Shown here: piece after piece, positions 1 through 64,000 of the stretch | Layout: each line of letters starts with the position of its first letter | How positions within the stretch are numbered: the stretch's first letter is position 1 | Origin: a virus | Taxonomy: Duplodnaviria; Heunggongvirae; Uroviricota; Caudoviricetes | Reading direction: 5' to 3' (one strand) | DNA: 64,000 nt | IMG/VR virus record: IMGVR_UViG_3300033489_000001 | Coordinates: 190,023-254,022 of that record | Notes under the pieces: generated by a model | What the model was told of the DNA's origin: nothing | The model's database searches: none | The model's input: only the letters and a program-made list of their open reading frames with translations | Translations under genes and position numbers: made by a program

Positions 1-3000
1 TTCAATTACAGAAAGTAAGTCTTCCTCTTTCAAACTAAAAGGCGGCCAGATGGGGTAGTGGAATCATTTCAATTACAGAGGAAGAATTACTCTTCCTCCT
101 TAAATCGTTGCCCTTCGTGATTTTGGTGAAGGATGTGTTTCAATTACAGAGGGATATTTGCTATCCCTCCTTTCACGCAGATGATCGCGTGCAGGGTCGA
201 TGAGGTTTCAATTCCAGAGGGATATTTACTATCCCTCCTTAGAGGATGGCGAGTATTATTATATTTTCGATATACCCTGTTTCAATTACAGGGAGGGATT
301 AATCCCTCCCCTTGTACCAGAGCCAACGGACGATAAGCCAGCAGTATTTCAATTACAGAGAGGAATTAATTCCCTCCCCTTCTTGGAAAGACTACACAAA
401 TATACTGTTTCAATTACAGAGAGGAATTAATTCCCTCTCCTTTGGCCGAACACGTCCGTGCCACCATCGTTATACCTGTTTCAATTACAGAGGGAGAATT
501 ACTCTCCCTCCTTTCAAAGCCGTTCTTTCCGGTGGACACTACTGGGCGCTGTTTCAATTACATTTCAACTACAGAGGAAAAGTAACTCTTCCTCCTCCTT
601 CTTCCGCAGTCCAAGCGGTTGGGGCGTTGCCGTGTAGTTTCAATTACAGAGGAAGAATTACTCCCCTCCTTTTCCACAACTCATAATCACGGGGCCACGA
701 AGCTTTTGTTTCAATTACAGAGGAAGAATTACTCTCCCTCCTCGACTGGGCATCCCGCCCCTGGGTTCAATGGAATTCAGTTTCAATTCCAGAGGAAGGG
801 ATTAACCTTCCTCCTTTAGTTTAGATATGTCAACCTTCCTGGTTTCAATTTCAGAGGAAGAATTACTCTTCCCCCTTGGAGTGCTTCCTAATGGATACCA
901 CTGTATGTACACCGTTTCAATTACAGAGGAAGAATTACTCTCCCTCCTTTTTGGAATTTGTTCCAAGAGGCTGAGCCATACGTCCAGTTTCAATTACAGA
1001 GGAAGAATTACTCTCCCTCTTTCACCTATACCGGCTGAGATAGAGATTTCGTCGCGTATGTTTCAATTACAGAGGAAGAATTACTCTCCCTCTTTTTGCC
1101 CTTAACGTCGCGCTATGTGAAACAAAATTTCAATTCCGGAGGGAGAATTACTCTCCCTCCTTGTGTGGCGTTAGTGGTTGGTGTACAGCAACTACTATCG
1201 TTTATTTCAATTTCAGAGGGGAGGATTTCCCTCCTTACCTTATAGGACAGGTAATAAGATGACCGCCGTACGGTTTCAATTACAGAGGGAAAATTACTTT
1301 CCCTCCTTATTTCAAGTTCAGCCCAGCTAACTACTTTGTTTCAATTCCATTTCAATCTCAGAGGGAGAATTACTCTCCCTCCTTATCTGTACTTACTCAC
1401 GACCGCGTGGTCTGTAGCTCCGTTTCAATTCCAGAGGAAGAGTTGCTCTCCCTCCTTCTTTCGCAGTAGTCCAAATACGCGAGATACTTGGCTGTTTCAA
1501 TTCCGGAGGGAGAGTAATTCTCCCTCCTTCATATCATTGTTGTAGGTCCTCTAGGACAGGGGTTTCAATTGCATTTCAATTCAGGAGGGAGAATTACTCT
1601 CCCTCCTTACGCGGGACTCCATCATTTGGAGTAAGAAGTTACCCGTTTCAATTACAGAGGAAGGGATTAACCTTCCTCTTTTAGTTTCGATATATTAACT
1701 TCCCCTGGTTTCAATTCCAGAGGGATATTTACTATCCCTCCTTGGGTTAGCTACTAATCCTTGTTTCAATTACAGAGGAAGAGTTATTCTTCCTCCTTAT
1801 CCAAAAAACCACGTTTGGAGCCGGAGATTGGTTTCAATTGCAGGGAGGGATTAATTCCCTCCCCTTCTTTGAAGCGCTTGAAACCTCAACATCAACTACG
1901 TTTCAATTACAGGGAGGGATTAGTTCCCTCCCCTTTGGCAAAGGTGCAAATACCCGTGCGTAGCCGGTTTCAATTGCAAGGAGGGATTAGTTCCCTCCCC
2001 TTCCGGTACATCGCCGCAAGCCAAATCGGGAGTCTTACTGTTTCAATTACAGGGAGGGATTAATTCCCTCTCCTTTGTTGTCTAGGGGAGGGGATGTACC
2101 CGTCTGACATCGGTTTTAATTACAGAGGGATACTTGCTATCCCTCCTTTATCGTCTGCAATTGCATTAGAGCCGAGCTGTTTATTTCAATTTCAGAGGGA
2201 TAGTAAATATCCCTCTCTATGTAACGATTTACAACTTGACGGTTTGTGTTTTTCAATTTCAGAGGGATATTTACTACCCCTCCTTCAGGACTACGGCATG
2301 TTCATGATTTCGCCGCGTTTCAATTTCATTTCGATCTCAGAGGGATATTTACTATCCCTGCTTCCCCGGTTAACCTACTCCTGAAGAGGGAATCAGTACG
2401 TTTCAATTACAGAGGGAGAGTTACTCTCCCTCCTTCTCTTATTCTGTTCCGCTCAAGGATAGAAGCCAAAGTTGCGTTTCAATTACAGAGAAGGAATTAC
2501 TCTTCCTCCTTAAATGTTGCTCGGGGAAATGCCGGTTGAACCTTTCCCGGTTTCAATTACAGAGGAAGAATTACTCTCCCTCATTGAGAAGCATGACCGC
2601 TATCCACAGTTTATGGAAGAGCCGTTTCAATTTCAGAGGGAGAATTACTCTCCCTCCTCTGGTTATTTTCGGGAACGAAACCCCTAATCTCGTTTCAATT
2701 ACAGGAGAAGAATTACTCTCCTCCTTGATTCCTTTCCAAATCTCCCGGACTATCGGACTGTTTCAATTGCAGGGAGGGATTAGTTCCCTCCCCTTCTAGA
2801 TTACCATTCGTGTCCCGCGCGAGATGCAGCGGGTTTCAATTACAGGGAGGGGTTAGTTCCCTCCCCTTATCATATTGAGTCATACCCCCGTGGCCATGAC
2901 TAAGTATGTTTCAATTGCAGGGAGGGATTAATTCCCTCTCCTTGAATGCTAAAGTTGTTTGTTGGGCGATCGAACTTCTGTTTCAATTGCAGGGAGGGAT

Positions 3001-3605
3001 TAGTTCCCTCCTCTTTATTTGATCGCGAATATAACAGGGCCGAACTCGAGGGGTTTCAATTACAGAGGAAGAATTACTCTCCCTCTTTTATTGGGGTCGG
3101 CTTTATCGCGGCGAGTAAGCTTTCTGTTTCAATTACATTTCAATTAAGGAGGAAGAATTACTCTCCCTCCTTGCATTCGAGCAAGGACTCGGTGTGCGCC
3201 GTAGTCTGGTTTCAATTACAGAGGAAGAATTACTCTCCCTCCTTGTCTCAAGACCGGCTCGTAGGGAATGTGCGCTAAACGTTTCAATTACAGAGGAAGA
3301 GTAACTCTCCCTCCTTGCCCTATCGGCTATAGAGAGGGAGAAGTGGCCAATGTTTCAATTACAGAGGAAGAGTAACTCTCCCTCCTTGAGATAGCTCTTT
3401 TCTCCCGTGTCGTCGATGAGTCTGTTTCAATTACAGAGGAAGAGTAACTCTCCCTCCTTTTCCTTGGAATGTCCGCATCCCGCCTGAGAAGCAAGATGTT
3501 TCAATTACAGAGGAAGAGTAACTCTCCCTCCTTGTCTTTTCTTTTTGGGCATCCCTTAATTTTAGGTTGGTTTCAATTACAGAGGAAGAGTAACTCTCCC
3601 TCCTT
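1..3605 (-). CRISPR. CRISPR array, about 51 repeats / 50 spacers in window, continuing past the left edge; 36-nt repeat, leader-end form (minus) AAGGAGGGAGAGTTACTCTTCCTCTGTAATTGAAAC
   Basis: Repeats recur about every 70 nt from 1 to 3605 with mostly 31-40 nt unique spacers (a few 19-29 nt). On the minus strand repeats end ATTGAAAC, stem mismatches become G-U wobbles, and the last 5 repeats (3281-3605) are identical. Confidence 0.98.
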
Positions 3606-3805
3606 AGTACATTTTAATTTCGCAAGGAATTCAACGCCTTATACTATCGTTTTAGAGCACTTCTTGTGCTTCCACACCGGAAGACCCTAAAGTATAAAGA
3701 AATAGAATCCTTGATTTAGCAAATCTATTAAATTGTCAAAGAACTTGTTTTCGAGCACCCTCCAGCTTTTAAGGAGGATATGACCGCTCGAAAACCCCTA
3801 GGAAC
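3606..3805 (-). promoter_or_regulatory. Probable CRISPR leader
   Basis: Non-coding, fairly AT-rich stretch next to the homogeneous end of the array and downstream of the cas operon. Confidence 0.6.
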
Positions 3806-4006
3806 TTAGACTCTCTGCCATCGGCTGATACCCTCTTCATCTTTAGGAGGGTTCGCTGGCCGTACCGTACCTTTAATCCTCAAGATGGCTACTGCCGCCG
3901 CCGCTTGTTGCGAGCGTGCCCCGAAGTGGTCAGCGATCTCTTGAGTGGTTTTGATCCTGTTTCCTATGAATGTATATACTTTATCTGAACTCAGTTTCTC
4001 TTTCAT
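3806..4006 (-). CDS. Small winged-HTH DNA-binding protein
   Basis: TTQEIADHFGARSQQAAAAVAILRIKGTV fits a wHTH pattern; last gene before the array. Confidence 0.65.
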   Translation of the reverse strand: MKEKLSSDKVYTFIGNRIKTTQEIADHFGARSQQAAAAVAILRIKGTVRPANPPKDEEGISRWQRV

Positions 4007-4021
4007 TTTTCACCTCACTTT

Positions 4022-4792
4022 CTAACGGAAGCTTTGGACTTCCGTGTCAAACTTCTTTCCAACTCGTATCCGATTTTTGTGCAGTTCCAATCGGATAGTC
4101 GCCATCCGTAAGGGCCGCTTCTCGCTCTTATAAATGTGGTAACCCCCTGCCCAACCTATCCAACCTTGCTCAACAAGTTTTAATTCTTTCAAGTTAGGCC
4201 CTAGGATACGTTCCGGAGTAAGCTTCCAGTTCTTGAATGTCTCGCAGAGTTTTTCAGTGTGCGTCTTGAGGGCTACCTGTGCCTCTATTCTTTTGCCGTC
4301 TAAAGTGTTTCGATCCAAGGTATTGTTTAGGATTAGAACGCAAGTGGCCGCTTGCTCTAGGGTATGTTGTACAATGTCTTGGAGAAGTTCCATTTCAGTG
4401 TTCCACCACTTACCCCCTACGTTATAACTGTCATCAAACCCGTAGATAGCCAGAGGATAGTTAGTCAATCCAATTTCTCTTCTTTCTTCTTTGGATAAAC
4501 TGGCAACGAATCTTGCTTTGATATAACCATCCGCTCTAGCGGCCATCCACGGGACGTTATCTTTCCAATGCTGATATATAATATCTAGCTTTTTATCTAT
4601 CCCAATGAATTGCTTTGGGTTGTGCAGTTTATCGGCCAGAAGAGCGTACATTTCCTTTCCGCTTTCTCCGACTAACTCTAGGTAACTGTATTTGAGCTTA
4701 CCCGCCCCATCCCATAATTCTTCGCAAGTGGAGATAAATCGTAAATTGATCAGCCTCCAGTCGTCTTTTCTATAATCGGTAATGTTTGTCAT
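4022..4792 (-). CDS. Divergent class I SAM-dependent methyltransferase-fold protein
   Basis: YLELVGESG (motif I-like), QFIGID (beta2 acidic motif), AIYGFDDSY (beta4), terminal YHIY..MATIRLEL hairpin; start overlaps the helicase stop (TAATG). Confidence 0.5.
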   Translation of the reverse strand: MTNITDYRKDDWRLINLRFISTCEELWDGAGKLKYSYLELVGESGKEMYALLADKLHNPKQFIGIDKKLDIIYQHWKDNVPWMAARADGYIKARFVASLSKEERREIGLTNYPLAIYGFDDSYNVGGKWWNTEMELLQDIVQHTLEQAATCVLILNNTLDRNTLDGKRIEAQVALKTHTEKLCETFKNWKLTPERILGPNLKELKLVEQGWIGWAGGYHIYKSEKRPLRMATIRLELHKNRIRVGKKFDTEVQSFR

Positions 4793-7107
4793 TACAGGTT
4801 TTCTAACCTAGAGTGGAGTGCAGCGTTCCCTTGTTTTTGGAACAAGGTGTAAACCTCATCGATAACCTTTTTTGGTTTAGTGCCTAATTGATGTGCTTCT
4901 TTAGGGGTCAGGTTACTTAGAAAGTTTTCGTCAGGGCATACTCCTGCTAGGTTAATTGCACCCCAATGATCCACAACAATCGGATATCTCCCAAAATGTG
5001 GAGAGGTACGAATACGGGTTATTTTGTCCGGTCCTTTATCTTGAATCTCGGCACGAAGGATAGGCGGAGATTTCCTTCTGACTACCCAGTCATTATAGAG
5101 GTCATTCACAATAATCGTGTGTTTCACCCAAGGGCTTTGTAGCACGATCCATTCCGATAAATCCCCTCGGAAGCCTTTGTATAAACCTGAGCGTAAATGC
5201 TCATGGTGAGTACGGAAGGATATTTCCGGGTTCACAGGGTCCCAATCCTTTATGGTAGGATACCTCTTTTGTGTGCTAAAGAAGAGGTCAACTCGTTCCT
5301 TAAGCTCTTCTAGAGAACCTAACGGTTGGACTTTGGTTATGATACTCTTAGCTCGAATGCGGACGGATTCAAGGAGCTGGATGTCAATTTTATAAACCTC
5401 CTCCTCTATCTCTGGCACCTCATTTTTGAACTCTTCAAATAAAGCCAGGAGTTGGGCTAAAACAGTTCCGCTCAAATCTTCCTTCAAACTCTGTAAAAGT
5501 TGTAAAAGTTTTTCCTTTGCTTTTTTATGCACGCGAGCAAAGTCTAGGGCTAAAAAAGCGCTAAAAGCTATTTCATCTATTTCAATCTTATGCACCTCAG
5601 CCCATGTTTTAAGGCAATAAAGACGCCCACCGGGACCTAGGCTGGCATACCTTCCCTCGTCCAAGGGAGACTCATGATTTTCTATCCATTTTTGAGCTAA
5701 TTGCTTCAACTCGAATTGAGTTTGGTTTTCTTTGTCCGTACTGACCACATAAAGATTGGAGATTTCAGTACTAATCTCTCTTTTACGTGAAGGAGACATT
5801 CCATCATAAAAATTGCGGAATAGCTTTCCTAGAAATGAAGCACTGTTTAAGGAATCAACAAGCGCCAGCGCTCTGAAAAGGATACCCATATGTTCCTCTC
5901 GACGGGCCGCAGCATCTTCTACACCTCCAACGACGAATATTAAATGGACCTTATTCAGCCACTTTTTTGGGTAACCTTTGAATAGTGCCGTTATGCCATC
6001 TAGCCGAAACTTATTGCGAAGGATTCTTCCTAAGAACTGCTCGAAGAGGACCATCGATTTGGGAATTCCGTATAAAAAAGCCAAACACCTGGAGGGGGAG
6101 TCAACACCTTCCACAATTCGAGAAATCCCTATAAAAATTGTTTGAAACATTGAGTACCGAGCGATACCCAGTTTGATGTGTTCAGCCTCTCTTTCCAGTG
6201 CCCTAAAGAACTCAGGAACGTTTTCCTTTTCTCCATAGCACTTTATAACACCGTTACCTATGACTCTTTTAATCTCTGCAATGGTCTCTTTGTTATCGTT
6301 TTCTCCTCTAGGTTTTAAGCGCAAGATGGCGGGCAACCGCTTAAATCGGTTCCATAATTTTTTTATAGTTAGAGCCCCTTCATGAATGTCAATAGGGATC
6401 AAAATGGCATCATCGTTTGAAGTTCCGCCCCCCTTCACATGAACTATTTCGGATGTAATTTCTTGAGGGCACATTCCCGCAAGCATGAGATCAACTAGAG
6501 ATCTGGTACAGACAAAATCCTCTTTTAGAACAACGGGGAGCTTATCTGACCTATAGGGGGTGCCAGTAAGTTTTCCTATGATCACACCCGCCGCCCGAAG
6601 AGTATCTTCGGCGTGACCTAATTTGAGAATATCGGTTCCTACAGGGGAATGTTGAGCTTCATCAACAAGAAGAAGGAACTTTTTTGCGGGATTTCTTTTT
6701 AAGTGATCTATTACATATTCCTGGACTTTTGGCTCAATAAAAAGACTGTGAGTAAGAGCCAAAATTCTGCCTCGTTTACCAAACTTAGTCCGAAACTCCT
6801 TGCCATCTTTTACGGCTTCTACCAGTCCAATTTTGAACTCTCCCCCGGACCATTTGATGATACTATTGGAGTATCTTGAGAAATGATCTCTAACCGCAGT
6901 GGTCGGAGTAATGACCACTGCATAGTTGAATACTCTATCAACAATTAATTTGGCTGCAAGTGCAAGACCCATAATGGTTTTGCCCCCTCCCGTGGCGTAA
7001 TGCAGCACAAATGAACGAAGCTTTTCCCCTACTTCTTTGAGGAGGTCTACAAAGTCTTCATCCTGATAGGCTCGAAGGTGTATACTAAGTTTTTGTAAAA
7101 AAGCCAT
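4792..7107 (-). CDS. SF2 helicase of ResIII/RadD type (not Cas3; no HD domain)
   Basis: LRAYQ (Q motif) at the N-terminus, TGGGKT, VDEAQH, LTGTPYRSD, IVEGVDSP, EQFLGRILR; long C-terminal extension. Confidence 0.9.
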   Translation of the reverse strand: MAFLQKLSIHLRAYQDEDFVDLLKEVGEKLRSFVLHYATGGGKTIMGLALAAKLIVDRVFNYAVVITPTTAVRDHFSRYSNSIIKWSGGEFKIGLVEAVKDGKEFRTKFGKRGRILALTHSLFIEPKVQEYVIDHLKRNPAKKFLLLVDEAQHSPVGTDILKLGHAEDTLRAAGVIIGKLTGTPYRSDKLPVVLKEDFVCTRSLVDLMLAGMCPQEITSEIVHVKGGGTSNDDAILIPIDIHEGALTIKKLWNRFKRLPAILRLKPRGENDNKETIAEIKRVIGNGVIKCYGEKENVPEFFRALEREAEHIKLGIARYSMFQTIFIGISRIVEGVDSPSRCLAFLYGIPKSMVLFEQFLGRILRNKFRLDGITALFKGYPKKWLNKVHLIFVVGGVEDAAARREEHMGILFRALALVDSLNSASFLGKLFRNFYDGMSPSRKREISTEISNLYVVSTDKENQTQFELKQLAQKWIENHESPLDEGRYASLGPGGRLYCLKTWAEVHKIEIDEIAFSAFLALDFARVHKKAKEKLLQLLQSLKEDLSGTVLAQLLALFEEFKNEVPEIEEEVYKIDIQLLESVRIRAKSIITKVQPLGSLEELKERVDLFFSTQKRYPTIKDWDPVNPEISFRTHHEHLRSGLYKGFRGDLSEWIVLQSPWVKHTIIVNDLYNDWVVRRKSPPILRAEIQDKGPDKITRIRTSPHFGRYPIVVDHWGAINLAGVCPDENFLSNLTPKEAHQLGTKPKKVIDEVYTLFQKQGNAALHSRLENL

Positions 7108-7149
7108 CTAAGCTACTCCGTGTACATTTTACCGAAAACCTAAAACGTG

Positions 7150-7193
7150 ACAGAGAGGGGAAAGAGATTTTTTACATCCCTTCCCCCTCTCTG
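7150..7193 (-). terminator. Long hairpin between cas7 and helicase (terminator or stability element)
   Basis: ACAGAGAGGGGAA / TTCCCCTCTCTGT 13-bp stem, followed on the minus strand by a broken T-run. Confidence 0.55.
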
Positions 7194-7209
7194 TTGGATT
7201 AGCTAGCCT

Positions 7210-8145
7210 TTATGGGTCGATCTCTTCGACAGTAATACCGAGCTTGTCGAGCCCAGTTTTATCAACTTCTACCGTGTAATCCGAGAATGCACTAGGCTTA
7301 GGAACATCCGTATGGATGTTTATGCGTCGGTACAACTTCATGGCCTGAGCATTTCCGTACGGAGACTCGTGATGGAACAGGATGATCTTTTCGACGCAAG
7401 CTCCGAAACGGGTCGTGCTCTTGGTTTGGTCGTACATATGCCTGAAGAGTTCGATGAAAAGTTCGTAATCGTCGTAGCTGAAACCCGTTCTCTTTGCACG
7501 GAACGGATCGATGGAAAACTGGGTAACGCTTACCTCAAAAGGTATATAGGACATCTTACCCATTTCCCGGCTTTTTGTTTTTGCATCAGCGATGCTGGTA
7601 ACTACCGGACGTGTAATAGAGGCTTCTTCTGGATTGATAATGTCAACGCTAAGGCTGAACCCCATTTGAATCGGACCTGTAAGATGGTCGTTGATAGGCG
7701 ATGTCAGGACGCCACCAAAAAAACGCATATCAAGATATTTCTTACACAGTACTTGCACTGTTTGTTCGATCTGTTCTGGGGTGAGGGGATTCCCTTTGGC
7801 CTTTTTTCCTTTTTTGGGCTCTTCCTCGTCTACTTCGATATTTTCGATCTTGACCTTATCTAGCTTGACCCCAGCGGTGGCAAGGGCTTCGCGGAAGATC
7901 TGCTCTAGAGGCTGGCCGTTCGGACGGATATAGAGTTCGTGCCCTCTTAGACTTGCTCCATACCGGATCTTGTATTTAGGCCCTTGTGGAGTCATAATTC
8001 CCCTTCCTGTATAGGGATCTATACGGCGAAGGTTACCATCAGGGTTTAGTTGAAGGTTGCCATTTGTGCAACTTACAACCCCCACTCCATCTGTACGTCG
8101 GTCGTAAACCGAAGCTCCTGCTTTGTTACCGTTTGATTTTTTCAT
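7210..8145 (-). CDS. cas7: Cas7 (type I-C, Csd2-like)
   Basis: NGNLQLNPDGNLRRIDPYTG, YLDMRFFGGV, GPIQMGFS, EEASITR, KRTGFS, HESPYGNA match Cas7c motifs. Confidence 0.93.
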   Translation of the reverse strand: MKKSNGNKAGASVYDRRTDGVGVVSCTNGNLQLNPDGNLRRIDPYTGRGIMTPQGPKYKIRYGASLRGHELYIRPNGQPLEQIFREALATAGVKLDKVKIENIEVDEEEPKKGKKAKGNPLTPEQIEQTVQVLCKKYLDMRFFGGVLTSPINDHLTGPIQMGFSLSVDIINPEEASITRPVVTSIADAKTKSREMGKMSYIPFEVSVTQFSIDPFRAKRTGFSYDDYELFIELFRHMYDQTKSTTRFGACVEKIILFHHESPYGNAQAMKLYRRINIHTDVPKPSAFSDYTVEVDKTGLDKLGITVEEIDP

Positions 8146-8257
8146 CTGATCTGATTCACTTTCTTTCTTTCTTGTTGTTTGATTCGTTATCCCATTCGTT
8201 ATCCCATTCGTTCTTTTTAATTATCTGGGGAAAGATTTCTTCTGAAAAAGAAGAGAC

Positions 8258-9958
8258 TTACTTCCTCTTCTTTCCCTTTACTTTTTCTTCTGTCTTCTCT
8301 TCTGGTTTCTTTTCCCCTTTATGGTTTTTCTGATAGTATAAAAAAGCTAAGAAATGACCAGAAAGGGTCCACTGATTTGAACATCCTTGCGTAATAAGCG
8401 CCCTTTCTACGTCGGTCAATCTATGCATAAGGTTGGTAATATTTACCCCCGCTCTGCTGTAGTCGGAATCCAACTCTTGGAACATAGCCACCCAATGGTT
8501 CCGATTTTTCTTTTCTAATCTTTCTGCAATGTGGAAAGTACCCTGAGTCATCCTCTGGTAAGCCACTACCGGATTAGCTAAAGCCATGCTTAGGATTGTA
8601 CCGGGACTTATGGAATTGCGTTGATGCGCTTGCTGCTTCATTCGGCAGAAAATGGCGATCATACGCCCTAGTGTGTAGTTGGGATCTTTTTCTCTTACTA
8701 GCTCTTGATTCAAATAAACTTTCGGATCAGGCTCTTTTGAAGGATCGTAATTTCCATGATTTAGCACAACGGGTATTCCTTTCCTGTATTGGTAAGCATT
8801 AAACCATCGTTCTTGCATGTAGTCTGTAACTTGACGCCCCCTTAGTTGAGATACCTCTTGTGGATAAGGTTCATTTGTGAGGATTGACCATAGGGCGTAA
8901 AAAATGATAGAGTTCTGGACCTCTTTTGCAGAGCTTAGCCAGAAGTTCGAAACACTCCAAAAACTCCATTCATTAAACTCCTCCCGGAAGCTTAAAAGAG
9001 AAGAAAGAAGCTTCTGTACAGGAATGTGTTCATACCGCATAACCGCATAACGAATTTTTCTCAGTTTCAGTAATGCGGCGCATATATCCGTGGTATCTTT
9101 TTTCGAGATTTTTTCTAACTCGCTCCAAGCTTGTTCTAACTTTTCTTTCTTATCCCCTCTTAGAATTGTAATGGCCAATGGAATGATGGGATGCTCTTTT
9201 TTCTCATGGGGCCACAAAACCAGCCAAGTGTCCTTTGCCAACATGTAAGAGCTGGCGGGCTCTCGTTGTGGTTTTAGCAAACTGTGCAAAGCAGCCGAAT
9301 AGGCTTCAGCTGCCTCGTTAGAAACGGGGAAATTTTCCCCGTACGAGTAGCCACGATACCAGGTAGCCCTCTCGTTAAAAGAAACCAATTTATCCGATCC
9401 CCCTTGGATACCAAGATGTAGACGGGCTAGCCTTTTTTTCTTCCCCGTTATTAGGCAAGAGCCCAGTTTTCCCTCTTCCGCCTTCAGTTCATCTTGTTCT
9501 TGGAGCCAAGCTTGAACGGCAGCATATTCGGCCAAAGGCTTTGTACCGTTGCAAAGGACGATGGTATCCCCCGGTTCTACTGCATGTGTCTTCTTGGTAG
9601 CATCGCGGAAAAGGTAGCCATCATCGGTTACCTTCTGAATTTCCCAATTAAGCCGTAAACAGTGCTCAACTGCTTTTTTGAGGTTAGGGTTTTTAGCTAC
9701 GATTTCCTTAGTAGTAGCCCAGAAAGCCGCATCCTTATCTAAAGCGTACTTAGCTACCTCATAGCAATGGTTCGGTACGGACGACGCATTAGACCCATGG
9801 CACACGGGTTGAGGTACACATAGCGTAGCTTTCTTCTGTTGTACTAGCTTCCCGGTGTTCAGGTCAAAACACCATACGTTTAAAAAGTTGCGATCATAAA
9901 CGACGGGTTTTTTACCAATTCGATTCCCATAGGCCGTTAAGGAGGAAAGGAGGTCCAT
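8258..9958 (-). CDS. cas8c: Cas8c (Csd1) with C-terminal Cas11-like domain
   Basis: CLITG..RLARLH, KLVSFNE, ENFPVS.EAAEAY..AL..LL; C-terminal YTLGRMIAIF Cas11 motif; abuts cas5. Confidence 0.9.
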   Translation of the reverse strand: MDLLSSLTAYGNRIGKKPVVYDRNFLNVWCFDLNTGKLVQQKKATLCVPQPVCHGSNASSVPNHCYEVAKYALDKDAAFWATTKEIVAKNPNLKKAVEHCLRLNWEIQKVTDDGYLFRDATKKTHAVEPGDTIVLCNGTKPLAEYAAVQAWLQEQDELKAEEGKLGSCLITGKKKRLARLHLGIQGGSDKLVSFNERATWYRGYSYGENFPVSNEAAEAYSAALHSLLKPQREPASSYMLAKDTWLVLWPHEKKEHPIIPLAITILRGDKKEKLEQAWSELEKISKKDTTDICAALLKLRKIRYAVMRYEHIPVQKLLSSLLSFREEFNEWSFWSVSNFWLSSAKEVQNSIIFYALWSILTNEPYPQEVSQLRGRQVTDYMQERWFNAYQYRKGIPVVLNHGNYDPSKEPDPKVYLNQELVREKDPNYTLGRMIAIFCRMKQQAHQRNSISPGTILSMALANPVVAYQRMTQGTFHIAERLEKKNRNHWVAMFQELDSDYSRAGVNITNLMHRLTDVERALITQGCSNQWTLSGHFLAFLYYQKNHKGEKKPEEKTEEKVKGKKRK

Positions 9959-10597
9959 CTAAGCCACCTCCTTAACTTTCATGATCCCCCACTTTTTTAC
10001 TTCTTCCCACGATGGATAGTGAACCACGCCCCTCTTTACTTGGAGAGGAGCAAAGTACTGTGGTTGCCGAGGATCAGTAAAGTCCGTTCCGAAATAAGAA
10101 AGGCCAAGATCTTGGGTTAGATCGATTGCTTTTGGAAGAGGCCCCTCGTGCAGTTCCACTAAGGCCATGCACTCACGGATACCGAAGTAGACTTGTCTCC
10201 TCTGTCTCCCCCGCTTTGCACGTTCGGCAAACATTTTGTCAAACTTTGGGATCGTATCTTCTGGCGGATTCGCGTTAGAAGAAAGTTCCATGTGCCCAAT
10301 AAAGAGATAGTCCACATTTCTCAGGTAAACGTTGGTTCTTTGGGTGTGCTGTTTCTCATGGGTGTACGGCCCCGGCCCGTTAAATTTCAGTTCGTTTTGG
10401 GTTATGATTATGTAGCGAGGTTCCGCTAAAATATGAACCTCTGTGACGAACCAATTGACCGCTAGATGTCCCATGATGCCCCTGAAAAGCCCTACCCCCG
10501 CATCATGCGACCCTATGATTTGCGAATGTCTTTCCGATCGGAAAGCCGGTGGGGTCCACATCGCAAATGGACCACTTGCGCGGATAATCCAGTTCAT
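9959..10597 (-). CDS. cas5: Cas5c (Cas5d), divergent
   Basis: GPFAMWTPPAFRSER, QRTNVYLRNVDY, KMFAERAKRG..VYFGIREC match Cas5c; start reassigned to 10597 because GGAG lies 6 nt upstream. Confidence 0.9.
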   Translation of the reverse strand: MNWIIRASGPFAMWTPPAFRSERHSQIIGSHDAGVGLFRGIMGHLAVNWFVTEVHILAEPRYIIITQNELKFNGPGPYTHEKQHTQRTNVYLRNVDYLFIGHMELSSNANPPEDTIPKFDKMFAERAKRGRQRRQVYFGIRECMALVELHEGPLPKAIDLTQDLGLSYFGTDFTDPRQPQYFAPLQVKRGVVHYPSWEEVKKWGIMKVKEVA

Positions 10598-10759
10598 ATT
10601 CATCTCCATTTGATCTGCGGTTGTATATACAACCAGTTTTTCAAGCGTTCCAACGATAAGATATGGCAACCTTCCTGTAAAGAGAAAATTGAAAGAAAGT
10701 TACAAGTCTATGAAACTACAACTGTTTCATAGACTTGTAACAAGAAGCGCTAATTACCA

Positions 10760-11719
10760 TTAAACAGTCTGACCTAGGCTTTTTAGGAAAGCGAGGGCTT
10801 TATCCTCAACTTCTTCGTTGTCTAGAGCGCCGGTTAGAACCACTTGTACAGCGCCTTCTATACCCGTAACGCTAAACGTAAACGTTGACGGATTCTGGGG
10901 GTCGATTTGCTCTTCTACTTTGAATTGTTTTGGCACGTATACACGATAAAGCCGAGGACCTTGGTCGTGATCTACCTGCTCAAAGATATTCTTTTGGCAA
11001 CCCATGGCCAGGACTTGGGAAATATAAGCGTCTAGCTCGTTAGAGAGCCCTTTTGGTTCTTTTACTTTTAACTTTTGATCAATCTTTTTTAACTCCTGAG
11101 CAACCTCTTGGAAGGACATTGTCTTTTTTCCCAACACGGCCTTGATCTTCTCTTGCATAGTCCGTTGAGGCTTTTCTAGCACAGGTTGATCTGCTGATTG
11201 TTTCTCATAGGAAGCTAACATGGCATTAGTCCTATCCCTGGTGAGCTTGTTGTAGCGGTCCCGGAAGTGATGCCAGGCTCGTTTACTTCCTGGGTATTTG
11301 GAATGGAAGTAGTTTGCTATTTCTTTGAAAGACACCTTTTGTTCATCGTGTAGAGCTTCTAAAAGGTCGTCTTGTTCGGTAGTCCATCCCGTATTCAAGT
11401 TGGCAATAACCTTCTTGGCCACTTGTTGATCTTTGTCTTGACGGTAGATCTCTTTTAAGGCTTGTTCTGGAATCCTCAGACGTGATCTGGCTCCTTTAGC
11501 CCCTTTTGTCTCTTTCATGTCCTCTGCAAAACCCCCTTCCCGGCTTTTTTCGTGTAGCTGGTGAACACGGGTTTCACATCCCTTTTTTGTTCTTTTACTC
11601 CCCTTAAAGCGATTGTTTAGTTGGATGGTTATGTCCGAAAGTGCTATCCCTGAATTGTATAGGGAAGCTAACATCTGATCCTGTTCTAGCGTCCATAGGC
11701 TTTCTTTTTTGATCTTCAT
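10760..11719 (-). CDS. Tandem Myb/SANT-like DNA-binding protein with an additional HTH-like segment
   Basis: Two repeats: WTLEQDQML...KRTKKGCETRVHQL and WTTEQDDLL...KRAWHHFRDRYNKL. Confidence 0.75.
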   Translation of the reverse strand: MKIKKESLWTLEQDQMLASLYNSGIALSDITIQLNNRFKGSKRTKKGCETRVHQLHEKSREGGFAEDMKETKGAKGARSRLRIPEQALKEIYRQDKDQQVAKKVIANLNTGWTTEQDDLLEALHDEQKVSFKEIANYFHSKYPGSKRAWHHFRDRYNKLTRDRTNAMLASYEKQSADQPVLEKPQRTMQEKIKAVLGKKTMSFQEVAQELKKIDQKLKVKEPKGLSNELDAYISQVLAMGCQKNIFEQVDHDQGPRLYRVYVPKQFKVEEQIDPQNPSTFTFSVTGIEGAVQVVLTGALDNEEVEDKALAFLKSLGQTV

Positions 11720-11756
11720 TTCTCCTCACTTGTAGATGAAGTCTTTCAATACTTTC

Positions 11757-11786
11757 ATTACTACACCGAAAAAAGGACTTATGCAA
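11757..11786 (-). promoter_or_regulatory. Promoter of the Myb-cas operon (genome-wide motif TTGnnn-N17-TAGTAA, spacer ending CGGTG)
   Basis: Minus strand TTGCAT-17 nt-TAGTAAT; same motif found at 11 or more other gene starts. Confidence 0.75.
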
Positions 11787-11934
11787 GTATTTTAGTAAAA
11801 GATCAATAGTTGTACTTCGGATAAACCTACCCCTGGCATAGAAAATCCTTAGAATTCAATAACTTACATTGCAAAAGTGTTAGATCAAGAAAAAGATAAA
11901 AACGAAGGCCCCCGACGCACCTTGTTTCAGTTTT

Positions 11935-11958
11935 AACTTCAACTTAGAAGTTGAAGTT
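11935..11958. promoter_or_regulatory. Perfect palindrome, candidate operator
   Basis: AACTTCAACTT-AG-AAGTTGAAGTT upstream of the cas promoter. Confidence 0.45.
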
Positions 11959-11966
11959 TGATCTCT

Positions 11967-12171
11967 ATATACTGTACAAAAGAAGATTGGTTACTCTTCT
12001 TCCCAATTCATGTGTTAGATTAAAAAGAAAGACCCGAACTTTATTCAAGCCGGGTCTTTCTCCTTCCTATTAAAAGGAAGGTAGCTTCGTATTTCTATAT
12101 CTCAATTCCGCGCTGTAAAGCCTATGCCAATCACTATTTCAATTAACAGGAAAAAAATTTACCTTCTTCCC
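11967..12171 (-). repeat. Isolated degenerate CRISPR repeats and hairpins upstream of the cas operon
   Basis: 12136-12171 ATTTCAATTAACAGGAAAAAAATTTACCTTCTTCCC and 11967-12004 resemble the array repeat; handle-like ATCTCAATTCC at 12099-12109; 11-bp stem at 12026-12061. Confidence 0.6.
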
Positions 12172-12336
12172 AATTGTTTTCTTCTCAGGATCTACCTAAA
12201 AATAAACTTTTGTAAATTATACCCAGAAAGCACTAAGCGCAACTAAAAAATTAGTGTGGCATGACTCCAGAAAGATATTATTCGATTTCAAAGTGGGCGT
12301 CTGGGCATAGTCTAGAGAGAGGTTACACCAATTTTC

Positions 12337-14532
12337 CTAAACGTTTTCTTCGCCTTGTGGGGTTGGTTCATTCTCTGCATAAGGAAAGACAACACTGTCA
12401 ATTAAGTCTAATAGGTAGGCCGATACATTTCCGGTGAAATATTCTTCCCCTGTCATGTGAGAATGTCCCGTCTTGTGCTCATACCCTATTTTGTCCCCAC
12501 AAAAATTGAGTGTGAGCACCGAAGCTATGGCATCATTCCTGAACTCTGCACTTATAGTATCGTTTTTGACGTAAAGTTCCGTCGGAGTGCAATTTAGACC
12601 AAGGTCCTCGAAGAAAGCCTTGATTGTAACAAAGGTCAGAGTACTAACTGTAGTATGCTTACCATAGAGTGAATCAATCTTGTCAAGCACGGCTTTATAG
12701 AGGATATACTTTGTATAGCTTTGTGGGGGGAACACTTGTTATTCTGTCCCCTTATAAGTGTTTTCATAAGTGTTAAATGCCTAGTACTGAAAAAGGTGGT
12801 CTAGTAGTCCTTGCTTGTAATCAGAAATCTTTTTTCTAACCATAAGCGCCATACGATCAAATAGGTCTATGGGGTAAGTATCAATTCGCTGGTCAAGATA
12901 TTCAAGGGAGCAAGTTTCTTCTATTATTTCCCAGACACGATTGAAGTCTTCTTGTGGCACCCCTTCTTGTTTTAAGATTCGGCGAAGACAAGTTCGAGTA
13001 GCGTCAATTAGGGAGAATTCAAAGGTTTTTCCACACGTATCACACTGAATAAAGACAGAGCCTTTTTTCTTACTCCGCCAGACGGATTCCTTCAGGGATT
13101 CGGATTCGGTTATTGCTGAATGCCTGAGTATGTGCGTACACAAAATCTCTTTACCAGAATAATACCATTTGTTATTTATGATTAGACTAAACATAATTTA
13201 TTAATTTATTAATTTTTGGGTTATGGCAGTAGGGTTTTCCGCTCTGTTTGCGAGGTACTCGTCATGTGCCATTATTCTTATGGTGTTAATATCAAATGGA
13301 AATTCAATAGTAATGTTAAGGCTTCGCACAGTATCATAAGTCTCTTTGAATAAGCACCATAAAGCTTCATTTTCTATTTCCGGGGTTTCTTCGTAGATAG
13401 CTCCCATGGCGCTAGCAATGACCGTTGCACGTTCAACTATATCATAAGCGAGGTCTCCGGAAGTAGTACGCTCTCTTAGCATTGGTATTAAAATTATTCC
13501 AATGTCTAGTTGCTCACCTGTTAGATGTTCTTTGTTGGCTTCAAAGCATTTCTGTAAATTGGTACACCATTCAGCGTCCAGGTCTAAAATAGCTCCTGGT
13601 TGTTTGCTTTCTATTAGATAGAGCATTTGCCGGAAGACTTTATAGTAATGATACATAACTTATACCCTTTAGTATTCATCCTTTAGTAAGCTTTGGTTGG
13701 AAAGCTAGTGTTGCGTGTATGTCTTCTACATGAACAAACTCGGAACAAATGAAACAAGTGGGTTTCTTTACAGTAGCCCCCATTGAACATTTGGTGTGGG
13801 CTCCTGCCGCTATCTTTTCCAAGGGGGCCAATCCATTATCTTTACACCATTTTTTATAGCTTTCCTTCCAACACAGAGAGCAATAACTCTTGAAGTTTTG
13901 ATCAGGGGGTAGGAACTCTACCTCCCCGTGTATTGCGCATGTTTGTTTCATTTTCCTTCTTCCGGCAGCATAAGAGGTTCGTAAGAAACCACTTCTTTTA
14001 GCAATCTAAAGCCAATTAATTTGATAGGTGCAGCACCACCTTTAAAATTCTTAAGGTTCTCACAATAGTCTCTCGCCCGTTTCATAATTACATAACAGAG
14101 ATTGGCCGGAGGAAGGTCATTAAAGAATATAGTTACGCTATGATAAGCAGGCCATTTACCAGGGGAATTTTTATCTATTTTCGTTTGATGCTTTTTTGCT
14201 TCTTCTCTATATTTATCAATTGTATGCTGTTTCTCCCACTCAGAATCCGGATACTCATTACCAAGTCCGTCGTTCCACCAACCAGGAGTAGGCCAAATTT
14301 GGGTGGGACGGCAGCAGCCGTGATTATCTGGGACGTGGAGTATTAAATCACCAAACAGTTTTGCTAAAGTAGTGTTTTTGCACCCCTCTGCAAACAGTCT
14401 TGCCTCGTCTTCACCTATTCCGCATTCTCCAATTTGACCTGTACAGTAAGCCGTCATTTCTCTTTCAAAGTTACCAGCATACTTCTCCGTATCAATTACG
14501 AATAGGTACTTATTGATTTGTTCTTTAGCCAT
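12337..14532 (-). other. Five hypothetical phage CDSs (12337-12735, 12781-13194, 13201-13656, 13676-13951, 13948-14532)
   Basis: Co-directional, closely packed ORFs; no motif recognised. Confidence 0.7.
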
Positions 14533-14553
14533 TGTTTCGTTCTTGTATAAGGT

Positions 14554-15144
14554 TCAAACCTTTGGCCAAGTATTTTGACCGCTATAAAGTCCCATCTCTT
14601 CCGGGTTAGTTTCGGCATAAGTTTGGTCTGGGATCTCGCTAGGAACTTCATTGAGTTTAATCGCACGATCCCATAGGATTGTTGCCGTTGCCGTAGCGAG
14701 ATTCAAGCAATAATGGTTGCGCGTTGGAATGATAACGAACCTGTAGCAAAGGCGTAAAATGCTTTGTGGAATTGAACCGTCTTCCGGGCCAAAGATATAG
14801 ACAGCATTTTTTGGATGCTCAAAATCTTGTAGCCGTTCAGAATTTGGGCGAACTTCGATGGCTACCGGCGTCACATTTTTGAATTGTTCAAGAGGTCGAT
14901 CAAATTGAATCATCTCAACGTCTCTGTACCCCTTCATGCGCTCTTCACGGGGGAGTTTGCCTCGACTTTCAATTTCCATTTGCACGCGGTCCCCGGTATA
15001 CCAAACTTGGCTAAGGCCATAGCAAGAAGCCAAGCGCACAACCATCCCTACGTTGTGAGCGAAGCGGGGGTCAATAAGCACAATTGAAGGAGGTGCTCCA
15101 ATCGGAGGCGCTTTTTTCCCGATGATCAGAGTTTGTTGTTCCAT
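14554..15144 (-). CDS. SpoU/TrmH-family RNA methyltransferase
   Basis: PRFAHNVG, YIFGPEDGS, VIIPT..CLNLATA (SPOUT motifs). Confidence 0.85.
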   Translation of the reverse strand: MEQQTLIIGKKAPPIGAPPSIVLIDPRFAHNVGMVVRLASCYGLSQVWYTGDRVQMEIESRGKLPREERMKGYRDVEMIQFDRPLEQFKNVTPVAIEVRPNSERLQDFEHPKNAVYIFGPEDGSIPQSILRLCYRFVIIPTRNHYCLNLATATATILWDRAIKLNEVPSEIPDQTYAETNPEEMGLYSGQNTWPKV

Positions 15145-15154
15145 CTTGCCTTAA

Positions 15155-16879
15155 TTAGGACATCTTTACAGACCAAACGGCTCCGTCCTTGAGGTATATA
15201 ACTTTCTGATCCCATGTAGAAAGCTGCATATCCGTTGAAATAAATTTGTCTGCCACCTTCTTTATGGAGCCGTTAAGAGGAACGAAGATACATAGCTCGC
15301 CGTCATTTAAAATGGATGCTACTACACCACGCGGAAGGATGGCGAGATTGTGCTCCGCGCTATCTACGTCCCCTTGCCATAGTTTGTAGTTATCGTATCT
15401 TTCATCCAACGTAAGCTCAAATTTTCGGTATTGGCCTTGGTTGTTTATGGCGATCAAACTGATAAACCGATAGCCAGATTTAGCTGTAATGACACTCCAA
15501 CCGTCTAACTCTTTAACCCTAAGTTGAATACAAGAATTGGTACTAAAAGGTGTGATTACAAAAGTGGCTCCAAAGGCGTCTTGTACTCCAACCCCGTCAA
15601 ACCAGTTCGTAGAGTTGATCATCGCCCCCCATGTGTTTCCTAATGATAAAACGGGCCTACCAAAATGGTGAAGGACCAACTCACTTAATCCTTTTTCGGT
15701 AACGGCGAAGAGTCTATTCTCGTATCGAACTAACTTTCGAGTAGTTAGTTCGAGAGGTAATTCTTTTTCTTTTTCCCCATCTGAGAAGAAAAACTTACCC
15801 ACGTTCGCTTTAACTTCTCCCCGTACCCAACCGTGATCTGTTTTTATTATTTCGCAGTCAGTATCCGCATTCTTGAAAGGTTTCTTCTTACTACTTAGGT
15901 CTATAACGTCACCGGATTTCAGCAACACGGCTCCACAATGAAAAACCTTCAATGCTGCGTTAGTTAAATCTTCAAACAGCTTGTCGTATACCAGCACGCC
16001 GGAAGCAGTTATTTGAGCACGATGCTTTTGCACAACAACCGTGGCTAAGCCCGTTGCATATGGCGATGGCGGTTTGGCCCTCAAACCATCTTGGAAGGTA
16101 GCTCTGTACCAGTCTAGCAATTGCCCTGGAATGACGTTAAAGTCCCTTACTGCGTTGTTGAGTTTTACACCAGGAGCAAACACAGAAGCATTTGCCTTCA
16201 TTCGGCTAACTATATCACCCCGCTTAAATCCATCAAGTGTCCCCTTATAAGGGTGTATGCCAGCATACACTTGGAAAGTCACAACACCCCAAGCAAACCA
16301 GTCTGTTAATTGATCAAAGGTTTTACTATGCCAATCACGGATTGATAGCATGATGACGGTTGCGGGCCATTTGCCAATTGCCCAAGAGTCAACATCTATA
16401 GCCTTTGGTTCGGGTTTTGATTTCTGTTTGAGATCAACCAACCAGTTCATTTCATTGGCGTCTACCATGACAGCCTGGTACTCATGTGCGGTACTAACAA
16501 CCCCTCGCATTCCTTCAACTAACTTAGATGCCTCGTCTTTCCCAAATCCATGACTTTGCTGAAAGTCTCCGGTAAATACTCTTGGGAGAGGTTCGGCATC
16601 TGCAAAATCCATGTAATAGCCAATTGGTTCTCCAGAAGGTGATCTGACTAATCCCTGTGGGGCCACAATGCATGGATGTTGAATTTTTGCAAGAAGCTCA
16701 ATTTTATCTGGAATGTTCTCTCGTTGCATTTTTCCCGTGTCAGTGTAAATCTTGATCACGGTTGCGGATGCAACGTATATAGACCCTTCACCCCCGGTGG
16801 CTTTATAGTCACCGGGCTTTAATTTCAACAAACCTCGTTTATCGAGTACAACTTCTAAGTTGCCTTTTGCGCTAGTCAT
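15155..16879 (-). CDS. Ser/Thr protein kinase-like protein (TerY-P type)
   Basis: GGEGSIY, VIKIY, HEYQAVMVDANEMNWLV, IDVDS; long C-terminal domain. Confidence 0.85.
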   Translation of the reverse strand: MTSAKGNLEVVLDKRGLLKLKPGDYKATGGEGSIYVASATVIKIYTDTGKMQRENIPDKIELLAKIQHPCIVAPQGLVRSPSGEPIGYYMDFADAEPLPRVFTGDFQQSHGFGKDEASKLVEGMRGVVSTAHEYQAVMVDANEMNWLVDLKQKSKPEPKAIDVDSWAIGKWPATVIMLSIRDWHSKTFDQLTDWFAWGVVTFQVYAGIHPYKGTLDGFKRGDIVSRMKANASVFAPGVKLNNAVRDFNVIPGQLLDWYRATFQDGLRAKPPSPYATGLATVVVQKHRAQITASGVLVYDKLFEDLTNAALKVFHCGAVLLKSGDVIDLSSKKKPFKNADTDCEIIKTDHGWVRGEVKANVGKFFFSDGEKEKELPLELTTRKLVRYENRLFAVTEKGLSELVLHHFGRPVLSLGNTWGAMINSTNWFDGVGVQDAFGATFVITPFSTNSCIQLRVKELDGWSVITAKSGYRFISLIAINNQGQYRKFELTLDERYDNYKLWQGDVDSAEHNLAILPRGVVASILNDGELCIFVPLNGSIKKVADKFISTDMQLSTWDQKVIYLKDGAVWSVKMS

Positions 16880-17745
16880 TCACTAACTCCAATCACTGCA
16901 TACGAGAAATCATCCTGTGGTCCTTTACCAATTTTGAATGAGTTCTTGAGTTCACGAATAGCTCGACGCTTTGCAAACTCACCATCGGTCGTCTTGAATG
17001 CTAGCATAGCAAGTACTGCTTTCTGCCATTCATATTGATCGATTTGTGTGACCCCATCCGTGAATAGTGCTACATATTTAACATTGTCCTGTATGCGTAT
17101 ATTGATACCATCTATACCGGTAGCCAAATCATGGGAACTTTTAACACTCTCTATAAGAGTACCATCTGCCTTGTAGCCATAGCTCTCTTCGAGTAGCTTG
17201 TCTTTAGCATGTATGTTACCCCCATGTGCTGAAATAAAATCGTTGAGTCTACCCCGATATGAAAGATAAAATGGTATATTGTTAGCCCACTCAAACTTAG
17301 ACATCCAGATCTCACCATTCGCTGATTTGGTAGCTACTACTCCATCCCCCATGATGTTTATAAAGCTACGACCGTCCTTTCTTCGAATGGCATATATACA
17401 AGTTGCTAGTAAATCATCTGGATGAAGATCTAGCTCACTACTTAATGTTGCTAGAGATTGATCTCTTTCCTTGTCAATAAAAGTGTCTTCAAATATTGAC
17501 TCTCCGTTTCGATATGAAGGGGAGAAAACTTTCTTGATTGCTGACGCTGTCGTTAAAACATTTAGTCGAGCACCAAGATCTGTTCGTAGGCCAGAAGAGC
17601 AACCATCTGAAACTATAGCATAGGCAAGGTCATCAACCCTACACTCAGCCCCGGCATAGTCTTGGCAAGGTTTACCCGCACCAACGTGGAGTTGCCCAAT
17701 GCAAAAATAGCTATCTGTAAAAAAGTTCATATAGAGTGTAAACAC
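16876..17745 (-). CDS. PP2C-like protein phosphatase
   Basis: GQLH...PCQD, AIVSDGCSS, MGDG, LFTDG, QDD motifs; start may be at 17730. Confidence 0.88.
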   Translation of the reverse strand: MFTLYMNFFTDSYFCIGQLHVGAGKPCQDYAGAECRVDDLAYAIVSDGCSSGLRTDLGARLNVLTTASAIKKVFSPSYRNGESIFEDTFIDKERDQSLATLSSELDLHPDDLLATCIYAIRRKDGRSFINIMGDGVVATKSANGEIWMSKFEWANNIPFYLSYRGRLNDFISAHGGNIHAKDKLLEESYGYKADGTLIESVKSSHDLATGIDGINIRIQDNVKYVALFTDGVTQIDQYEWQKAVLAMLAFKTTDGEFAKRRAIRELKNSFKIGKGPQDDFSYAVIGVSE

Positions 17746-17747
17746 AA

Positions 17748-17767
17748 AGGCCGGGCAATCCCGGCCT
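17748..17767 (-). terminator. Hairpin between vWA and PP2C genes
   Basis: AGGCCGGG/CCCGGCCT 8-bp stem followed by TTGTGTTT on the minus strand. Confidence 0.5.
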
Positions 17768-17789
17768 CATTTTGTGTCTAGCTTCCATT

Positions 17790-18563
17790 TCAGATAGTTG
17801 CCGCTATGTTCTTGCTTGGCCCGCCGGTTCCTAATGCTTGGCTTTGGCTAGAAATAGACTGAGATACGAACTCCGCCAGTTTAGCCAGTTTGCCTTTAGT
17901 GGCGTCAGCAACATCGATGTATTTGTCAATGCCAGCTTCCGTTTGGAAGACCATCAACTCTTGCTGGACCTCTTTAGCATTGATGCCTATGAGCACCGTA
18001 ACCAGAGATTCTAGCTTCTCATCTTTGACCGCACTAAGGATCTCTTTCTTGATCATCGCTGGAGTAGCTGTTGATAGATTATTCGGCGGTGGGGGGTACT
18101 CGCAACCATCGGTAATGATAAACACAATGCCGTTAGCTGAGAAGTCGTCCTTTATTAGATGCTCACCGTAAGCTACGGTTGCGCCAACCGCTGAAAAGGC
18201 CGCATCGTAGAGGGGCGTTTGACCACTGGTACGGAAGGGCGGGTAAATTTTATCAGGATCTATCTCCACTAAGGGCATAAACCCGTGTAGCTCGTTGACA
18301 TTGTTTGGTTGCGCAGTTGAGAATATAGCTACCCGTAGCAATAAGTTGTTGCTTCTTGGAGACTTCTTGCAAGCATCAACCGCTGCTATTAGTGCGTTTC
18401 GCAACTCTGTTTCCCAACCACCTACAGATCCCGTTACGTCTATTAAGATGGATACTACAGTGTACTCTGTAGCCCCTAAGTGATCAGTTCGAATTGCTGA
18501 AAACCCAAAGTTTTGCAATCCTTTGATTGCACTACTAAACATTTCACCACCAAGTTTTGGCAT
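17790..18563 (-). CDS. vWA-domain protein (TerY-like)
   Basis: MIDAS-like DVTGS, GQTPLYDA, IITDG. Confidence 0.88.
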   Translation of the reverse strand: MPKLGGEMFSSAIKGLQNFGFSAIRTDHLGATEYTVVSILIDVTGSVGGWETELRNALIAAVDACKKSPRSNNLLLRVAIFSTAQPNNVNELHGFMPLVEIDPDKIYPPFRTSGQTPLYDAAFSAVGATVAYGEHLIKDDFSANGIVFIITDGCEYPPPPNNLSTATPAMIKKEILSAVKDEKLESLVTVLIGINAKEVQQELMVFQTEAGIDKYIDVADATKGKLAKLAEFVSQSISSQSQALGTGGPSKNIAATI

Positions 18564-18599
18564 ATTCTTGTTATCTCACTTTCTGTTGTTCAAAGACTC

Positions 18600-19412
18600 T
18601 TACTTTAAGAAATCTTTTGAATTTACTAAATGCATACCCCGCTTTTCCATTTCACGGAGCCACTGTTGCGACATTGTCGGGAAATCCGCACCAGGTACAG
18701 CAGCTATTGAACTGGTGCAATCAGTGAGGATATGGAACTTCTTGATGTGCTCTGGACCGATGTTATCGGCAATCTGGGTTACTGTTTTTCTCAAACAGTG
18801 GCTTAACGCTTCCCCGGCAGCGAGTACAATGTCTGCTTTCTCTAGCATTTCTAGGAAAGGGGTGTTGAGTGACGTTGTAGGATCATCTGGGTCCGGAACT
18901 TCGGCCATTAGAGCACCGTAATGCTCAGTCCACGGATTCGATCCTTTGGTCACGTAATTGACCATACTGAATTCTTTATCTGACCACTCTTGTAGAACCT
19001 CATTGAGTGCCGCGTGTATGTTATGTCCTGGTGTACCAATCAAACAATGTGGGTTCCAGATCTGGAGCTTGTAGGTACCTTGTGCTTCTAACTGTTGTGT
19101 GTATTTAAGCGAACGTGCCCTGGCCTCTTGCGCTCGTGGTGTCCAGATACCGTTAGCAACATCGTCGGCTGAAATAAAGTCAAACGGATTCGGCCGTTTA
19201 CCTGAACTATTCACCCACCAAATCGGATGGGCAATGTCGATTAACCGGTGACTATCCATTGTGATGTGGATATCATCGATTTTTTTCATATTCCTTCTGA
19301 CAAAGACTGCTAACCGGTCCATGTCAGCATTAGCACCTTTTACAGGCAGTGCTGAATCGCCAAAATCGCAGAAATCATACTGTGGATCAATTACTAATAG
19401 ATCGATCTTCAT
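18600..19412 (-). CDS. Nicotinamidase / isochorismatase-family cysteine hydrolase
   Basis: VIDPQYDF, DSH, WNPHC, KGSNPWTEHY, AGEALSHC. Confidence 0.9.
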   Translation of the reverse strand: MKIDLLVIDPQYDFCDFGDSALPVKGANADMDRLAVFVRRNMKKIDDIHITMDSHRLIDIAHPIWWVNSSGKRPNPFDFISADDVANGIWTPRAQEARARSLKYTQQLEAQGTYKLQIWNPHCLIGTPGHNIHAALNEVLQEWSDKEFSMVNYVTKGSNPWTEHYGALMAEVPDPDDPTTSLNTPFLEMLEKADIVLAAGEALSHCLRKTVTQIADNIGPEHIKKFHILTDCTSSIAAVPGADFPTMSQQWLREMEKRGMHLVNSKDFLK

Positions 19413-19541
19413 CTAATATTGTCTCCTCTTTTTGTTATGGTTAAAACTAATTTGCGTAACTAAGTAAGTGCTTTGAGTCTTCATTAGGAGTACCGGCCTT
19501 TCACCGGCCCGGAGAGTTCTGGGACTCTCTAACATAAGTGC

Positions 19542-19970
19542 TTACGTCGCTGATGCCGCTGCTAACATCATAGGGATGGGGTCCTTCTCTAAAGCAATAC
19601 CCACTACCGAACACATAGCGCAAGCGACCAAAATCATGTGTACTGTTTGTAGCTTGTGCGCTAGGTCCATATCCTTCCACTCAACACACGATGGGTTGGT
19701 CAGCGGGCCTTTGGTAGGGTCATCATTCTTCTCAGGCCCGTACACGTAACCCTTCTTCTTTTTACCCGCAAGCCAGTCTTCATGTTCCTTTTTCGCGCTG
19801 AACTTGCCTTCTGCAACTTCAGTAACGAAACGAAACGTGTCCTTACGTTGCCAGTCTAATGCAGCATCCCAGTCTTTCAGAGTGTAATCTTTCAAGACTG
19901 TTCGTAGGTACTTCTGGTGCATGAAATGCACCGCTTTAGCAACAATTTCAATCCCTTCAGTGCGATCCAT
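19542..19970 (-). CDS. RyR-domain-like protein
   Basis: HEDWLAGKKKKGYVYGPEKND...NPSCVEWKDM resembles the phage RyR repeat. Confidence 0.65.
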   Translation of the reverse strand: MDRTEGIEIVAKAVHFMHQKYLRTVLKDYTLKDWDAALDWQRKDTFRFVTEVAEGKFSAKKEHEDWLAGKKKKGYVYGPEKNDDPTKGPLTNPSCVEWKDMDLAHKLQTVHMILVACAMCSVVGIALEKDPIPMMLAAASAT

Positions 19971-20042
19971 CCAATAAAGGAGAACCCCTTTCTATATTGC
20001 AGGCCAAATACCAGTAAAGACCATCCCTACTGGCCCTAACGG

Positions 20043-20423
20043 TCAAGTTAGTTCAGAACTAACCTGACCGTTAATCTCTACAATGCCCATCGGTTCCAAT
20101 AAAATTGATGTTTCACCGATGTAGCATATTTTAAATGTATAGTTCTTTATCACAATCGTTTCGCCAACTGTGAGAACGCACCAATGTGGAGGGACAGGTT
20201 CCCCGTTGGGTCTAAGTAAAACTTTCGTTGGTTTATTAGATTCCGGTAAGAGTTCATATTCACCATTTGCCCCATACCTTACTCCAATCCACGGTTTATT
20301 AGATTCCGGTAAGGGTTCATATTCCCCGCTTGCTCCACGTATTACCCCAATCCACGGTTTTTTGTTAGAGGCTTCCGTTGATTCTTCAACTAATTGCTCA
20401 AATCTGTTTGTCTCTTGATTCAT
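20043..20423 (-). CDS. Hypothetical protein with an internal 21-aa (63-nt) tandem repeat
   Basis: NKKPWIGVIRGASGEYEPLPES / NKPWIGVRYGANGEYELLPES / NKP. Confidence 0.7.
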   Translation of the reverse strand: MNQETNRFEQLVEESTEASNKKPWIGVIRGASGEYEPLPESNKPWIGVRYGANGEYELLPESNKPTKVLLRPNGEPVPPHWCVLTVGETIVIKNYTFKICYIGETSILLEPMGIVEINGQVSSELT

Positions 20424-20430
20424 TTAGCCC

Positions 20431-21159
20431 TCAAATCTCAAAACTAAATCCTTTTTTAATAGCTCGCTGGTACGCCTTTTTGTCAAAAATATAATAAGGT
20501 GCTGGCCGATGTTGACCCGTTTGCTTCTTCCCGGTTGCAAGAAGTACTTTTGTGGCTAGTATTCGTTTACGAAAGTTAGACGCATCTAACTTTCGTCCCG
20601 TAACCCCCTCGTAAAGATTACGAAGTTCGGACAAGGTAAACTTTGGCGGAAGAAGATTGAATCCTATCGGTTCATACCGAATTTTCATGCGAAGGCGCTC
20701 GATTGCTTTGATCAAGATTCTTCTGTGATCAAACGCGAGCTTGATTCGGGTTTGGGCTGTATCAACTCCAATCCAATCAGTCGCAGAAGTATTTTTCCCG
20801 CTGGATAGGACATAATCAGCCGCCCTAACAAGCGCGAAGTGGGCCACCGAAATTACACGTCCCCTAGGATCACGATCGGGATAACCAAAGGTGTAGAGTT
20901 GCTCTATATAAGTAAGGTTGATGTTCGCTTCTTCTTTTAGCTTTCGCTTAGCAGCATCTTCAAGCGATTCCCCCTGATTATCAACCTCATCACTAACATT
21001 TACGAAACCCCCCGGAAGCGCCCAGTGATCCTTGAAAGGTTCTTCTTTTCTCCGCACTAAAAGGATTTGCAAAGGTTCCACGGTGGAAGATGGATTGAAC
21101 CCAAAAACAACGCAATCTACAGTCACGGAAGGACGAGGGAATTCGTAAGCGTACTTCAT
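20431..21159 (-). CDS. nrtR: NrtR-family Nudix/wHTH regulator of NAD metabolism
   Basis: PSVTVDCVVF, WALPGGF, Nudix box GESLEDAAKRKL, EQLYTFG..DRDPRGRVIS, FTLSELRNLYE, NFRK. Confidence 0.88.
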   Translation of the reverse strand: MKYAYEFPRPSVTVDCVVFGFNPSSTVEPLQILLVRRKEEPFKDHWALPGGFVNVSDEVDNQGESLEDAAKRKLKEEANINLTYIEQLYTFGYPDRDPRGRVISVAHFALVRAADYVLSSGKNTSATDWIGVDTAQTRIKLAFDHRRILIKAIERLRMKIRYEPIGFNLLPPKFTLSELRNLYEGVTGRKLDASNFRKRILATKVLLATGKKQTGQHRPAPYYIFDKKAYQRAIKKGFSFEI

Positions 21160-21184
21160 GGTTAGGGTCAGCCATACTTTATCG

Positions 21185-21205
21185 TTTTGGTAATGTCAAC
21201 CATAA
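21185..21205. promoter_or_regulatory. NrtR box (operator) overlapping a TTGACA upstream of nrtR
   Basis: TTTTGGT-AATGTCA-ACCATAA, a 21-bp palindrome with GT-N7-AC core; arms extend over 21178-21212. Confidence 0.7.
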
Positions 21206-21541
21206 CGATAAACTTTCTTATAACCTGTTGTAATTGCTACCGTTTTTTCTTTTCTATATAACGCCTTTTCCACTCGGCTATGCCTTCAGCTATACAGCGT
21301 GAGCAATAGTCACGGCCGTCTTGATTGGATTTCAAAAAGAACACTTCGCCGTGTATAGGGCATTTGCCCGTATTCTTTTGATCTACTACTCGGTGCCAAG
21401 AAGGATTGTCTTGCATTCCCCTTATTACACCGAGAAGAAAGAGGGATCGATAATTATTTTGTGAAATCAGCTTTGGCAGCTATGGGTCAAAAAGACTTGA
21501 CAGCCTGACTTGCCTGTATTGCAAGGAGATTTACTTGCGAA

Positions 21542-21787
21542 ATGAGTGCTCATCCAAAATTTGAAGAACAACGCCGAACCGTTCTGGTTCACCCGGAAAC
21601 TCTAAGGGAAGGCCGCCCCAGACTTTGGGCTTTTGGCTATCGGGACTATGCCAAACTATTTGGAATTACAGAAGAAGCTGTACGAAATATGGTTAAGCAT
21701 GGTTTCGATCCTAGTGACCTGGAACAGGTTTGTGCGGAATGGCTGAGACGGGGTTCAACTCGTTTGGTTCGAGACGGCAACTGGTGA
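21542..21787 (+). CDS. Small HTH protein
   Basis: DYAKLFGITEEAVRNMV. Confidence 0.55.
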   Translation: MSAHPKFEEQRRTVLVHPETLREGRPRLWAFGYRDYAKLFGITEEAVRNMVKHGFDPSDLEQVCAEWLRRGSTRLVRDGNW

Positions 21788-21802
21788 AAAGGAGAGATTT
21801 CG

Positions 21803-22876
21803 ATGCAAATAAACGTTTATAAAGAAACAGTGTTTTTTAAAGATGACGGTTTTGAATTTGTAGTGGTCTTCAATCGTACTATCCGATTACCGGAGGATGG
21901 TAAAGTACATGCCCTGCCCCCATCGCTTGGGCCTTTTCCGATTCATTTGGTAGATGACTTTAAAGATAAGGTTCCACCGGAATGGGTAGAACATGGCGGA
22001 GTATTTTTGCCTGTTCATCCACGAGAAGCGATGTGGCTTCGTTTTTCTGGCTCTACGGCCGCTGTAAAGGTCGCAGCAGGGATGATCAATGCGGTGAGCG
22101 GTAAGCCTTGGGACCCCAAACTGATCGCCGGAGAGGGCGACGTACAGGATTATATGGTGGCCCCGTCTCCGCAAACTTGGTTGGACGGCTTCAATACGGG
22201 AGCGGGCGTTATCAAGCAATTCGTGGGAATGGCTCTAGGTATGGGTTATACAGTCGAAGGACAGATCACGGGGGAAGAGAAGTTTGGGGGCATCCAGCTC
22301 TTAGTTGTTCCCCCCAAGCCGGGAAAGATACTGGAAAGACTGAAAGGGGTGATGCGGGGCATGACCCTCGGGGACAATGAGTTTAACTTCTCTTCTATGG
22401 ACGGCATGAAAAGTTGCAATGGCTATTCTGCCCCCTCCGTCATGAGATCCTATCAACCACAGACTCGCTTAACTAAAGGGGCTCAGGTTGGATTGGCGGC
22501 CGGAGGGGAGATGAAGCAGAAGATTTATCCTGACCCGCACGGCCTAGACACTTGGGATCAAGATAAAACAGGCCGCCTGTACGTCCACATGATCAATGCG
22601 GAAATGTATCAGCAAATCACTGGAAAGATGCCTCCTGCCCTACCCCAATCGGCTCAGGATTACCTCAAGGCTAATGGAGCATGGTTTGACCTGGCAGACG
22701 GACAAATGGGCGATGTAACGGCTTCCAAAGAGTTAGCCGGAGTCAAGACCGTAGCCGGTAAAGATAAAGAGCATGGCTTTGAAGGACAGCAGGATGATTC
22801 GCCGGTCGAAGAGAAGAACGTGATGACCTATCCCATGCCCGCTGGTTCGGTCCCTGTTCGGAATGGTAAGTGGTGA
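21803..22876 (+). CDS. Conserved protein of unknown function
   Basis: FNRTIRLPEDGK..LPPSLG.FP, GGVFLP..PREAMW, QTWLDG, KQFV...G.GYTVEGQITGEEKFGG recall a widespread uncharacterised family. Confidence 0.7.
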   Translation: MQINVYKETVFFKDDGFEFVVVFNRTIRLPEDGKVHALPPSLGPFPIHLVDDFKDKVPPEWVEHGGVFLPVHPREAMWLRFSGSTAAVKVAAGMINAVSGKPWDPKLIAGEGDVQDYMVAPSPQTWLDGFNTGAGVIKQFVGMALGMGYTVEGQITGEEKFGGIQLLVVPPKPGKILERLKGVMRGMTLGDNEFNFSSMDGMKSCNGYSAPSVMRSYQPQTRLTKGAQVGLAAGGEMKQKIYPDPHGLDTWDQDKTGRLYVHMINAEMYQQITGKMPPALPQSAQDYLKANGAWFDLADGQMGDVTASKELAGVKTVAGKDKEHGFEGQQDDSPVEEKNVMTYPMPAGSVPVRNGKW

Positions 22877-22881
22877 GCCCT

Positions 22882-23268
22882 TTAATTTAGAAGAGCTTGC
22901 AGAAATACGACGCAACCCTTGTCTCCTCCCAGACCAATTTGCCAATCCTTACCGGGCTCCATAGCTACATCTTTATTCATAATCGCTCCCGTGAAGCCGA
23001 ACCACGTAGCCATTGTGAAAGCGGCTATGGGATGGGGTAAACGTCCAGGAACGGGAACAGATATGGAAAGGTGCCGGTATATTAGCCCTTCGTCTTTTGT
23101 CATCGTAAAAACGCAACGGTAATCATTGATCTGCGCTACGTATTCCGGGCGATCTCCGGGAATAAAAGAGGTGGTTCCAATCACGTAATAGTTTTCGGGT
23201 CTGTTGGCGAACTCGAGCAGTTTTTCCACTTTCTGCTTGTTAGTCTCGTCAAAAATGAGTGCTTTCAT
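22882..23268 (-). CDS. Hypothetical protein
   Basis: ORF interrupted upstream by the TnpB element; YRHLSIS motif. Confidence 0.6.
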   Translation of the reverse strand: MKALIFDETNKQKVEKLLEFANRPENYYVIGTTSFIPGDRPEYVAQINDYRCVFTMTKDEGLIYRHLSISVPVPGRLPHPIAAFTMATWFGFTGAIMNKDVAMEPGKDWQIGLGGDKGCVVFLQALLN

Positions 23269-23341
23269 TGGGAGTTCCTAAACTTCTCGGTCGTTCATAT
23301 CTCCCAATTGTTGCCAAGGCTTATAGCTAGGCATTCGGGAC

Positions 23342-24589
23342 TCAAACTAATAACCTTTCGGTTCTTAGGTCAAGATTTAATTCCGATTCTTGCTTCATAA
23401 AGGACCGCCCTCGACCATGCCCTGCCCCTTCGGGGCTCCCGGCTTTGGTCTCCGGTCTTACGTCCTCTCCACAAGCATTTAGTGTCTCTCGATACCTTAG
23501 AGCGACATTTCTTAGGTTTATTGAGGCATTGGCGTCGCGATCATGTACCGCCCCGCAAGAGGGGCATACCCATTCGCTCTCGCCAAGAACCAATTCTTTG
23601 TAGATATATCCGCAACAAGAGCACGTCTTGCTCGATGGAAAAAACCTGCCCGCAAGGGCAATGTTGCTTCCACTGAGCTTCGACTTGTATTCTACCTGAC
23701 GATGAAATTCATAAAAAGCTGCATCTTGAATCGATTTAGCTAACTTATGATTCTTAAGAATCCCTCTTACATTAAGATCTTCTATCCCTATAAATCGGAA
23801 AGTTCTGACCAGCTTAGATGTGATCCGATGCCAAACATTAGATCTGATCTGAGCTACTTTCCGATGAGCTTTGGCAAGCCGAAGGCAGGCCTTTGCTCGA
23901 TTGGATGAACCCTTCTGCTTCTTACTCAGAGACTTACTAAGAATCCTTATTTTCCTCTCAGCTTTTCTAAGAGGTTTAGGGTTCTCAATCTTTTCTCCAG
24001 TAGAAAGAGTAGCTAGGGTTTTAATACCAACATCTACGCCCACCGCGTCTTGGCTATCGCACGCATGGGCATAGACAAAGGTTTCATCCGGGATTTGAAT
24101 TGAAAAAGAAGCAAACCATTTGTCAACAGATCTTGAGATTACAACTGATTTAACCTCTCCTTTGAATCGAAGAGATTGAATCATCTTAATAGGCTTCTTT
24201 AGGAGAGGGAGTTTTAGGTATTTTCCTGTTACTTTGAAATCATTCTCTCCTACATAAAATGAATCCTTAGACTTACCCTTCTTCTTGAATTGAGGGTACT
24301 TAGATTCTTTTTTGAAGAATCTTTTGAAAGCATCTCCTAAATTTTGAATAGCTTTTTGAGGAGCCCACTTAGAAACTTCTCTAACCCAAGGAAATTGATC
24401 ATCCTTAATTGAGTTGAATTCCTTAACTAAGGAGTAACCTGACATTCCTTTTTCACTTTGAGAGTATTTATCCTTCCAAGTCTTCAAAGCCCAGTTATAG
24501 GCAAATCTTGCCGTACCGCTGGCCTTACGCAAGTAGCGTTCGGCCTCTTGGTTGGGGCAGAGTTTGATCCTATGAGCTAATTGAGGCAT
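23342..24589 (-). mobile_element. tnpB: Solo TnpB (IS200/IS605/IS607 OrfB), RuvC intact; omega-RNA expected over the 3' end
   Basis: N-terminal HTH (RIKLCPN..GTARFAYNWAL), VGVDVG, IEDL, CxxC..CxxC, DRDANASINL; no tnpA nearby. Confidence 0.93.
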
Positions 24590-24638
24590 CTTTTTAGAGA
24601 AATTACACTAGGGTTAGAAAAGAGTCAATCTTAAGCTG

Positions 24639-24926
24639 TTAAATGGAAGTTTGATAGTTTGAGTCCTGAATGCCTACGCTGGCGATTATCCATTCGCAGG
24701 ATTCTCGACTTCTATTTAGGGGATTCATCCCCAGATATAAGCAACAGAACTCGGAGATTCCAAACCCACCTCTAGAGGCGAGACACTCTAATGACTGCCG
24801 TGTTCCGAATAATTTTACATATGTCTCGTATGCTTTCTCAGCCTCACACCATCTGATCGTGCCCCCTCGCTGTATTGGGAATCGTCTGTCATTACTTTTT
24901 AGGCTTGGTTTTAACTCAGTGCTCAT
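24639..24926 (-). CDS. Hypothetical protein
   Basis: ORF preceded by a CGGTGTAACAAT promoter-like motif. Confidence 0.6.
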   Translation of the reverse strand: MSTELKPSLKSNDRRFPIQRGGTIRWCEAEKAYETYVKLFGTRQSLECLASRGGFGISEFCCLYLGMNPLNRSRESCEWIIASVGIQDSNYQTSI

Positions 24927-25180
24927 CCCCCCCCCATTGTTACACCGGATTTATAAAAATCAAGGGCCTGAAAAAAGGGGTACTCTTTTCGGTGTATTTA
25001 CCTTTGTGTCAGATCTAAACTATGAAGAGTTGGCCAAGGTCGCCTTTGAAACCTATTGTAAAAGTCTTGATAAAAAAGGCAGAACGTGGCGGGAGCTTCC
25101 AACGGAGCGCAGAGTGGCTTGGATTGCCTCCGTTCAAGAAGTGATCGGCCTAGTCACCGCTGCTGACCTAACGTAAAAAC

Positions 25181-26107
25181 ATGAAAATTTTATATGTAAC
25201 CGACCTCCATGGGAATGAATGGAAATATGAAAAGACCTTAGAGGTGGCTCTCAGAGAAAAGGTCTCTTTGGTGATCAACGGTGGGGATATGCTCCCGTTT
25301 TTGGATTCTTTGAAGAAGGTCTATCCGGATGACTTTATTACAGAGTACCTAACTGATCACTTTCATCAATTTGATAGGGCCAAGATTCCCTACCTCTGTT
25401 TTCTTTGCAACGATGACTTGCGTATTTATGACTCAATTTTCGATAGTGTGTGCTCGGATTTTGAACACGTAAAAAACATAGCTCAGCGAAAAGTAGAATT
25501 TTTAGGCCATGAGTTTATAGGGATGAACTTGGTAAATGATTACCCTTTCAGACTTAAAGACAGATGCCGCTTAGATTCTAAAAAAGATCACGCTTGTGCA
25601 AGACAATTTGGAACGGCATTACTTTCAGACACTAATTCTACTGACAGAGGCAATCCGTTCATCACCATAAAAGATTATAACGCTTATCTAAAAACCATCC
25701 TGACAATTAAAGACGAATTAGATAAACTTCCTACGCCGCGTGATCCAAAAAAGTGTTTTTACGTTATTCATGTTCCTCCTTACGGATTAGGCTTGGATGT
25801 GTGCGGAGACGGTAGAGAAGTGGGCTCTTACTCGGTTAGAGATTTTCTCCAATTAGGACAACCGGCCTTTGCATTGCATGGCCACATTCATGAATCCCCG
25901 AGAGTTAGCGGAAAGTGGTACGCTCAGCTTGGAGAAACGCTTTGCATTCAACCCGGACAATACCCTATGCAACCACCTAAGAAGAAAGAATTCTTAGATT
26001 ACTATCTGACTTATGTATTGATCGACCTAGAAGAACAAACCATCGAGCGGGTTGACGAACCGGAATGCCAGGCTAAAGCTAGTATATTCAAATATGCCTC
26101 AAGATAA
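25181..26107 (+). CDS. Calcineurin-like metallophosphoesterase
   Basis: TDLHG, GGD, CNDD, HVPP, HGHIHE. Confidence 0.9.
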   Translation: MKILYVTDLHGNEWKYEKTLEVALREKVSLVINGGDMLPFLDSLKKVYPDDFITEYLTDHFHQFDRAKIPYLCFLCNDDLRIYDSIFDSVCSDFEHVKNIAQRKVEFLGHEFIGMNLVNDYPFRLKDRCRLDSKKDHACARQFGTALLSDTNSTDRGNPFITIKDYNAYLKTILTIKDELDKLPTPRDPKKCFYVIHVPPYGLGLDVCGDGREVGSYSVRDFLQLGQPAFALHGHIHESPRVSGKWYAQLGETLCIQPGQYPMQPPKKKEFLDYYLTYVLIDLEEQTIERVDEPECQAKASIFKYASR

Positions 26108-26522
26108 AGTATTACTCCTTACTGTCGGACTTCCCAGATCCGGAAAATCCACCTGGTCCTCGACTAAGCTCAAAGAGTTTCCCGTGGTCAATCCTGACAA
26201 TATCCGTTTGGCTGTACACGGGCAACCTTTCGTAGGAGAAGCGGAGCCTCTGGTTTGGGCCTTTGCCACCTATATGGTCGAAACCCTGTTCCTAACAGGT
26301 TACAATCAGGTTATATTAGATGCCACCAACGTAAAGAGGTCCGATAGAGATAAATGGAAGTCTCCTAAATGGTTGCGAAAGTACAAGATTTTTGAAACGC
26401 CTAAAGAAACCTGCATCCAGCGGGCGTTAGAAGGGGACAAAGAATATTTAGTGCCGGTTATTGAACGGATGGCCCTTGCGTATCAACCAATAGAAGAAGA
26501 CGAGTGGGACCAGTTTACTTAG
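26094..26522 (+). CDS. P-loop kinase, AAA_33 / polynucleotide 5'-kinase-like
   Basis: VGLPRSGKST, NPDNIR, ILDATN, CIQR. Confidence 0.85.
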   Translation: MPQDKVLLLTVGLPRSGKSTWSSTKLKEFPVVNPDNIRLAVHGQPFVGEAEPLVWAFATYMVETLFLTGYNQVILDATNVKRSDRDKWKSPKWLRKYKIFETPKETCIQRALEGDKEYLVPVIERMALAYQPIEEDEWDQFT

Positions 26523-26608
26523 GCCAATTGTTTGTGTCTTTAAAACATGAAGAGGGCTCGTTTTGGTGTAAGTTTGGAGATCTAACGTTGTAAGGATGGA
26601 GGTTCTAA

Positions 26609-26857
26609 ATGTCTGATAGTCACATTGGGAAAACATTCAAGGATACAATTTCAGGTTTTACTGGATTATGCACTGGTCATACCTTTTACATAAGTGGTTG
26701 TGATCAGTTATTACTAGCGCCTAAGGTCAATGATAAAGGAGAACTACAAGAATCTCACTGGTTTGATGTCCAACGTTGTCAACAAGTTGGTGAGACGGTA
26801 GTGACTCTAGATAATGCAGAGACGCCCGGTCATGATAAGCCAGCTCCTAAGAAATGA
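26609..26857 (+). CDS. Small conserved phage protein
   Basis: DTISGFTG...YISGCDQ...P...WFDVQR. Confidence 0.65.
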   Translation: MSDSHIGKTFKDTISGFTGLCTGHTFYISGCDQLLLAPKVNDKGELQESHWFDVQRCQQVGETVVTLDNAETPGHDKPAPKK

Positions 26858-27205
26858 CACGAGCCCCGCTCACTAAAACATGGAAGGGGCTTGTTTTAAT
26901 AAACTTAGACCCGTTATCTGTAAGTCCTTTGGTCGCCCACGCAATTGCTTGAGCTAACGTGACCGGCGTAGTAGGCGTCGGAAGTGTTGGGATAGGCGGT
27001 GTTGGGACCGGCACGTTACCGCCAAGAGCGTCAAAATCGGAAACAAGAGTGGCCCAATCGAAACCGTTGGAGCCTTAGTTTGCCCTTTAGCAACTTGGTC
27101 AGGAGTTAATAGGACGTACAATTCGCCACCATTAGCTGTAACGCAGAGCTTATTAATAGCTGCCCAAGTCAGCGTACCGAGCATCCCCCAAGTGTGGTAA
27201 CACGG
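26850..27205 (-). pseudogene. Frameshifted gene remnant, possibly the C-terminus of a papain-like peptidase
   Basis: HTWGMLGTLTW..GELYVLLTPDQ..KAP joins NGFDWATLVSDFDALGG and a Pro/Thr tail if one A is restored near 27065. Confidence 0.35.
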
Positions 27206-27338
27206 CGGTTGTTATCACGGGGCCGGTGAGCAAACGTGTTTTTTGAAAAAATTTGCTTTTTTATTTGACAGGCGGTTTTTTTCGGTGCATTATTACCCGG
27301 TAACGTAAAAACACCTTTTAGAGGTGCAATTTTCAGAT

Positions 27339-27416
27339 ATGAAACAGAACAGACAGATTTCGCCGATGCCCGTAGGGCCGCATAGCTATCCAATAGATAG
27401 CTTTATTCGGAACTGA
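27339..27416 (+). CDS. Leader peptide 1 MKQNRQISPMPVGPHSYPIDSFIRN upstream of tRNA cluster 1
   Basis: Follows TTGACA(27265)-N17-CATTAT; 19 of 24 sense codons after the start are read by tRNAs encoded at 27573-36774. Confidence 0.6.
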   Translation: MKQNRQISPMPVGPHSYPIDSFIRN

Positions 27417-27572
27417 TCCGTCTCAACTGTAGGCGGGTCAAAAAGAACCCGCCACGAAACACTTGCTATTTCTCGGCGGGGGATGTGAAAGGAGAAAGCA
27501 AGATGTTTGAACGTTCACCACAATTACCCGGTCACCCGTGCATTTCGAGGCACGGTGCAATCAGCGTATGAC

Positions 27573-27646
27573 CGGGGTAAGGGCTTGATGGTAAGCCGCC
27601 TGGCCTGGGACCAGGAGTTGTGCAAGTTCGACCCTTGCTACCCCGA
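27573..27646 (+). tRNA. tRNA-Pro(TGG), C33
   Basis: Acceptor CGGGGTA/TACCCCG; loop CCTGGGA; GTTCGA. Confidence 0.9.
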
Positions 27647-27699
27647 CTGGAAAATTTCAGTGATAGTGAAATAATGGTGAACGAATATTGAAAATTTAT

Positions 27700-27784
27700 G
27701 GTATCACGGGCACCGCTACTTAAGCTCTGGCGGATGTGCTGGGCGGGGTTGCTCCCGCTGTTTCGGGAAACCGGAGCTGGTACC
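27700..27784 (+). ncRNA. Unidentified four-way-junction structured RNA
   Basis: Closing stem GGTATCA/TGGTACC encloses three hairpins, the last capped by GAAA; no T-loop. Confidence 0.4.
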
Positions 27785-27795
27785 TTCCCTTTTGA

Positions 27796-27867
27796 TGCGG
27801 GATGACGCAGTGGAAGCGTGCAAGCCCCATAAGCTTGATGTCGTGGGTTCAAATCCCACTCCCGCTA
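27796..27867 (+). tRNA. tRNA-Met(CAT), initiator-like (1:72 mismatch), C33
   Basis: Loop CCCATAA; stem CAAGC/GCTTG. Confidence 0.88.
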
Positions 27868-27939
27868 CTAGTTAGAAGAGAATAAAGGCTTGAAAATGAC
27901 TTGGATAGACTCTAACAATGTTGAGGTTGACGATCTTCC

Positions 27940-28013
27940 GCCCCGTAACGCATCTGGGGGTGCGGTTGCCTTGTCACGGCAATGTTGGAGGAGTTCGATT
28001 CTCCCACGGGGCG
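27940..28013 (+). tRNA. tRNA-Asp(GTC)
   Basis: GCCCCGT/ACGGGGC; loop TTGTCAC. Confidence 0.9.
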
Positions 28014-28152
28014 CTAACCCAATTTGATCAAGTTTAGGCAGGTTTAGGGCAGTTTACAAAGAAACGATAACTTTACTAACTTTCGTATAAATGAGGAGAC
28101 AAGAAGAGTGAAAACTCGACCCCTACATAGCAGCTGCGGATGGCACTCTCAC

Positions 28153-28226
28153 GTTGTCCGTAGTTCAATGGTAGAACGTTGGGCGGTGGACCCAAAAATG
28201 ACAGTTCAATTCTGTTCGGATAACCA
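28153..28226 (+). tRNA. tRNA-His(GTG), G33
   Basis: G-1:C73 8-bp acceptor; loop CGGTGGA; encoded CCA. Confidence 0.9.
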
Positions 28227-28279
28227 AATCCGCTCCTATACCGTGCCGCGAGAGGCGGCAACTTTGACGGACGGTATAG

Positions 28280-28363
28280 GCATCGGACGGTGAATGGTAC
28301 ACCAACAGACTGTAAATCTGCGGAGCTTGCTCTATGAAGGTTCAAATCCTTCCCGATGCACCA
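28280..28363 (+). tRNA. tRNA-Tyr(GTA)
   Basis: Loop CTGTAAA; long variable arm; CCA. Confidence 0.93.
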
Positions 28364-28690
28364 AATCAATAGGAGTGGAAATCTTTTTCGGGACACAAAA
28401 GAGTTGAAAGGCTCACCGATTTCAATTATCAGGAAGGCGTGAAACCTTCCCTTGCTTTTCAGGTTTTACCCAAAAGAAGACTACCTCTTAGAACCACATA
28501 CCTTTTCAAGGAGTACCCTTTGGATTTATTGAATGCAAGCTGAGAGTATGCGATTTCACAATCTTCAAATACGAAGCCCAAAAACCAAACAGGAGAAAAC
28601 TGCTAATCAAGAGGGTTGGCACAGGGCAAAACGAAGGTCAATAAATCTCCCTTCCAGATGGGACGATATCTTCTTTAAACTACAGCGAAG

Positions 28691-29334
28691 TTGGAAGGCT
28701 CATCGAAAAACAAAGTTCAAACCAAAGTAACTACCATGAAACCCTACGGCGTAAAAATTGAAGAGTGGCCTGACGTGGCGGATATTCAAGCGATGGGCAG
28801 TAAAGGCTCTGTAGGCCGTTTGGCCGGGCGCTCCGGAGATTACCATCCTTACATCCGAGGCTCTAATAAAGCCCGAACCCGGCGGTACTGGAAGCGCCTT
28901 GCTCGTGCGGAAAGCAAGCGATTGTGTGTATGAAAGACTCCAAACCTAAAGGATGGGTTTTATTAGAAACCCTAAATATAGGCATTGTGAACTACGATGA
29001 TGACCCAATAAAAATGGCTCTCCTCGTTGAACAAGGCTCTTATAGGTATGTCCTAAAACCTGGAGGACGCTTAGGTGTTGAGCCCTTTCTATCTGAAAAT
29101 ATAAAGGGCACGAATTGAAAATTCAAGTTATCTGTCATCTGAGGTATGACTGACAAGTTTGAAAAGGTAAAACAAGTTTGGAGAGGCAACCAGCCAATAA
29201 CAGTTACGGTTCCTGGCCTTCACGGAGGAGCGGGAGACGTTGTAAAGAGGTTCACGGAACAGATTGGTATCAAACCCTGTTCGGCATGTGAAAAGCGGAG
29301 ACAACTTCTAAATCAAAGGTTACGATTCAAATAA
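28691..29334 (+). other. Three small hypothetical CDSs
   Basis: ORF track 28691-28933, 28924-29118, 29146-29334; tandem and co-directional. Confidence 0.55.
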
Positions 29335-29523
29335 GATCGTACTTTATGAGGATTGTTAAAGAATTTTTAGAGGGTATCAAGATTATTCGAGAATATCTTG
29401 AAATTAAATGTGAGGAATTAGAAGCTAGTAGTAGGGACGAAGTAGATGTGAAATTAAGTCCCTTCATCACTATTACATTAAAAAAGCGTTCAAAGAAAGG
29501 AAGAAAAGTAGCTTAGAAAATAC

Positions 29524-29911
29524 GGGTGCGTCACGGTTTCGACGGAGGAATGAAAACAATTGTAGCGTGCCCTGGTTGGTCGAAGGGCCAAGTAAAAAAT
29601 CGACCAAAACATAACTGCAAACGATAATGCAGCCCTCCCTCTCGCCATTGCGGCCTAGGGACGTTTCGCCAAGGAGATTCCGACTACCTTAGTGAGGCGT
29701 AAATTGAACGGATGCGAACTCAGGAGGAAGTTTCTGATCGACCTGAGCCAAGTACGAGATCAGTGGTGGTGGTGGTGGCGGTAACCCCGCCCCCGGAGGA
29801 TGCTGGTTGCAGCTTCTGAAGCCTCCTAAAAAACTAAGAAAAAGCAGATACGCACGTAGACGCAATTGTTAGTAGTTTTTTCGGACGCGGGTTCGACTCC
29901 CGCCGCATCCA
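29524..29911 (+). ncRNA. ssrA: tmRNA; tag ANDNAALPLAIAA (29617-29658)
   Basis: 5' GGGTGCG..GGTTTCGAC, 3' GGTTCGACTCCCGCCGCATCCA, G3-U70 pair, resume codon after ATAACT, tag ending AA-stop. Confidence 0.95.
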
Positions 29912-29968
29912 AAAGTACCGAGTTGGGAACCTGCACGCGGTGTACTTTGCACTCAAGATTAGAGACTA

Positions 29969-30481
29969 ATGCCCAACTATAAACGTAAAAAATGCTCTAA
30001 GTGTCACAAAACATTTGTGCCTAGCAGTGGCCACTTAAAATGCCCCACCTGTCGTGCTAAAGAACGACCTCGAATAAAATGTATAGATTGTGGAGAGTCA
30101 ATTATATATGACCGCGAACGTTGCCGTAAATGCGCAGATATGAAGCAAAAGGTGGAATCTAACGGAAATTGGAAAGGTGGAAAGACACGTCATAAAGCTG
30201 GCTACGTCTTAGTTCGTGTACCAGAACACCCCAGAGCTACAAAAAACTGCAAGTATGTATTCGAGCACATTCTGGTTATGGAGGAAGAACTCGGACGTTA
30301 CCTTCTCCCTGAAGAGAAAATTCACCATAAGAATGGAATGAAAAGTGATAACCGCACATCAAACTTAGAGGTATGGACAACGGCTCATCCCATTGGGGCC
30401 AGGATAAAAGACTTGGTTGTGTGGGCTAAAGAGCTTCTTGGATTATATGACCCCAAAGCACTACGGGTACATAAAAAATGA
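29969..30481 (+). CDS. HNH homing endonuclease with Zn-finger N-terminus
   Basis: NWKGG, EHILVME, IHHKNGMKSDNRTSNLE; directly after ssrA. Confidence 0.9.
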   Translation: MPNYKRKKCSKCHKTFVPSSGHLKCPTCRAKERPRIKCIDCGESIIYDRERCRKCADMKQKVESNGNWKGGKTRHKAGYVLVRVPEHPRATKNCKYVFEHILVMEEELGRYLLPEEKIHHKNGMKSDNRTSNLEVWTTAHPIGARIKDLVVWAKELLGLYDPKALRVHKK

Positions 30482-30764
30482 ACGTATTAGATGCACTATC
30501 AGAGGTTTCCGGCTTAAGTAAAGCAGAGACGGAAAAAATCTTTGAGACTGTAAAAGCAAACATCAAGCGGCTTAATGAATGCAGTGGGCCGCATGACTTT
30601 GAGAAGGTTGGAGAAGGCTTTAGAGCGATCTACCGTTGTAAGAAATGTGCTGGAGAGATCAGTCAGCGAGATCACGGTTGGTACGCAAAAGGTTTGGATC
30701 ATGGTAAGGCGAGCAAATAGGCGGATGCTGATAAGTGGGCAGGTAACACCTGCTAATGGCCTAT

Positions 30765-30843
30765 CCATCCGTAGCTCAATTGGTTAGAGTCCCCGTCTCA
30801 TAAACGGGATGAGATCCCGGTTCAAGTCCGGGCGGGTGGACCA
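30765..30843 (+). tRNA. tRNA(CAT), elongator Met or Ile2
   Basis: Loop CTCATAA; CCA. Confidence 0.88.
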
Positions 30844-30925
30844 AAGGTGAAAAGATTATGTTGAAACTAATTGAAAAAATGCTCGGAGGGATCACGCAGG
30901 GTGAGCCTGCTATAAATGATCTCTT

Positions 30926-30997
30926 GCGGGCATGGTCTAACGGTATGACGTGGGTTTTCCAAACCTAAGATGAAAGTTCAATTCTTTTTGCCCACAC
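30926..30997 (+). tRNA. tRNA-Gly(TCC), degenerate acceptor stem
   Basis: Loop TTTCCAA; top of acceptor mispaired. Confidence 0.7.
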
Positions 30998-31078
30998 TGT
31001 GAGAATAAAGAAATAACCATGGACCGCAAAATCACACATGACGAACACTTTACCAGCGGCTGCTACAGCATTGATCAT

Positions 31079-31151
31079 GCTCCGGTAGCTCCAACGGTAG
31101 AGCGCTTGACTGAAGATCAAGGCGTTGTTGGTTCGATTCCAACCCGGAGCA
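31079..31151 (+). tRNA. tRNA-Phe(GAA)
   Basis: GCTCCGG/CCGGAGC; loop CTGAAGA. Confidence 0.93.
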
Positions 31152-31714
31152 CTCCTAACAATATGGATGCCATATCGAAATTTTTTGAATCCCAAAAGAC
31201 TCACAAAAAGTTAGCAGAGGTACTTGCTGAACATTTTAAGCCTTTTACCAAGTGACGAACAGCAAATCCTGGATGAACTTTATGAGAGTCTCCACTTACG
31301 AGCTAGATAGGCGCACGAGATTATTAGCGGAAACGAAGCTAGCCATGGCGGAACAAGAAGAAAAAGAAATGGCATCCATATATAGCGAACCCCACGTCGT
31401 AAGTGAAGGCGGAACCGCCTGTAGGAGCGCTTACCCTAAGTGCGAGGGATGCCCTTATGTTAGCCGGGGGTGCCTGAAATCCATTACCAAACCAGTAGAA
31501 GGCCGTACCCTCCTTTACGGAGGAACCTTAGAACAAGTAGAGAAACAATTAGCTTGTGATCACGATTGGCATGGGCCAGGTATAGATGAACTTAGCCGGT
31601 ATAATAAGTGCATGAAATGTTTTGCTCTAGAGCGTGATATGGATCAAGAAAAATATTATAGGGAGATTGGGCTCATTACCGAGCCGGTGAAAGACCGGCA
31701 AAAACGTAGGTAAT

Positions 31715-31788
31715 GGGATCATAGCTCAGCCCGGTAGAGCAAACGGTCGATAACCGTTAGGTCGTTGGTTCAAATCCAACTGGTCCTA
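31715..31788 (+). tRNA. tRNA-Ile(GAT), C33
   Basis: AACGG-TCGATAA-CCGTT. Confidence 0.92.
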
Positions 31789-32883
31789 CAAATGAAGATC
31801 GAACCAATCCCACAAGTTCAAAAAACAAGACATTGTCCCAGGTGTGGTATTGAAGTTACGCCTAGAACCGAGTCTTGTCCTTCATGTAAAAAGGTCCTAT
31901 TCGCTAGAAAATATTCAGTGCAGGCTAAAGCTTTCGGATACCTCTTTGGAGCCCTAATAACGCTTGCTAGCGTGGAAAGGTTTGTAAGAGGATTCAACGA
32001 TCTGAATGAGATGGCAGTGGCGGCCGTAGTGGTTGTTTCGTTTATTGGACTATCAAGTGCCAGGTTTGTACAACTTCTGATGCCACAAGATTTAGCCGTT
32101 TGGAAGCCGGTTCAGCATTCAATAAGGCCAATTCAACATTTGATAAAAAGATGTTAGGGTAAATGCCCCCTCTACCTAAAATGACTTTAAAACCAGGTTG
32201 CACAGTTCATTTCCAAGGTTGGGGTAACTACTATACTAATCTTAAAACACTCTTACATGAAGCTAAAGAAGGTTATGTGGAACTCAAAGGAGAAGGTGAA
32301 CTATTTTGTGTAGATAACCCTCAAGAGCGTCTTATTGGATTTCAACTATACATCGCTAATAAGGTTGTTTGGAAGACGTGGGATTTTATGATTGGTATAG
32401 ATGACTTCAAAGCTTGTGTAAAGAAAGATCCACGTCTTGCGTATCTTGATACTACCAAAGGACGCCTAGAGTGGGCAGCTAAAATTGAAAATATGTTCCA
32501 ACTGGGCCTACCGAAAAGATCTTGAACATCTATTCCTTTCGGTGTAATAATAAGTACCATGAAACAAATTTTAATCTTAGCCTTTGGTTGTGCTCTTCTG
32601 TTCGGTTGCACTGAGCAACAGCGAGCGAAACAATTTGGCGGCTCTACTTCCACTGCCCTGCCTTGTGACCGTAAGCTAGAAATGATTACCTGGAAGGATT
32701 CTGACTTGTGGCTCCTTACAAGGCAGATGCGAGCGGGTGAAGAATCGGAAACGCATTCCTTTGTTGAAAGTTCAAACTTGGGCTTTGCAGAAGGAAAAAT
32801 CACAGTCACGGAATCTCGGTGCAGGTAAAAATCAATGTTGAAGGCTAAGTACAGATTGAGGCGAAGATCCCTAAATAGGTTTT

Positions 32884-32959
32884 GGGGGTGTAGCCTAGAG
32901 GATTAGGCACCGGTTTCCTAAACCGGCTTTTTACGTAGGTTCGAATCCTATCACCCCCG
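32884..32959 (+). tRNA. tRNA-Arg(CCT)
   Basis: Loop TTCCTAA. Confidence 0.92.
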
Positions 32960-32963
32960 CTAC

Positions 32964-33039
32964 GGGAGTGTAGCTCAACGGATTAGAGCGCCCGGCTTCT
33001 ACCCGGAAGATGAGGGTTCGATTCCTTCCATTCCTGCCA
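32964..33039 (+). tRNA. tRNA-Arg(TCT)
   Basis: Loop CTTCTAC; CCA. Confidence 0.92.
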
Positions 33040-33568
33040 AGAGAAGGTTTGGTGATGCATAATCAAGATATTGAGAAGCTAGTGCGGCAATTAGATGAAG
33101 ATGGGCGTATCGTTTTATCCGAAGGTACAGGGCTTGGAGTAAGAAAAGAAAGACGTTACGGCTCGGTTTCCGATATGGATTACTTCCTCTTTAAGGGATG
33201 GGGTGAAGAAGGTAATCTTGAAGTAGCTTCTTCCTTAGAAGCCGTGAAAAAAGCTTGTTCCATCATGCAAGCGGAATCCACACTGATGGAATTGATAGAT
33301 CTCGGATTACACAGTTCCCCTCGCACTATTTTTTGAAATTTCCCCTTGCATCCATCAAAAGAGTTTGTCATAATCTCTAACGAGGAAACGATGTTTACTC
33401 TAAGCCTAGAAGGATTGAGCCGTTTAGAAGGCTCTTTTTCTGCCTACGATCGGCGTATGGGGATGCTGGTCAGTAAGAGTAAGCGAAGCTCCAGTCTAAA
33501 ACCGGGCTCTGGAATAAATACCACCGGGTCGGCTAACTAAGCTGACCCATACAGTGTTGGTAGATTAT

Positions 33569-33641
33569 TCCGGAGTGGCTCAATTGGTAGGGCACCTAGC
33601 TGTTAACTAGGTTTATGTTGGTTCGAGTCCAACCTCCGGAG
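33569..33641 (+). tRNA. tRNA-Asn(GTT)
   Basis: TCCGGAG/CTCCGGA; loop CTGTTAA. Confidence 0.93.
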
Positions 33642-33688
33642 CTTTATGATGCTTAGACGGATAAAACGCAACGGCTTTTCTCAGATGA

Positions 33689-33761
33689 GGGTCGTTAGCT
33701 TAGTTGGTAGAGCAGCGGGCTTTTAACCCGACGATCACAGGTTCGATCCCTGTACGACCCA
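33689..33761 (+). tRNA. tRNA-Lys(TTT)
   Basis: Loop CTTTTAA. Confidence 0.93.
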
Positions 33762-33776
33762 CCCTCGCACAATATT

Positions 33777-34445
33777 ATGATGAAACGTTGTACAGGTTGT
33801 AAACGTGAAAAATCGACTAAAGAATTTAATGCTAATAGAAGCCGTAAAGATGGTTTATCAAACCGATGTAAAACTTGCAACAAAACATATGCAAAAGCAT
33901 ATCAAGCCGCTAAAGTAACACGTACTGGCAGAATGTGTAGAATATGTAGACGATCTAAACCATTAGATGACTTTTCGTTAGTTAGAAAAGGGATTAGACG
34001 GCGGGTATGTAAGGAATGTGTATATGAAAGAAAGCGTAAAACACGAAATACTTGGGGCATCAAGAACCGAGAGCGCCTTAACTTACAACAGCGAATGAAC
34101 CGCAAAAATCCCGAATTAACACCTAGATTTGTGTTGGTGGATTCAAGGAGAAGCGATAAACGAAAGAAACTAGAGAATGATCTTACCTTAGATTTTGTAA
34201 CTACTATTTTGAAAAAGGCTTGTAGTTATTGTGGTGAAACAGGAATTAGAATGACTCTGGATCGGATAGACAACAGCAAAGGCCACACTCAAGATAATGT
34301 TCAAGCTGCCTGCATAAGGTGTAATTATCTTCGAAGGGACATGCCTTACGAAGCATGGTTAGTTGTGGCAAAAGGTGTAAAAAAAGCTAGGAAGCTGAAA
34401 TTGTTTGGGTTATGGTTAGGGAAAATAACAAGTAGAAAACATTGA
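33777..34445 (+). CDS. HNH endonuclease with tandem Zn fingers
   Basis: CTGCKREK..F...DG....CKTC; CSYCG..TLDRIDNSKGHTQDNVQAACIRCN. Confidence 0.88.
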   Translation: MMKRCTGCKREKSTKEFNANRSRKDGLSNRCKTCNKTYAKAYQAAKVTRTGRMCRICRRSKPLDDFSLVRKGIRRRVCKECVYERKRKTRNTWGIKNRERLNLQQRMNRKNPELTPRFVLVDSRRSDKRKKLENDLTLDFVTTILKKACSYCGETGIRMTLDRIDNSKGHTQDNVQAACIRCNYLRRDMPYEAWLVVAKGVKKARKLKLFGLWLGKITSRKH

Positions 34446-34535
34446 TCACTTTTTCAAAGTAGAAATCCTTCAAGATGCTAATCCAACTAAATAGACCTAA
34501 GTTCAAGCGCACGGAGAGGTGCGCTTACAGGATTT

Positions 34536-34608
34536 GGGTCTGTAGCTCAGTTGGTAGAGCATCCGGCTCTTACCCGGAACGTCGCGAGTTCAATCCCCGC
34601 CGGACCCA
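34536..34608 (+). tRNA. tRNA-Lys(CTT)
   Basis: Loop CTCTTAC. Confidence 0.92.
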
Positions 34609-35130
34609 CTAGAAAAGGCCAATACATATGATTATCATTGTGAATGGCGTTGAGATAAGATTTCGCACATTAAGGATGCTATCTTTTGATGAGGTTGTGA
34701 GGTTAGCTGGAAAGCCCGTAGGCCCGCTCTATACCGTGACCTATAAGAAAGCGGGAGGGCAAAAAACGGAAGGTTCAATGCGGGTGGGGGATGTAGTAAA
34801 GATCAAGGACGGCACCATTTTTTAATGTTGCCCTCACTTGAGCTGTATTGATTCCGGGGGTATTTTATCAGTTTGACTTTCATTCTTCTTGAGCAATATC
34901 CCCTATTGATGCCTTATCTTCTTAATGAATGAGGTTCATCAATTAAAGTAAGCCCGCCTTCTTTAATGAGCGGGACGCAACGTAAGCGGTGATCTAACTA
35001 CCAGGATGGATTCTTAAATCCAAAAGATACTCTGGAAAGCCTATACCGTCTTCGAGGCTTTTAGACGATTAGGGTTTTCTTCTGATGATATTTATTTGCA
35101 CACGGAAGCTCTATCTCCACTGTGAAACTT

Positions 35131-35165
35131 GCTAGGTACGGCAAATTTAGTAAGGTTGCTTGATC
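35131..35165 (+). repeat. 35-nt exact direct repeat (second copy 39171-39205)
   Basis: GCTAGGTACGGCAAATTTAGTAAGGTTGCTTGATC. Confidence 0.9.
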
Positions 35166-36684
35166 TGGCATTTAGTCGGTGTAATATAACCGGGATGGAA
35201 ACCAGAGATTTACATCCAGATGAAATTAGTAACAAGAATCTTCTTGAGCATATCAGAGGAGCTGATGGGGGCTTACCTCCCACGTTTGTTGGGATGACTT
35301 TTGTTCGTCATGTTAAAGAAGGAAGAGGATGGGATTCTGAATTTGCATGGGCAATTTATATTAGTCACGATCCCTGTCATGATGATCATCGTAAACGCTC
35401 AGTACTAGGAGATGACCGCAGTACCGTTATTGCCTTTCATCGAAACAAAGGGATTTTCCGCATTATTGGACGGGAGCTGCCTAAAAAGTTAGCTTTGGAG
35501 CTTGCAAGAGGAGACCTGCCAAAGATTGGAGAACAACCTCCTTATACCAACGGCCGTTTGTTATATTTTTGGTTTCTTTATGACTGGGAATCCCGCGACA
35601 AGCAGCTCTTACTAAAGCCTCCTGGGCCTGATTATGTTTATAGACCAAATGAGAAACTTTACCGTTGTGTACTTGGAATTGATCCTCCTTTGGATAAGAC
35701 GATCGATGAGATCTTAGCTTCTGTAGAATTTGAAGAGGCTAAGACAAAAGAGCCCTTAGGCTCTAAGGAATTTTCCGAGTACCTCGCCCATCATCTATTT
35801 AGCGAGGTTCATAAATTTATGCCTCCGGAAACCTTTGGGTATGGGCTTCCTGGGATTCAATCCAGATTCTTTCGAGGTGAATCCGCATTCACATTGAAAT
35901 CAAAGTGGGGTAACTATATAGTTCAAGTCACAAAGATTCTGGACCCATCAAGTTAAAGGATTCCAAGAATTACGAACTAAGAAAGAGGTGGACTCATGTT
36001 ATTACTGACCCCTTGGGCGTGTATTATAGGCGCAATTGCTTTCATCGTTCTTCTCTTTTTGGTCGAGTTAGATCGTTTTGGTTTTGCCACGCTATTGATG
36101 ATTGCAACGATAGTGGCGGCTCAATACTTTCACATAGCCGATATTTTGGGATGGGTAAGTAAGAACTACGCTTGGACACTAGTTTACGTCATTGTTTATC
36201 TGATATTGGGAATAGGTTGGTCGATTGGAAAGTGGGTTTTATTTCTACGAAAGTTCAACCGGAAGCGGCTAGAAGCTGTTTCTGCTGTACAGTCAACCGC
36301 AAAACAAGAAGACCCTCCAACACAATCTGTAAAGGATATTTCCGTCCACTTGAAACATGAGATGTATAAGGGGACTTATTTATCACAGAGACCCAAGGCA
36401 TCGGACTACAAGGGGACAATAATCGCATGGATGATCTGGTGGCCCATATCTATGATTAGCACCTTCTTGAATGATCCCGTCAGAGAACTATTCAACATCG
36501 TCTATGACCAGCTCAGTGGACTTTATCAAACCCTCGCTGACAAGATCGTTTCAGATATTGAGAAGAAGTAAACCTCCCCGGTGAACCTAAAGGCTTGACA
36601 CAACCCTCGATAGGTGTATGATAGGAGATATGTTTTTCGGACGGGCCACAGAAAGCAGTACGCGCTCTGAGAGTAAAATCTTTC

Positions 36685-36774
36685 GGAGAGGCGACGAACA
36701 TTGGTGAGTCGTGGCATTTTGCTAAAATGTTGGGCGTAACTGTCCTGGGGGTTCGATTCCCTTCCTCTCCGCCA
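36685..36774 (+). tRNA. tRNA-Ser(GCT)
   Basis: Loop TTGCTAA; long variable arm; CCA. Confidence 0.92.
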
Positions 36775-37628
36775 TGCTGAAGAGAAAGTACAAAGGGCTG
36801 AGGTGGGCGGCTACCATTGCAGGTATGGCAGCCATAGTGGCCTTTAGTGGGCATCTTTATCCGGTCCTCAATAAGCCTGGCTTTGTTATTGCCGGATGGG
36901 TTATGTTAGGTACAAGCTTTACCCTTGTGCTCTCAGTGAAGCTCCTTGAGTGGAAGGACGCTAGGGATAAAATTAATTGAGGACAAGATGAAAAAGGTCT
37001 GCCTAGATAGAGAAGCTATTCTAAAGAATCAACTTCTAACTCCGAAAATGAAAAAACTTTTAGAATGGGAAAAGGCTTTCGAACGTGCTCTAAAAACATG
37101 GCGACTAGAGCATGTTTTTATTGATCCTCAATATCGGGACGCTTTGCAAAAAGAGTTAGATGTGCTAAAAGGCTAACATGCTGCTCTTCCTTTGGAAAGT
37201 ATATTGGTTTTTTGAAGCCGTTGTTATCTTCCCCTTACGGCGTGCCCGGCGTGGATGGCGTGAACATCACCCCGTTCTTTCCGTTAGATTAGCCACATGG
37301 GCTCATCAACGTCAGCATCACTCGCTGTATCGAGCTATTCAACTTTTCTGGGGAGTTAGAAACAAGTGGCGTTTCGATATTGCCCCTAAGTTCTCAAGTT
37401 GGTGGTTTGAGCTAACCTTACCCTTACGCCCTAAATGCAAAAAACATAACCGCTCCTTACTCTTTTTAGGGGCTTGTTTCATGTGTATTTTTGAAGAAGC
37501 AAGGCGTAAAGAACGGCTGCAAGCGTTGACTAGTAAACGATAAGTATTTCAAGCTACTTAGGGTTAGAAAAAGTGGACTCCTACCAAGCACCTCTAATCC
37601 TAAGTAGCTTGAAAATACTTATAGGATG

Positions 37629-38519
37629 CTAAGTAGCTTTCAATACTTTTCGAGCCTGAAGAGCTGCTGCTATCTTAGCTCTATGTTCTTTTGTTTTAGG
37701 ACGACCTTTTGTAGCAGCACTCAATTTTGCTCGTGTTTCATCTGAAAGAGATTTGCCTATTTTCGAAGCTCTAATCTTTTCCCTAGTTTCTTCTGAAACG
37801 GTAGCCCCAGAGTCTCGCCATTCTTTCCAACGCTTTTTATTGCACGAACTTATGATCGCACGCTGTTTAGCAGATATAGTCTTACCTTTGTGTATTCGAC
37901 TCACGGCCTCTCTAGCTGCGGGATCTATGAATTGACGTAAGGTGGCTTGTCGGAGTTTTTCTTTGGTTTCTGCACTGTGTGGTTTACGTTTTATAGGATT
38001 TAGCCTACGCCGTTTCCAAGCGGCCTTCATTTTAACTTTAGCAGATTCTGGCCTGGGTTTACCCCGACTTAAGATCTGAGCTTTACGTAATGCCTCTAAT
38101 GACTTTTCAGTGGGTCGTGGAGGTTTGTATCCGGGGGTATTACGGCGTCTTTCCCAAGCAGCTTTAATACTCTGACTAGCTTTTTTCTTACTTTCAACAG
38201 TTTTTTCATACCCCAGAATACCCCCACCCCCATCAGTTAAATTTGTCAGGTTGCAACCGAGTGTACGAAAATATTTAATCCAGTAGCATTCCGCTTCATT
38301 CCCATTTAACACTGGAACTTTTTGTATTACTCTGATCTCTGGTTTGATCCCAGCTTGTATCAATTTCTGTAACCAAAAATCTTTATGCGTCTTTTTATGT
38401 TTGCTACAATAAAGATGTTCGTAAAGGCGTTTACTAAGTTTTGCGGAAGTCCATCCGATATATCTGATTTCATCCGAAAAAGGATCTATGAGAGCATATA
38501 CTGTGGCCCATTGATTCAT
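37629..38519 (-). CDS. GIY-YIG homing endonuclease with NUMOD3 repeats
   Basis: VYALIDP..IRYIGWT..RLYEH, E..WI, YNLT-like CNLTDGG; HSAETKEKL-type repeats. Confidence 0.9.
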   Translation of the reverse strand: MNQWATVYALIDPFSDEIRYIGWTSAKLSKRLYEHLYCSKHKKTHKDFWLQKLIQAGIKPEIRVIQKVPVLNGNEAECYWIKYFRTLGCNLTNLTDGGGGILGYEKTVESKKKASQSIKAAWERRRNTPGYKPPRPTEKSLEALRKAQILSRGKPRPESAKVKMKAAWKRRRLNPIKRKPHSAETKEKLRQATLRQFIDPAAREAVSRIHKGKTISAKQRAIISSCNKKRWKEWRDSGATVSEETREKIRASKIGKSLSDETRAKLSAATKGRPKTKEHRAKIAAALQARKVLKAT

Positions 38520-38603
38520 CCTCTATAGAAACCTTATAATATGGTTTGTTACACCACCTTAGATTTATTTTTATCTGATAAAAAATGTAGCTGAGGAAAA
38601 AAT

Positions 38604-39203
38604 ATGGCTATTCTAACTTTACAAGTGCCGGAAGAAACTGCACGAGTTTTACGAGAAATTCCAGTTCCAGGAAACCAAGAAAAAGATGAAGCTCACGTTA
38701 CGATCCTATTCTTCGGAAAAGAACTACCAATTACTCAAATCAGTTCTATGCTTCCAGTGATCTATGAGATTACTTCAAAGACACTTCCCTTTTCTGTGTC
38801 AACCAATCACATTTCAACTTTTCCATCGGGAGCCGATGGTGTCCCAGTTATTGCAAGATTAAACTCCCCATCTTTACATATCTTTAGAGAGACGCTATGT
38901 AAAGCTTTCGATGATGTGGGTCTGTTCTACGATACTAAATTTAAAACATACAAACCGCACTTCACCTTGGCGTATGCCTCCGATCCTAAGACGACCGTAG
39001 GCATTGACATCCCTGAAGTGTCTTGGGGCGCTCACGAAGTAGTTCTTTGGGGGTCCGACCAAGGCACCGGGCGGCTAATCATCAAGTTCCCCCTGAGCTT
39101 ACCTGAGGGGAAGGTTTCAACGCTCAGAATGCCCCAAGAGTCTGTTTTGTACCGATCCTTTGTGAAGCTCGCTAGGTACGGCAAATTTAGTAAGGTTGCT
39201 TGA
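38604..39203 (+). CDS. 2H phosphoesterase / LigT-like 2',3'-cyclic phosphodiesterase
   Basis: Two HxT motifs: AHVTI and PHFTL. Confidence 0.85.
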   Translation: MAILTLQVPEETARVLREIPVPGNQEKDEAHVTILFFGKELPITQISSMLPVIYEITSKTLPFSVSTNHISTFPSGADGVPVIARLNSPSLHIFRETLCKAFDDVGLFYDTKFKTYKPHFTLAYASDPKTTVGIDIPEVSWGAHEVVLWGSDQGTGRLIIKFPLSLPEGKVSTLRMPQESVLYRSFVKLARYGKFSKVA

Positions 39204-39227
39204 TCCGTTGTAGGGGAGGGATGCCCA

Positions 39228-41413
39228 ATGATAGATTGTAAAGATTGCAAACTAGCCTGTGGGATGTGGCCAAAAAATATGCATAAAGGTGAGTTTCATT
39301 TACTTTGGCAATGCGATAGCAAAATAACCGAAGTGGGGGAGAAGTCTTTTACCGTCTGTGATACGACTGATCCAGAAAAACTAAGCGAGATATTAATTGA
39401 AGACATATCTGAGGGGGCCGACCGAAAATTAATCAAACTGGGAGCTTTACTAAGAGAATGTGAAGGTTATCTTGACTCTTTGGGTGGACATCGGGCTCAT
39501 GTGAATGTAAAAGTTTTTATCCGTTAATAGACTGTTTGCTTTTTGGTGTATGCAATTGTATATGCTTATGATCGTATAACAACTCAAACTATCCATGAAT
39601 AACCCAACCAAAGAGGAATTAGAGGAAGCTTTTGCCTTTCTTGAAAGATATCCGATCAAACGAGATCTTAGAAGTTTAACTGAGAATGAGTACAATAGAG
39701 AACAAGCTAGGAAGTTTTTGTCCATATTAACCCCCAACTCTTCGTTAGCAAAAAGAATGCAGAATATAGCAGAAGGAAAAGATGAGTAATCTTCTAGAAA
39801 ATGTGGTGGCTATCACTATCACGCGGCTGGAGGCCGCTGGAGGTGATTGTCATGGCAAACCACAAAAGAGGTCGTCCGAAAAATAGGCGCGCAGGTTGCC
39901 TTATGTGCAAGAGGCACAAAGCAAATGGGGCTAAGGGGAAATTGATAAATCAGACTTGGCAAGAACGTAGAGCTGTTCTTTCTGAAAAAGAACAACGAAA
40001 CGAAATAGAAGCATGGAAGACGGAAAAATAGTTTACGAAAAAATGAGTTACTCCAGTTGTATCGCTTATGGAACAACTCTTCCTAGTCTCTTCTTTGCTG
40101 AAGAGACTATTTACGAAATGGAATACCCAGTTTGGTATCCAAATGGACATATTTACATTGCAAACCGTAAACCTAGATATACCCCTCCTGAAAAATAACA
40201 GTATGCATTAGGGTCACTTTCTCATATGCAAATATTACAGATAGGTAAGTAGAATTGATGCCTATTTTTCTTGTCTTTAAAGTTAAAGAGTTATCTTGTC
40301 CCCCTCCTCCAAATGGCTGGTGGTTAACCATTGCTGGTTTGCTACTGATTATTAGTGGCTTGTGTAATATGTGGCAACTTAGGACTATATTGAAAGAAAA
40401 GGGAAAGACTTTAGATGTTCTAAAACAACTTATGGCTATGAGTAGTGAAAATATAGAGTTAAGCCATGTACATTCTTCTTGTCCTTACCAAAATTGGGTC
40501 GCAAGTAGCTGCAACCTTTATTACAAAAGTAAAGCTGAACAAAAAGAAGTGGACTCAAAACAAACTCAAAATTAACGTAACTGTCTAACCAATAAATTTC
40601 TTTCAGGCCAGGGATAGTTTATCGTAGCCCTGAAAGCATCCCTTATATAAGGCTTCCCATCTGGTCTGCATTTGCTGATATCATTGCAAGTCATTAATTG
40701 TTCTCTAAATACGCCCCTGTAGTAAGATGCCGCAGCCGCTTTCAATCTGGGGTTGGATTCATAATCAGCTTGAATATAGCCTACCAGATACCAATAAGCT
40801 TCAGTAAGGTCTTCTTGACAACTAGCTCCAGTCTTGATTTTGATGTTTAATTCTTCAATTTTTTGAGTTAGTTCAGGATGCTTTGTTGAACTTGGGGTGG
40901 GGTAACCGTGATCGTGAATATTGATTTCTTGTTGAGCTATATTTCTGACTTGAGCACAGACATAGACAGTAGCACTTCCAACAGCTGTAATGATACTTAT
41001 TACAATTGTCCAGATGCCTATGATTTTTTGGATTTGGATTTGATTTGGCACATCAGGTCTTATTTTTTAAGGGCTAACATCAAACCTAAGATAACAACTA
41101 CTGCTATTAGGAAGGGCACCACCAAATATACCCATGTGGCTTTCACAACCACGTAATTACTTCCGGGGGGTAAACTCTTCATTATCTCTGGTTGTTCTGC
41201 TCCCCGTTTTAATTCAATATCTGGAAGAGGCTGATCTTTTGGTAGGGGTAGGTTTCCGGAAAGGAGTAGATCTCTTGAGGAATCTAATTTTATTACCTCT
41301 TCAATTGTTTTGACACGTTGTTCTAACGCACGAAGTTCTGCATCATATTTTTCCGAGTTTTCTTCGTATTTTACTGTCAAGGCAGACTGGTCTTTTATAA
41401 ATTGCAACCGCAC
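39228..41413. other. Small hypothetical CDSs (+: 39228-39527, 39595-39789, 39801-40031, 40013-40198, 40255-40575; -: 40572-41051, 41060-41413)
   Basis: ORF track; several have single transmembrane segments. Confidence 0.55.
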
Positions 41414-41509
41414 ACTAGAGGTAAAGAATAGAAGCTTTTGTTGGAAACATTACAAAAGCATAAAAAACGCTTGACAACCTTCTCCCCTTAGTCTAGTCTG
41501 ATAGACAGT

Positions 41510-41593
41510 ATGTTTCAGCGCCTTTCAGCTTCTCTCCTTCTATCTTTATCATTGCTTTTAACTAAGCTGCGAGCGCTCCCGTCTATCCACTAA
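41510..41593 (+). CDS. Leader peptide 2 MFQRLSASLLLSLSLLLTKLRALPSIH upstream of the Leu/Ser tRNA cluster
   Basis: Follows TTGACA(41471)-N17-TAGTCT; 10 Leu codons (all six types) and 5 Ser codons. Confidence 0.8.
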   Translation: MFQRLSASLLLSLSLLLTKLRALPSIH

Positions 41594-41640
41594 TCTAGTC
41601 CCTAGCGCCCGCAGCAGCCCATAACCAGGGGCTAGCACAA

Positions 41641-41723
41641 GCGGGTGTGGCGGAACGGAAGACGCACCAGGTTTAGGCCCTGGCGTTCGAAAGAACGTGG
41701 GGGTTCAAATCCCTTCGCCCGCA
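41641..41723 (+). tRNA. tRNA-Leu(TAG)
   Basis: CCAGG-TTTAGGC-CCTGG; long variable arm. Confidence 0.93.
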
Positions 41724-41729
41724 CTGTGA

Positions 41730-41812
41730 GCAGGTGTGGTGGAATGGCAGACACGCCGGATCGAGGGTTCGGTGGCTTCAAAACCGTGCTGGTTCAAATC
41801 CAGTCACCTGCA
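41730..41812 (+). tRNA. tRNA-Leu(GAG), C33
   Basis: CCGGA-TCGAGGG-TTCGG. Confidence 0.9.
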
Positions 41813-41865
41813 CCGGTAGTTCACGGAAATAGCTATGTTTACGGTTACTTGAACATTAAGGATAA

Positions 41866-41950
41866 GCTCCGATGGTGGAACTCGGCATACACCCCGGTCT
41901 TAGAAGCCGGGGCTCGAAAGAGCGTACAGGTTCAAATCCTGTTCGGAGCA
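41866..41950 (+). tRNA. tRNA-Leu(TAG), second isodecoder
   Basis: Loop CTTAGAA. Confidence 0.92.
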
Positions 41951-41954
41951 CTAC

Positions 41955-42037
41955 GGAAAGCAAACTGGTCCGGGATCAGCCCCGCCTTGAAAGCGGTGGG
42001 CACCGAGAGGTGTGGAGTTCGACCCTTCTGCTTTCCG
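41955..42037 (+). tRNA. tRNA-Ser(TGA)
   Basis: Loop CTTGAAA; G73. Confidence 0.9.
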
Positions 42038-42044
42038 CCGGTTT

Positions 42045-42128
42045 GGAGGATGAACTGGCCGTGGGGTCAGACCTGCTTCGAAAACAGGATGCACCGAGAG
42101 GTGTGGAGTTCGAGCCTTCCGTCCTCCG
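42045..42128 (+). tRNA. tRNA-Ser(CGA)
   Basis: Loop TTCGAAA; variable and T arms shared with the Ser(TGA) gene. Confidence 0.88.
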
Positions 42129-42147
42129 CTGATCTTTGAAAAGTTAT

Positions 42148-42235
42148 GCGGATATGGTGAAATTGGCAGCCACGGTAGTCTCAAAAGCTACTGGTCTAAA
42201 AAACCGTACTGGTTCGAGTCCAGTTATCCGCACCA
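42148..42235 (+). tRNA. tRNA-Leu(CAA)
   Basis: Loop CTCAAAA; CCA. Confidence 0.93.
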
Positions 42236-42236
42236 T

Positions 42237-42321
42237 GCGGGCGTGGCGTAATTGGCAGCCGCGTCAGACTTAAAATCTGGTGGTCTAAAAAACCGTGCTG
42301 GTTCAAGTCCAGTCGCCCGCA
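42237..42321 (+). tRNA. tRNA-Leu(TAA)
   Basis: Loop CTTAAAA. Confidence 0.93.
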
Positions 42322-42384
42322 CAAAAACAATGGATTATCAAAACAATTGTTGAAGTTTACATTTGGTTTGGTATCCTCTGCGGA

Positions 42385-43017
42385 ATGACAGCCAAGCCTG
42401 AGTATAGACATCCAAACACTAAATGCAGTATTTGTGAAAAACCAGTATATCGGCGTCCAAATGAATTACTTAGACTAAAAAATGTATATTGTTGTAGAAA
42501 ATGTCAAGGGGCACCAAGAAAGGCAACTCTTAAATCAAAAATTTGTCCCCAATGTAAGAAAGAATTTACGCACCCTTCGTACCAACCCAGAACGTATTGT
42601 TCGCTTTCTTGCTCCAGCCTAGCAAGACGCGGAAGGCATCATAAACATAATAAGGGATATTTGCCCCGGAACGTTGATCGTCTCTTGCATTTGCTAGAAG
42701 AAGCTAAAACAACTCACTGCATGATTGAAGGATGTTTGTACGAAAACACTCTCGATGTACACAGGCTGATAACTGGCAAAAAAGGAGGAAAATATAAGAA
42801 AGGTAATATGTTTGCTTTATGCCCCAATCACCACGCTGAATTGCATAGAGGTGTCATTGAGGTCCAAAAGGTAGGCCCCTATAAACTAAAAATTGTTAGA
42901 ATAATAGCAAAAACGCAATTAGATAAATATGCAAGGCAATGGCGTATATGGAAAATGAGTCTAATTGATAACAAAAAAGGCCATGCTGATATTGGAAGAC
43001 AGCCGGATATTGGTTAG
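42385..43017 (+). CDS. HNH endonuclease with Zn fingers, inserted in the tRNA cluster
   Basis: CSICEK, CPQCKKEF..YCSLSC, LDVHRL...GG.Y...N...LCPNHHAELH; start reassigned to ATG 42385. Confidence 0.82.
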   Translation: MTAKPEYRHPNTKCSICEKPVYRRPNELLRLKNVYCCRKCQGAPRKATLKSKICPQCKKEFTHPSYQPRTYCSLSCSSLARRGRHHKHNKGYLPRNVDRLLHLLEEAKTTHCMIEGCLYENTLDVHRLITGKKGGKYKKGNMFALCPNHHAELHRGVIEVQKVGPYKLKIVRIIAKTQLDKYARQWRIWKMSLIDNKKGHADIGRQPDIG

Positions 43018-43080
43018 CCGGGCTCGCCTGGAAAGCGGGTGGCCGTAAAAGGTCTAAGAGTTCGATTCCCTTGTCTTCCG
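42994..43080 (+). tRNA. tRNA-Ser(GGA)
   Basis: Loop CTGGAAA; long variable arm. Confidence 0.92.
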
Positions 43081-43131
43081 CTAAAGCGAGGCTGAAAAGC
43101 CCTTGGCGGTTCGATCCCGCCCCTTTCCGCC
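43080..43131 (+). pseudogene. 3' half of a Ser-type tRNA
   Basis: Variable arm GGCT-GAAA-AGCC, T arm GGCGG-TTCGATC-CCGCC, CCTTTCC-G-CCA; no 5' half. Confidence 0.7.
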
Positions 43132-43173
43132 AAAATAGTTCTTGAATTTTTCCTCTCTCCGGTGTAGTAACAA

Positions 43174-44333
43174 ATGGAGGACAAAACAATGACCATACCT
43201 ATTCACCAAGAGCCTGACATAGGCAGTCCACATGAAAAGTGTTGCTTTTGCAGGACCCCAACTCCTTATTGGACTTCACTTGATACCCGTAAACCGGGTG
43301 ACCAGGTTGCTTGTTGCCCGTCTTGTGCCAAACGTGGGGATGCAATTGACGTACCTTCAAAGAAGGTTTGGTGCCGTCGTGAGCGGATAGTGGAGGGCTT
43401 CTAAAATGGATTTTCCCTATCTTATTCAAAGAGTAATTTTCCTGGTTCATCCTTTGGAAGACAAAAAGGGTGTGGACAAGTATTTTCACTTTGACTATAT
43501 GGGCTCATCTGAATTCGAATGGGGTGTTCTTCCCAAAGCTCTAAAAGAAATGAGAGCGGCGCTCACGGATGAATGGAAGCCCAAAAAGATTCAAGTCAAA
43601 GATAAGGTTGTCTGGTACGTTGGGGCCGAAGAATCTTTCCTTTGTGCTGAAGCTCTCTTCTTAGACCAATTGGGCAGTCGGAGATGCCGCCTAAAGGAGA
43701 TCACCGGGATAGCTGATTCCATAAGTCCTAAAGAGCCACCGGCAGCCTACAGCGGTTATGACGGATGGTGGGCTCTTGACGGAGAACCTCCTTGGGCCTT
43801 TTTCATAAAGAAAGAATATGCTCAGGAGTGGCTCAAAGGATTGCGAGAAAAGAGATAATTGAGCTTTAGAAGAAGGGTACAAAAGAATGAATCTAACTGG
43901 AATGCGGCCGATGATGGTTGGTGAAGTGGTACAAGCCGGGGATAGAATGATCTATGCAAGTACCGTGGCTGTAATTACAGTGTGCAAGTATGGCTACGGC
44001 TGTTGTGTGGGTCACGTGGTTGAACCGCAAGATAACTACTGGACCGACCGTCTTTTTATTAAAGCAGAAGCTTTAAAAACTTGAACTTTCTCTCCCCTCG
44101 GTGTAGTAATAGGGATGCGAAACAAGCATGGATACGATCATACAACAGGCGAAGGCCAAAAGCGGATGATGTACGAGTCCAGACCATTTAAATCGTCTCC
44201 CATACCAACACTCACATACTACCAAGAAGGCGAGTATGGTTCTGACCCAATCCTGGACAGCGAGGGAAACCCCACTGGCCTCATACGAATGGTACCTACG
44301 GGCCGTGTAGTAGACCTATCTGTGAAGAAATAA
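43174..44333 (+). other. Four hypothetical CDSs (43174-43404, 43406-43858, 43887-44084, 44115-44333)
   Basis: ORF track; two start directly after the recurrent promoter. Confidence 0.65.
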
Positions 44334-44370
44334 TCCTTGAACTTTACTTCCTTTCGGTGTAGTAATAGTT

Positions 44371-44556
44371 ATGCGTTATTACCCTTCAGATGATGCTCTA
44401 ATTATTAAATCCTGGTGCGATAATCCGGAAGAACAAGCTATAGAGCAGGCTAGGCATTTAGCTTGCCTCCCCTTCGCTTTCAAACAGATTTGTTTGATGC
44501 CGGATACGTACCTAGGATATGGGGTGCCGATTGGCGGGGGCATCCGTTAGTTCTTG
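44371..44556 (+). pseudogene. Truncated 5' fragment of a second rtcB (61 aa)
   Basis: IKSWCDNPEEQAIEQARHLACLPF...LMPDTYLGYGVPIGG then stop. Confidence 0.8.
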
Positions 44557-44600
44557 AGCCTTATTGTGTGTTAATAATCCATTTATGTTTCAATGAAGTG

Positions 44601-45398
44601 ATGCCCATTTCACTGAAACACCTAGATTTAACTATTCCTGAACTGGCTTACTTATTAGGTTTTCTTCAGACCGATGGAACTATGGCAAAAGAAAGTAGGA
44701 ATAGAGGTCGCATTGTTGTAGAGGTATCTAAACGTGACAGAGATATACTAAGAAAACTCAAAAAAATCATTCCTGTTTACTCTTCTTTGAGGACAAGAAA
44801 AAGAGATACTAATTTTAAGAAAGATCATAATAGTGTCATTTGGCGTGTATTTGATCAATCTATACGAGAACTATTTAATTTAGCAGGCTTACCGTACGGT
44901 AAAAAATCTGACTTGGTGTGTGCCCCAAATGTTCCCTTTTCCAAGCCCGATTACTATCGTGGCATTATTGATGGGGATGGCTCATTAGGTTTTACTAGCG
45001 CTGGATTCCCTTTTTTGTCTTTAACAACAGCAAGTTCTTCTTTAGTGGATAGTTATTTGACTTACTTATTCTCATTGACAGGAAAGAAGAAGATTCTGCA
45101 TCCTAATAAACGAGACGCCGTGTACAATCCATGCGTTTTTAAAGAAGACGCGCAGACCGTTGCTAAAAATTTATACTATGAAGGTTGTTTGTCTTTAGAT
45201 AGAAAGAAACGATTAGCCCACTCTATTCTTTTGTGGCAACGTCCGAATAATATGCGAAAACGAGGGAATTTTAAACATTGGACGCCGGAAGAGGATGCTG
45301 TAGTTAAACGTGAATCAACAACTATAGCCGCCAACCTACTTGGACGAACTGAGATAAGTATTCGTGTGAGGGCCAGTCGAATTCGGAAACGGAAATAA
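44601..45398 (+). CDS. Double-motif LAGLIDADG homing endonuclease
   Basis: AYLLGFLQTDG and YYRGIIDGDGS; C-terminal WTPEED HTH; start reassigned to 44601. Confidence 0.9.
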   Translation: MPISLKHLDLTIPELAYLLGFLQTDGTMAKESRNRGRIVVEVSKRDRDILRKLKKIIPVYSSLRTRKRDTNFKKDHNSVIWRVFDQSIRELFNLAGLPYGKKSDLVCAPNVPFSKPDYYRGIIDGDGSLGFTSAGFPFLSLTTASSSLVDSYLTYLFSLTGKKKILHPNKRDAVYNPCVFKEDAQTVAKNLYYEGCLSLDRKKRLAHSILLWQRPNNMRKRGNFKHWTPEEDAVVKRESTTIAANLLGRTEISIRVRASRIRKRK

Positions 45399-45435
45399 TC
45401 CTTGATCTTCTTCCTCTTTCGGTGTAGTAATAAGT

Positions 45436-46542
45436 ATGGGCAAACCTATTAAAATATTTGCTGACAATCCTGATCCGGCTACAATGAATCAATTCTATGA
45501 GGCAATGAAGCAAGATAGTGCGGTTCAGGGAGCGATCATGCCAGACGTTCATAAAGGATATACGCTTCCTATTGGATCGGTCGTGGCCACGGAGGGTATG
45601 ATTTATCCTGCATGGGTCGGATACGATATTGGGTGTGGTGTATGCGCAACCCTGACTAGTTTTGACAAGAGAGAGATAGACATTCATCGTGAAGCAATCT
45701 TCAAGAAAATTTACGAAACGGTTCCCATTGGGCTTGGGGTGCATCATGCGAAGATTCAGGAACCGTGGGATACTAAACAACTTCAGCATACAAAAAAGCT
45801 AGCTACCATCTATAAGGACAAGCATGGGGAGCTACAATTAGGGTCGTTAGGGTCAGGTAACCATTTTATTGAGGTCGGATACGATGAAAATGATGGGATC
45901 TGGGTCGTTGTTCATAGCGGTTCTCGTGGGGTTGGCCATGGCGTTGCTTCTCACTACATGGCATTAGCATCCGGGGGAGGCCAAAAAGAATGGCACTTTG
46001 GGTTAAAAACCGACAGTCAAGAAGGTCAAGACTATATTGCTGATCTAGATTTCTGTCTTGCCTTTGCACTTGAAAACAGGCTCAGGTTATTAAACAGCAC
46101 TATAGCTTCAATCCAAACCTTTTGTTCCGGTGGAAAAGGGCTAAGCTCAGAACTTATCAACCGAAACCATAATCATGCTGTACAAAAAGATGGTAGATGG
46201 ATCCATCGAAAGGGGGCTACTCATGCTGAGGAAGGGATGTTTGGTGTTATCCCTGGAAACATGCGCGATGGTTCTTTCATTGTTATAGGAAAAGGCAATC
46301 CAGAATCTTTATGCTCTAGCTCTCACGGTGCTGGTAGAGTAAAAGGTCGAGCAGAAGCAAAAAGAACCATAACACTAGAGCATTTTCAGGATCAAATGAG
46401 AGAGGTTACGGCTAGAGTTGATGAAACCGTCCTTGATGAATCTCCAGGCGCTTACAAGAATATTTTTGAGGTTATGCTCCTTCAAAGAGATTTGGTAGAA
46501 GTGCTGCACAAAGTAAACCCAATGATTAACGTCAAAGGATGA
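45436..46542 (+). CDS. rtcB: RtcB RNA ligase
   Basis: MPDVHKGY.LPIG, VGYDIGCG, LGSGNHFIE, HSGSRG, HNH, HRKGA, SSSHGAGR, DESPGAYK. Confidence 0.96.
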   Translation: MGKPIKIFADNPDPATMNQFYEAMKQDSAVQGAIMPDVHKGYTLPIGSVVATEGMIYPAWVGYDIGCGVCATLTSFDKREIDIHREAIFKKIYETVPIGLGVHHAKIQEPWDTKQLQHTKKLATIYKDKHGELQLGSLGSGNHFIEVGYDENDGIWVVVHSGSRGVGHGVASHYMALASGGGQKEWHFGLKTDSQEGQDYIADLDFCLAFALENRLRLLNSTIASIQTFCSGGKGLSSELINRNHNHAVQKDGRWIHRKGATHAEEGMFGVIPGNMRDGSFIVIGKGNPESLCSSSHGAGRVKGRAEAKRTITLEHFQDQMREVTARVDETVLDESPGAYKNIFEVMLLQRDLVEVLHKVNPMINVKG

Positions 46543-46907
46543 AAACCGTAATGTCCGAGCAAGAAGACTTGGTTGAAATCCTTGTCAAATTAGAGCCCTT
46601 GGCGGTTATTAAAGGATGACACGGAGTGCTATGCCTCTCAAAAAACATACGACTGTGGTGGGCATAAAATGGAGGCAAGATAAAGACAACTTGGCTTTTT
46701 ATCGTGGCCCAATCTATTTCTTAGCAAATGATCCAAAATGTAGCCGCCGTGGTAACTTTGGTATGTTTGATGGGGAGAAGGTAACAACATCGGGTAATAC
46801 ACTAGAGGTAAATTATGATGCCATCACCGATTGGTTGCCTTTTGAAGACGTGGCAAATCTTCTTCCTATTGATGTGCAAGACCTAAATTAGAAATAGGAT
46901 AAAAATA

Positions 46908-47957
46908 ATGAGTGACAATAGAGCTTTAGCAACGATTAGGCGGGTGGCCTCCATAGAAGTCATTCCGAATGCCAATAACATTGAACTAGCTCATATTGAC
47001 GGATGGCAATGTGTTGTCAAAAAAGGAGAGTTCACTTCCGGTGACCTTGGCGTTTATTTTGAAATCGACTCTTATTTGCCAATCGAACCTCGGTACGAGT
47101 TCTTACGTAAGTCTTCGTATAGGAAGCTACCCGAGTTAACTGACAGGCGTTGCGAAGGTTTTAGACTTCGTACGGTTAAGCTCAGAGGCGCTTTATCACA
47201 AGGCTTGCTGCTACCTCTATCTACGTTTCCTGAACTAGATAATGCAGAGGTTGGCTCAGATGTAACCCAGACTCTCAATGTAGCCTTATTTGAGCCTCCA
47301 ATAGATGCATCTCTAGAGGGTAAGGTCAAAGGCTTATTTCCAGGGTATCTCCATAAGACACACCAGGATCGCATACAAAATGTTCTAGAATATCTTACGC
47401 TATATAAAGATGAGTTGTATGAAGTAACAGAAAAGATAAACGGCACATCAATGACCGTGTTGTATAACAAGGGCTACTATGGTGTGTTTGGTCACGCTAT
47501 GGAATTCTGTCTCGATACTCCTAACGCGTTCATTAGAGTAGCTGAAGCGTTAGGTATCGAAAAGGCTCTAAGAGCGCTAAACAAGAATATAGCTATCCAA
47601 GGTGAGCTTGCTGGCGAGGGTATCCAGGGAAATCCCTTGAAGATTAAAGGGCATAAGTTTCTAGTGTTTGATATTTGGGATGTTGATACATGCAAGTACT
47701 TTACAGCGGTAAAGCGTAACCTCATACTAAGAGAGCTTGTTGACGTAGGACTCAAACTAGACCATGTGCCTGTAGTAAAGATTATGTATCTCAGAGATAT
47801 TCCGGAGCTAACACTTGAGAAATTATTAGCATTTGCTGATGGCATGTCTTTGATTAACCCAAAAGTACGTAGAGAGGGCGTTGTCTTCAAGTCTTTTGAA
47901 AACGTAGATGTACCATCATTCAAAGTTCTCTCGAATGATTACTTGCTACACGAGTGA
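46908..47957 (+). CDS. ATP-dependent RNA ligase, Rnl2/DRB0094 type
   Basis: VYFEIDS, TEKINGTS (motif I), QGELAG, VFDI, REGVVFK, FKVLSN. Confidence 0.92.
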   Translation: MSDNRALATIRRVASIEVIPNANNIELAHIDGWQCVVKKGEFTSGDLGVYFEIDSYLPIEPRYEFLRKSSYRKLPELTDRRCEGFRLRTVKLRGALSQGLLLPLSTFPELDNAEVGSDVTQTLNVALFEPPIDASLEGKVKGLFPGYLHKTHQDRIQNVLEYLTLYKDELYEVTEKINGTSMTVLYNKGYYGVFGHAMEFCLDTPNAFIRVAEALGIEKALRALNKNIAIQGELAGEGIQGNPLKIKGHKFLVFDIWDVDTCKYFTAVKRNLILRELVDVGLKLDHVPVVKIMYLRDIPELTLEKLLAFADGMSLINPKVRREGVVFKSFENVDVPSFKVLSNDYLLHE

Positions 47958-48246
47958 GGGGTTTCCGTCATGCTGCGGTTGCGGGTACTGTTGTCTCAAA
48001 GCGCCGTGCATTGTAGCCTATAAGGAATACGGAGCGTTTGTTACAATATGCCCAGGTTTGCGTTGGAACGGAGAGAGGCACGTATGCAAACTTATGGAGC
48101 TTCCCGGCCCTAAAGGTGAGCTTTATCGAAGAGAATTGTTTGCCGGAGCCGGGTGTACTAGTAACTTGAACTCATGGCGAAGAGAAAAACTTAAAAACAG
48201 AATAGTTGAAGTTCAAAAGAGGTATCAACGTTTAGCCACAAGATAA
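47908..48246 (+). CDS. Cys-rich (CxxCxxCC) protein
   Basis: CCGCGYCCLKAPC; start uncertain. Confidence 0.5.
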   Translation: MYHHSKFSRMITCYTSEGFPSCCGCGYCCLKAPCIVAYKEYGAFVTICPGLRWNGERHVCKLMELPGPKGELYRRELFAGAGCTSNLNSWRREKLKNRIVEVQKRYQRLATR

Positions 48247-48464
48247 AGAAAAGTCATGACGAAAGAAACCAGACGGGACTTAATTTTAGGAGAGATCAGC
48301 GATAGAGTTGCTGATTTATTGTATTACAACAGAAAAGAAGATGAGGAACTACCTGTTGGAGAGATAGAAAAGGCTATAGCTTCTGGAGAGATTAGTGTAG
48401 ACGAAATGGCGGCTAAATTCCGGGAAGTTATTGAAGAATCTTTGAAGGAAGACTCCGAAGAAAA

Positions 48465-48731
48465 ATGAAACATCAAACTAGAGAAGTAATGACTCCTGAG
48501 AACCCGCGCTGGAGTAAATTCATAGAGTTGCTTGAGGGGCCGGAGGGGTGTAATTTCAAGAAAGATAAAAAGCGTGCATATACTTGGAAGTGTAAAGGTG
48601 GTACCGACAAATCCTATGCAATCGCAATTCTTAAAGAAATGGGCAACATAGATATAGATGCTTCAGTGGAATATTTCGATGAACACGGGGGTCACTGCGA
48701 TTGTGAGATTGTTTTTAATGTGAACCTTTGA
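48465..48731 (+). CDS. DUF2695-like protein
   Basis: GGHCDCEIVFN C-terminal motif. Confidence 0.65.
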   Translation: MKHQTREVMTPENPRWSKFIELLEGPEGCNFKKDKKRAYTWKCKGGTDKSYAIAILKEMGNIDIDASVEYFDEHGGHCDCEIVFNVNL

Positions 48732-48743
48732 GGAAGTAAGTTA

Positions 48744-49697
48744 ATGGATTTTAAAGCAATAGCTGAGAAAAATAAGATCCTCGAAATTCAAGTTGGTTCC
48801 CACTTGTTTGGAACTAACACGCCGGACAGTGATTTGGATTTAGTAGGCATCTTTCTGCCCTCCGAAGAGATGGTTTACGGTTTTCAAGAATGTGACGAAG
48901 TGGACCTGAGCATAGTGGCTAAAGATGAAACCGGGCGAAATACCTCGGAAGCTATTGACCGAAAATATTACGAGTTCCGAAAGTTTGTTCGCTTGGCTAT
49001 GCAGAATAACCCAAACATTTTGCATGTGCTATTTGTAGATCAGAAGAACATTGTAGCTATCAACCAGGCTGGAAAAAGACTACTAGCCAAGGCCGAGCTT
49101 TTTCCTCACAAAGGAGCGCATCACCGGTTTGTCAAATATGCCGATGGGCAACGACACAAGATGAGGATTAAACCCGAAAACTATGCCAAGTTGGAACAAG
49201 GACTAGAGGTTCTCAGTAAAGTAGACCCTCACATGGTTTTAGGTGAACTACGCAATACCCCTCCCTTTGTTGATAAGGGTAAAGGGAGGCATATTTGCTT
49301 AGGCGACTTGAACTTTGAGGCTGGAGTATACGCAAAGAAAGCCATTGGGATGATCAAGACTCGGTTAAGCAAAGCTACGAGCCGGGTTCAGCTCTATACA
49401 AAATTTGGTTTTGACGTGAAATTTGGATCAAATCTCATCCAGCTTTTGAAAGAAGGCATTGAGATAATGAACACGGGGCGGATTGTGATGCCTTTAGCTT
49501 ACCGGCAAGACATCCTGGATATCAAGCAGGGGAAGTATTCCGTGGAAGAGATTTTGAAGTGGGCCGACGATTTGGTTGAGGAAGCCAGGGGGGCTTATGA
49601 AACGTCCAAACTGCCCACCGAACCCCGTAGCAAAGAGATTGAAGCCTTCGTTATGGAAGAAGTGAGAGGCTTCTTGACGCGATCCCTAATATGCTAA
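48744..49697 (+). CDS. Pol-beta-family nucleotidyltransferase (RlaP-like)
   Basis: GSHLFGTNTPDSDLDLVGIF, NNPNIL..LF, K..SNLIQLL. Confidence 0.85.
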   Translation: MDFKAIAEKNKILEIQVGSHLFGTNTPDSDLDLVGIFLPSEEMVYGFQECDEVDLSIVAKDETGRNTSEAIDRKYYEFRKFVRLAMQNNPNILHVLFVDQKNIVAINQAGKRLLAKAELFPHKGAHHRFVKYADGQRHKMRIKPENYAKLEQGLEVLSKVDPHMVLGELRNTPPFVDKGKGRHICLGDLNFEAGVYAKKAIGMIKTRLSKATSRVQLYTKFGFDVKFGSNLIQLLKEGIEIMNTGRIVMPLAYRQDILDIKQGKYSVEEILKWADDLVEEARGAYETSKLPTEPRSKEIEAFVMEEVRGFLTRSLIC

Positions 49698-49813
49698 TTG
49701 GCCCCTTAACCATTAAATAATCTAAATCGCGTTCACTTCTACCTAAGAAATAAAAATTCTATTCCTCCAGTGTATTAGGGATAGATATTAATTCTTAATC
49801 GGAGAAAAGGTAG

Positions 49814-52800
49814 TTGTGCTTAATGAGTAAATCAACGCGAGAGCTTATGCTTGAGTCCGAAACGACGGCTTTACGTCAATACATTGCGAGGTGCGTGGCA
49901 TGTCCTGATGATAACCCACGATCTTTATCTAAGAGAATTGATCAATTGCTTGCAGCAGAACGTGAGCGGGATCAGTTGAAGATAGAAGTGAAAAATTTAC
50001 AGGAAAAGCTTAGAATAAAAAATCTCACTAAGTAAGGGAATGTTATGAGATTTGATGGACTTGACAAAATAAAGGATATGTCTTTGGAAGAAGCGAACGA
50101 GTGGCTTCTCAAGGATATGCAGAAAATGACTAGGCAAACTGTTATTCTTGCCTTCTTTGGGATCTTGGCGTTAGTATTAGTGCTCGCTTTTGCGGGCCAA
50201 TGACCAGGGATCAGCATGAAAATTGGAACGAAGTCCCTGCTATTTGGAGTTCACCAAGTACTCTTGCACCCTCTGATGGTTGCATGGGCTTGGAAGAAAC
50301 TTTACGGATTCCCTTGGGACTTTCGTCTATGGGTTTGTTTCATCGTTCATGATTGGGGTTATTGGGGGGCTCCTGAAATGGACGGGCCAATTGGAGATCA
50401 ACATCCTAGACTTGGTGCCCAAATTGTTCATAAACTTTTAGACAGAAACAATAAGTGGGATTGGTATAACTTGTGTATCCACCATTCTAGGTTCCTCGCT
50501 GCTAAAAGCGGAAATCTCCCCTCACGCCTTTGTATGGCCGATAAGCTATCCGTGACATTAGAACCCTGGTGGTTTTATTTACCCCGTGCTTGGGCTTCCG
50601 GAGAGTTGAAAGAGTATATGAACTCCTCAAAGCCTGAGGGAAAACACGGGCACCTGAAACTAAAAACTGATACTTCAAAAGGGTGGTATCAATCTTTTCA
50701 AGTGTCTATGCAAAAGTACGTTGGCGGGCATAAGGATGGTCAAAAAGATTTGATTACACCGGTTAAATAAAGTAATATGGCGCGAATACTTGTTTACTCC
50801 ATACTCCTAAGTACCCCTTTCCTCTTTTGGGGTCTTAATCGATGTTTGACTAAATTTATGTGTATGAACCGTTCGGAATTTTTAGAGTATAGGAGAGGTG
50901 TAATAGAATGGGCAAGAAAGAAGAAATCCTTTCTAACACCGGCTTGGGAGAAGATGCGAGACGTTGGGGCGGATACCCAAAAAGCGCTTGGGGTAAAGAT
51001 TCCTATGCCGTGGTAGTTTCTGACAGTAGAAGGATGATTGTCTTATATACCGGCGGGCCAGCCATAAAGATGGAGCTGGACGAGTCAGGTATGGCCCCGG
51101 AAGACATTTTGCCTATAGAAGGAGCAGGGGACGGAATATCCGTTTGGGTTGGTAAAGCTAAATGGGAGCCGGGGCCGTATGACTGCACAGAGGATGGTGA
51201 GACAATTCTTGACGGGGAGTTTCGTGATCCAACGGACCAGGAGTGGGAGTACATTCGTAAAGGCGAGTCCCCTTGGAACGAAGCCGATTGGGGTTGGGTT
51301 GAAGAAGAGGTTTTGGAGATAAGTGCTCGCCCGTTGATCAAAGCTTGAAGTAGGATTCAATTTATTACCACACCGGAATAAGGTAGGATTCAATTTAAAA
51401 CTTGAATTATTCTTTCCTCCGGTGTAGTAATAGATATGGACGCAACAACATTATTAGCCCTTGAAAGAGTCACAAAACAAGCTGCTAAAGCTGCTAAAGC
51501 TCGTGAAGAAGTAGCTGCGGGGGACTACAAGTTCGACACCGTTTTGACCTTCAACTTGAAGGGCGAACTTCGGGTTGCGGAAGATTTTGAGTGGACACCC
51601 ACGGTATCAATTCCAATAAAAGAGACGTTAGCTCTCTTCATGCGTTATTGTGGAGCCACCCGTGAAGCGGCGATGGCGGGCCTGATGCGGGCCATGAAAG
51701 AGGCACATGAACTTGAAGAAAAAGGGGAAACGTGTATTGCCGAGCTTGCCGACCTGAAAGAGATGGAAAAGCAGGTAGTAGAGAGCTTAGGGCAACTTCC
51801 GAAAGAGCTTAAGAAGGGTGCGGTAACCGGCAAATTAACGCTTACCGAGATTGTGTCAACGCCCCCGATGGAAACCGAAGTGAAAAAGGCGGCGTAGTTC
51901 TTCTTAGGAAGGGGAGAAAAGCACATGGCAAAAGTGGTACAATACATGCAATCAGTCACGGAAGAAGTGACCGTACGGGCCGGAATGCGAGAAATGATCA
52001 TCCGATCCACACGGACGGAGACCGTGGCTTTCCTAACGGATGGGATTGAGACCCTTGAACTCGTAACCGCCTCCAAAGGTGCTATTGGCTACGGTACAGT
52101 GTCACTTCTCGCCAGCGAGACGGTCCCACGCCTTTTACTTACGGCCTAGGTTTGATGCTTACAAAAAATAAAAGGATGGGACGTCCAATCAAAGGAGAAG
52201 CCGCCGCAACGGAAATGGTGCGGATACGGTTACCTCACAGAATCAAAACTCTTTGGCAGCAAGCGGCGGCGGCACGTGGTTTAACCCTGACCGATCTTAT
52301 TGCTTTGGGAGTGCAGAATTTACAGCGTGACAAGAAAGGAAGTTATGGCAAAACGTAATGCAGAACCAAGAGTTAGGTTAGGTAAAGGCGAAAGTGTTGT
52401 TACAGCATTTGCTTACCCCTGTGATGGGCCGGGATGGGCTAATAATCCGGTAGTCGTAATCATTCGAGAGGTTGACAAAAAGCTGCGGGAAGAGATGATG
52501 CAACCCTCGGAACTCTCACGAGAGATGGTCCTTCTTTACGGGATTAGTCATGCCGTCCATTCGGCCATGACTAATGAAGCCCATAAGAAACTGACCGAGC
52601 CCGCCAGTGTAAAGCTTGTCAAAAAGAGCAGATGAAGTGTAAGGCCAAGAATTGAGTTCTTGGAAAAGATAAGGAAAGACGTCCAAAAAATAAACTAAGG
52701 AGTCAATCGATGGAGATCCCGATCAAAGAACTTAGAGGTAAGCCTTTTGCTAAAGCGGGCACCGTGGATATGGAAGCCATGACGGCGGAGTTCAAAAAGC

Positions 52801-53084
52801 TGTTCATCGCGGCTGTTGAAAAAGCTTATCCAGAGTATATCATAAGGTTTAAGCCAAAAGAAAAACCTGCTGAGTTAGAACTCAAAGACGTTCCTAATAA
52901 AGACGCCCTCATGGAGTGGTTTGGCAATCAGGTTTTTCGGCTAGATCATGGAACTTCGGTAAATTCTTCTATACAAGACAATAATGGGAGAATTAATGCT
53001 CTTTTTTGGACAACTCAGATAAACGAAATCGCCGAACAAGTTTTTAGTGGGATAGACTACGATAAATTTTATTTGGAGCCCTAG
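49814..53084 (+). other. Hypothetical CDSs (49814-50035, 50216-50770, 50777-51016, 50908-51348, 51436-51897, 51925-52149, 52152-52358, 52300-52635, 52710-53084)
   Basis: 50216 has an HD-like VHDWGY motif; 52152 looks ribbon-helix-helix-like (VRIRLP..WQQAAAARGLTLTDLI). Confidence 0.6.
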
Positions 53085-53236
53085 ACCTTTTCTTGTAAAC
53101 GGTGTATCATAAGACTTCGGGTAGTTCTCATTTTCATTTGATTGTCAATTGCGGTCCCCAGGCTTCCTTTCTCTTGGGGACCGCCTCCTTTAAAAATCAT
53201 TATTTTTGGTGGCGCTGAGTTGTTTCTCTTGCCCCA

Positions 53237-53266
53237 AAAGTTAGCTCGCCATCTTCAAGAGCGAGA
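53237..53266 (+). repeat. 30-nt element repeated at 59980-60009 (29/30 identical)
   Basis: AAAGTTAGCTCGCCATCTTYAAGAGCGAGA; both copies sit just upstream of a start codon. Confidence 0.85.
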
Positions 53267-53280
53267 TAGAAGTATGTAGT

Positions 53281-53697
53281 ATGAAAATTCTCGTGATTGA
53301 CGATGTTCAGCTAATACGGGAATGGTTTTTAGACGTTCTCGAACCGTTAGGCCATGAAGTTCGGCTGGTGGCGGATGCCGAGTCAGCTCTTGACCAATTC
53401 CATGAGACAAGGTTCGACCTGGCTTTTTTCGATCACGACCTTAGTGGCAAAATGAACGGATCACAGCTTGCTAGTCAGATTTTAGAGCACCCCAAAAAGT
53501 ATAAGCGTCCACGTCTTGTTTGGGTTCACTCTCACAACCTTAACGGGGCTCTTAACATCGAAGCCAAATTTAAAGCCGCCGGAATTGAATGCTGGTTAGA
53601 GCAATACATCCATTGCATCGGCTACAAGCAAGATTTCAAGAACACGGTTGAAGCGCTCCTAGAGGGCAAGCCCATACCGTCAAGAGAGTTCAGATAA
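53281..53697 (+). CDS. Receiver-fold protein, cyclic-phosphate-processing (cREC) type
   Basis: VIDD, FDHDLSG, VHSHNLNGA (DHDL and HSxN signature). Confidence 0.7.
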   Translation: MKILVIDDVQLIREWFLDVLEPLGHEVRLVADAESALDQFHETRFDLAFFDHDLSGKMNGSQLASQILEHPKKYKRPRLVWVHSHNLNGALNIEAKFKAAGIECWLEQYIHCIGYKQDFKNTVEALLEGKPIPSREFR

Positions 53698-54540
53698 TTC
53701 TTGAATTCTTCCTACCTCCGGTGTAGTAATAGATATGGAACAAGCTCGTATTAGTACCGCCGATCTAAAGGTACAGATGGCCAACTACTTCAGCGCGAGA
53801 GTTGAGGAATTACACAGCCTTTCCTACGAGGACATAATGAGGCTGATTCCTCCGGCGTGGGTAGGGTTACGAGAGAGGATCGTGAAAAGGCATAAAACTT
53901 CGCCTAATTTTTGGCAAATCGTTTGAAAAGAATCTATGTATAAGATTGAAAAGCCCTGCTTTTTCTTAGTGCGTTCAACTATAGAAACCTGCCCAGATAT
54001 TGCGGGTCCGAATTGTAAATTTCTTACTACCGCTCCACATTGGAGTGAGTGCTGCTTCGGAGGGAGTAGTGCATATCTTGTTGATTATAAGAAACGACAA
54101 GCTGCCACTGTTCGGCGAGAGGCTAAAAAAGGAGCATCTAAATGAACGATTATAGTGTAAAAAGAGGTACCTCCAGGAGAAAAAAGCCGGTTCCAAACAT
54201 TTTGATGTACCACTTGCCCAATCGTCACGCTAAGGATGACGATAAGCAAGTTGAATGCGGTACAGAATCCTGGCCCACAGAAGTAACTTGTCCTGATTGT
54301 AAGAAGAGTCACATACGTTGGGCGGAAGACGGATATGTACCGGGACATCGTATTTGCCCCGTGTGCGGATCTCATTGGTCTCTTGAAGCTCCGGCCTCAC
54401 CGGGTGGCCAATGGATTCTTAGACGTGCAAGATTTTACAGCTAAAACGAAATGTCCGATGCGGTGGGAAACCTGGGCCTCTATTCGCTCTACAAATAACG
54501 AAAAACTTGAATTTTATCCTTCTCCGGTGTAGTAGTAGAT

Positions 54541-54921
54541 ATGGAAGCTATACTGGAGAAAGAAATGATCACCGCTGAGACCTGCTTGACTTGTGGGGCA
54601 TGTTGCATTCCATATGAAGAAGAGACTTTCGTTGATCTCCTCTCGGAAGACTTAGAGAGGCTAGGGCCGGAAGTGGCCCGCCGATTGGTAGAAGAAGAGG
54701 CTCTAAAGATTAAAAAGATCCATCCCACTAAGGGACTTCTCAATAAATGCACCGTTTGCGTTTGCATCGCCCTTAGAGGAAATCCTTTCCACAAAGTTCG
54801 GTGCTCCATCTACCAAGTCCGGCCTCAGGCTTGCCGGGACGCAGTCAAACCCGGCACCCGGATATGCCGCAACGTACGAAGCCATTACGAGCGGGTAGTT
54901 AGGAATTTTGAAGAAGATTAA
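54541..54921 (+). CDS. YkgJ-family Cys-cluster protein
   Basis: CLTCGACC, C..L.G...VRCSIY..RPQACR. Confidence 0.8.
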   Translation: MEAILEKEMITAETCLTCGACCIPYEEETFVDLLSEDLERLGPEVARRLVEEEALKIKKIHPTKGLLNKCTVCVCIALRGNPFHKVRCSIYQVRPQACRDAVKPGTRICRNVRSHYERVVRNFEED

Positions 54922-55802
54922 GAAAGATCTTGAATTAGTTCTTTCCCCGGTGTAGTAATAAATAGAAGATGATCAGGCCCCATATATCCCCCCGAATTGA
55001 TTGCATGAATGCAAAGGGAAGCCTTTGTTCGGCCGAACGAAGCCTTTTGGCGTTATGCAAAGTCCATTCGGGGATTGTCACTGGGGCCGCCTTATCCCGT
55101 CCGTAGCTCAGAGGCAGAGCGCCATTCTAGATGGAGACGTGGTCCCGAACACCACCAGATGGGCCGCATGAAAAACTTCTACTCAGAAGGGGAGGCGCTA
55201 GGTAAAAAAGGTAAGAGGGATATCTCTTGCTTTGCCTTAAAGGGGCTTATCAGCCCCTCCCCTTGTGGGTAGAAACAATGAAATGAGGATAAAATGGAAG
55301 AACGCCCGATAAAGGTAGAGCTGTCTAGCGCCCTTTATTCCATGCTGGCCCTGATCACCTTCTGGCTGTTTATAATTATGTTAAATATAAGCAGCTTACC
55401 CAAAGACATTCAGGTAGCTAACCCGGCTTGTGTCTGTGCCCTAGGAAAGAAGTGAAGCAACTTCCGACGCAAACGGCGGAAGTCTAAAGGACCGAAGGAC
55501 TCCATTAATTTTATGGCAAAAAAGCAGATAGCTAAGAAGATGATTATATCCCTTAAGAGCATACAAGCATGGCGAGAGGTTCTAGGACTCGGTGGTTGGT
55601 CTCACGCTGACATAGAGCGGATTGATTGGATGCTCGAGACAATCAAAGCGCAGCGGATTGAACTGGACGAGGTGAAAAAAGAGTTAAGGGAAGTGGTATA
55701 TAAGATAGGGGATAAAGGGATCGGGTCTTATTAGGCGGGGACCTAAAACTTTTGTAACTTAGGCTAAGAGTCGGGGTAGATCTTTCTTAGCCCAAGGTGT
55801 AA

Positions 55803-56564
55803 ATGGACAACTCGCAGTTATCTAAAGGTTATTTGGCTATAGACGTTACGGCCTTAGCCCTGGAAGAGCAGTTAGACGATATTGGGAAGGCTGCGGAGTT
55901 CACAGGATGGCCTAGTTGTGTGAAAATAAAATTTGATGAGGAGCGTTCCCGCTTCGTGCTCTATACTGAGAATGCCGAGACAGTTTTAAACTACACGTCA
56001 GATGGCAAGGTGGCTGTCCCATTATATGACCGCCGATGGTTCGAGGGCTGCATTTTTGGGGAAATGGAAGTGGTAGGCAAAAGGTTAGGCGATGATGAAA
56101 CATTCGAAATAGTGAAGGATCTTTCATACAACCGTCCTTTGCCCATTCATTCGTTCGCTTTCAACATCGAAGACAGTCAGGTTGTGCCAACCAAGGTGTT
56201 GTTCTTTTATAAAGCCCTGACCCGGCAGTTGATTCGCTTGCATTTAGGCAGAAACACCACAGTGGATTTCCCTGGGGACCCTTTCTTATATACTGACCGG
56301 GGATGGCAGCGTGCGAGCGCCACGGCTGGTCGTTCCTTACGCCTGGTATCTGATATGGCTTTATGGAGAGCAGCCAACCCAAAGGCAAGTAGACGGGATT
56401 ACTGCCCCGTGGAGCGGGTGGAAGCCATCCGCTCCAAAGATGTCCGGGAGATGTTTAGCTTTAGCTTCGATCCGAAAGATGCCGATGGTCTTCTCATAGC
56501 CATTCCAGGACCAAAAGGTCAAAAAGACCTGGCTGTGATAAAGCTTGCAGGGCGCAATTTGTGA
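55803..56564 (+). CDS. Protein with a degenerate Hint (intein-like) domain
   Basis: EG|CIFGEMEV (block A-like), PFLYTDRGWQRA (block B-like, His missing), VERVE...MFSF (block F-like), ends GRNL. Confidence 0.5.
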   Translation: MDNSQLSKGYLAIDVTALALEEQLDDIGKAAEFTGWPSCVKIKFDEERSRFVLYTENAETVLNYTSDGKVAVPLYDRRWFEGCIFGEMEVVGKRLGDDETFEIVKDLSYNRPLPIHSFAFNIEDSQVVPTKVLFFYKALTRQLIRLHLGRNTTVDFPGDPFLYTDRGWQRASATAGRSLRLVSDMALWRAANPKASRRDYCPVERVEAIRSKDVREMFSFSFDPKDADGLLIAIPGPKGQKDLAVIKLAGRNL

Positions 56565-56908
56565 AACTAAAACTTGAACTAATCCCGCTTCCAGTGTAGT
56601 AATAGATATGGACGCTGCTGACAATTATAAAAACCGTCTGATTGAAAGTGGGGACCTAAACGGGGCCATTCATTTCTGTGTGAACAATATGAAACGCGAT
56701 TATGCCGCTGCCCGTGAAGAGGTCTATAAAGCCCACTACGCGGGGAAGGGTTTACCTAGGCCTACTGAAAAGTACGTTGGTTATTAGTCCCACTCATTAA
56801 GTAGGTGGGCTTACTTTAATTGATGACTCATTCTGTAAAAGAAGATAAGGCATCAATTAGGTAGTATTGTTCAAAAAGAATGAAAGTCAAAAAGCAAGCG
56901 GAGTAAAG

Positions 56909-57250
56909 ATGGAGCAAGCGGTTCTTATATCGGTCTTCGATCTTGCGGGGCCGGAATGCTGGATGGACACTGACGGGCAACTCCTTTATGATAAGTTCGT
57001 TCCACTGCTTCGGGAAGGGAAAAAGGTAGCCCTGTCTTTTAAGTACGTGGAGATGATCACCCCCACGTTTCTCAATGCCGCCATTGGCCAGCTTTACAGT
57101 GAATTCACCGAGGAGCAGATTCGTGAGCTGTTATCGGTAACAGACTTGGGGCCGGAAGACCTGGCTGACCTAAAGAAGGTTGTGGATAACGCTAAGAGGT
57201 ACTTCGCCAGCAAAGATAAAAAATCTTGTGCTTTTTCTATTGACAAGTAG
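56909..57250 (+). CDS. STAS-like (DUF4325-type) protein
   Basis: DGQLLY..L.EG.KV.LSF..VE.ITPTFLNAAIGQLY. Confidence 0.8.
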   Translation: MEQAVLISVFDLAGPECWMDTDGQLLYDKFVPLLREGKKVALSFKYVEMITPTFLNAAIGQLYSEFTEEQIRELLSVTDLGPEDLADLKKVVDNAKRYFASKDKKSCAFSIDK

Positions 57251-57279
57251 AAAGCGTTACGTCAGACTGAATCAATAAT

Positions 57280-57399
57280 ATGCGCACCCAGCTCACAACG
57301 ACCCTGACCGTGACTACAGCAACCCGCTGTACGGTCGTCGTATGCGCTGCGGCTGCCGCTACAGGTACCGGGCCTCTGGCTGCAATCATCTGGCGATAA
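57280..57399 (+). CDS. Leader peptide 3 MRTQLTTTLTVTTATRCTVVVCAAAAATGTGPLAAIIWR upstream of the Trp/Cys/Gly/Val/Ala/Thr tRNA cluster
   Basis: Follows TTGACA(57240)-N17-CAGACT; 28 of 39 residues are T, A, V, C, G or W. Confidence 0.82.
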   Translation: MRTQLTTTLTVTTATRCTVVVCAAAAATGTGPLAAIIWR

Positions 57400-57417
57400 T
57401 CCCAAGCCAGAATAGAT

Positions 57418-57488
57418 AGGCCAGAGGCGTTGGTTGCCGAGCAGACTCCAAATCTGCTGTGGACAGAGTTCGATTCTCTGCTGGCCTG
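57418..57488 (+). tRNA. tRNA-Trp(CCA)
   Basis: GCAGA-CTCCAAA-TCTGC. Confidence 0.9.
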
Positions 57489-57714
57489 CTAGCAGGGGTT
57501 GAACCATCGAATTGAAGGTGATGGAAGTGAGCATGAGCCCTAACGATCAACAGAAAATAGACTGTTCCTGGTATGAATGGCTCTCTGATTTATCACCCTT
57601 ATTTAAGCTCGCTATAGCTCTAGGGCTGGTTGCATTTACCGTATGGATGGCTTGGAGGCACTTATGAACAAACGAACGACTGGACCGTTGTGTAGAAGCT
57701 CTCGGATGGTTTTT

Positions 57715-57783
57715 GTCCCAGTCCATCCGGGATGGAAACGAGCTGCAAACTCGTTGAGATGGGTCCGACTCCCATCTGGGGCT
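57715..57783 (+). tRNA. tRNA-Cys(GCA), atypical D and T loops
   Basis: ACGAG-CTGCAAA-CTCGT; T loop TCCGACT. Confidence 0.82.
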
Positions 57784-57788
57784 CAAAT

Positions 57789-57859
57789 GCGAGTGTGATG
57801 CAACGGTAGCATGTCTCTTTGCCATGGAGGAAATTCGGGTTCGAACCCCGACGCTCGCA
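57789..57859 (+). tRNA. tRNA-Gly(GCC)
   Basis: Loop TTGCCAT. Confidence 0.9.
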
Positions 57860-57867
57860 CTGAATTT

Positions 57868-57939
57868 AGCGGCTGGGCCGGACGGTAAGGCGTCTCTTTT
57901 ACAAGGAGAAAAATATAGGTTCAACTCCTATAGCCGCTA
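57868..57939 (+). tRNA. tRNA-Val(TAC)
   Basis: Loop TTTACAA. Confidence 0.88.
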
Positions 57940-57982
57940 CTAGAGAAATGAGGTGGGCAAGAAAACAACAAAGATTGAAATT

Positions 57983-58055
57983 GGGGATGTAGCTCAGTCG
58001 GGAGAGCGCTGGTCCTGCAAACCGGAAGCCGCTGGTTCGATTCCAGTCATCTCCA
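57983..58055 (+). tRNA. tRNA-Ala(TGC), C33
   Basis: G3-U70; loop CCTGCAA. Confidence 0.93.
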
Positions 58056-58088
58056 CCGTAAAGAAGAAAGTTGAGGAAGTCATGTTTT

Positions 58089-58158
58089 GGGATCGTAGCT
58101 CAATTGGGAGAGCATCCGGTTCGCATCCGGGTTGTGGGATCGTTTCCCACCGGTTCCA
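58089..58158 (+). tRNA. tRNA-Ala(CGC), atypical T loop
   Basis: G3-U70; loop TTCGCAT; T loop ATCGTTT; very short variable region. Confidence 0.75.
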
Positions 58159-58208
58159 CTACTCAAGCACTACGCCGGGGACAAACGCACGGGTAACGCC
58201 CGTTTCCT

Positions 58209-58282
58209 GCCCCCGTAGCTCAATCTGGTAGAGCGCCTACCCCGTAAGTAGGATGTTGCAAGTTCAAGCCTTGTCGGGGGCT
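58209..58282 (+). tRNA. tRNA-Thr(CGT), C33
   Basis: CCTAC-CCCGTAA-GTAGG. Confidence 0.92.
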
Positions 58283-58289
58283 CTCCGAT

Positions 58290-58361
58290 GCCTCTGTCGC
58301 TCAGTGGTGGAGCACCTCTCTTGTAAGGAGGTTGACGTGGGTTCGATTCCCACCGGAGGCT
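58290..58361 (+). tRNA. tRNA-Thr(TGT)
   Basis: Loop CTTGTAA. Confidence 0.92.
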
Positions 58362-58365
58362 CTGT

Positions 58366-58439
58366 GCTGGCGTAGCTCAATGGTAGAGCCCCACCTCGGT
58401 AAGGTGGTGACGCAAGTTCGATCCTTGCTGCCAGCTCCA
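58366..58439 (+). tRNA. tRNA-Thr(GGT), C33
   Basis: CCACC-TCGGTAA-GGTGG; CCA. Confidence 0.93.
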
Positions 58440-58514
58440 TTTCGGTGTAGAAAGGGTCAAGAAAGATTTTTATGAGAAGGCAGGAGCAGGACCTCTCATG
58501 TTGGAGATCTAGCT

Positions 58515-59899
58515 ATGACTAATAATACAATTACAAATTGTGATGGCAAAGCTACTATTTACATCGAGTCTAAGTTCGAAACACATTGTCCATTATGCAA
58601 AGCTGAATATATAAACCACCAGCATCCTATGAAACCAGCAGGCGTTATAGGCTGGCGTAGTTGTAAATGTACATTTGAGACAAAAGAAGTTACACCAGGC
58701 GTATCTATCATTACACAAATTCCACCTAAAGCACCAGATACACAAGGATAAGGTCCTGCTACCGGCTCAAGTTGATTTCCAAAAATTCGGTGTAATACTT
58801 TAGCAATTACCTATGTTCATCACATTGACCAAAGATTTTTACGAAAAGGTTTACACCCTTCTAGTTGAACAAGCTTGTGCAGAACCCTCATATAAGGAAG
58901 ATTTCATCCGGTACTTCACAGACCCAAAGGAACATTTCCACACCTTGGAATGGCGGTTCCAGGGAAGGTTTGGTTTTGGGGGTAAATTCTGGCGTCAAAG
59001 CATAGGCCATAAAAGAGGGCCAGAGGGAGAAGGCGTTACTATTTACACGCACTATATCTCCTACTATCCCGAGAATTACACTAAAGAGTTAGATAAGCTG
59101 GCCACCGAAATTAACGAAAGTTTGATGAAGCTTACATGGGAAAATAAAATCGTTCGGATGGCGTTACTAGTCAAAGAGTAAGTATGGTCGAACGAGATCC
59201 TAACTCATTCCTTTTGTTGTTATAAATGTATTGACAGTGATTTTTAGATCACTGTCAATACCAAGAGAGCAATATCTGTTCAAAGAATTTCACTGGTTTC
59301 AATTACTGGTTTCAACCGCCTTCGATGATTAAAGTAGCTGAAACCTTTTTACTGCTTTTGCATTCAAAAGTCTTACTTAGAAAGATCGCAAGGGCAAGTC
59401 AAATTTTTAGGACGGACATCAATAAGGCCATCCGTCCGGTCCATGTCCAAAACGTCGCTTTGTTTTCGTTTCTAGCTAATATTGAAAAAGATCAAAATAG
59501 TGCTAAATAAGCATTATGAAAATGATGCTGTTAGGACTTGTGTTTCTTGCTGATGTGGCGTCCCCCGGTTCTTGCCTTTGTAATCGTAGTTCTGAAGAAG
59601 AGGAAGGCGTACCCGTTCCTGAATATACAGTAACTATCTCAATTCCCAGCTGTTCGTGCTTTAAAGATAATGCGGCTTGGGTTTATGTTTATAATGGAGA
59701 AGCCGGGGATTCCGAGCATTACAATCCAAGTTTTCAGACGATAGAGATCTTTTGCAATCAAAAATTATCAGGTGATGTTCAAGTCAAAGAAGGCCTTCAC
59801 GAAATTCAGGCTCTTACCTCCAAGGGTACTTATGCATCACGGGTTATCGAAGTAGTACCAGATGGGGGACCCCGCGAAGTAAACCTAACTTGTCCATAG
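58515..59899 (+). other. Hypothetical CDSs (58515-58751, 58813-59181, 59516-59899)
   Basis: ORF track; 59516 has a signal-peptide-like N-terminus. Confidence 0.55.
59229..59260. other. Perfect 13-bp inverted repeat containing TTGACA on both strands
   Basis: TATTGACAGTGAT-TTTTAG-ATCACTGTCAATA. Confidence 0.8.
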
Positions 59900-60032
59900 G
59901 TAGGTTTCTCAAAAAAATTGAGCTAAGCCAAAAAATTGATTGACAAGTCTTTGCTTTGGCTTCAAACTACTTGATAATCAAAGTTAGCTCGCCATCTTTA
60001 AGAGCGAGACAAACTGATCCTTTAGCCAACAT

Positions 60033-60092
60033 ATGTACCAACAACGACAACAGCGAGAGCAAGAACGGGAGCGACGCCAACAGCGTCGCTAA
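60033..60092 (+). CDS. Leader peptide 4 MYQQRQQREQERERRQQRR upstream of the Glu/Gln/Arg tRNA cluster
   Basis: 17 consecutive CAR/GAR/CGN codons; TTGACA at 59940 upstream. Confidence 0.85.
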   Translation: MYQQRQQREQERERRQQRR

Positions 60093-60106
60093 TACTCGTA
60101 GCTCAC

Positions 60107-60182
60107 GCACCTGTCGTCTAGTCTGGTTTAGGACACTGGCTTTTCACGCCAGCAAACACAAGTTCAAATCTTGTCGGGTGCG
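60107..60182 (+). tRNA. tRNA-Glu(TTC)
   Basis: CTGGC-TTTTCAC-GCCAG. Confidence 0.93.
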
Positions 60183-60189
60183 CCGGAAG

Positions 60190-60225
60190 GCTCCTATCGG
60201 CTAATCTGGTAGGCCGCTAGGAGCA
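60190..60225 (+). pseudogene. Internally deleted tRNA (acceptor stem plus D arm only)
   Basis: GCTCCTA-TC-GGCT-AATCTGGT-AGGCC-GC-TAGGAGC-A. Confidence 0.6.
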
Positions 60226-60229
60226 TTAG

Positions 60230-60301
60230 GCACCTGTCGTCTAAAAGGCAGGACCCCGGACCCTCAATCCGACAATACGAGTTCGATTCTCGTCAGGTGC
60301 G
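60230..60301 (+). tRNA. tRNA-Glu(CTC), C33
   Basis: CGGA-CCCTCAA-TCCG. Confidence 0.9.
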
Positions 60302-60306
60302 CTGAT

Positions 60307-60377
60307 TCGGGAGTAGCACAATGGCAGTGCGGTAGACTCTGGATCTATTAATGTTGGTTCGATTCCAGCCTCCCGAG
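60307..60377 (+). tRNA. tRNA-Gln(CTG)
   Basis: Loop CTCTGGA. Confidence 0.92.
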
Positions 60378-60384
60378 CCGGTTT

Positions 60385-60456
60385 GTCTCTGTAGATCAAC
60401 GGATAGATCTTCGGTCTACGGAACCGACAATATAGGTTCGAATCCTATCAGAGACG
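60385..60456 (+). tRNA. tRNA-Arg(ACG)
   Basis: Loop CTACGGA. Confidence 0.92.
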
Positions 60457-60468
60457 CTGAGAGTCTTT

Positions 60469-60541
60469 GCCCGTGAAGCTCAAATGGATGAGCCCTTGCT
60501 TCCGAAGCAAGAGGATGGAAGTTCGAATCTTCTCACGGGTG
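60469..60541 (+). tRNA. tRNA-Arg(CCG)
   Basis: Loop TTCCGAA. Confidence 0.92.
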
Positions 60542-60553
60542 CTTGAAAACTAT

Positions 60554-60627
60554 TCGGGCGTCGTTCAAAGGTAGGACACCGGTCTTTGACTCCGTTAATG
60601 TTGGTTCAATTCCAGCCGCCCGAGCCA
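60554..60627 (+). tRNA. tRNA-Gln(TTG)
   Basis: Loop CTTTGAC; weak anticodon stem; CCA. Confidence 0.87.
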
Positions 60628-60757
60628 GTAGACCTGTTTACAAGAAAGACAGGTCTGTTACAACTAGATTCGTCTCTCTCAATAGAAAAGGAAGCCCCAC
60701 CATTTCTACCTCTTCCACTACTGAATCTTTTTATAATTATTCTAGGGTATACCCTAA

Positions 60758-62197
60758 ATGAAAGCTAGGATCAGTTATGTGGCTTTAGAAACTAACTCTG
60801 GAAAGATCCAGAAGTTAGAAGAACTTTATACTATTTATAGGTCCTATGTTCAAACTTGTATTGACAAGATGATTTCGGATAAGAGCCCTAAAGTTCTCCC
60901 TTCAAACCGTAGAACCTATTTTCCAACTTCTGATATTTTAAGCTCTCAAATTTTAAAAAATGCCCAAATGCATAGTGTCCAAGTTGTAGAAACTTGGATC
61001 AAACAACGTTACGCTCACAAACTTAGGAAGTACTTAAATACTCAAGATCTAACTAGCCATCAAAAACTAGAACTTCGTTGCATAGGAAAATATCAACTCA
61101 AAAAGCCGGGTAAGTTCGGTAAAGGAATCATCTCACAAGAGATGATTGACCTTTATTGGGGTTGGGTTTGGAATCCTGAGATAGCTGGGAAAACCCCTCA
61201 AATCTCTGAATCTTTTCCGATGTGGATGTCAGAGATGACTTGTGTTTTTGGATCTTCCGAAGATTCAAGTCACTTTGGTTGGTGGCTCAGATTCTCTTCT
61301 TTGCAAAACGGAGTTAGGATTCAGATTCCTTTAGCTTATAACCCCTATCTCAAAAAGGTTGAAGGTTTAGCAAAATCTGTTTTAGTTAGGAAGCGTGAAG
61401 GCCGTTGGACTTTTCAATTTTGTGAGAAAGATCTTGAGGAAGAAAACGAAGAGGAAAAAAAGCCCAAAGAATTTGATGGCTCTCAAGGCAAAATAGGGAT
61501 TGATGTTGGATTAAACGTTATAGCTGCTACTTCTGATGGAAGGCTTTATGGGGAAGCTTTCAAATCAGAGTTTGACTATCTTTACGCCAAGGTTAGAAAC
61601 CTAAGATCCAACCGATTTAGGCAAGGACTCAAGAGTGATTCAAGAAGACTTGCTAGATTGGAAGTAAAGCTCTCGGGTCAAATTAAAACTATTACAGGAA
61701 CTATCTCTAACCAACTTGTCAAGGCTTACCTTAATTATACCTTCGTTATTGAGGACTTAGACTTAAGAGGTTGTAGGGGACAAAAGCGCTTCGCATATAG
61801 AGCGCTTCATTCTTCCTTAAGCCATAAGGCTAAGATTGAAGAAGTAAACCCCGCTTATACTTCTCAACCGTGTCCCTCTTGCGGTCATATTTCCAGGTCT
61901 AACAGATCTGGGGTAAAGTTTATCTGTCAGAACTGTGGCAGAAGATCTCATGCTGATGTGATTGGAGCGATCAATTTGCTCGGACGTTCCGGGGACAAAC
62001 AAATTGATCGTTGTGAAGATCCATCGGAAGTAAGAGCCCTTCTAAGAGAGCGAAGCCTACTTCGTAGGATCAGTTCCTTGGATCGGCTTAAAACAAAAGA
62101 GCTGAAACCGAACAGCCAGAGGCTTACTACCAAGGGATCTGAGAATTCAGACGTTGGCACAGCCTCAAATCAGGTAGAAGCTCATGTGCAAGTTTGA
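60758..62197 (+). mobile_element. tnpB: Second solo TnpB-like RNA-guided nuclease (479 aa, divergent N-terminus)
   Basis: IGIDVG, VIEDL, VNPAYTSQPCPSCG, CQNCG..HADVIGAINL; no tnpA and no adjacent CRISPR repeats. Confidence 0.88.
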
Positions 62198-62420
62198 GCA
62201 ACTTCCTGAATATGGTACTGGGTCATTCACGCTGAGCAATGCGAATGCCTCAACGAGCACATATGCGTCCGGCCAATGCGGTGAGGGCTGCCTTGTCGGG
62301 CCGCCTCCATCGATATATCCAGCTCCATTGCATACAGCATTTTTACATTTTGGGGCATAATTGATCCTTATAGGTTTTTAGAATCCTTGGTCTTGACTCT
62401 TGATTTTTTAATAAGTGGGA

Positions 62421-62696
62421 CTAGTTAGATTGCCAGGCTTCGTGTATGATCCTAAGGATACTTCCTGCCTCTAGCTTAGAGTACCAAAAGTACCCATACG
62501 AATCCTGCATGGTAAAGCTATATGTGGTGCAAACCTTTGTGGCTACTCGACTTTTCCAATTATTAGGGACAAGGTCAGGTTCCCCCAACATCACTTTTAG
62601 GCTGCACGGCTCATGGGGCATAAGCTCTAGTGCAATGCGATAGACGGGTAGCTTGCCCGTTCGGTCTTTGTGTACTTCTAGCTGGTCTTGGCTCAT
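62421..62696 (-). CDS. Hypothetical protein
   Basis: Preceded by the recurrent promoter at 62712-62740. Confidence 0.6.
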   Translation of the reverse strand: MSQDQLEVHKDRTGKLPVYRIALELMPHEPCSLKVMLGEPDLVPNNWKSRVATKVCTTYSFTMQDSYGYFWYSKLEAGSILRIIHEAWQSN

Positions 62697-62785
62697 GGGA
62701 TCCTCCTCTTATTACTACACCGGAGCCCCATAAAATTCAAGTTTTTCTTTCTAAATTAAATCTTTTTCTCAACGGAGGTTAGCCT

Positions 62786-62965
62786 CTAGTACCCCTCTTT
62801 GTTGGCCCAATTGTCCCCCTTTAGGATGAAACTGTTAGAAGAGATCAGCCTTTGAGTCTTGACAGATTTGCACTCAGGGCAATTTTCTTCCGGGGTTTCC
62901 GAGATCTTTTTTTCAACTTCCCAGGTCTTTCCACAATCAGCGCATTTGTACTCATAAGTGGGCAT
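62786..62965 (-). CDS. FmdB-family zinc-ribbon protein
   Basis: MPTYEYKCADCG...CPECKS..RLIS...F.LKG. Confidence 0.88.
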   Translation of the reverse strand: MPTYEYKCADCGKTWEVEKKISETPEENCPECKSVKTQRLISSNSFILKGDNWANKEGY

Positions 62966-63030
62966 TCCTAATTTACTCCTCTGCATTTTAATACACCTGA
63001 GAAAAGTTCCTTTTGTGTCTTGTGTAAGGC

Positions 63031-64000
63031 ATGGGCATCAAGAAAAACCTGATTGGGGTCGCTATGGGCCAAGGGCAGATCTCCCTGGACTTAGCAGAAC
63101 AAGCCGCTCCATCAACGCTTACCAATAAGATTCGGCTGTATTCCAAAGACGTGAGTGGGGTTGCCGAGTTCTTTGTTCGTGATGATCACGGGCATGAAGT
63201 TCAGATCACACGTAATGGTTCTGCTGGAGGAGCAAGTCTTACTGACGCCAATATCTGGACTCAAAAACAAAGTATGCCGCTACTGAGGATAACTCCACAA
63301 GCATCGGCACCGTCTGGAGTATTAGGAGATTTATACATACGGGACCCTTACGGTTTATTATATTTTCATGACGGCCTTGCTTGGAACCTCGTGGCTCCTC
63401 TCTCGAAATGGTTTGAGGTTCCAGCCTATACTGGAGGTCCTACTTGCGACACGGTAGCTGTTAGTGGGGATGGTACTACATGGGCCGTCTGTCAGTCTAT
63501 GGCTTACGGTTATGTGATGCTAACAACAAACAGGGGAGAGACATGGGCACCTATAACGGCTTTAGGCGAGAGTAACTGGGCCGCTTTTGCTATTGGTTAT
63601 GACAATCTAACTATGCTTGCCAGTGATAATACTGGCGTAATGCAAATGAGTCTTGATGGAGGAGCAACTTGGAATCCAGTTACTCCTGGAGGTAAAAGCT
63701 CAGCTGGTTGGTCAGGGGTGGCTATAGGTTCTGACAATCAAACAATGCTGGCTTGTTATCACAATAGTGGGATTGACGGTAAAATTTACATGACAACTAA
63801 CCGTTGGTCCACTTTTACTGAACTCACACCATTAGGTGCCACTGATGCACTTTGGAGAGGCGTAGCCATTGGACAAGATAATCTTACAATTTTAGCAGCC
63901 GTTTCAAACGGACGTGTTTGGAGATCAACTGATGGAGGGGCTACTACTTGGGATGATATATCGCCTACAGGAAGTAATGGCTATTGGACTCAACCTGGAA
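63031..64000 (+). CDS. Virion/tail-fibre-like protein with BNR/Asp-box repeats (runs off the window)
   Basis: Open frame from ATG 63031; TTNRGETW, SLDGGATW, STDGGATTW repeats. Confidence 0.75.
   Translation, partial: MGIKKNLIGVAMGQGQISLDLAEQAAPSTLTNKIRLYSKDVSGVAEFFVRDDHGHEVQITRNGSAGGASLTDANIWTQKQSMPLLRITPQASAPSGVLGDLYIRDPYGLLYFHDGLAWNLVAPLSKWFEVPAYTGGPTCDTVAVSGDGTTWAVCQSMAYGYVMLTTNRGETWAPITALGESNWAAFAIGYDNLTMLASDNTGVMQMSLDGGATWNPVTPGGKSSAGWSGVAIGSDNQTMLACYHNSGIDGKIYMTTNRWSTFTELTPLGATDALWRGVAIGQDNLTILAAVSNGRVWRSTDGGATTWDDISPTGSNGYWTQPG

Follow-up and report, generated by a model that had tools for sequence, protein, structure and literature searches.

The 64,000-nt window analysed here (bases 190023-254022 of a 411,618-bp soil phage record) contains a Leu/Ser tRNA operon preceded by a short open reading frame (ORF) written largely in the codons that the tRNAs of the operon read. 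Codon-matched leaders before phage tRNA genes are real and recurrent, and this genome has at least three of them, referred to below as leaders 2, 3 and 4. To judge from its sequence, the leader of the Leu/Ser operon, leader 2, represents a variant with no terminator, and its hairpin, which is statistically strong, includes a copy of a tRNA 3' end; folding models suggest that this leader may tune tRNA output to demand. We tentatively read positions 41471-41648 as the control region of the operon, similar in layout to an attenuator and having a tRNA acceptor stem as its output. The promoter motif, the ORF with its codon match, the identity of the tRNA copy and the helix statistics are properties that can be read directly from the DNA, and they are presented before the way in which the region might work.

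All 36 tRNA genes found in the genome by ARAGORN, together with a tmRNA gene, lie inside the window on the + strand, where they form several clusters sorted by amino acid. Genes of RNA repair are interspersed among the tRNA genes; RtcB was recognized by sequence, and an RNA ligase, a LigT-like phosphoesterase and RlaP by Pfam. The location of the Leu/Ser locus within this RNA-repair island (RtcB, RNA ligase, LigT-like protein, RlaP) suggests that it responds to the depletion or cleavage of host tRNAs. The first gene of the operon is tRNA-Leu(UAG) (41641-41723, + strand; called by ARAGORN and scoring 50.7 bits with the Rfam tRNA model). Its 5' acceptor strand occupies 41641-47 and its 3' acceptor strand 41716-22; A73 is at 41723, and CCA is not encoded. 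The remaining genes, Leu(GAG), Leu(UAG), Ser(UGA), Ser(CGA), Leu(CAA) and Leu(UAA), follow on the same strand (41730-42322). All of them were called by ARAGORN except Ser(CGA), which has no ARAGORN or Rfam call and was placed at approximately 42045-42131 by full-length alignment with the three called Ser tRNAs. Several Leu isoacceptors of the operon are duplicated and have near-identical acceptor stems. Ser(GGA) comes after an HNH-like gene, downstream of the Leu/Ser cluster.

The leader 2 ORF (41510-41593, + strand) consists of 27 codons followed by TAA. As stated in a first-pass annotation of this DNA, it encodes 10 Leu residues, using all six codons, and five Ser residues. The Leu codons are CTT three times, CTC and TTA twice each, and CTA, CTG and TTG once each; for Ser only TCA (twice) and TCT (three times) are used, with no AGY. 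Leu and Ser make up 15 of 26 positions (binomial p=1.3e-6 against proteome frequencies). Of the 2,882 ORFs in the 411-kb genome that start with ATG and have 15-60 codons, only four, this one included, have at least 58% Leu+Ser, which gives a base rate of about 0.1%. The Leu/Ser composition of the ORF is not due to chance. The finer details of codon choice are less exacting when taken singly, since the chance probability is 0.15 for all six Leu codons to appear within 10 draws and 0.17 for all five Ser codons to be TCN. The codon types match the anticodons of the downstream operon; the Ser codons are TCN only, and tRNA-Ser(GCU) is located away from this operon. The Leu/Ser run proper comprises codons 5-17 (41522-41560, + strand) and stays single-stranded when the folding of the leader is predicted. 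Of the eight Leu/Ser codon types in the ORF, seven are first met within codons 5-15; the rarest Leu codon, CTG (7% of Leu codons), and CTC are found inside segment 1, described below. The ORF is probably a translated sensor matched in its codons to the genes behind it.

Upstream of the ORF there is a promoter-like motif (41471-41499, + strand), with TTGACA at 41471-76, a 17-nt spacer and TAGTCT at 41494-99. Transcription is predicted to start at about 41505-07, leaving a 5' UTR of 3-5 nt. The ATG lies 10 nt past TAGTCT and has no Shine-Dalgarno sequence, and the leader-2 mRNA would therefore be effectively leaderless. The pattern TTGACA-N17-YANWCT, which was drawn up after these sites had been seen, occurs three times in the window, where 0.11 occurrences are expected, and four times in the whole 411-kb genome. 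Three of the four genomic sites are the promoters of leaders 2, 3 and 4.

The decisive point for the meaning of the leader 2 ORF is the replication of the codon match within the genome. The leader 3 ORF (57280-57399) is rich in Thr, Ala, Val, Cys, Gly and Trp and stands before exactly those tRNAs (p=1e-7). In the leader 4 ORF (60033-60092), 17 of 18 residues are Gln, Arg or Glu, and it is followed by two Glu, two Gln and two Arg tRNA genes (p=2e-13). The match extends to codon choice, as all seven Arg codons of leader 4 are CGN and the AGR-reading tRNAs are encoded in another cluster, 27 kb off. Neither composition occurs a second time among the 2,882 small ORFs. A further candidate in the same window, a Ser-rich ORF (36471-36584) before tRNA-Ser(GCU), was rejected, as it is located upstream of the tRNA's own promoter and overlaps a longer gene.

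The RNA downstream of the Leu/Ser run contains a decoy, or segment 2 (41604-41615, + strand), that copies the 3' acceptor strand of a tRNA. Its positions 41604-41614 read AGCGCCCGCAG, and the core CGCCCGCA (41606-13) is identical to positions 66-73 of the first tRNA (41716-23), as was originally noticed; it comprises the 3' acceptor strand and the discriminator A of tRNA-Leu(UAG). The same element is identical to the 3' acceptor strand and discriminator of tRNA-Leu(UAA), encoded at 42237-42322. The exact 8-mer occurs in 0.6% of dinucleotide shuffles of the leader (p=0.006). Owing to this identity the decoy is able to pair with the tRNA 5' strand GCGGGTG (41641-47), and the proposed duplex was found to have 7 bp, including one G-U pair, with a G41605-U41648 wobble in addition. 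Segment 1, or the anti-decoy (41566-41577, + strand), lies in codons 19-23 of the ORF, and its core GCGAGCG resembles the 5' acceptor strand of a Leu tRNA. The claim that 41567-77 (CTGCGAGCGCT) pairs with the decoy at 10 of 11 positions also proved correct, the single A-C mismatch being 41572/41609, and the helix extends further to the pair 41566/41615.

This hairpin (41566-77 / 41604-15) is the strongest signal among the RNA elements of leader 2. The helix between segments 1 and 2 (1:2) has an energy of -21.8 kcal/mol, against -10.5 +/- 2.1 kcal/mol in shuffled sequences, none of 2,000 of which reaches -21.8, and the region 41560-41640 has an MFE z-score of -4.3. We are highly confident that the hairpin is a real RNA structure. 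The stop codon of the ORF falls in its loop. A small second hairpin, AGCCC / GGGCU with an 8-nt loop (41616-41633, + strand), is present in every predicted fold and is not followed by a U-tract. A terminator scan, together with inspection of the sequence and folds, found no terminator-like site in 41594-41640 and no U-tract after any hairpin or after the tRNA. A cmscan search of 41400-42340 with E-values up to 5 returned tRNAs and noise only, and none of the Rfam leader families (Leu_leader, Thr_leader, His_leader). No variant was seen in the leader in two DNA runs of the source sample.

Leader 2 pairs with the first 10 nt of its own tRNA at -16.7 kcal/mol, which is rank 2 among the 36 tRNAs of the genome; its best partner is Leu(UAA), a tRNA of the same operon with the same 3' strand. 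The corresponding value for leader 3 and its own first tRNA is -16.9 kcal/mol, rank 1 of 36. Both duplexes are stronger than those of all 296 control tRNAs, namely 63 of 63 first-in-cluster tRNAs from related phages and 233 of 233 first tRNAs from a random IMG/VR sample; the control duplexes average -7.5 to -9.5 kcal/mol, and the strongest of them reaches -15.5 kcal/mol. Compared with dinucleotide shuffles of the leader, the duplex of the decoy with the tRNA 5' end has p=0.03. The decoy pairs with tRNA positions 1-7 at -12.2 kcal/mol, which equals the energy of the acceptor stem itself. The core of this helix between segments 2 and 3 (2:3), segment 3 being the 5' acceptor strand of the tRNA and segment 4 its 3' acceptor strand, begins 15 nt downstream of the stop codon's first base, just outside the footprint of a terminating ribosome.

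According to the first-pass annotation, these pairings constitute a switch in which a ribosome stalled in the Leu/Ser run lets the tRNA fold and a ribosome reaching the stop codon blocks it. The mutually exclusive helices 1:2, 2:3 and 3:4 are indeed predicted by RNAfold. In the leader alone, the 1:2 helix has a probability of 0.99; when the 5' half of the tRNA is present and the 3' strand is still missing, 2:3 has a probability of 0.99; and with the whole tRNA the two states have energies of -73.6 and -72.2 kcal/mol, a difference of 1.4. Ribosome masks, with a footprint from -15 to +12 around the A site, reproduced the proposed logic for leader 2. Masking with the A site at codons 2-15 gave an acceptor-stem probability of 0.8-0.9, and masking at codons 17-27 gave the trapped state with a probability of 0.99 (0.74-1.0 over codons 16-27). 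However, when flanks were included, RNAfold predicted unformed or 'trapped' acceptor stems for most control tRNAs, with a median acceptor-stem probability of about 0. As trapped acceptor strands are so common in controls, the state probabilities carry little weight, and the acceptor-stem probability was dropped as a test of design; duplex energy relative to control tRNAs is the sounder statistic.

The logic of the switch did not extend to the sister leaders. In leader 3 an anti-tRNA element located inside the ORF pairs with tRNA positions 2-11, and a sequence that partly mimics the tRNA 5' end follows the stop codon; modelled at equilibrium, leader 3 is predicted to trap the tRNA when the ribosome stalls in the run, which is the opposite of leader 2. 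Leaders 1 and 4 show ordinary pairing with their first tRNAs (ranks 22 and 16 of 36, respectively), and no comparable element was found in them; they have only the GC-rich hairpin at the ORF end that is common to all four leaders of the genome. A single switch logic for all four leaders was therefore rejected.

From these observations we infer translation of the leader 2 ORF, an exchange of helices and an effect on tRNA yield, which could be connected as follows. A sigma-70-like promoter would produce a nearly leaderless transcript, the first 84 nt of which are the codon-matched ORF, and a ribosome translating leader 2 would report the decoding speed of Leu and Ser codons. The four segments would be arranged as a 1-2-3-4 attenuator, with helix 3:4 being the acceptor stem of the first tRNA instead of a terminator. 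As all but one of the eight codon types are encountered for the first time within codons 5-15, a hungry ribosome would stop where segment 1 stays free. With the ribosome stalled there, or absent altogether, the 1:2 helix would close, tRNA-Leu(UAG) would fold, and RNase P could cut it. A ribosome running over segment 1 to the stop codon would separate segment 1 from segment 2 as segment 3 emerges, and, as the stop codon is in the hairpin loop, a terminating ribosome would keep the two segments apart. The 2:3 helix would then form, and maturation of tRNA-Leu(UAG) would be delayed or lost. The net result would be a negative feedback from decoding capacity onto tRNA output.

Several features of leader 2 restrict this scheme. 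Leu codons 20 and 23 fall within segment 1, and in the model a ribosome stalled at either of them would favour the trap. Nothing obvious makes the trap irreversible after the ribosome has departed; segment 1 can then displace the tRNA strand, and the scheme has to assume something irreversible, for instance that the misfolded precursor is degraded. Moreover, as there is no terminator, only the first of the seven or eight tRNAs would be affected. Control of the first tRNA's maturation by the decoy switch is plausible, though less likely than not. Somewhat on the unlikely side, too, is the more general idea of a natural 'folding attenuator', in which the translation speed on cognate codons would decide whether a phage tRNA folds and matures, and the same caution applies to the suggestion that the 3' end of the tRNA itself was copied to make such a switch.

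Other phages were searched for similar leaders. The tRNA regions of three related huge phages (320-416 kb) served as a negative control. These phages show 65-73% identity in a conserved 515-aa protein and have 39-50 tRNAs each, in arrays that, unlike the clusters of the source phage, are mixed in order. Among the 174 ORFs upstream of their tRNA clusters the best p-value was 0.003, and no comparable leader was found. Relatives carrying leader 2 were not found in viral contigs, metagenome contigs or the protein collection. An exact 28-mer of the first tRNA (tRNA-1) had no matches in viral contigs, and a 19-mer from its D-arm retrieved more than 119 metagenome contigs, which shared only a tRNA-Leu at 72-80% identity; in the phage record collection there were matches at the tRNA level only. 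A neighbouring 150-aa protein has 36 homologues, whose contigs hold no tRNAs, the search with RtcB yielded no close relative, and the divergent 117-aa neighbour is an orphan in protein searches.

An independent screen covered 80 IMG/VR loci chosen only for the presence of two adjacent tRNAs (590 tRNAs and 318 ORFs in total). It revealed a 22-codon leader in an unrelated IMG/VR contig, L223 (1258-1433), with five TTA codons, four AGA codons and one CTA codon, followed by a canonical hairpin with a run of seven T, and with a candidate antiterminator directly after the stop codon. The leader and terminator precede the genes for Leu(UAA), Arg(UCU) and Leu(UAG). A 33-aa Lys/Leu/Ile-rich ORF before Leu, Arg, Lys and Ile tRNAs (loci L165/L214) has no codon-level match and was set aside as a weak candidate.

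The reading of leader 2 as a switch acting on tRNA folding has to be weighed against several others. The sensor could be real and yet have a different output, read-through or RNA survival being controlled through shielding of the pyrimidine-rich leader from Rho, a pause at a hairpin, termination of a non-canonical kind or the entry of a nuclease; in that case the 1:2 hairpin would serve for pausing or stability, and its resemblance to the end of the tRNA would be inherited rather than functional. We consider this possible but less likely than not. Control of the whole operon requires a step acting on the whole transcript, the leader found in L223 is wired to a canonical terminator, and the GC-rich hairpin at the ORF end is shared by the four leaders discussed above. 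Besides, canonical terminators are not enriched in the window (22 against 19.3 expected and 19 against 17.7 expected), and hence the phage or its host may terminate by another route. At the same time, no terminator or U-tract separates the ORF from the tRNA, and a different output would leave unexplained why two of the four leaders pair with the first tRNA more strongly than 296 controls. As for Rho, the leader is C-rich and G-poor (C/G 2.0-2.4), like a Rho loading site, but its C-richness follows from the CTN and TCN codons, and simple Rho polarity would cut tRNA output on a stall, unless the stalled ribosome covers the loading site. As C-richness imposed by the codons themselves was its one basis, the Rho idea was dropped. 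An origin of the hairpin 41566-41615 as the relic of a tandem tRNA-Leu gene that has lost its middle, with the acceptor strands 5' GCGAGCG and 3' CGCCCGC-A around a decayed T-arm, would leave it with no switching role and at most stabilizing or insulating the leader RNA. A single neutral event would account for the exactly copied 3' strand, discriminator included, as well as for its pairing partner, the 5' arm differs by one base from the 5' strand of Leu(UAA), and the operon already contains duplicated Leu isoacceptors with near-identical acceptor stems. Positions 41594-41613 can be aligned with the T-loop, T-stem and acceptor end of Leu(UAA) (p about 0.03) and of tRNA-1 (p about 0.06), and 41570-96 resembles the 3' end and trailer of Ser(CGA) (p about 0.01, uncorrected for the nine comparisons made). 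Nevertheless, this similarity beyond the acceptor strands is weak and fails multiple-test correction, and neither ARAGORN nor Rfam (E up to 5) reports a tRNA-like fold there. The strands of the stem are far better kept than the loop, suggesting selection on pairing, and the leader 3 element, pairing with tRNA positions 2-11, is outside the acceptor register and cannot be a copied 3' strand. A relic without function is improbable, and a tRNA origin would in any case be compatible with later use as a switch.

It is still less probable, and in our opinion quite unlikely, that the switch is real and has the classical polarity. In that case a stall at the last codons of the run or at Leu codons 20/23 would cover segment 1 and free the decoy, tRNA-Leu(UAG) would be withheld when decoding fails, and the region would be a shut-off or feed-forward device rather than a homeostat. 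Attenuators of the trp type carry their regulatory codons in segment 1, where leader 2 has the rare CTG (7% of Leu codons) and CTC; masks at codons 16-27 shift the model to the trap (0.74-1.0), and the equilibrium model of leader 3 likewise shows a trapped tRNA when the ribosome stalls in the run. However, a hungry ribosome stops at the first scarce codon, which for seven of the eight types lies at codons 5-15 with segment 1 free, and withholding a scarce tRNA has no obvious benefit. Finally, the ORF might encode a small hydrophobic membrane or signal-like peptide whose position is coincidental, or might not be translated at all. Its product would have a basic N-terminus followed by a Leu/Ser core of the kind that membrane peptides typically have, the genome contains three further small ORFs equally rich in Leu and Ser, and a Shine-Dalgarno sequence is missing. 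Yet the base rate of such ORFs is only about 0.1%, and the start codon 10-11 nt past the -10 box fits leaderless translation. The sister leaders cannot be such peptides, leader 4 consisting purely of Gln, Arg and Glu, and they match their operons at p-values of 1e-7 to 2e-13; leaders 2, 3 and 4 also share a promoter motif that is nearly absent elsewhere. We regard a coincidental or untranslated ORF as very unlikely indeed.

Leader-peptide attenuators are well known from amino-acid operons (trpL, hisL, leuL, thrL, ilvL and pheL) and from pheST (pheM). Leader 2 resembles attenuators of the trpL type in having a short ORF, rich in the sensed codons, between the promoter and the regulated genes, and in the exclusive 1:2, 2:3 and 3:4 helices, in which segment 1 belongs to the ORF and segment 2 nearly duplicates segment 4; as with ilvL and thrL, several amino acids would be sensed together. 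It differs from them in preceding tRNAs rather than biosynthetic enzymes, in the location of its codon run upstream of segment 1 and in its nearly leaderless mRNA. Attenuators with intrinsic terminators use a GC hairpin and a U-tract as helix 3:4, which leader 2 lacks; its helix 3:4 is a tRNA acceptor stem with no U-tract, and the output would be folding or processing. The leader of L223 has the same succession of promoter, short ORF in the codons of the tRNAs behind it and first tRNA, with the match again at the codon level. In contrast to L223, with its hairpin-plus-U7 terminator and the antiterminator after the stop codon, leader 2 has no terminator, and its segment 2 would target the tRNA itself.

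Leader-peptide sensors before phage tRNA operons apparently represent an unpublished class. No publication on codon-matched leaders before phage tRNA clusters was found, the nearest reports being PMC8421152 and PMC7897497. In the latter, a synthetic RNase P riboswitch uses alternative pairing of the 5' leader to decide whether RNase P matures a tRNA precursor (Ender et al., 2021, PMC7897497), so the kind of output proposed here is physically workable. That riboswitch is engineered, is driven by a ligand via an aptamer and hides the single-stranded leader beside the cleavage site (PMC7897497), whereas in leader 2 the signal would be the position of the ribosome and the hidden element the 5' strand of the acceptor stem. 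The trn operon of Anabaena PCC 7120 is a long stress-induced tRNA array (Santamaria-Gomez et al., 2021, PMC8421152; TrcR, PMC10272220), switched on when translation is impaired. Like the phage locus, it has supernumerary tRNA genes beside RNA-repair genes such as rtcB. Unlike leader 2, its control is based on direct repeats at the promoter and a repressor (PMC8421152; PMC10272220), and PMC8421152 makes no mention of a leader peptide or attenuation.

The tRNA genes of phages are commonly regarded as cargo that is expressed passively. A leader in which every Leu codon and the TCN Ser codons are sampled, placed before the corresponding tRNAs, implies that the phage gauges decoding capacity for each codon family and adjusts its own tRNA supply to the capacity measured. 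If the decoy switch works, it would present a new regulatory principle, with tRNA folding or processing set by ribosome position, as well as a compact natural part for synthetic biology. A folding attenuator, if true, would parallel the synthetic RNase P riboswitch, with the ribosome as its driver, and would give codon-matched tRNA leaders a second mode of output beside terminators. Even without a working switch, codon-matched leaders lacking canonical terminators exist, and general models must explain them.

The A/T-rich stretch just 5' of the -35 box of leader 2 contains a 7-bp inverted repeat, CTTTTGT ... ACAAAAG, with a 10-nt loop (41435-41458, + strand), which might function as an UP element or an operator. 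A-rich inverted repeats are likewise found before the other three leader promoters of the genome.

A leader-attenuator arrangement in front of tRNA genes was found in a phage unrelated to the present one (IMG/VR contig IMGVR_UViG_3300027804_001850, locus L223, positions 1258-1520), and its sequence reads as a textbook case. The 22-codon leader is rich in TTA, AGA and CTA (composition p=5.6e-6; 318 ORFs screened); a candidate antiterminator lies directly 3' of its stop codon and is followed by a hairpin and a run of seven T, and the genes behind it are, in order, tRNA-Leu(UAA), tRNA-Arg(UCU) and tRNA-Leu(UAG). In the three related huge phages that served as a negative control (G002, G003 and G004, 320-416 kb; loci L027-L032), the 39-50 tRNAs per genome follow a mixed order, and codon-matched leaders are absent; therefore, the grouping of tRNAs according to amino acid, each group behind a leader, seems to have been derived in the present genome.

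Leader 3, the codon-matched ORF at 57280-57399, also has a three-part alternative pairing of its own (window 57367-57433). An element in codons 30-34 of the ORF is complementary to positions 2-11 of tRNA-Trp and further, the pairing of -24.1 kcal/mol over 16 nt exceeding all controls. The alternative partner of this element is AGCCAGA (57405-11), a mimic of the tRNA 5' end, shorter by one base, immediately 3' of the leader stop codon.

In the Leu/Ser operon, the 3' acceptor strand of tRNA-1, the first gene, is able to pair at 6 of 7 positions with the tRNA-2 5' strand, which lies seven bases further downstream (window 41716-41736). Thus, if tRNA-1 were trapped, its released 3' strand could also perturb tRNA-2. 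The segment 42045-42131, which aligns over its full length with the adjoining tRNA-Ser(UGA), is probably a tRNA-Ser(CGA); its acceptor stem is compensated, and its anticodon stem has a single mismatch, located at the base. It was called neither by ARAGORN nor by Rfam. The exact 19-nt D-arm of tRNA-1, a tRNA-Leu(UAG) (window 41647-41665), is present in more than 119 metagenome contigs having nothing else in common with the phage beyond a tRNA-Leu, and hence would be a copy of a common bacterial tRNA-Leu D-arm; this sharing is a possible clue to the phage host.

The top sigma-70-like promoter match of the region (window 36595-36622; TTGACA, 16 nt, TATGAT; 11/12) is located 63 nt upstream of the solitary tRNA-Ser(GCU), with no leader ORF between them. 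Canonical hairpin-plus-T-run terminators were not enriched in window 26000-64000 (22 vs 19.3 and 19 vs 17.7 in shuffled sequence).

Three ORFs resembling homing endonucleases are interspersed with the tRNA genes: HNH-like (42385-43017), GIY-YIG-like (37629-38519) and LAGLIDADG-like (44601-45398). The HNH-like ORF stands between the Leu/Ser operon and tRNA-Ser(GGA) (42994-43081), whose start it overlaps. The tRNA operons are surrounded by an RNA-repair island encoding a LigT-like 2H phosphoesterase, RtcB, an RNA ligase carrying a PHA02142 OB domain, and RlaP, and the Glu/Gln/Arg operon is immediately followed by a TnpB/Cas12f-like ORF (island and ORF together: window 38604-39203, 45436-47957, 48744-49697 and 60758-62197).

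Follow-up and report, generated by a model that had tools for sequence, protein, structure and literature searches.

The leader 3 locus and its tRNA operon

The window analysed here is a whole stretch of 64,000 nucleotides from the genome of a soil phage (411,618 bp; 412 kb). In this window, a short open reading frame, termed leader 3, heads nine tRNA genes. The following elements make up the locus:

57240-57268, plus strand: sigma-70-type promoter, from reading of the sequence; TTGACA (57240-45), a 17-nt spacer and CAGACT (57263-68)
57280-57399, plus strand: leader 3 ORF, ATG to TAA, 39 codons
57418-57489, plus strand: tRNA-Trp(CCA), identified by ARAGORN
57533-57667, plus strand: small ORF of 44 aa between tRNA-Trp and tRNA-Cys; Shine-Dalgarno-led, Trp-rich, with one hydrophobic helix
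57715-58439, plus strand: eight distal tRNAs, identified by ARAGORN: Cys(GCA), Gly(GCC), Val(UAC), Ala(UGC), Ala(CGC), Thr(CGU), Thr(UGU) and Thr(GGU)

The promoter is preceded by an A/T-rich tract. The leader 3 transcript is predicted from these sequences to start near 57275, which would leave a 5' UTR of 4-6 nt and render the message near-leaderless. We found no Shine-Dalgarno sequence before the ORF; its translation would thus depend on this putative leaderless start. The signs that bear on translation are indels that stay in frame, start and stop codons that are conserved, and the promoter, 11 nt before the ORF. The arrangement TTGACA-N16-18-NANNNT-N3-14-ATG has five matches on the plus strand of the genome, three of which head tRNA clusters. 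In two related phages, L025 and L051, TTGACA is kept and the ATG is 6 nt nearer; judged from sequence only, the -10 hexamer lies 5 nt from the ATG in these relatives, compared with 11 nt in leader 3.

The stop codon of leader 3 precedes tRNA-Trp by 18 nt. This tRNA is atypical, as Rfam returns only a weak tRNA-clan match (30.5 bits), and it is conserved in L025, L051 and L052. The 44-aa ORF appears to share a transcription unit with the flanking tRNAs, and its products are 70-80% identical in two related lineages. TTGACA is absent from the plus strand between 57240 and 59231. Further, a scan of 56800-60800 for terminator-like sites returned none, against 4.0 expected from shuffles, and no switchable transcription stop was found between the leader 3 ORF and the tRNAs, where a helix with tRNA-Trp (see below) occupies the place. 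A cmscan search of 57000-60700 with E up to 1 yielded only tRNA-clan and chance matches, with none to Thr_leader, Trp_leader, His_leader, Leu_leader or T-box models. The RNA-repair genes for RtcB, an RNA ligase and RlaP sit between the tRNA clusters, an arrangement that fits a phage managing a damaged tRNA pool.

Codon content and conservation of the leader 3 frame

An earlier note on this DNA, made from the sequence alone, had described the leader 3 peptide as a mirror of the tRNAs behind it, and its counts are correct: 11 Thr (ACC, ACA, ACG, ACT), 8 Ala (all four codons), 4 Val, 2 Cys, 2 Gly and 1 Trp, so that these six amino acids make up 28 of the 38 residues, and nine downstream tRNAs (ARAGORN, 57418-58439) specific for Trp, Cys, Gly, Val, Ala (two) and Thr (three). 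At the codon level, 27 of 38 are decoded by the nine tRNAs, where the background fraction is 0.276 (binomial P 3e-8), and not one of 5000 dinucleotide shuffles reaches this number (mean 14.4). The match is specific to the frame, since the other two plus frames hold 8/37 and 9/37 cognate codons. Among 3,500 ATG-initiated ORFs of 12-60 codons in the whole genome, leader 3 ranks first for its own codon set. Codons 1-27 contain 21 of the cognate codons. The antisense frame is likewise rich in Ala, Val and Thr.

Leader 3 does not stand alone. The order of promoter, codon-matched short ORF and first tRNA recurs, with leaders at 41510, 57280 and 60033, and there are at least three codon-matched leaders in this phage genome. 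Leaders 2 and 4 are also the best ORFs genome-wide for their own codon sets. Even Arg codons are divided by codon family: leader 4 uses CGN only, and the AGR-reading tRNAs are preceded by another ORF. One sister leader is a pure Gln/Arg/Glu peptide and one a Leu/Ser peptide, and the match to the tRNAs behind is the sole trait that they have in common. An ORF at 36630 was considered as a Ser(AGY) leader and rejected, as its frame is stop-ridden in L025 despite conserved DNA.

Conservation was assessed across three lineages, two of them mutually close: the phage itself, L025/L052 and L050/L051, the latter two being pairs of related metagenomic phages. Orthologous leader ORFs lie at L025:17549-17665 and L051:1132-1248, and both pairs retain the promoter, start, stop and 18-nt spacer; L025 has orthologues of the leaders at both 57280 and 60033. 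In the relatives' ORFs, 24/37 and 25/37 residues come from the same six amino acids, and the codons match the relatives' own tRNA sets (P 9e-8 and 7e-6). All three indels in the leader ORF are exactly 3 nt long. L025 and L051 differ by eight synonymous and six non-synonymous changes; four of the latter exchange Thr and Ala or turn Ser into Thr. Codons 27-39 hardly vary at synonymous sites, and the Trp codons of all three variants fall between codon 28 and the stop.

Searches of IMG/VR with three neighbouring proteins, two DNA patterns and a small-protein alignment found no close relatives. Among INPHARED phages, there was only generic tRNA similarity at the DNA level and distant AAA-ATPases (27% identity) at the protein level. 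LR756500.1 (462 kb, 24% GC), a candidate relative, proved unrelated. A search of genome contigs gave three spurious partial matches only, and PHROG scans of ten large proteins revealed no usable hallmark.

Hairpins I and II and the modelled effect of ribosomes

Folding of the leader RNA places two hairpins over the ORF, the second of which extends into tRNA-Trp:

57282-57359, plus strand: hairpin I, a Thr-rich 5' arm (codons 2-14) paired with a Cys/Val/Ala 3' arm (codons 16-27)
57364-57381, plus strand: anti-tRNA strand, also referred to as segment 1, which spans codons 29-34 and, from folding, supplies the 5' arm of hairpin II's outer helix
57385-57417, plus strand: inner hairpin of hairpin II, AUC/UCUGGC (57385-94) paired with GCCAGA/GAU (57406-17), in both the MFE and centroid structures

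The base of hairpin I abuts the AUG of leader 3. Its predicted ΔG is -35.4 kcal/mol (z -4.0; the L025 counterpart has z -3.6), and its 16 core pairs show two compensatory double changes, three wobble changes and no disruptive change across the three lineages. Taken together, hairpins I and II have z values of -3.6 to -5.3 in two lineages. The arms of hairpin I pair with 57440-58460 no better than shuffles do (P 0.7 and 0.86). Masking its 5' arm makes the 3' arm pair with itself and leaves hairpin II unaltered in all three lineages, and in none of them was an alternative resembling a 2:3 antiterminator found.

The 3' arm of the anti-tRNA helix consists of positions 2-20 of tRNA-Trp (57419-57438). 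The base of hairpin II has 10-11 contiguous, G+C-rich base pairs; as the earlier note had it, 57372-81 and 57419-28 pair over 10 bp with one G-U. The inner hairpin includes the UGG codon (57391-93), holds the stop codon (57397-99) in its loop and covers the segment AGCCAGA (57405-11), which the earlier note had called an "antidote". In our folding models, the anti-tRNA helix is the predicted ground state of the leader 3 RNA. A contiguous 10-bp helix of this kind is uncommon among shuffles (P 0.009), and the duplex energy has a z of -1.96 (P 0.04). The helix alone is less striking than the codon match; what makes it credible is its conservation in the relatives, with a compensatory change: G to A at 57379 is matched by C to U at 57421, replacing a G-C pair with A-U. 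The acceptor stem of the relatives' tRNA-Trp can accommodate the same change at 57421 solely as U.G.

Elsewhere in the window, three other tRNAs likewise reach 10-12 bp of anti-tRNA pairing, and tRNA-His is preceded by a comparable 12-bp anti-tRNA hairpin with no convincing ORF.

We modelled the presence of a ribosome by masking, using nearest-neighbour folding that disregards tRNA tertiary structure, co-transcriptional folding and the kinetics of ribosome and polymerase. With a ribosome stalled anywhere in codons 2-27, the anti-tRNA helix has a probability of about 1; the probability of the acceptor stem is 0 at these codons and about 1 from codons 28/29 to the stop, in both the phage's own leader and that of L025. 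The modelled clamp on the tRNA hence stays closed for stalls at 9 of the 11 Thr codons, at 6 of the 8 Ala codons and at every Val and Cys codon; the switch, as modelled, thus has the wrong sign or no effect for the majority of the matched amino acids. Further, the anti-tRNA helix is able to act only on the first tRNA, tRNA-Trp, and the distal eight lie 300-1000 nt downstream of it. The earlier note had ascribed to leader 3 the same logic as leader 2. This likeness is not borne out by the models, in which early stalls (codons 2-15) of leader 2 free its tRNA, whereas in leader 3 the tRNA is freed only by ribosomes late in the ORF, between codon 28 and the stop. Each of the genome's three leaders follows a logic of its own in the models.

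These results lead us, with moderate confidence, to read leader 3 as a translated, near-leaderless sensor ORF that may gate the folding of tRNA-Trp at the head of a nine-tRNA operon. Its codon content would have been selected to demand the tRNAs encoded behind it, and the speed of ribosomes on leader 3 would thus report their supply. In hairpin II, the first 20 nt of tRNA-Trp would be held in a helix with codons 29-34, and the inner hairpin, which contains the UGG and stop codons, would act as the clamp. While the last third of the ORF is free of ribosomes, hairpin II would prevail and tRNA-Trp would lack its acceptor and D stems, so that RNase P should not mature it. A ribosome on codons 28 to the stop would mask the anti-tRNA strand and allow the cloverleaf to form. 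The clamp would be open longest when a ribosome stalls, for lack of the cognate tRNA, at UGG or at the Thr, Gly or Ala codons of this zone, which would amount to negative feedback, at least on tRNA-Trp. The output would be tRNA folding and processing, not intrinsic termination.

Alternative explanations and related systems

A second way to use the same elements is transcription attenuation of the whole operon, either coupled to translation or dependent on a factor. Hairpin II could be a stop lacking a U tract, or the C-rich arm a Rho loading site, and a close or stalled ribosome would prevent termination, with all nine tRNAs under control as in pyrBI or tnaC. The ORF does cross the 5' arm of hairpin II, as the pyrBI leader crosses its hairpin, and the contiguous G+C-rich base of hairpin II is followed in the window by GUUGGUUG; in hairpin I, the 5' arm has many C and few G residues. 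Attenuation would also account for the presence of codons for all nine tRNAs. On the other hand, the terminator scan was empty, and the relatives have no U run past the helix (UUAGGAGCC). Hairpin I is stable and conserved, and a Rho site there would therefore be hidden. A mechanism of the pyrBI type would also deliver less tRNA when tRNA is scarce. We consider this explanation unlikely.

Less probable still is that the element acts as RNA only. Hairpins I and II would be signals for processing, stability or folding order of the precursor (e.g. a 5' protective stem, or a leader-acceptor pairing that delays RNase P), and a paired, G+C-rich RNA would give rise to the frame and its composition as a side effect. 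The covariation in both hairpins and the near-invariance of synonymous sites in codons 27-39 do imply a strong constraint at the RNA level, a frame of such composition is open by chance in about 38% of shuffles, and the tRNA-His hairpin exists with no convincing ORF. Yet the codon match occurs in one frame only and is absent from shuffles that preserve composition, the three indels are multiples of 3, and replacements remain among the cognate amino acids. The two other leaders differ greatly in composition, and each fits its own cluster, in one case even to the Arg codon family.

The earlier note had proposed a switch in which 57372-81 pairs either with the "antidote", leaving the tRNA free, or with the 5' end of the tRNA, sequestering it; a terminating ribosome would turn the tRNA off and an upstream stall would turn it on. 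Two parts of that proposal stand: a codon-matched leader heads the operon, and its 3' part forms a helix with tRNA-Trp, both conserved in two lineages. The "antidote" and the ribosome logic are not supported. Both pairings are possible in the window, including the 7 bp between 57375-81 and 57405-11. However, a second copy of UCUGGC (57389-94) captures the "antidote" inside the anti-tRNA helix, and because this pairing is nested, both helices form together; the state that combines "antidote" pairing with the cloverleaf is about 8.6 kcal/mol less stable. In L025, a C-to-U change in the "antidote" does accompany the change in the tRNA and the G-to-A change in the anti-tRNA strand, and the pairing of that strand with the "antidote" (1:3) is present in the RNA fold before the tRNA is transcribed. 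In L051, the "antidote" is still C and the anti-tRNA strand is now A, which puts an A.C mismatch in 1:3 and leaves 1:4 and 2:3 intact. The inner-hairpin pairing is retained in the three lineages (Watson-Crick, G.U and Watson-Crick). Finally, the two strands of the anti-tRNA helix flank a ribosome positioned at the stop codon, which would thus hinder their pairing rather than promote it. These observations make the switch as first proposed very improbable. We think it equally far-fetched that leader 3 encodes a functional small hydrophobic peptide with incidental tRNA adjacency: its hydrophobic part spans the C-terminal two thirds and its terminal residues (I-I/V-W-R) are conserved, but its identity to the L025 peptide is only ~45% with composition retained, the relatives have Asp or Ile at one position of the hydrophobic stretch, and the sister leaders share nothing with it save the tRNA match.

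The preferred reading, a sensor ORF that gates the folding of tRNA-Trp, has precedents for its parts. Enterobacterial attenuators have a short ORF with the sensed codons and can be multivalent, as in thrL (Thr/Ile) and ilvL of ilvGMEDA (Ile/Val/Leu), alongside trpL, hisL, leuL and pheL. The pheL leader is one described example of a leader-peptide attenuator (PMC3082878). Leader 3 resembles this group in its short ORF of sensed codons, the several amino acids addressed by one leader, the conserved hairpins overlapping the ORF and the modelled choice of fold by ribosome position. It differs in having tRNAs (and one 44-aa ORF) behind it instead of biosynthetic enzymes, and in lacking both a U-tract terminator hairpin and a detectable 2:3 antiterminator alternative; leader 3 showed no set of mutually exclusive 1:2, 2:3 and 3:4 pairings in which a stall in segment 1 would favour 2:3. 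It is also predicted to be near-leaderless, not Shine-Dalgarno-led, the models place its ON zone in the final third of the ORF, and it has no Rfam leader match.

In the translational attenuation of resistance genes such as ermC and cat, a ribosome stalled in a short leader ORF opens a sequestering helix. Leader 3, as modelled in silico, shares with these systems a helix that hides a downstream functional element, its opening by a ribosome on the leader ORF and the absence of a transcription terminator. In leader 3, however, the hidden element is the 5' half of a tRNA and not a ribosome-binding site, and the expected stall is at a hungry codon and not of a drug-bound ribosome. Examples of translational attenuation have been described (PMC8274638, PMC5499644). 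Leaderless polycysteine short ORFs in mycobacteria are cysteine-responsive attenuators (bioRxiv 10.1101/834739), and VapC4-driven stalling at Cys codons is tied to tRNA cleavage (PMC13096801). These ORFs are leaderless and couple decoding speed to operon expression, as is predicted for leader 3, and like leader 3 they lie at the 5' end of a polycistronic transcript and are enriched in a codon class; their targets are protein-coding and one amino acid is involved, in contrast to the six amino acids, nine tRNA genes and direct tRNA pairing of leader 3.

In E. coli pyrBI, the leader ORF continues across the 5' arm of the hairpin that exerts control, and a ribosome there blocks the hairpin. Leader 3 likewise reaches into a hairpin 5' arm, but pyrBI senses UTP via polymerase pausing and has a true terminator, whereas leader 3 has a tRNA as the 3' arm and lacks a U tract. 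T-boxes, which are untranslated, bind uncharged tRNA directly and control aminoacyl-tRNA synthetase and amino-acid genes. They too are cis-acting leader RNAs that read tRNA status, although leader 3 has no T-box match. L-arrays are stress-induced arrays of supernumerary tRNAs, e.g. the trn operon of Anabaena sp. PCC 7120 (PMC8421152), for which a repressor, TrcR, has been described (PMC10272220). As in the phage clusters, extra tRNA sets stand beside RtcB-type repair genes, and L-arrays are on when translation is impaired; unlike leader 3, they are controlled by a repressor that binds direct repeats in the promoter. The text of PMC8421152 contains neither "leader" nor "attenuat". Full-text literature searches returned no account of leader peptides before tRNA genes, and we found no paper describing translation-sensing control of tRNA genes of the kind proposed here.

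Why phages carry tRNA genes, and how the expression of these genes is timed, is a long-standing question. Codon compensation is one current idea, evasion of host anticodon nucleases another (PMC10264068). Leader 3 offers an element that can be mutated: a conserved ORF-tRNA helix, a compensatory pair (57379/57421) and three natural variants. Its design could also serve as the basis of a compact reporter that shows tRNA availability codon by codon. If the gating of tRNA folding is real, it would represent a new output for leader-peptide sensing, with tRNA supply set at the level of folding. We advance a broader scheme only tentatively, and rather doubt that it will hold in full: a leaderless mini-ORF written in the phage's own tRNA codons may gate both tRNA folding and RNase P maturation by pairing with the acceptor and D strands, with no need of a terminator or protein factor, and the set of such sensors, together with RtcB, RNA ligase and RlaP, may rebuild a tRNA pool depleted by the host or by the phage. 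A sensor that mirrors its own tRNAs would, if true, allow the phage to gauge decoding capacity by codon class and to respond separately for each tRNA set.

Leader 3 and its tRNA genes

Leader 3 stands before nine tRNA genes, in the order tRNA-Trp, a 44-amino-acid ORF, then tRNAs for Cys, Gly, Val, Ala (two) and Thr (three). The amino acid composition claimed for it in an earlier note was confirmed.

57280-57399 (+): leader 3 ORF, 39 codons; tRNA-Trp begins 18 nt after its end
5' of leader 3: promoter TTGACA, 17 nt, CAGACT; 11 nt 5' of the ATG
57533-57667: 44-amino-acid ORF between tRNA-Trp and tRNA-Cys, Shine-Dalgarno-led, with four Trp and one hydrophobic helix

To score the codon match, each tRNA was given its readable codons, so that codons rather than residues were counted. 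The nine tRNAs read 27 of 38 leader 3 codons, versus a fraction of 0.276 in the genome's long ORFs (P 3e-8), which bears out the claim of a codon-matched leader. The remaining two plus-strand frames have 8/37 and 9/37 matched codons, and none of 5000 dinucleotide shuffles (mean 14.4) reached 27. Further, when 3,500 ATG ORFs of 12-60 codons were ranked genome-wide by their fit to each of the seven tRNA groups' codon sets, ranks 1, 3 and 4 went to the ORFs immediately 5' of the Glu/Gln/Arg, Trp...Thr and Leu/Ser groups. Each of these ORFs tops the list for its own tRNA codon set, and the diagonal dominates the leader-by-cluster matrix. Indeed, the match extends down to the choice of Arg codon family: the Arg codons of the Gln/Arg/Glu leader are all CGN, with Arg(ACG) and Arg(CCG) among the tRNAs behind it, and a short ORF 5' of Arg(CCU) and Arg(UCU) has AGA or AGG at four of its five Arg codons. 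In the codon-aligned antisense frame of leader 3, too, Ala, Val and Thr are frequent (25/37); the promoter, tRNAs and relatives therefore settle the strand.

The same promoter layout is found 5' of the Leu/Ser leader and of tRNA-Ser(GCU). These three tRNA-region sites are among only five matches to the composite pattern on the genome's plus strand; TTGACA alone is not enriched in the genome (100 copies, equal to expectation). The leader 3 mRNA would have a 5' UTR of 4-6 nt. No Shine-Dalgarno sequence precedes leader 3, and ordinary neighbouring genes, the 44-amino-acid ORF included, do carry one.

The source record (411,618 bp, direct terminal repeats, 44% G+C; IMG/VR), of which the window spans bases 190023-254022, has 36 tRNA genes and a tmRNA. 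This whole set lies inside the window on the plus strand, sorted by amino acid; no tRNA-Asp was found among the 36, and all other amino acids are represented. Genes for RtcB, an RNA ligase and an RlaP-type nucleotidyltransferase sit between tRNA groups, and the RNA-repair module (44463-49697) is placed between the Leu/Ser and Trp...Thr groups.

44463-45398: LAGLIDADG-domain ORF, immediately 5' of RtcB
45436-46542: RtcB
46908-47957: RNA ligase with PHA02142 OB fold
48744-49697: RlaP

The tRNA region is flanked by TnpB/IS605 OrfB-type genes at 23342-24589 (-) and 60758-62197 (+), one of them directly 3' of the Glu/Gln/Arg cluster.

Conservation in related lineages

No close relative of this phage was found in IMG/VR or INPHARED. 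Scanning metagenomes for the RlaP protein yielded contig L025 (RlaP 82% identical, 38% G+C), with tRNA gene order as in the window. From the small ORF 3' of tRNA-Trp we reached L050/L051, which form a third lineage, and also L052, whose leader region does not differ from that of L025. Both relative lineages keep TTGACA, with the ATG nearer to it than in the window, and both keep a 38-codon leader ORF with the same I-V-W-R-stop end, the 18-nt spacer and tRNA-Trp. In nucleotide alignments, the three indels within the leader ORF are each exactly 3 nt, and its flanks have indels of 1, 2, 5 and 6 nt. Residue identity between leader 3 and its L025 counterpart is ~45%, and many of the replacements between lineages are Thr/Ala swaps. 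Thr, Ala, Val, Cys, Gly and Trp make up 24/37 and 25/37 residues of the relatives' leaders, which fit the smaller tRNA sets of those lineages (P 9e-8 and 7e-6). Several lines of comparative evidence point to maintenance of the reading frame and composition, and the leader 3 observation is confirmed as conserved. The 44-amino-acid product shares 70-80% of its residues with its counterparts in the two related lineages, and the ORF is thus a real gene within the tRNA operon.

Other elements of the region also recur. The Gln/Arg/Glu leader has an orthologue in L025, 3' of which lies a tRNA-Glu(UUC)-like sequence uncalled by ARAGORN (L025:19337-19412). At 32835-32906 (L025:2388-2450), a short ORF with many Lys, Arg(AGR) and Asn codons enters tRNA-Arg(CCU) in both genomes; it matches the tRNA codons weakly (7/22, P 0.013), and its place and part of its sequence are kept in L025. 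An ORF at 36630 was dropped as a Ser leader because stops interrupt its ATG frame in L025. Some 50 nt 5' of tRNA-Ser(GCU) (36595-36700; L025:6640-6703) are conserved as DNA between the window and L025 and, given those stops, we read them as a conserved non-coding 5' element and not a leader peptide. The tRNA-Trp (57418-57489) and tRNA-Cys (57715-57784) are atypical, with the anticodon at position 31 (ARAGORN); in Rfam the former is a 30.5-bit tRNA-clan match and the latter is unlisted at E up to 1. The relatives keep both tRNAs. A TnpB/IS605 OrfB-type gene (L052:91-1290) lies shortly 5' of the leader 3 orthologue, and a PTH2-type peptidyl-tRNA hydrolase (L050:7004-7426) lies a few kb from that lineage's tRNA genes.

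The proposed tRNA-Trp clamp and the ribosome

57282-57359: hairpin I, Thr-rich codons 2-14 against Cys/Val/Ala codons 16-27
57364-81 against 57419-38: hairpin II outer helix (the proposed clamp), leader 3 strand against tRNA-Trp positions 2-20
57385-94 against 57406-17: hairpin II inner hairpin, UGG codon in its 5' arm, stop codon in its loop

Two hairpins are predicted in the transcript from 57276 (overall z -5.1; hairpins I and II, -4.0 and -5.3 in the window, -3.6 and -5.0 in L025). Across the three lineages, the 16-pair core of hairpin I has two double compensatory, three wobble and zero disruptive changes; no alternative pairing of hairpin I with hairpin II or downstream RNA was found. 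The statistics of the anti-tRNA helix on their own are modest: P is 0.009 when it is scored as a contiguous helix and 0.04 when scored by duplex energy, and three further tRNAs in the window attain such helices of 10-12 bp. The helix proposed earlier is upheld in the relatives, where it has 11 bp (P 0.003), A-U takes the place of G-C at 57379:57421, and the adjacent U.G becomes C-G. The acceptor stem of tRNA-Trp itself answers the C-to-U change by a U.G wobble only; thus, the leader strand follows the tRNA better than the tRNA's 3' strand does. At 28129-28166, a contiguous short-loop helix of 12 bp joins sequence 5' of tRNA-His to that tRNA's first 12 nt and replaces the acceptor stem in the precursor's minimum-free-energy fold. 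This may be a second such clamp; no ORF beside it is convincingly codon-matched.

UCUGGC occurs twice (segment 1, 57375-80; segment 2, 57389-94), as does GCCAGA (segment 3, 57406-11; segment 4, 57420-25), and the fold nests 1:4 around 2:3. The earlier note had segment 1 switching between the tRNA-Trp 5' end and segment 3, an "antidote" just past the stop. Both pairings are present in the sequence. Pairing 1:4 is Watson-Crick in all three lineages and 2:3 is Watson-Crick, G.U and Watson-Crick; 1:3 is Watson-Crick in two and in L051 contains an A.C mismatch. Further, combining 1:3 with the cloverleaf costs 8.6 kcal/mol (-45.8 versus -54.4), a gap that may shrink because the model ignores tRNA tertiary structure. 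The antidote model is therefore disfavoured, although 1:3 pairing may form for a time in L025.

We modelled the ribosome by masking a 30-nt footprint codon by codon and computing pair probabilities. No helix can close with a ribosome in its way, so the model was repeated with pairing allowed only for RNA 3' of the ribosome.

Predicted state of the tRNA by ribosome position
Leader 3 (own, L025), no ribosome or codons 2-27: acceptor stem probability 0
Leader 3 (own, L025), codon 28/29 to stop: acceptor stem probability ~1
Leu/Ser leader, ribosome early in the ORF: tRNA released
Leu/Ser leader, ribosome late in the ORF: tRNA kept sequestered, as in the classical logic
Gln/Arg/Glu leader, any position: acceptor stem independent of position

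A terminating ribosome had been expected to expose the anti-tRNA strand, by the same logic as in the Leu/Ser leader. Neither idea is upheld by the masking models, in which ribosomes from codon 28/29 to the stop free tRNA-Trp, and the Leu/Ser leader frees its tRNA early whereas leader 3 does so late. Cognate codons fill 7/12 of the responsive zone of leader 3 (8/12 in L025), and every Trp codon of the three variants falls within it.

No intrinsic terminator-like site occurs in 56800-60800 on either strand (shuffles give 4.0 +/- 1.9), and no U tract follows the anti-tRNA helix in the relatives; canonical terminators may not be relied on by phage or host. The supportable output is therefore control of the folding, and hence the processing, of tRNA-Trp. 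We propose that the clamp would be closed by default, that it would open when a ribosome occupies the final third of leader 3, and that opening would last longest while the ribosome waits at UGG. So modelled, the clamp would form a coherent negative feedback for tRNA-Trp. A stall in the first 27 codons leaves it closed, so the 21 of these 27 that are cognate to the eight distal tRNAs are left unexplained by a folding gate. Possibly, total transit time decides whether a ribosome sits on the clamp as the tRNA 3' strand emerges. A pyrBI-like or Rho-dependent action on the whole operon is another possibility, as is a requirement that leader 3 be decoded completely before tRNA-Trp is released.

Relation to known attenuators

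Leader 3 shares its principle with multivalent leader-peptide attenuators, its sequestering-helix output resembles ermC/cat translational attenuation, and its predicted near-leaderless start would resemble that of mycobacterial polycysteine short ORFs (10.1101/834739). It differs from classical attenuators in having no terminator, no 2:3 alternative, no protein-coding targets and no match to their Rfam models. The stress-induced tRNA array of Anabaena is under repressor control, not that of a leader (PMC8421152; PMC10272220). In the freely available full-text literature searched, there was no account of leader peptides before tRNA genes. We read leader 3 as a probable form of leader-peptide sensing in which the targets are tRNA genes and a helix that sequesters a tRNA replaces the terminator; it is unpublished within that literature.

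Follow-up and report, generated by a model that had tools for sequence, protein, structure and literature searches.

Match between a leader ORF and the tRNA cluster behind it

In the tRNA array of a huge soil phage, a short open reading frame (ORF), termed here leader 4, is made up almost entirely of codons for the three amino acids carried by the six tRNAs encoded immediately downstream. This match is real and lies far beyond chance. Leader 4 was located on the plus strand at 60033–60092 of the window, the whole stretch of 64,000 nucleotides that was analyzed, with its ATG at 60033, its TAA at 60090–60092 and the translation MYQQRQQREQERERRQQRR. Its 19 sense codons comprise Met and Tyr followed by 17 consecutive Gln, Arg or Glu codons (60039–60089), after which comes the stop; CAA is used five times, CAG twice, GAA once, GAG twice, CGA three times, CGG once, CGC twice and CGT once, and AGR is never used. 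The cluster begins 15 nt beyond the end of the ORF with tRNA-Glu(UUC) (60107–60184) and continues on the same strand with tRNA-Glu(CUC) (60230–60302), tRNA-Gln(CUG) (60307–60379), tRNA-Arg(ACG) (60385–60457), tRNA-Arg(CCG) (60469–60542) and tRNA-Gln(UUG) (60554–60627). All six were detected by both ARAGORN and Rfam, with Rfam scores of 52–64 bits, and an Rfam E-value search of positions 59850–60700 returned these six tRNAs alone, with no match to the T-box (RF00230) or any other family. The initial annotation had described a leader of 17 consecutive Gln/Arg/Glu codons with a Glu, Glu, Gln, Arg, Arg, Gln series of tRNAs behind it, and both the codon list and the tRNA series (60107–60627) were verified. 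It had also placed the AGR-reading tRNAs 27 kb away, which agrees with the position of the Arg(cct) and Arg(tct) genes at 32884–33039, 27 kb upstream of leader 4.

The first tRNA of this cluster is set apart from the second by a spacer of 45 nt, compared with 4–11 nt for the other spacers, and the spacer contains a 12-bp hairpin (60190–60224, plus strand, z −2.6). The first tRNA of cluster 3 (Trp) also stands off from the rest, at a distance of 225 nt, and a hydrophobic ORF of 51 codons (57512–57667) lies within this gap. Cluster 4 ends with an 11-bp hairpin devoid of a U tract (60629–60657, plus strand), and about 130 nt past its last tRNA begins one of two TnpB/IS605 OrfB-like genes (60758–62197; the other at 23342–24589).

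The genome is a single contig of 411,618 bp that encodes a terminase large subunit, a portal protein and a type I-C-like Cascade, a combination by which we assigned it to the huge phages. Within the window, a tmRNA and the 36 tRNA genes detected by ARAGORN all lie on the plus strand, at 27.5–60.6 kb, and are interleaved with RNA-repair genes and with homing endonucleases (HNH, NUMOD3 and LAGLIDADG). The array is embedded in an RNA-repair island that spans positions 25181–53697 and includes a metallophosphatase (25181–26107), a 2H/LigT-like phosphoesterase (38604–39203), RtcB (45436–46542), an RNA ligase with a PHA02142 OB domain (46908–47957), RlaP (48744–49697) and a cREC receiver domain (53281–53697). 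The presence of this island and of the tmRNA around the array fits a phage that expects tRNAs to be attacked. The operon to which a tRNA gene belongs (27573–60627) follows its amino acid or codon box, with Arg-CGN kept apart from Arg-AGR and Ser-UCN from Ser-AGY. No tRNA-Asp was present in this phage, while relatives (G001, G002, G004, G005 and G007) do encode one. A perfect 12-bp inverted repeat (TTGACAGTGATC ... GATCACTGTCAA, 59231–59258) lies between the ORFs at 58813–59181 and 59516–59899, and might serve as an operator or form a hairpin at the end of a transcript.

A search of sequencing runs recovered the stretch only in DNA runs and contigs, from the likely source sample and from a second soil study, and no RNA run containing it was found among the sequencing runs listed. 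As an identical 154-nt piece recurs in the second soil study, we consider the DNA to be real. A 160-nt contig from the source sample matched the start of the leader (60028–60080) over 53 nt with 6 differences and then diverged; it could derive from a related leader of another phage in the same soil, or be a low-complexity match.

Matched leaders in front of two further clusters

In none of the six frames of the 411,618-bp genome was there a Q/R/E run to equal the 17 codons of leader 4, the runner-up being R10. Among 2882 short ATG ORFs, leader 4 ranked first for its E+Q+R content (0.94, versus 0.50 for the next one), and its agreement with the amino acids of the next tRNAs gave a binomial p of 6.5 x 10−13.

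Two sister units with the same layout were identified on the plus strand. Leader 2 (unit at 41471–41640) has a TTGACA promoter, an ORF at 41510–41593 (MFQRLSASLLLSLSLLLTKLRALPSIH) and a stop codon located in a hairpin loop, and directly precedes five Leu and two Ser tRNAs. In the unit of leader 3 (57240–57417), a TTGACA promoter is likewise followed by an ORF (57280–57399, MRTQLTTTLTVTTATRCTVVVCAAAAATGTGPLAAIIWR) with its stop codon in a hairpin loop; this ORF is rich in Thr, Ala, Val, Cys, Gly and Trp codons and directly precedes tRNAs for Trp, Cys, Gly, Val, Ala (two) and Thr (three). Leader 3 ranked first among the 2882 short ATG ORFs for W/C/G/V/A/T (p = 6.1 x 10−9) and leader 2 ranked fourth for L/S (p = 1.7 x 10−5). 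When leaders were cross-tabulated against clusters, the table was diagonal, each leader matching its own downstream cluster.

As an empirical null, 12 other phage tRNA arrays were scored identically (five from relatives, five from GenBank phages, one from an IMG/VR contig, and that of Bxz1). None exceeded a −log10 p of 3.5, compared with 12.2, 8.2 and 4.8 for leaders 4, 3 and 2, respectively. Elsewhere in the phage, neither of the leader 1 candidates (27324–27416 or 27503–27571) matched its own cluster significantly, and the same was true of the ORF at 32835–32906, in front of the Arg-AGR, Asn and Lys tRNAs. At 36595–36707, a TTGACA-16-TATGAT site precedes a lone tRNA-Ser(GCU); the ORF starting there uses AGY, which this tRNA reads, for three of its four Ser codons, a bias that was not significant (p of about 0.08).

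With seven Arg, seven Gln and three Glu among its 19 residues and a hairpin adjoining its coding region, leader 4 could be taken for an RNA-binding peptide of the arginine-rich type, exemplified by the motifs of lambda N and HIV Rev, that acts in trans on a tRNA or on the hairpin irrespective of its codons. Such a peptide would leave the sister units out of account, as the peptides of leaders 2 and 3 are hydrophobic and have nothing in common with that of leader 4 save for the match to their own clusters; the relatives of the phage, moreover, lack it. We regard this explanation as extremely improbable.

The initial annotation had further claimed that the match is at codon level and not just at amino-acid level. 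In leader 4 this claim is suggestive: all 17 codons of the run are decodable by the six tRNAs of the cluster under strict wobble rules (p = 0.048 given the codon usage of the phage), and the run draws on every one of the eight possible codons while AGR is absent (p = 0.013). These values are marginal, and the same test applied to leaders 2 and 3 gave p = 0.17 and p = 0.53, so that the robust signal is the one at amino-acid level.

Promoter-like sites and predicted translation starts

A promoter-like site was found upstream of leader 4 at 59940–59968 on the plus strand, consisting of TTGACA (59940–59945), a 17-nt spacer and CAAACT (59963–59968), with an A-rich tract upstream. It had been missed by a consensus scan because of its weak −10 hexamer. 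The arrangement TTGACA-N17-NANNCT with an upstream A tract is common to leaders 2, 3 and 4 (starting at 41471, 57240 and 59940), and at the site of cluster 1 (27265) the second hexamer is CATTAT. The TTGACA hexamer itself occurs genome-wide at chance level. The ATG follows the −10 hexamer after 10–11 nt in leaders 2 and 3, which thus look near-leaderless, and after 65 nt in leader 4, which has a predicted 5' UTR of about 58 nt and is not leaderless. No Shine-Dalgarno sequence was found before the AUG of leader 4; such sequences were detected at 41% of the long ORFs of the phage, versus 8% of random positions.

A second promoter class was also apparent, in which about 15 pyrimidine-rich nucleotides separate CTTGAAT from GGTGTAGTAAT, and an ATG usually follows after 5–6 nt. 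The genome has 35 copies of this class, those in the window being at 43161, 44100, 44356, 45421, 51421, 53720 and 54949 on the plus strand and at 62721 and 11767 on the minus strand, and it precedes RtcB among other genes. The existence of this class beside the TTGACA promoters of the tRNA operons suggests two transcription programs.

The missing Shine-Dalgarno sequence is one of the points that would favor an untranslated RNA or DNA element serving as the binding site of a protein, for example a repressor or an Hfq-like factor. Such a site could consist of three CAACARCGN direct repeats or, in the +1 register, of an (ARN)n run, and the Q/R/E frame would then be a by-product. Within the ORF, CAACAACGA, CAACAGCGA and CAACAGCGT do recur at 60039, 60048 and 60078, and the only published conditional tRNA array, the trn operon of Anabaena, is governed by a repressor acting on 9-nt direct repeats (PMC8421152, PMC10272220). 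That L-array of Anabaena PCC 7120 carries supernumerary tRNAs, is linked to rtcB and is induced by impaired translation, and its repressor TrcR binds 9-nt direct repeats covering the −10 box and the start site (PMC8421152, PMC10272220). By reading the sequence we found no repeats over positions 59963–59980, the only 9-nt repeats (CAACARCGN) being those inside the ORF. The Anabaena array also differs from that of the phage in that all its tRNAs belong to a single operon, that no leader ORF is present and that the tRNAs are not sorted by amino acid. An untranslated element would leave unexplained both the exact framing of the run by an ATG and a TAA and the agreement of its residues with the six tRNAs that follow. 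Nor would it account for the match of leaders 2 and 3 to their own clusters, as such repeats are missing there. We therefore consider such an element very unlikely.

A hairpin at the stop codon of each leader

In predicted folds of the leader 4 transcript, a small 5' UTR hairpin (59982–60015, plus strand) is followed by 37 unpaired C/A-rich nucleotides (60016–60052) that contain the AUG, and then by an imperfect hairpin of about 20 bp (60053–60108, plus strand, z −4.2). The 5' arm of the latter corresponds to codons 8–15 and is joined to the spacer, and the base of the hairpin overlaps the first 2 nt of tRNA-Glu. An 8-bp hairpin ending at the stop codon (60070–60090) had been reported in the initial annotation; it does exist, as the tip of this longer structure, with AGCGACGC (60070–60077) facing GCGTCGCT (60083–60090) and the stop codon at the end of the 3' strand of the tip. 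The hairpin was more stable than 99.8–99.9% of those formed by codon-permuted ORFs (p = 0.001–0.002) and than 96% of those obtained after synonymous recoding (p = 0.04). In leaders 2 and 3, too, a hairpin joins the last codons of the ORF to the spacer, and its loop contains the stop codon; these hairpins also exceeded codon permutations in stability (p = 0.001 and 0.008, respectively). The comparisons show that the stop-codon hairpin is under selection in leaders 2, 3 and 4.

A terminator scan of the plus strand detected no intrinsic terminator between leader 4 and tRNA-Glu; the hairpin is followed by ACCUGUCGU, without a U tract. Terminator-like sites were not enriched in the window or in the phage. 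Stepwise folding yielded the single hairpin only, with no competing antiterminator and terminator pairings, and a single hairpin with the stop codon in its 3' arm cannot by itself convert ribosome stalling into read-through or intrinsic antitermination. The stretch from 60009 to 60052 contains 13 C and 4 G, and in its excess of C over G the 60-nt segment ranks at the 89th percentile, a value partly forced by the codons.

The lack of a terminator, the 15 nt between the stop codon and the RNase P site, and the 2-nt overlap of the hairpin base with the start of tRNA-Glu could point to a post-transcriptional effect of a translated, codon-matched leader. Transcription would be untouched, and the position of the ribosome on the leader would determine whether the hairpin and the 5' part interfere with the folding of tRNA-Glu(UUC), its cleavage by RNase P or the stability of the precursor. 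An energy model was in line with this: the free leader 4 abolished the acceptor stem of tRNA-Glu, and a ribosome placed at codons 1–14 restored it. The initial annotation had likewise remarked that ACGACA complements the 5' region TGTCGT of tRNA-Glu, and the two motifs are indeed present (60044–60049 and 60112–60117). The anti-tRNA pairing that these would form, along with GUACC/GGUGC, was nevertheless rejected as a meaningful element, since the predicted acceptor stem was abolished equally well in 42% of cases by codon-permuted leaders and in 51% by fully shuffled ones; the complementarity was accordingly given no weight. In the same model, the effects of ribosome position in leaders 2 and 3 were inconsistent and did not go beyond those of shuffled leaders, the patterns being opposite across leaders 2, 3 and 4. 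Furthermore, such a control would reach only the first of the six tRNAs. In sum, a post-transcriptional effect of this sort seems unlikely to us.

Distribution of matched leaders among other phages

A search with the terminase recovered 20 IMG/VR loci at 63–81% identity, five of which, large relatives with 64–81% terminase identity, carry 39–51 tRNAs and a tmRNA each. The order of the tRNAs is common to these five and differs from that of the phage analyzed here, and the tRNA sequences diverge fast within the clade (about 60–80% identity). None of the five tRNA arrays contained a matched leader ORF. Conservation, proposed in the initial annotation as a check on leader 4, thus lends it no comparative support, the five terminase relatives being without such ORFs.

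Nothing beyond chance was found either in the seven further arrays (five GenBank phages, one IMG/VR contig and Bxz1). The IMG/VR contig, retrieved with an anticodon-loop pattern search for Gln-Arg-Arg, has 31 tRNAs that include a Gln-Gln-Arg-Arg-Arg cluster, which is preceded by an HNH endonuclease gene and not by a leader. The cultured Brevundimonas phage Kikimora (ON529857, L049) gave a borderline, non-significant score (−log10 p of 3.5). Two of its short ORFs, at 18633–18770 (TKLSHKLSLHSTAATALSTLAHAPATLSPKSP..., before tRNAs for Pro x3, Lys, Leu x4, His, Ala and Ser x3) and at 24697–24792 (MMTYRQNVQNIRVVRFY..., before Tyr, Val, Ile, Val, Gln and Asn), had null P values of 0.07 and 0.32, respectively, neither of them significant.

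Searches that started from other parts of the locus gave no related loci. None was found in IMG/VR through the ORFs at 59516–59899 and 56867–57250 or through RtcB, and the ORF at 59516–59899 had no homolog other than itself among 5.8 billion proteins. An exact 24-mer of tRNA-Glu had 0 matches in IMG/VR and 92 in metagenomes; about 50 of the latter fell in lone tRNA genes typed as Gly(tcc) by ARAGORN and the others had no tRNA call, and none of the 92 was in a tRNA array or resembled a relative of the phage.

Absence from the five relatives and from the seven other arrays is what would be expected of a recent feature of a single lineage, either functionless or with an effect too small for selection. 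The stabilized hairpin at the stop codon of each leader and the promoter layout common to them argue otherwise, as does the fact that three unrelated leaders match their own tRNAs, with p values of 6.5 x 10−13, 6.1 x 10−9 and 1.7 x 10−5. We know of no neutral process by which three unrelated ORFs would each come to be composed of the amino acids that the tRNAs behind it carry, and we find a feature of no consequence very hard to credit.

A possible gauge of tRNA supply

We lean, with slightly better than even confidence, towards a reading in which each leader ORF would act as a ribosome-borne gauge of the decoding of those codons that its own tRNA cluster serves; it alone explains all three units. 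A similar proposal in the initial annotation, that the leader ORF responds to the decoding of the matching codons, is partly supported: a delimited Q/R/E ORF between a promoter-like site and the cluster, the sister ORFs and the stabilized stop-codon hairpin speak in its favor, the codon-level signal does so weakly, and the ACGACA pairing does not.

According to this gauge model, leader 4 would be co-transcribed with the six tRNA genes from a host-type promoter and translated as a 19-codon sensor ORF for Gln CAR, Glu GAR and Arg CGN codons. Where decoding is fast, the ribosome would reach the stop codon, open the hairpin and depart, leaving the leader RNA bare. Slow decoding, as could follow from cleavage of the host Glu, Gln and Arg tRNAs by an anticodon nuclease or from a demand by the phage that outpaces them, would leave the ribosome parked in the 5' part of the leader, which is C/A-rich and unstructured. 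The parked ribosome would then bring about more full-length, usable tRNA precursor, and supply would be restored, if the sign of the response is as we suppose. Given that there is neither an intrinsic terminator nor a mutually exclusive pairing, the most likely output would resemble that of tnaC, the transcript being protected against premature termination of the factor-dependent (Rho) type, with a changed processing or stability of the precursor as the second choice.

The tnaC leader of the tna operon is the case of Rho-dependent control by a leader peptide known from the work of Yanofsky. Leader 4 resembles it in having no intrinsic terminator, and the resemblance might extend to the masking of a C-rich, G-poor, unpaired stretch, here the candidate at 60009–60052, by a ribosome stalled towards the end of the short ORF. 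The tnaC ribosome is arrested by its peptide plus a ligand, whereas the stall at leader 4 would be the slow decoding of many codons.

Leader 4 also resembles the attenuators of the trp/his type (trpL, hisL, leuL, thrL and the ilvL of ilvGMEDA), which have a short 5' ORF with a run of regulatory codons, ilvL and thrL being multivalent in the manner of leader 4 with its three amino acids. The trp-type 1:2 hairpin, too, has its likeness in leaders 2, 3 and 4, where the end of the ORF is joined to the spacer and the stop codon lies in or next to the loop. However, the GC-rich 3:4 hairpin with its U tract and the 2:3 alternative are both absent at leader 4, which also differs from the trp-type leaders in its lack of a Shine-Dalgarno sequence, in a run that fills the ORF (17 of 19 codons) and in what lies downstream, namely tRNAs themselves in place of biosynthetic enzymes. 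The logic is that of a multivalent leader-peptide attenuator that lacks two defining features, the terminator and the alternative pairing.

Of the published cases, two come closest: the Anabaena trn array described above, and the polycysteine leaderless sORFs of mycobacteria (Canestrari et al., bioRxiv 10.1101/834739), whose target is a ribosome-binding site. The mycobacterial sORFs are likewise unannotated short ORFs with consecutive sensor codons, each controlling its own operon. Leaders 2 and 3 share their near-leaderless geometry and leader 4 does not; in addition, the genes downstream of leader 4 are tRNAs, unlike those of the mycobacterial sORFs. T-box riboswitches are comparable in that they respond to the condition of a single tRNA species and regulate translation-apparatus genes, but they bind the tRNA directly, without a ribosome, and no Rfam match to a T-box was obtained at leader 4. 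In the literature we found no report of a leader ORF that controls or precedes tRNA genes.

More broadly, the array might constitute a demand-driven supply circuit, in which operons sorted by amino acid or codon box would each have a sensor ORF of their own that measures on the ribosome how available precisely those tRNAs are. A shortage, such as one caused by an anticodon nuclease of the host, would open the matching operon only, through a non-classical read-out (Rho-type, at the level of processing, or other) that would itself be new. We put this forward tentatively, as a possibility to which we give somewhat less than an even chance.

What phages gain from encoding tRNAs, and at what point these are expressed, has long been debated, with codon compensation and escape from tRNA-cleaving defenses as the rival answers (e.g. 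PMC10264068). If the gauge model is true, the expression of phage tRNAs would be conditional on tRNA shortage, which would favor the counter-defense or homeostasis view, and sensing by leader peptides would be extended from the supply of amino acids to the supply of tRNAs. The occurrence in one genome of three unrelated leaders that follow a common logic without a canonical terminator would then point to a read-out step not yet described, and the lack of matched leaders in the nearest relatives suggests that circuits of this kind emerge and disappear fast.
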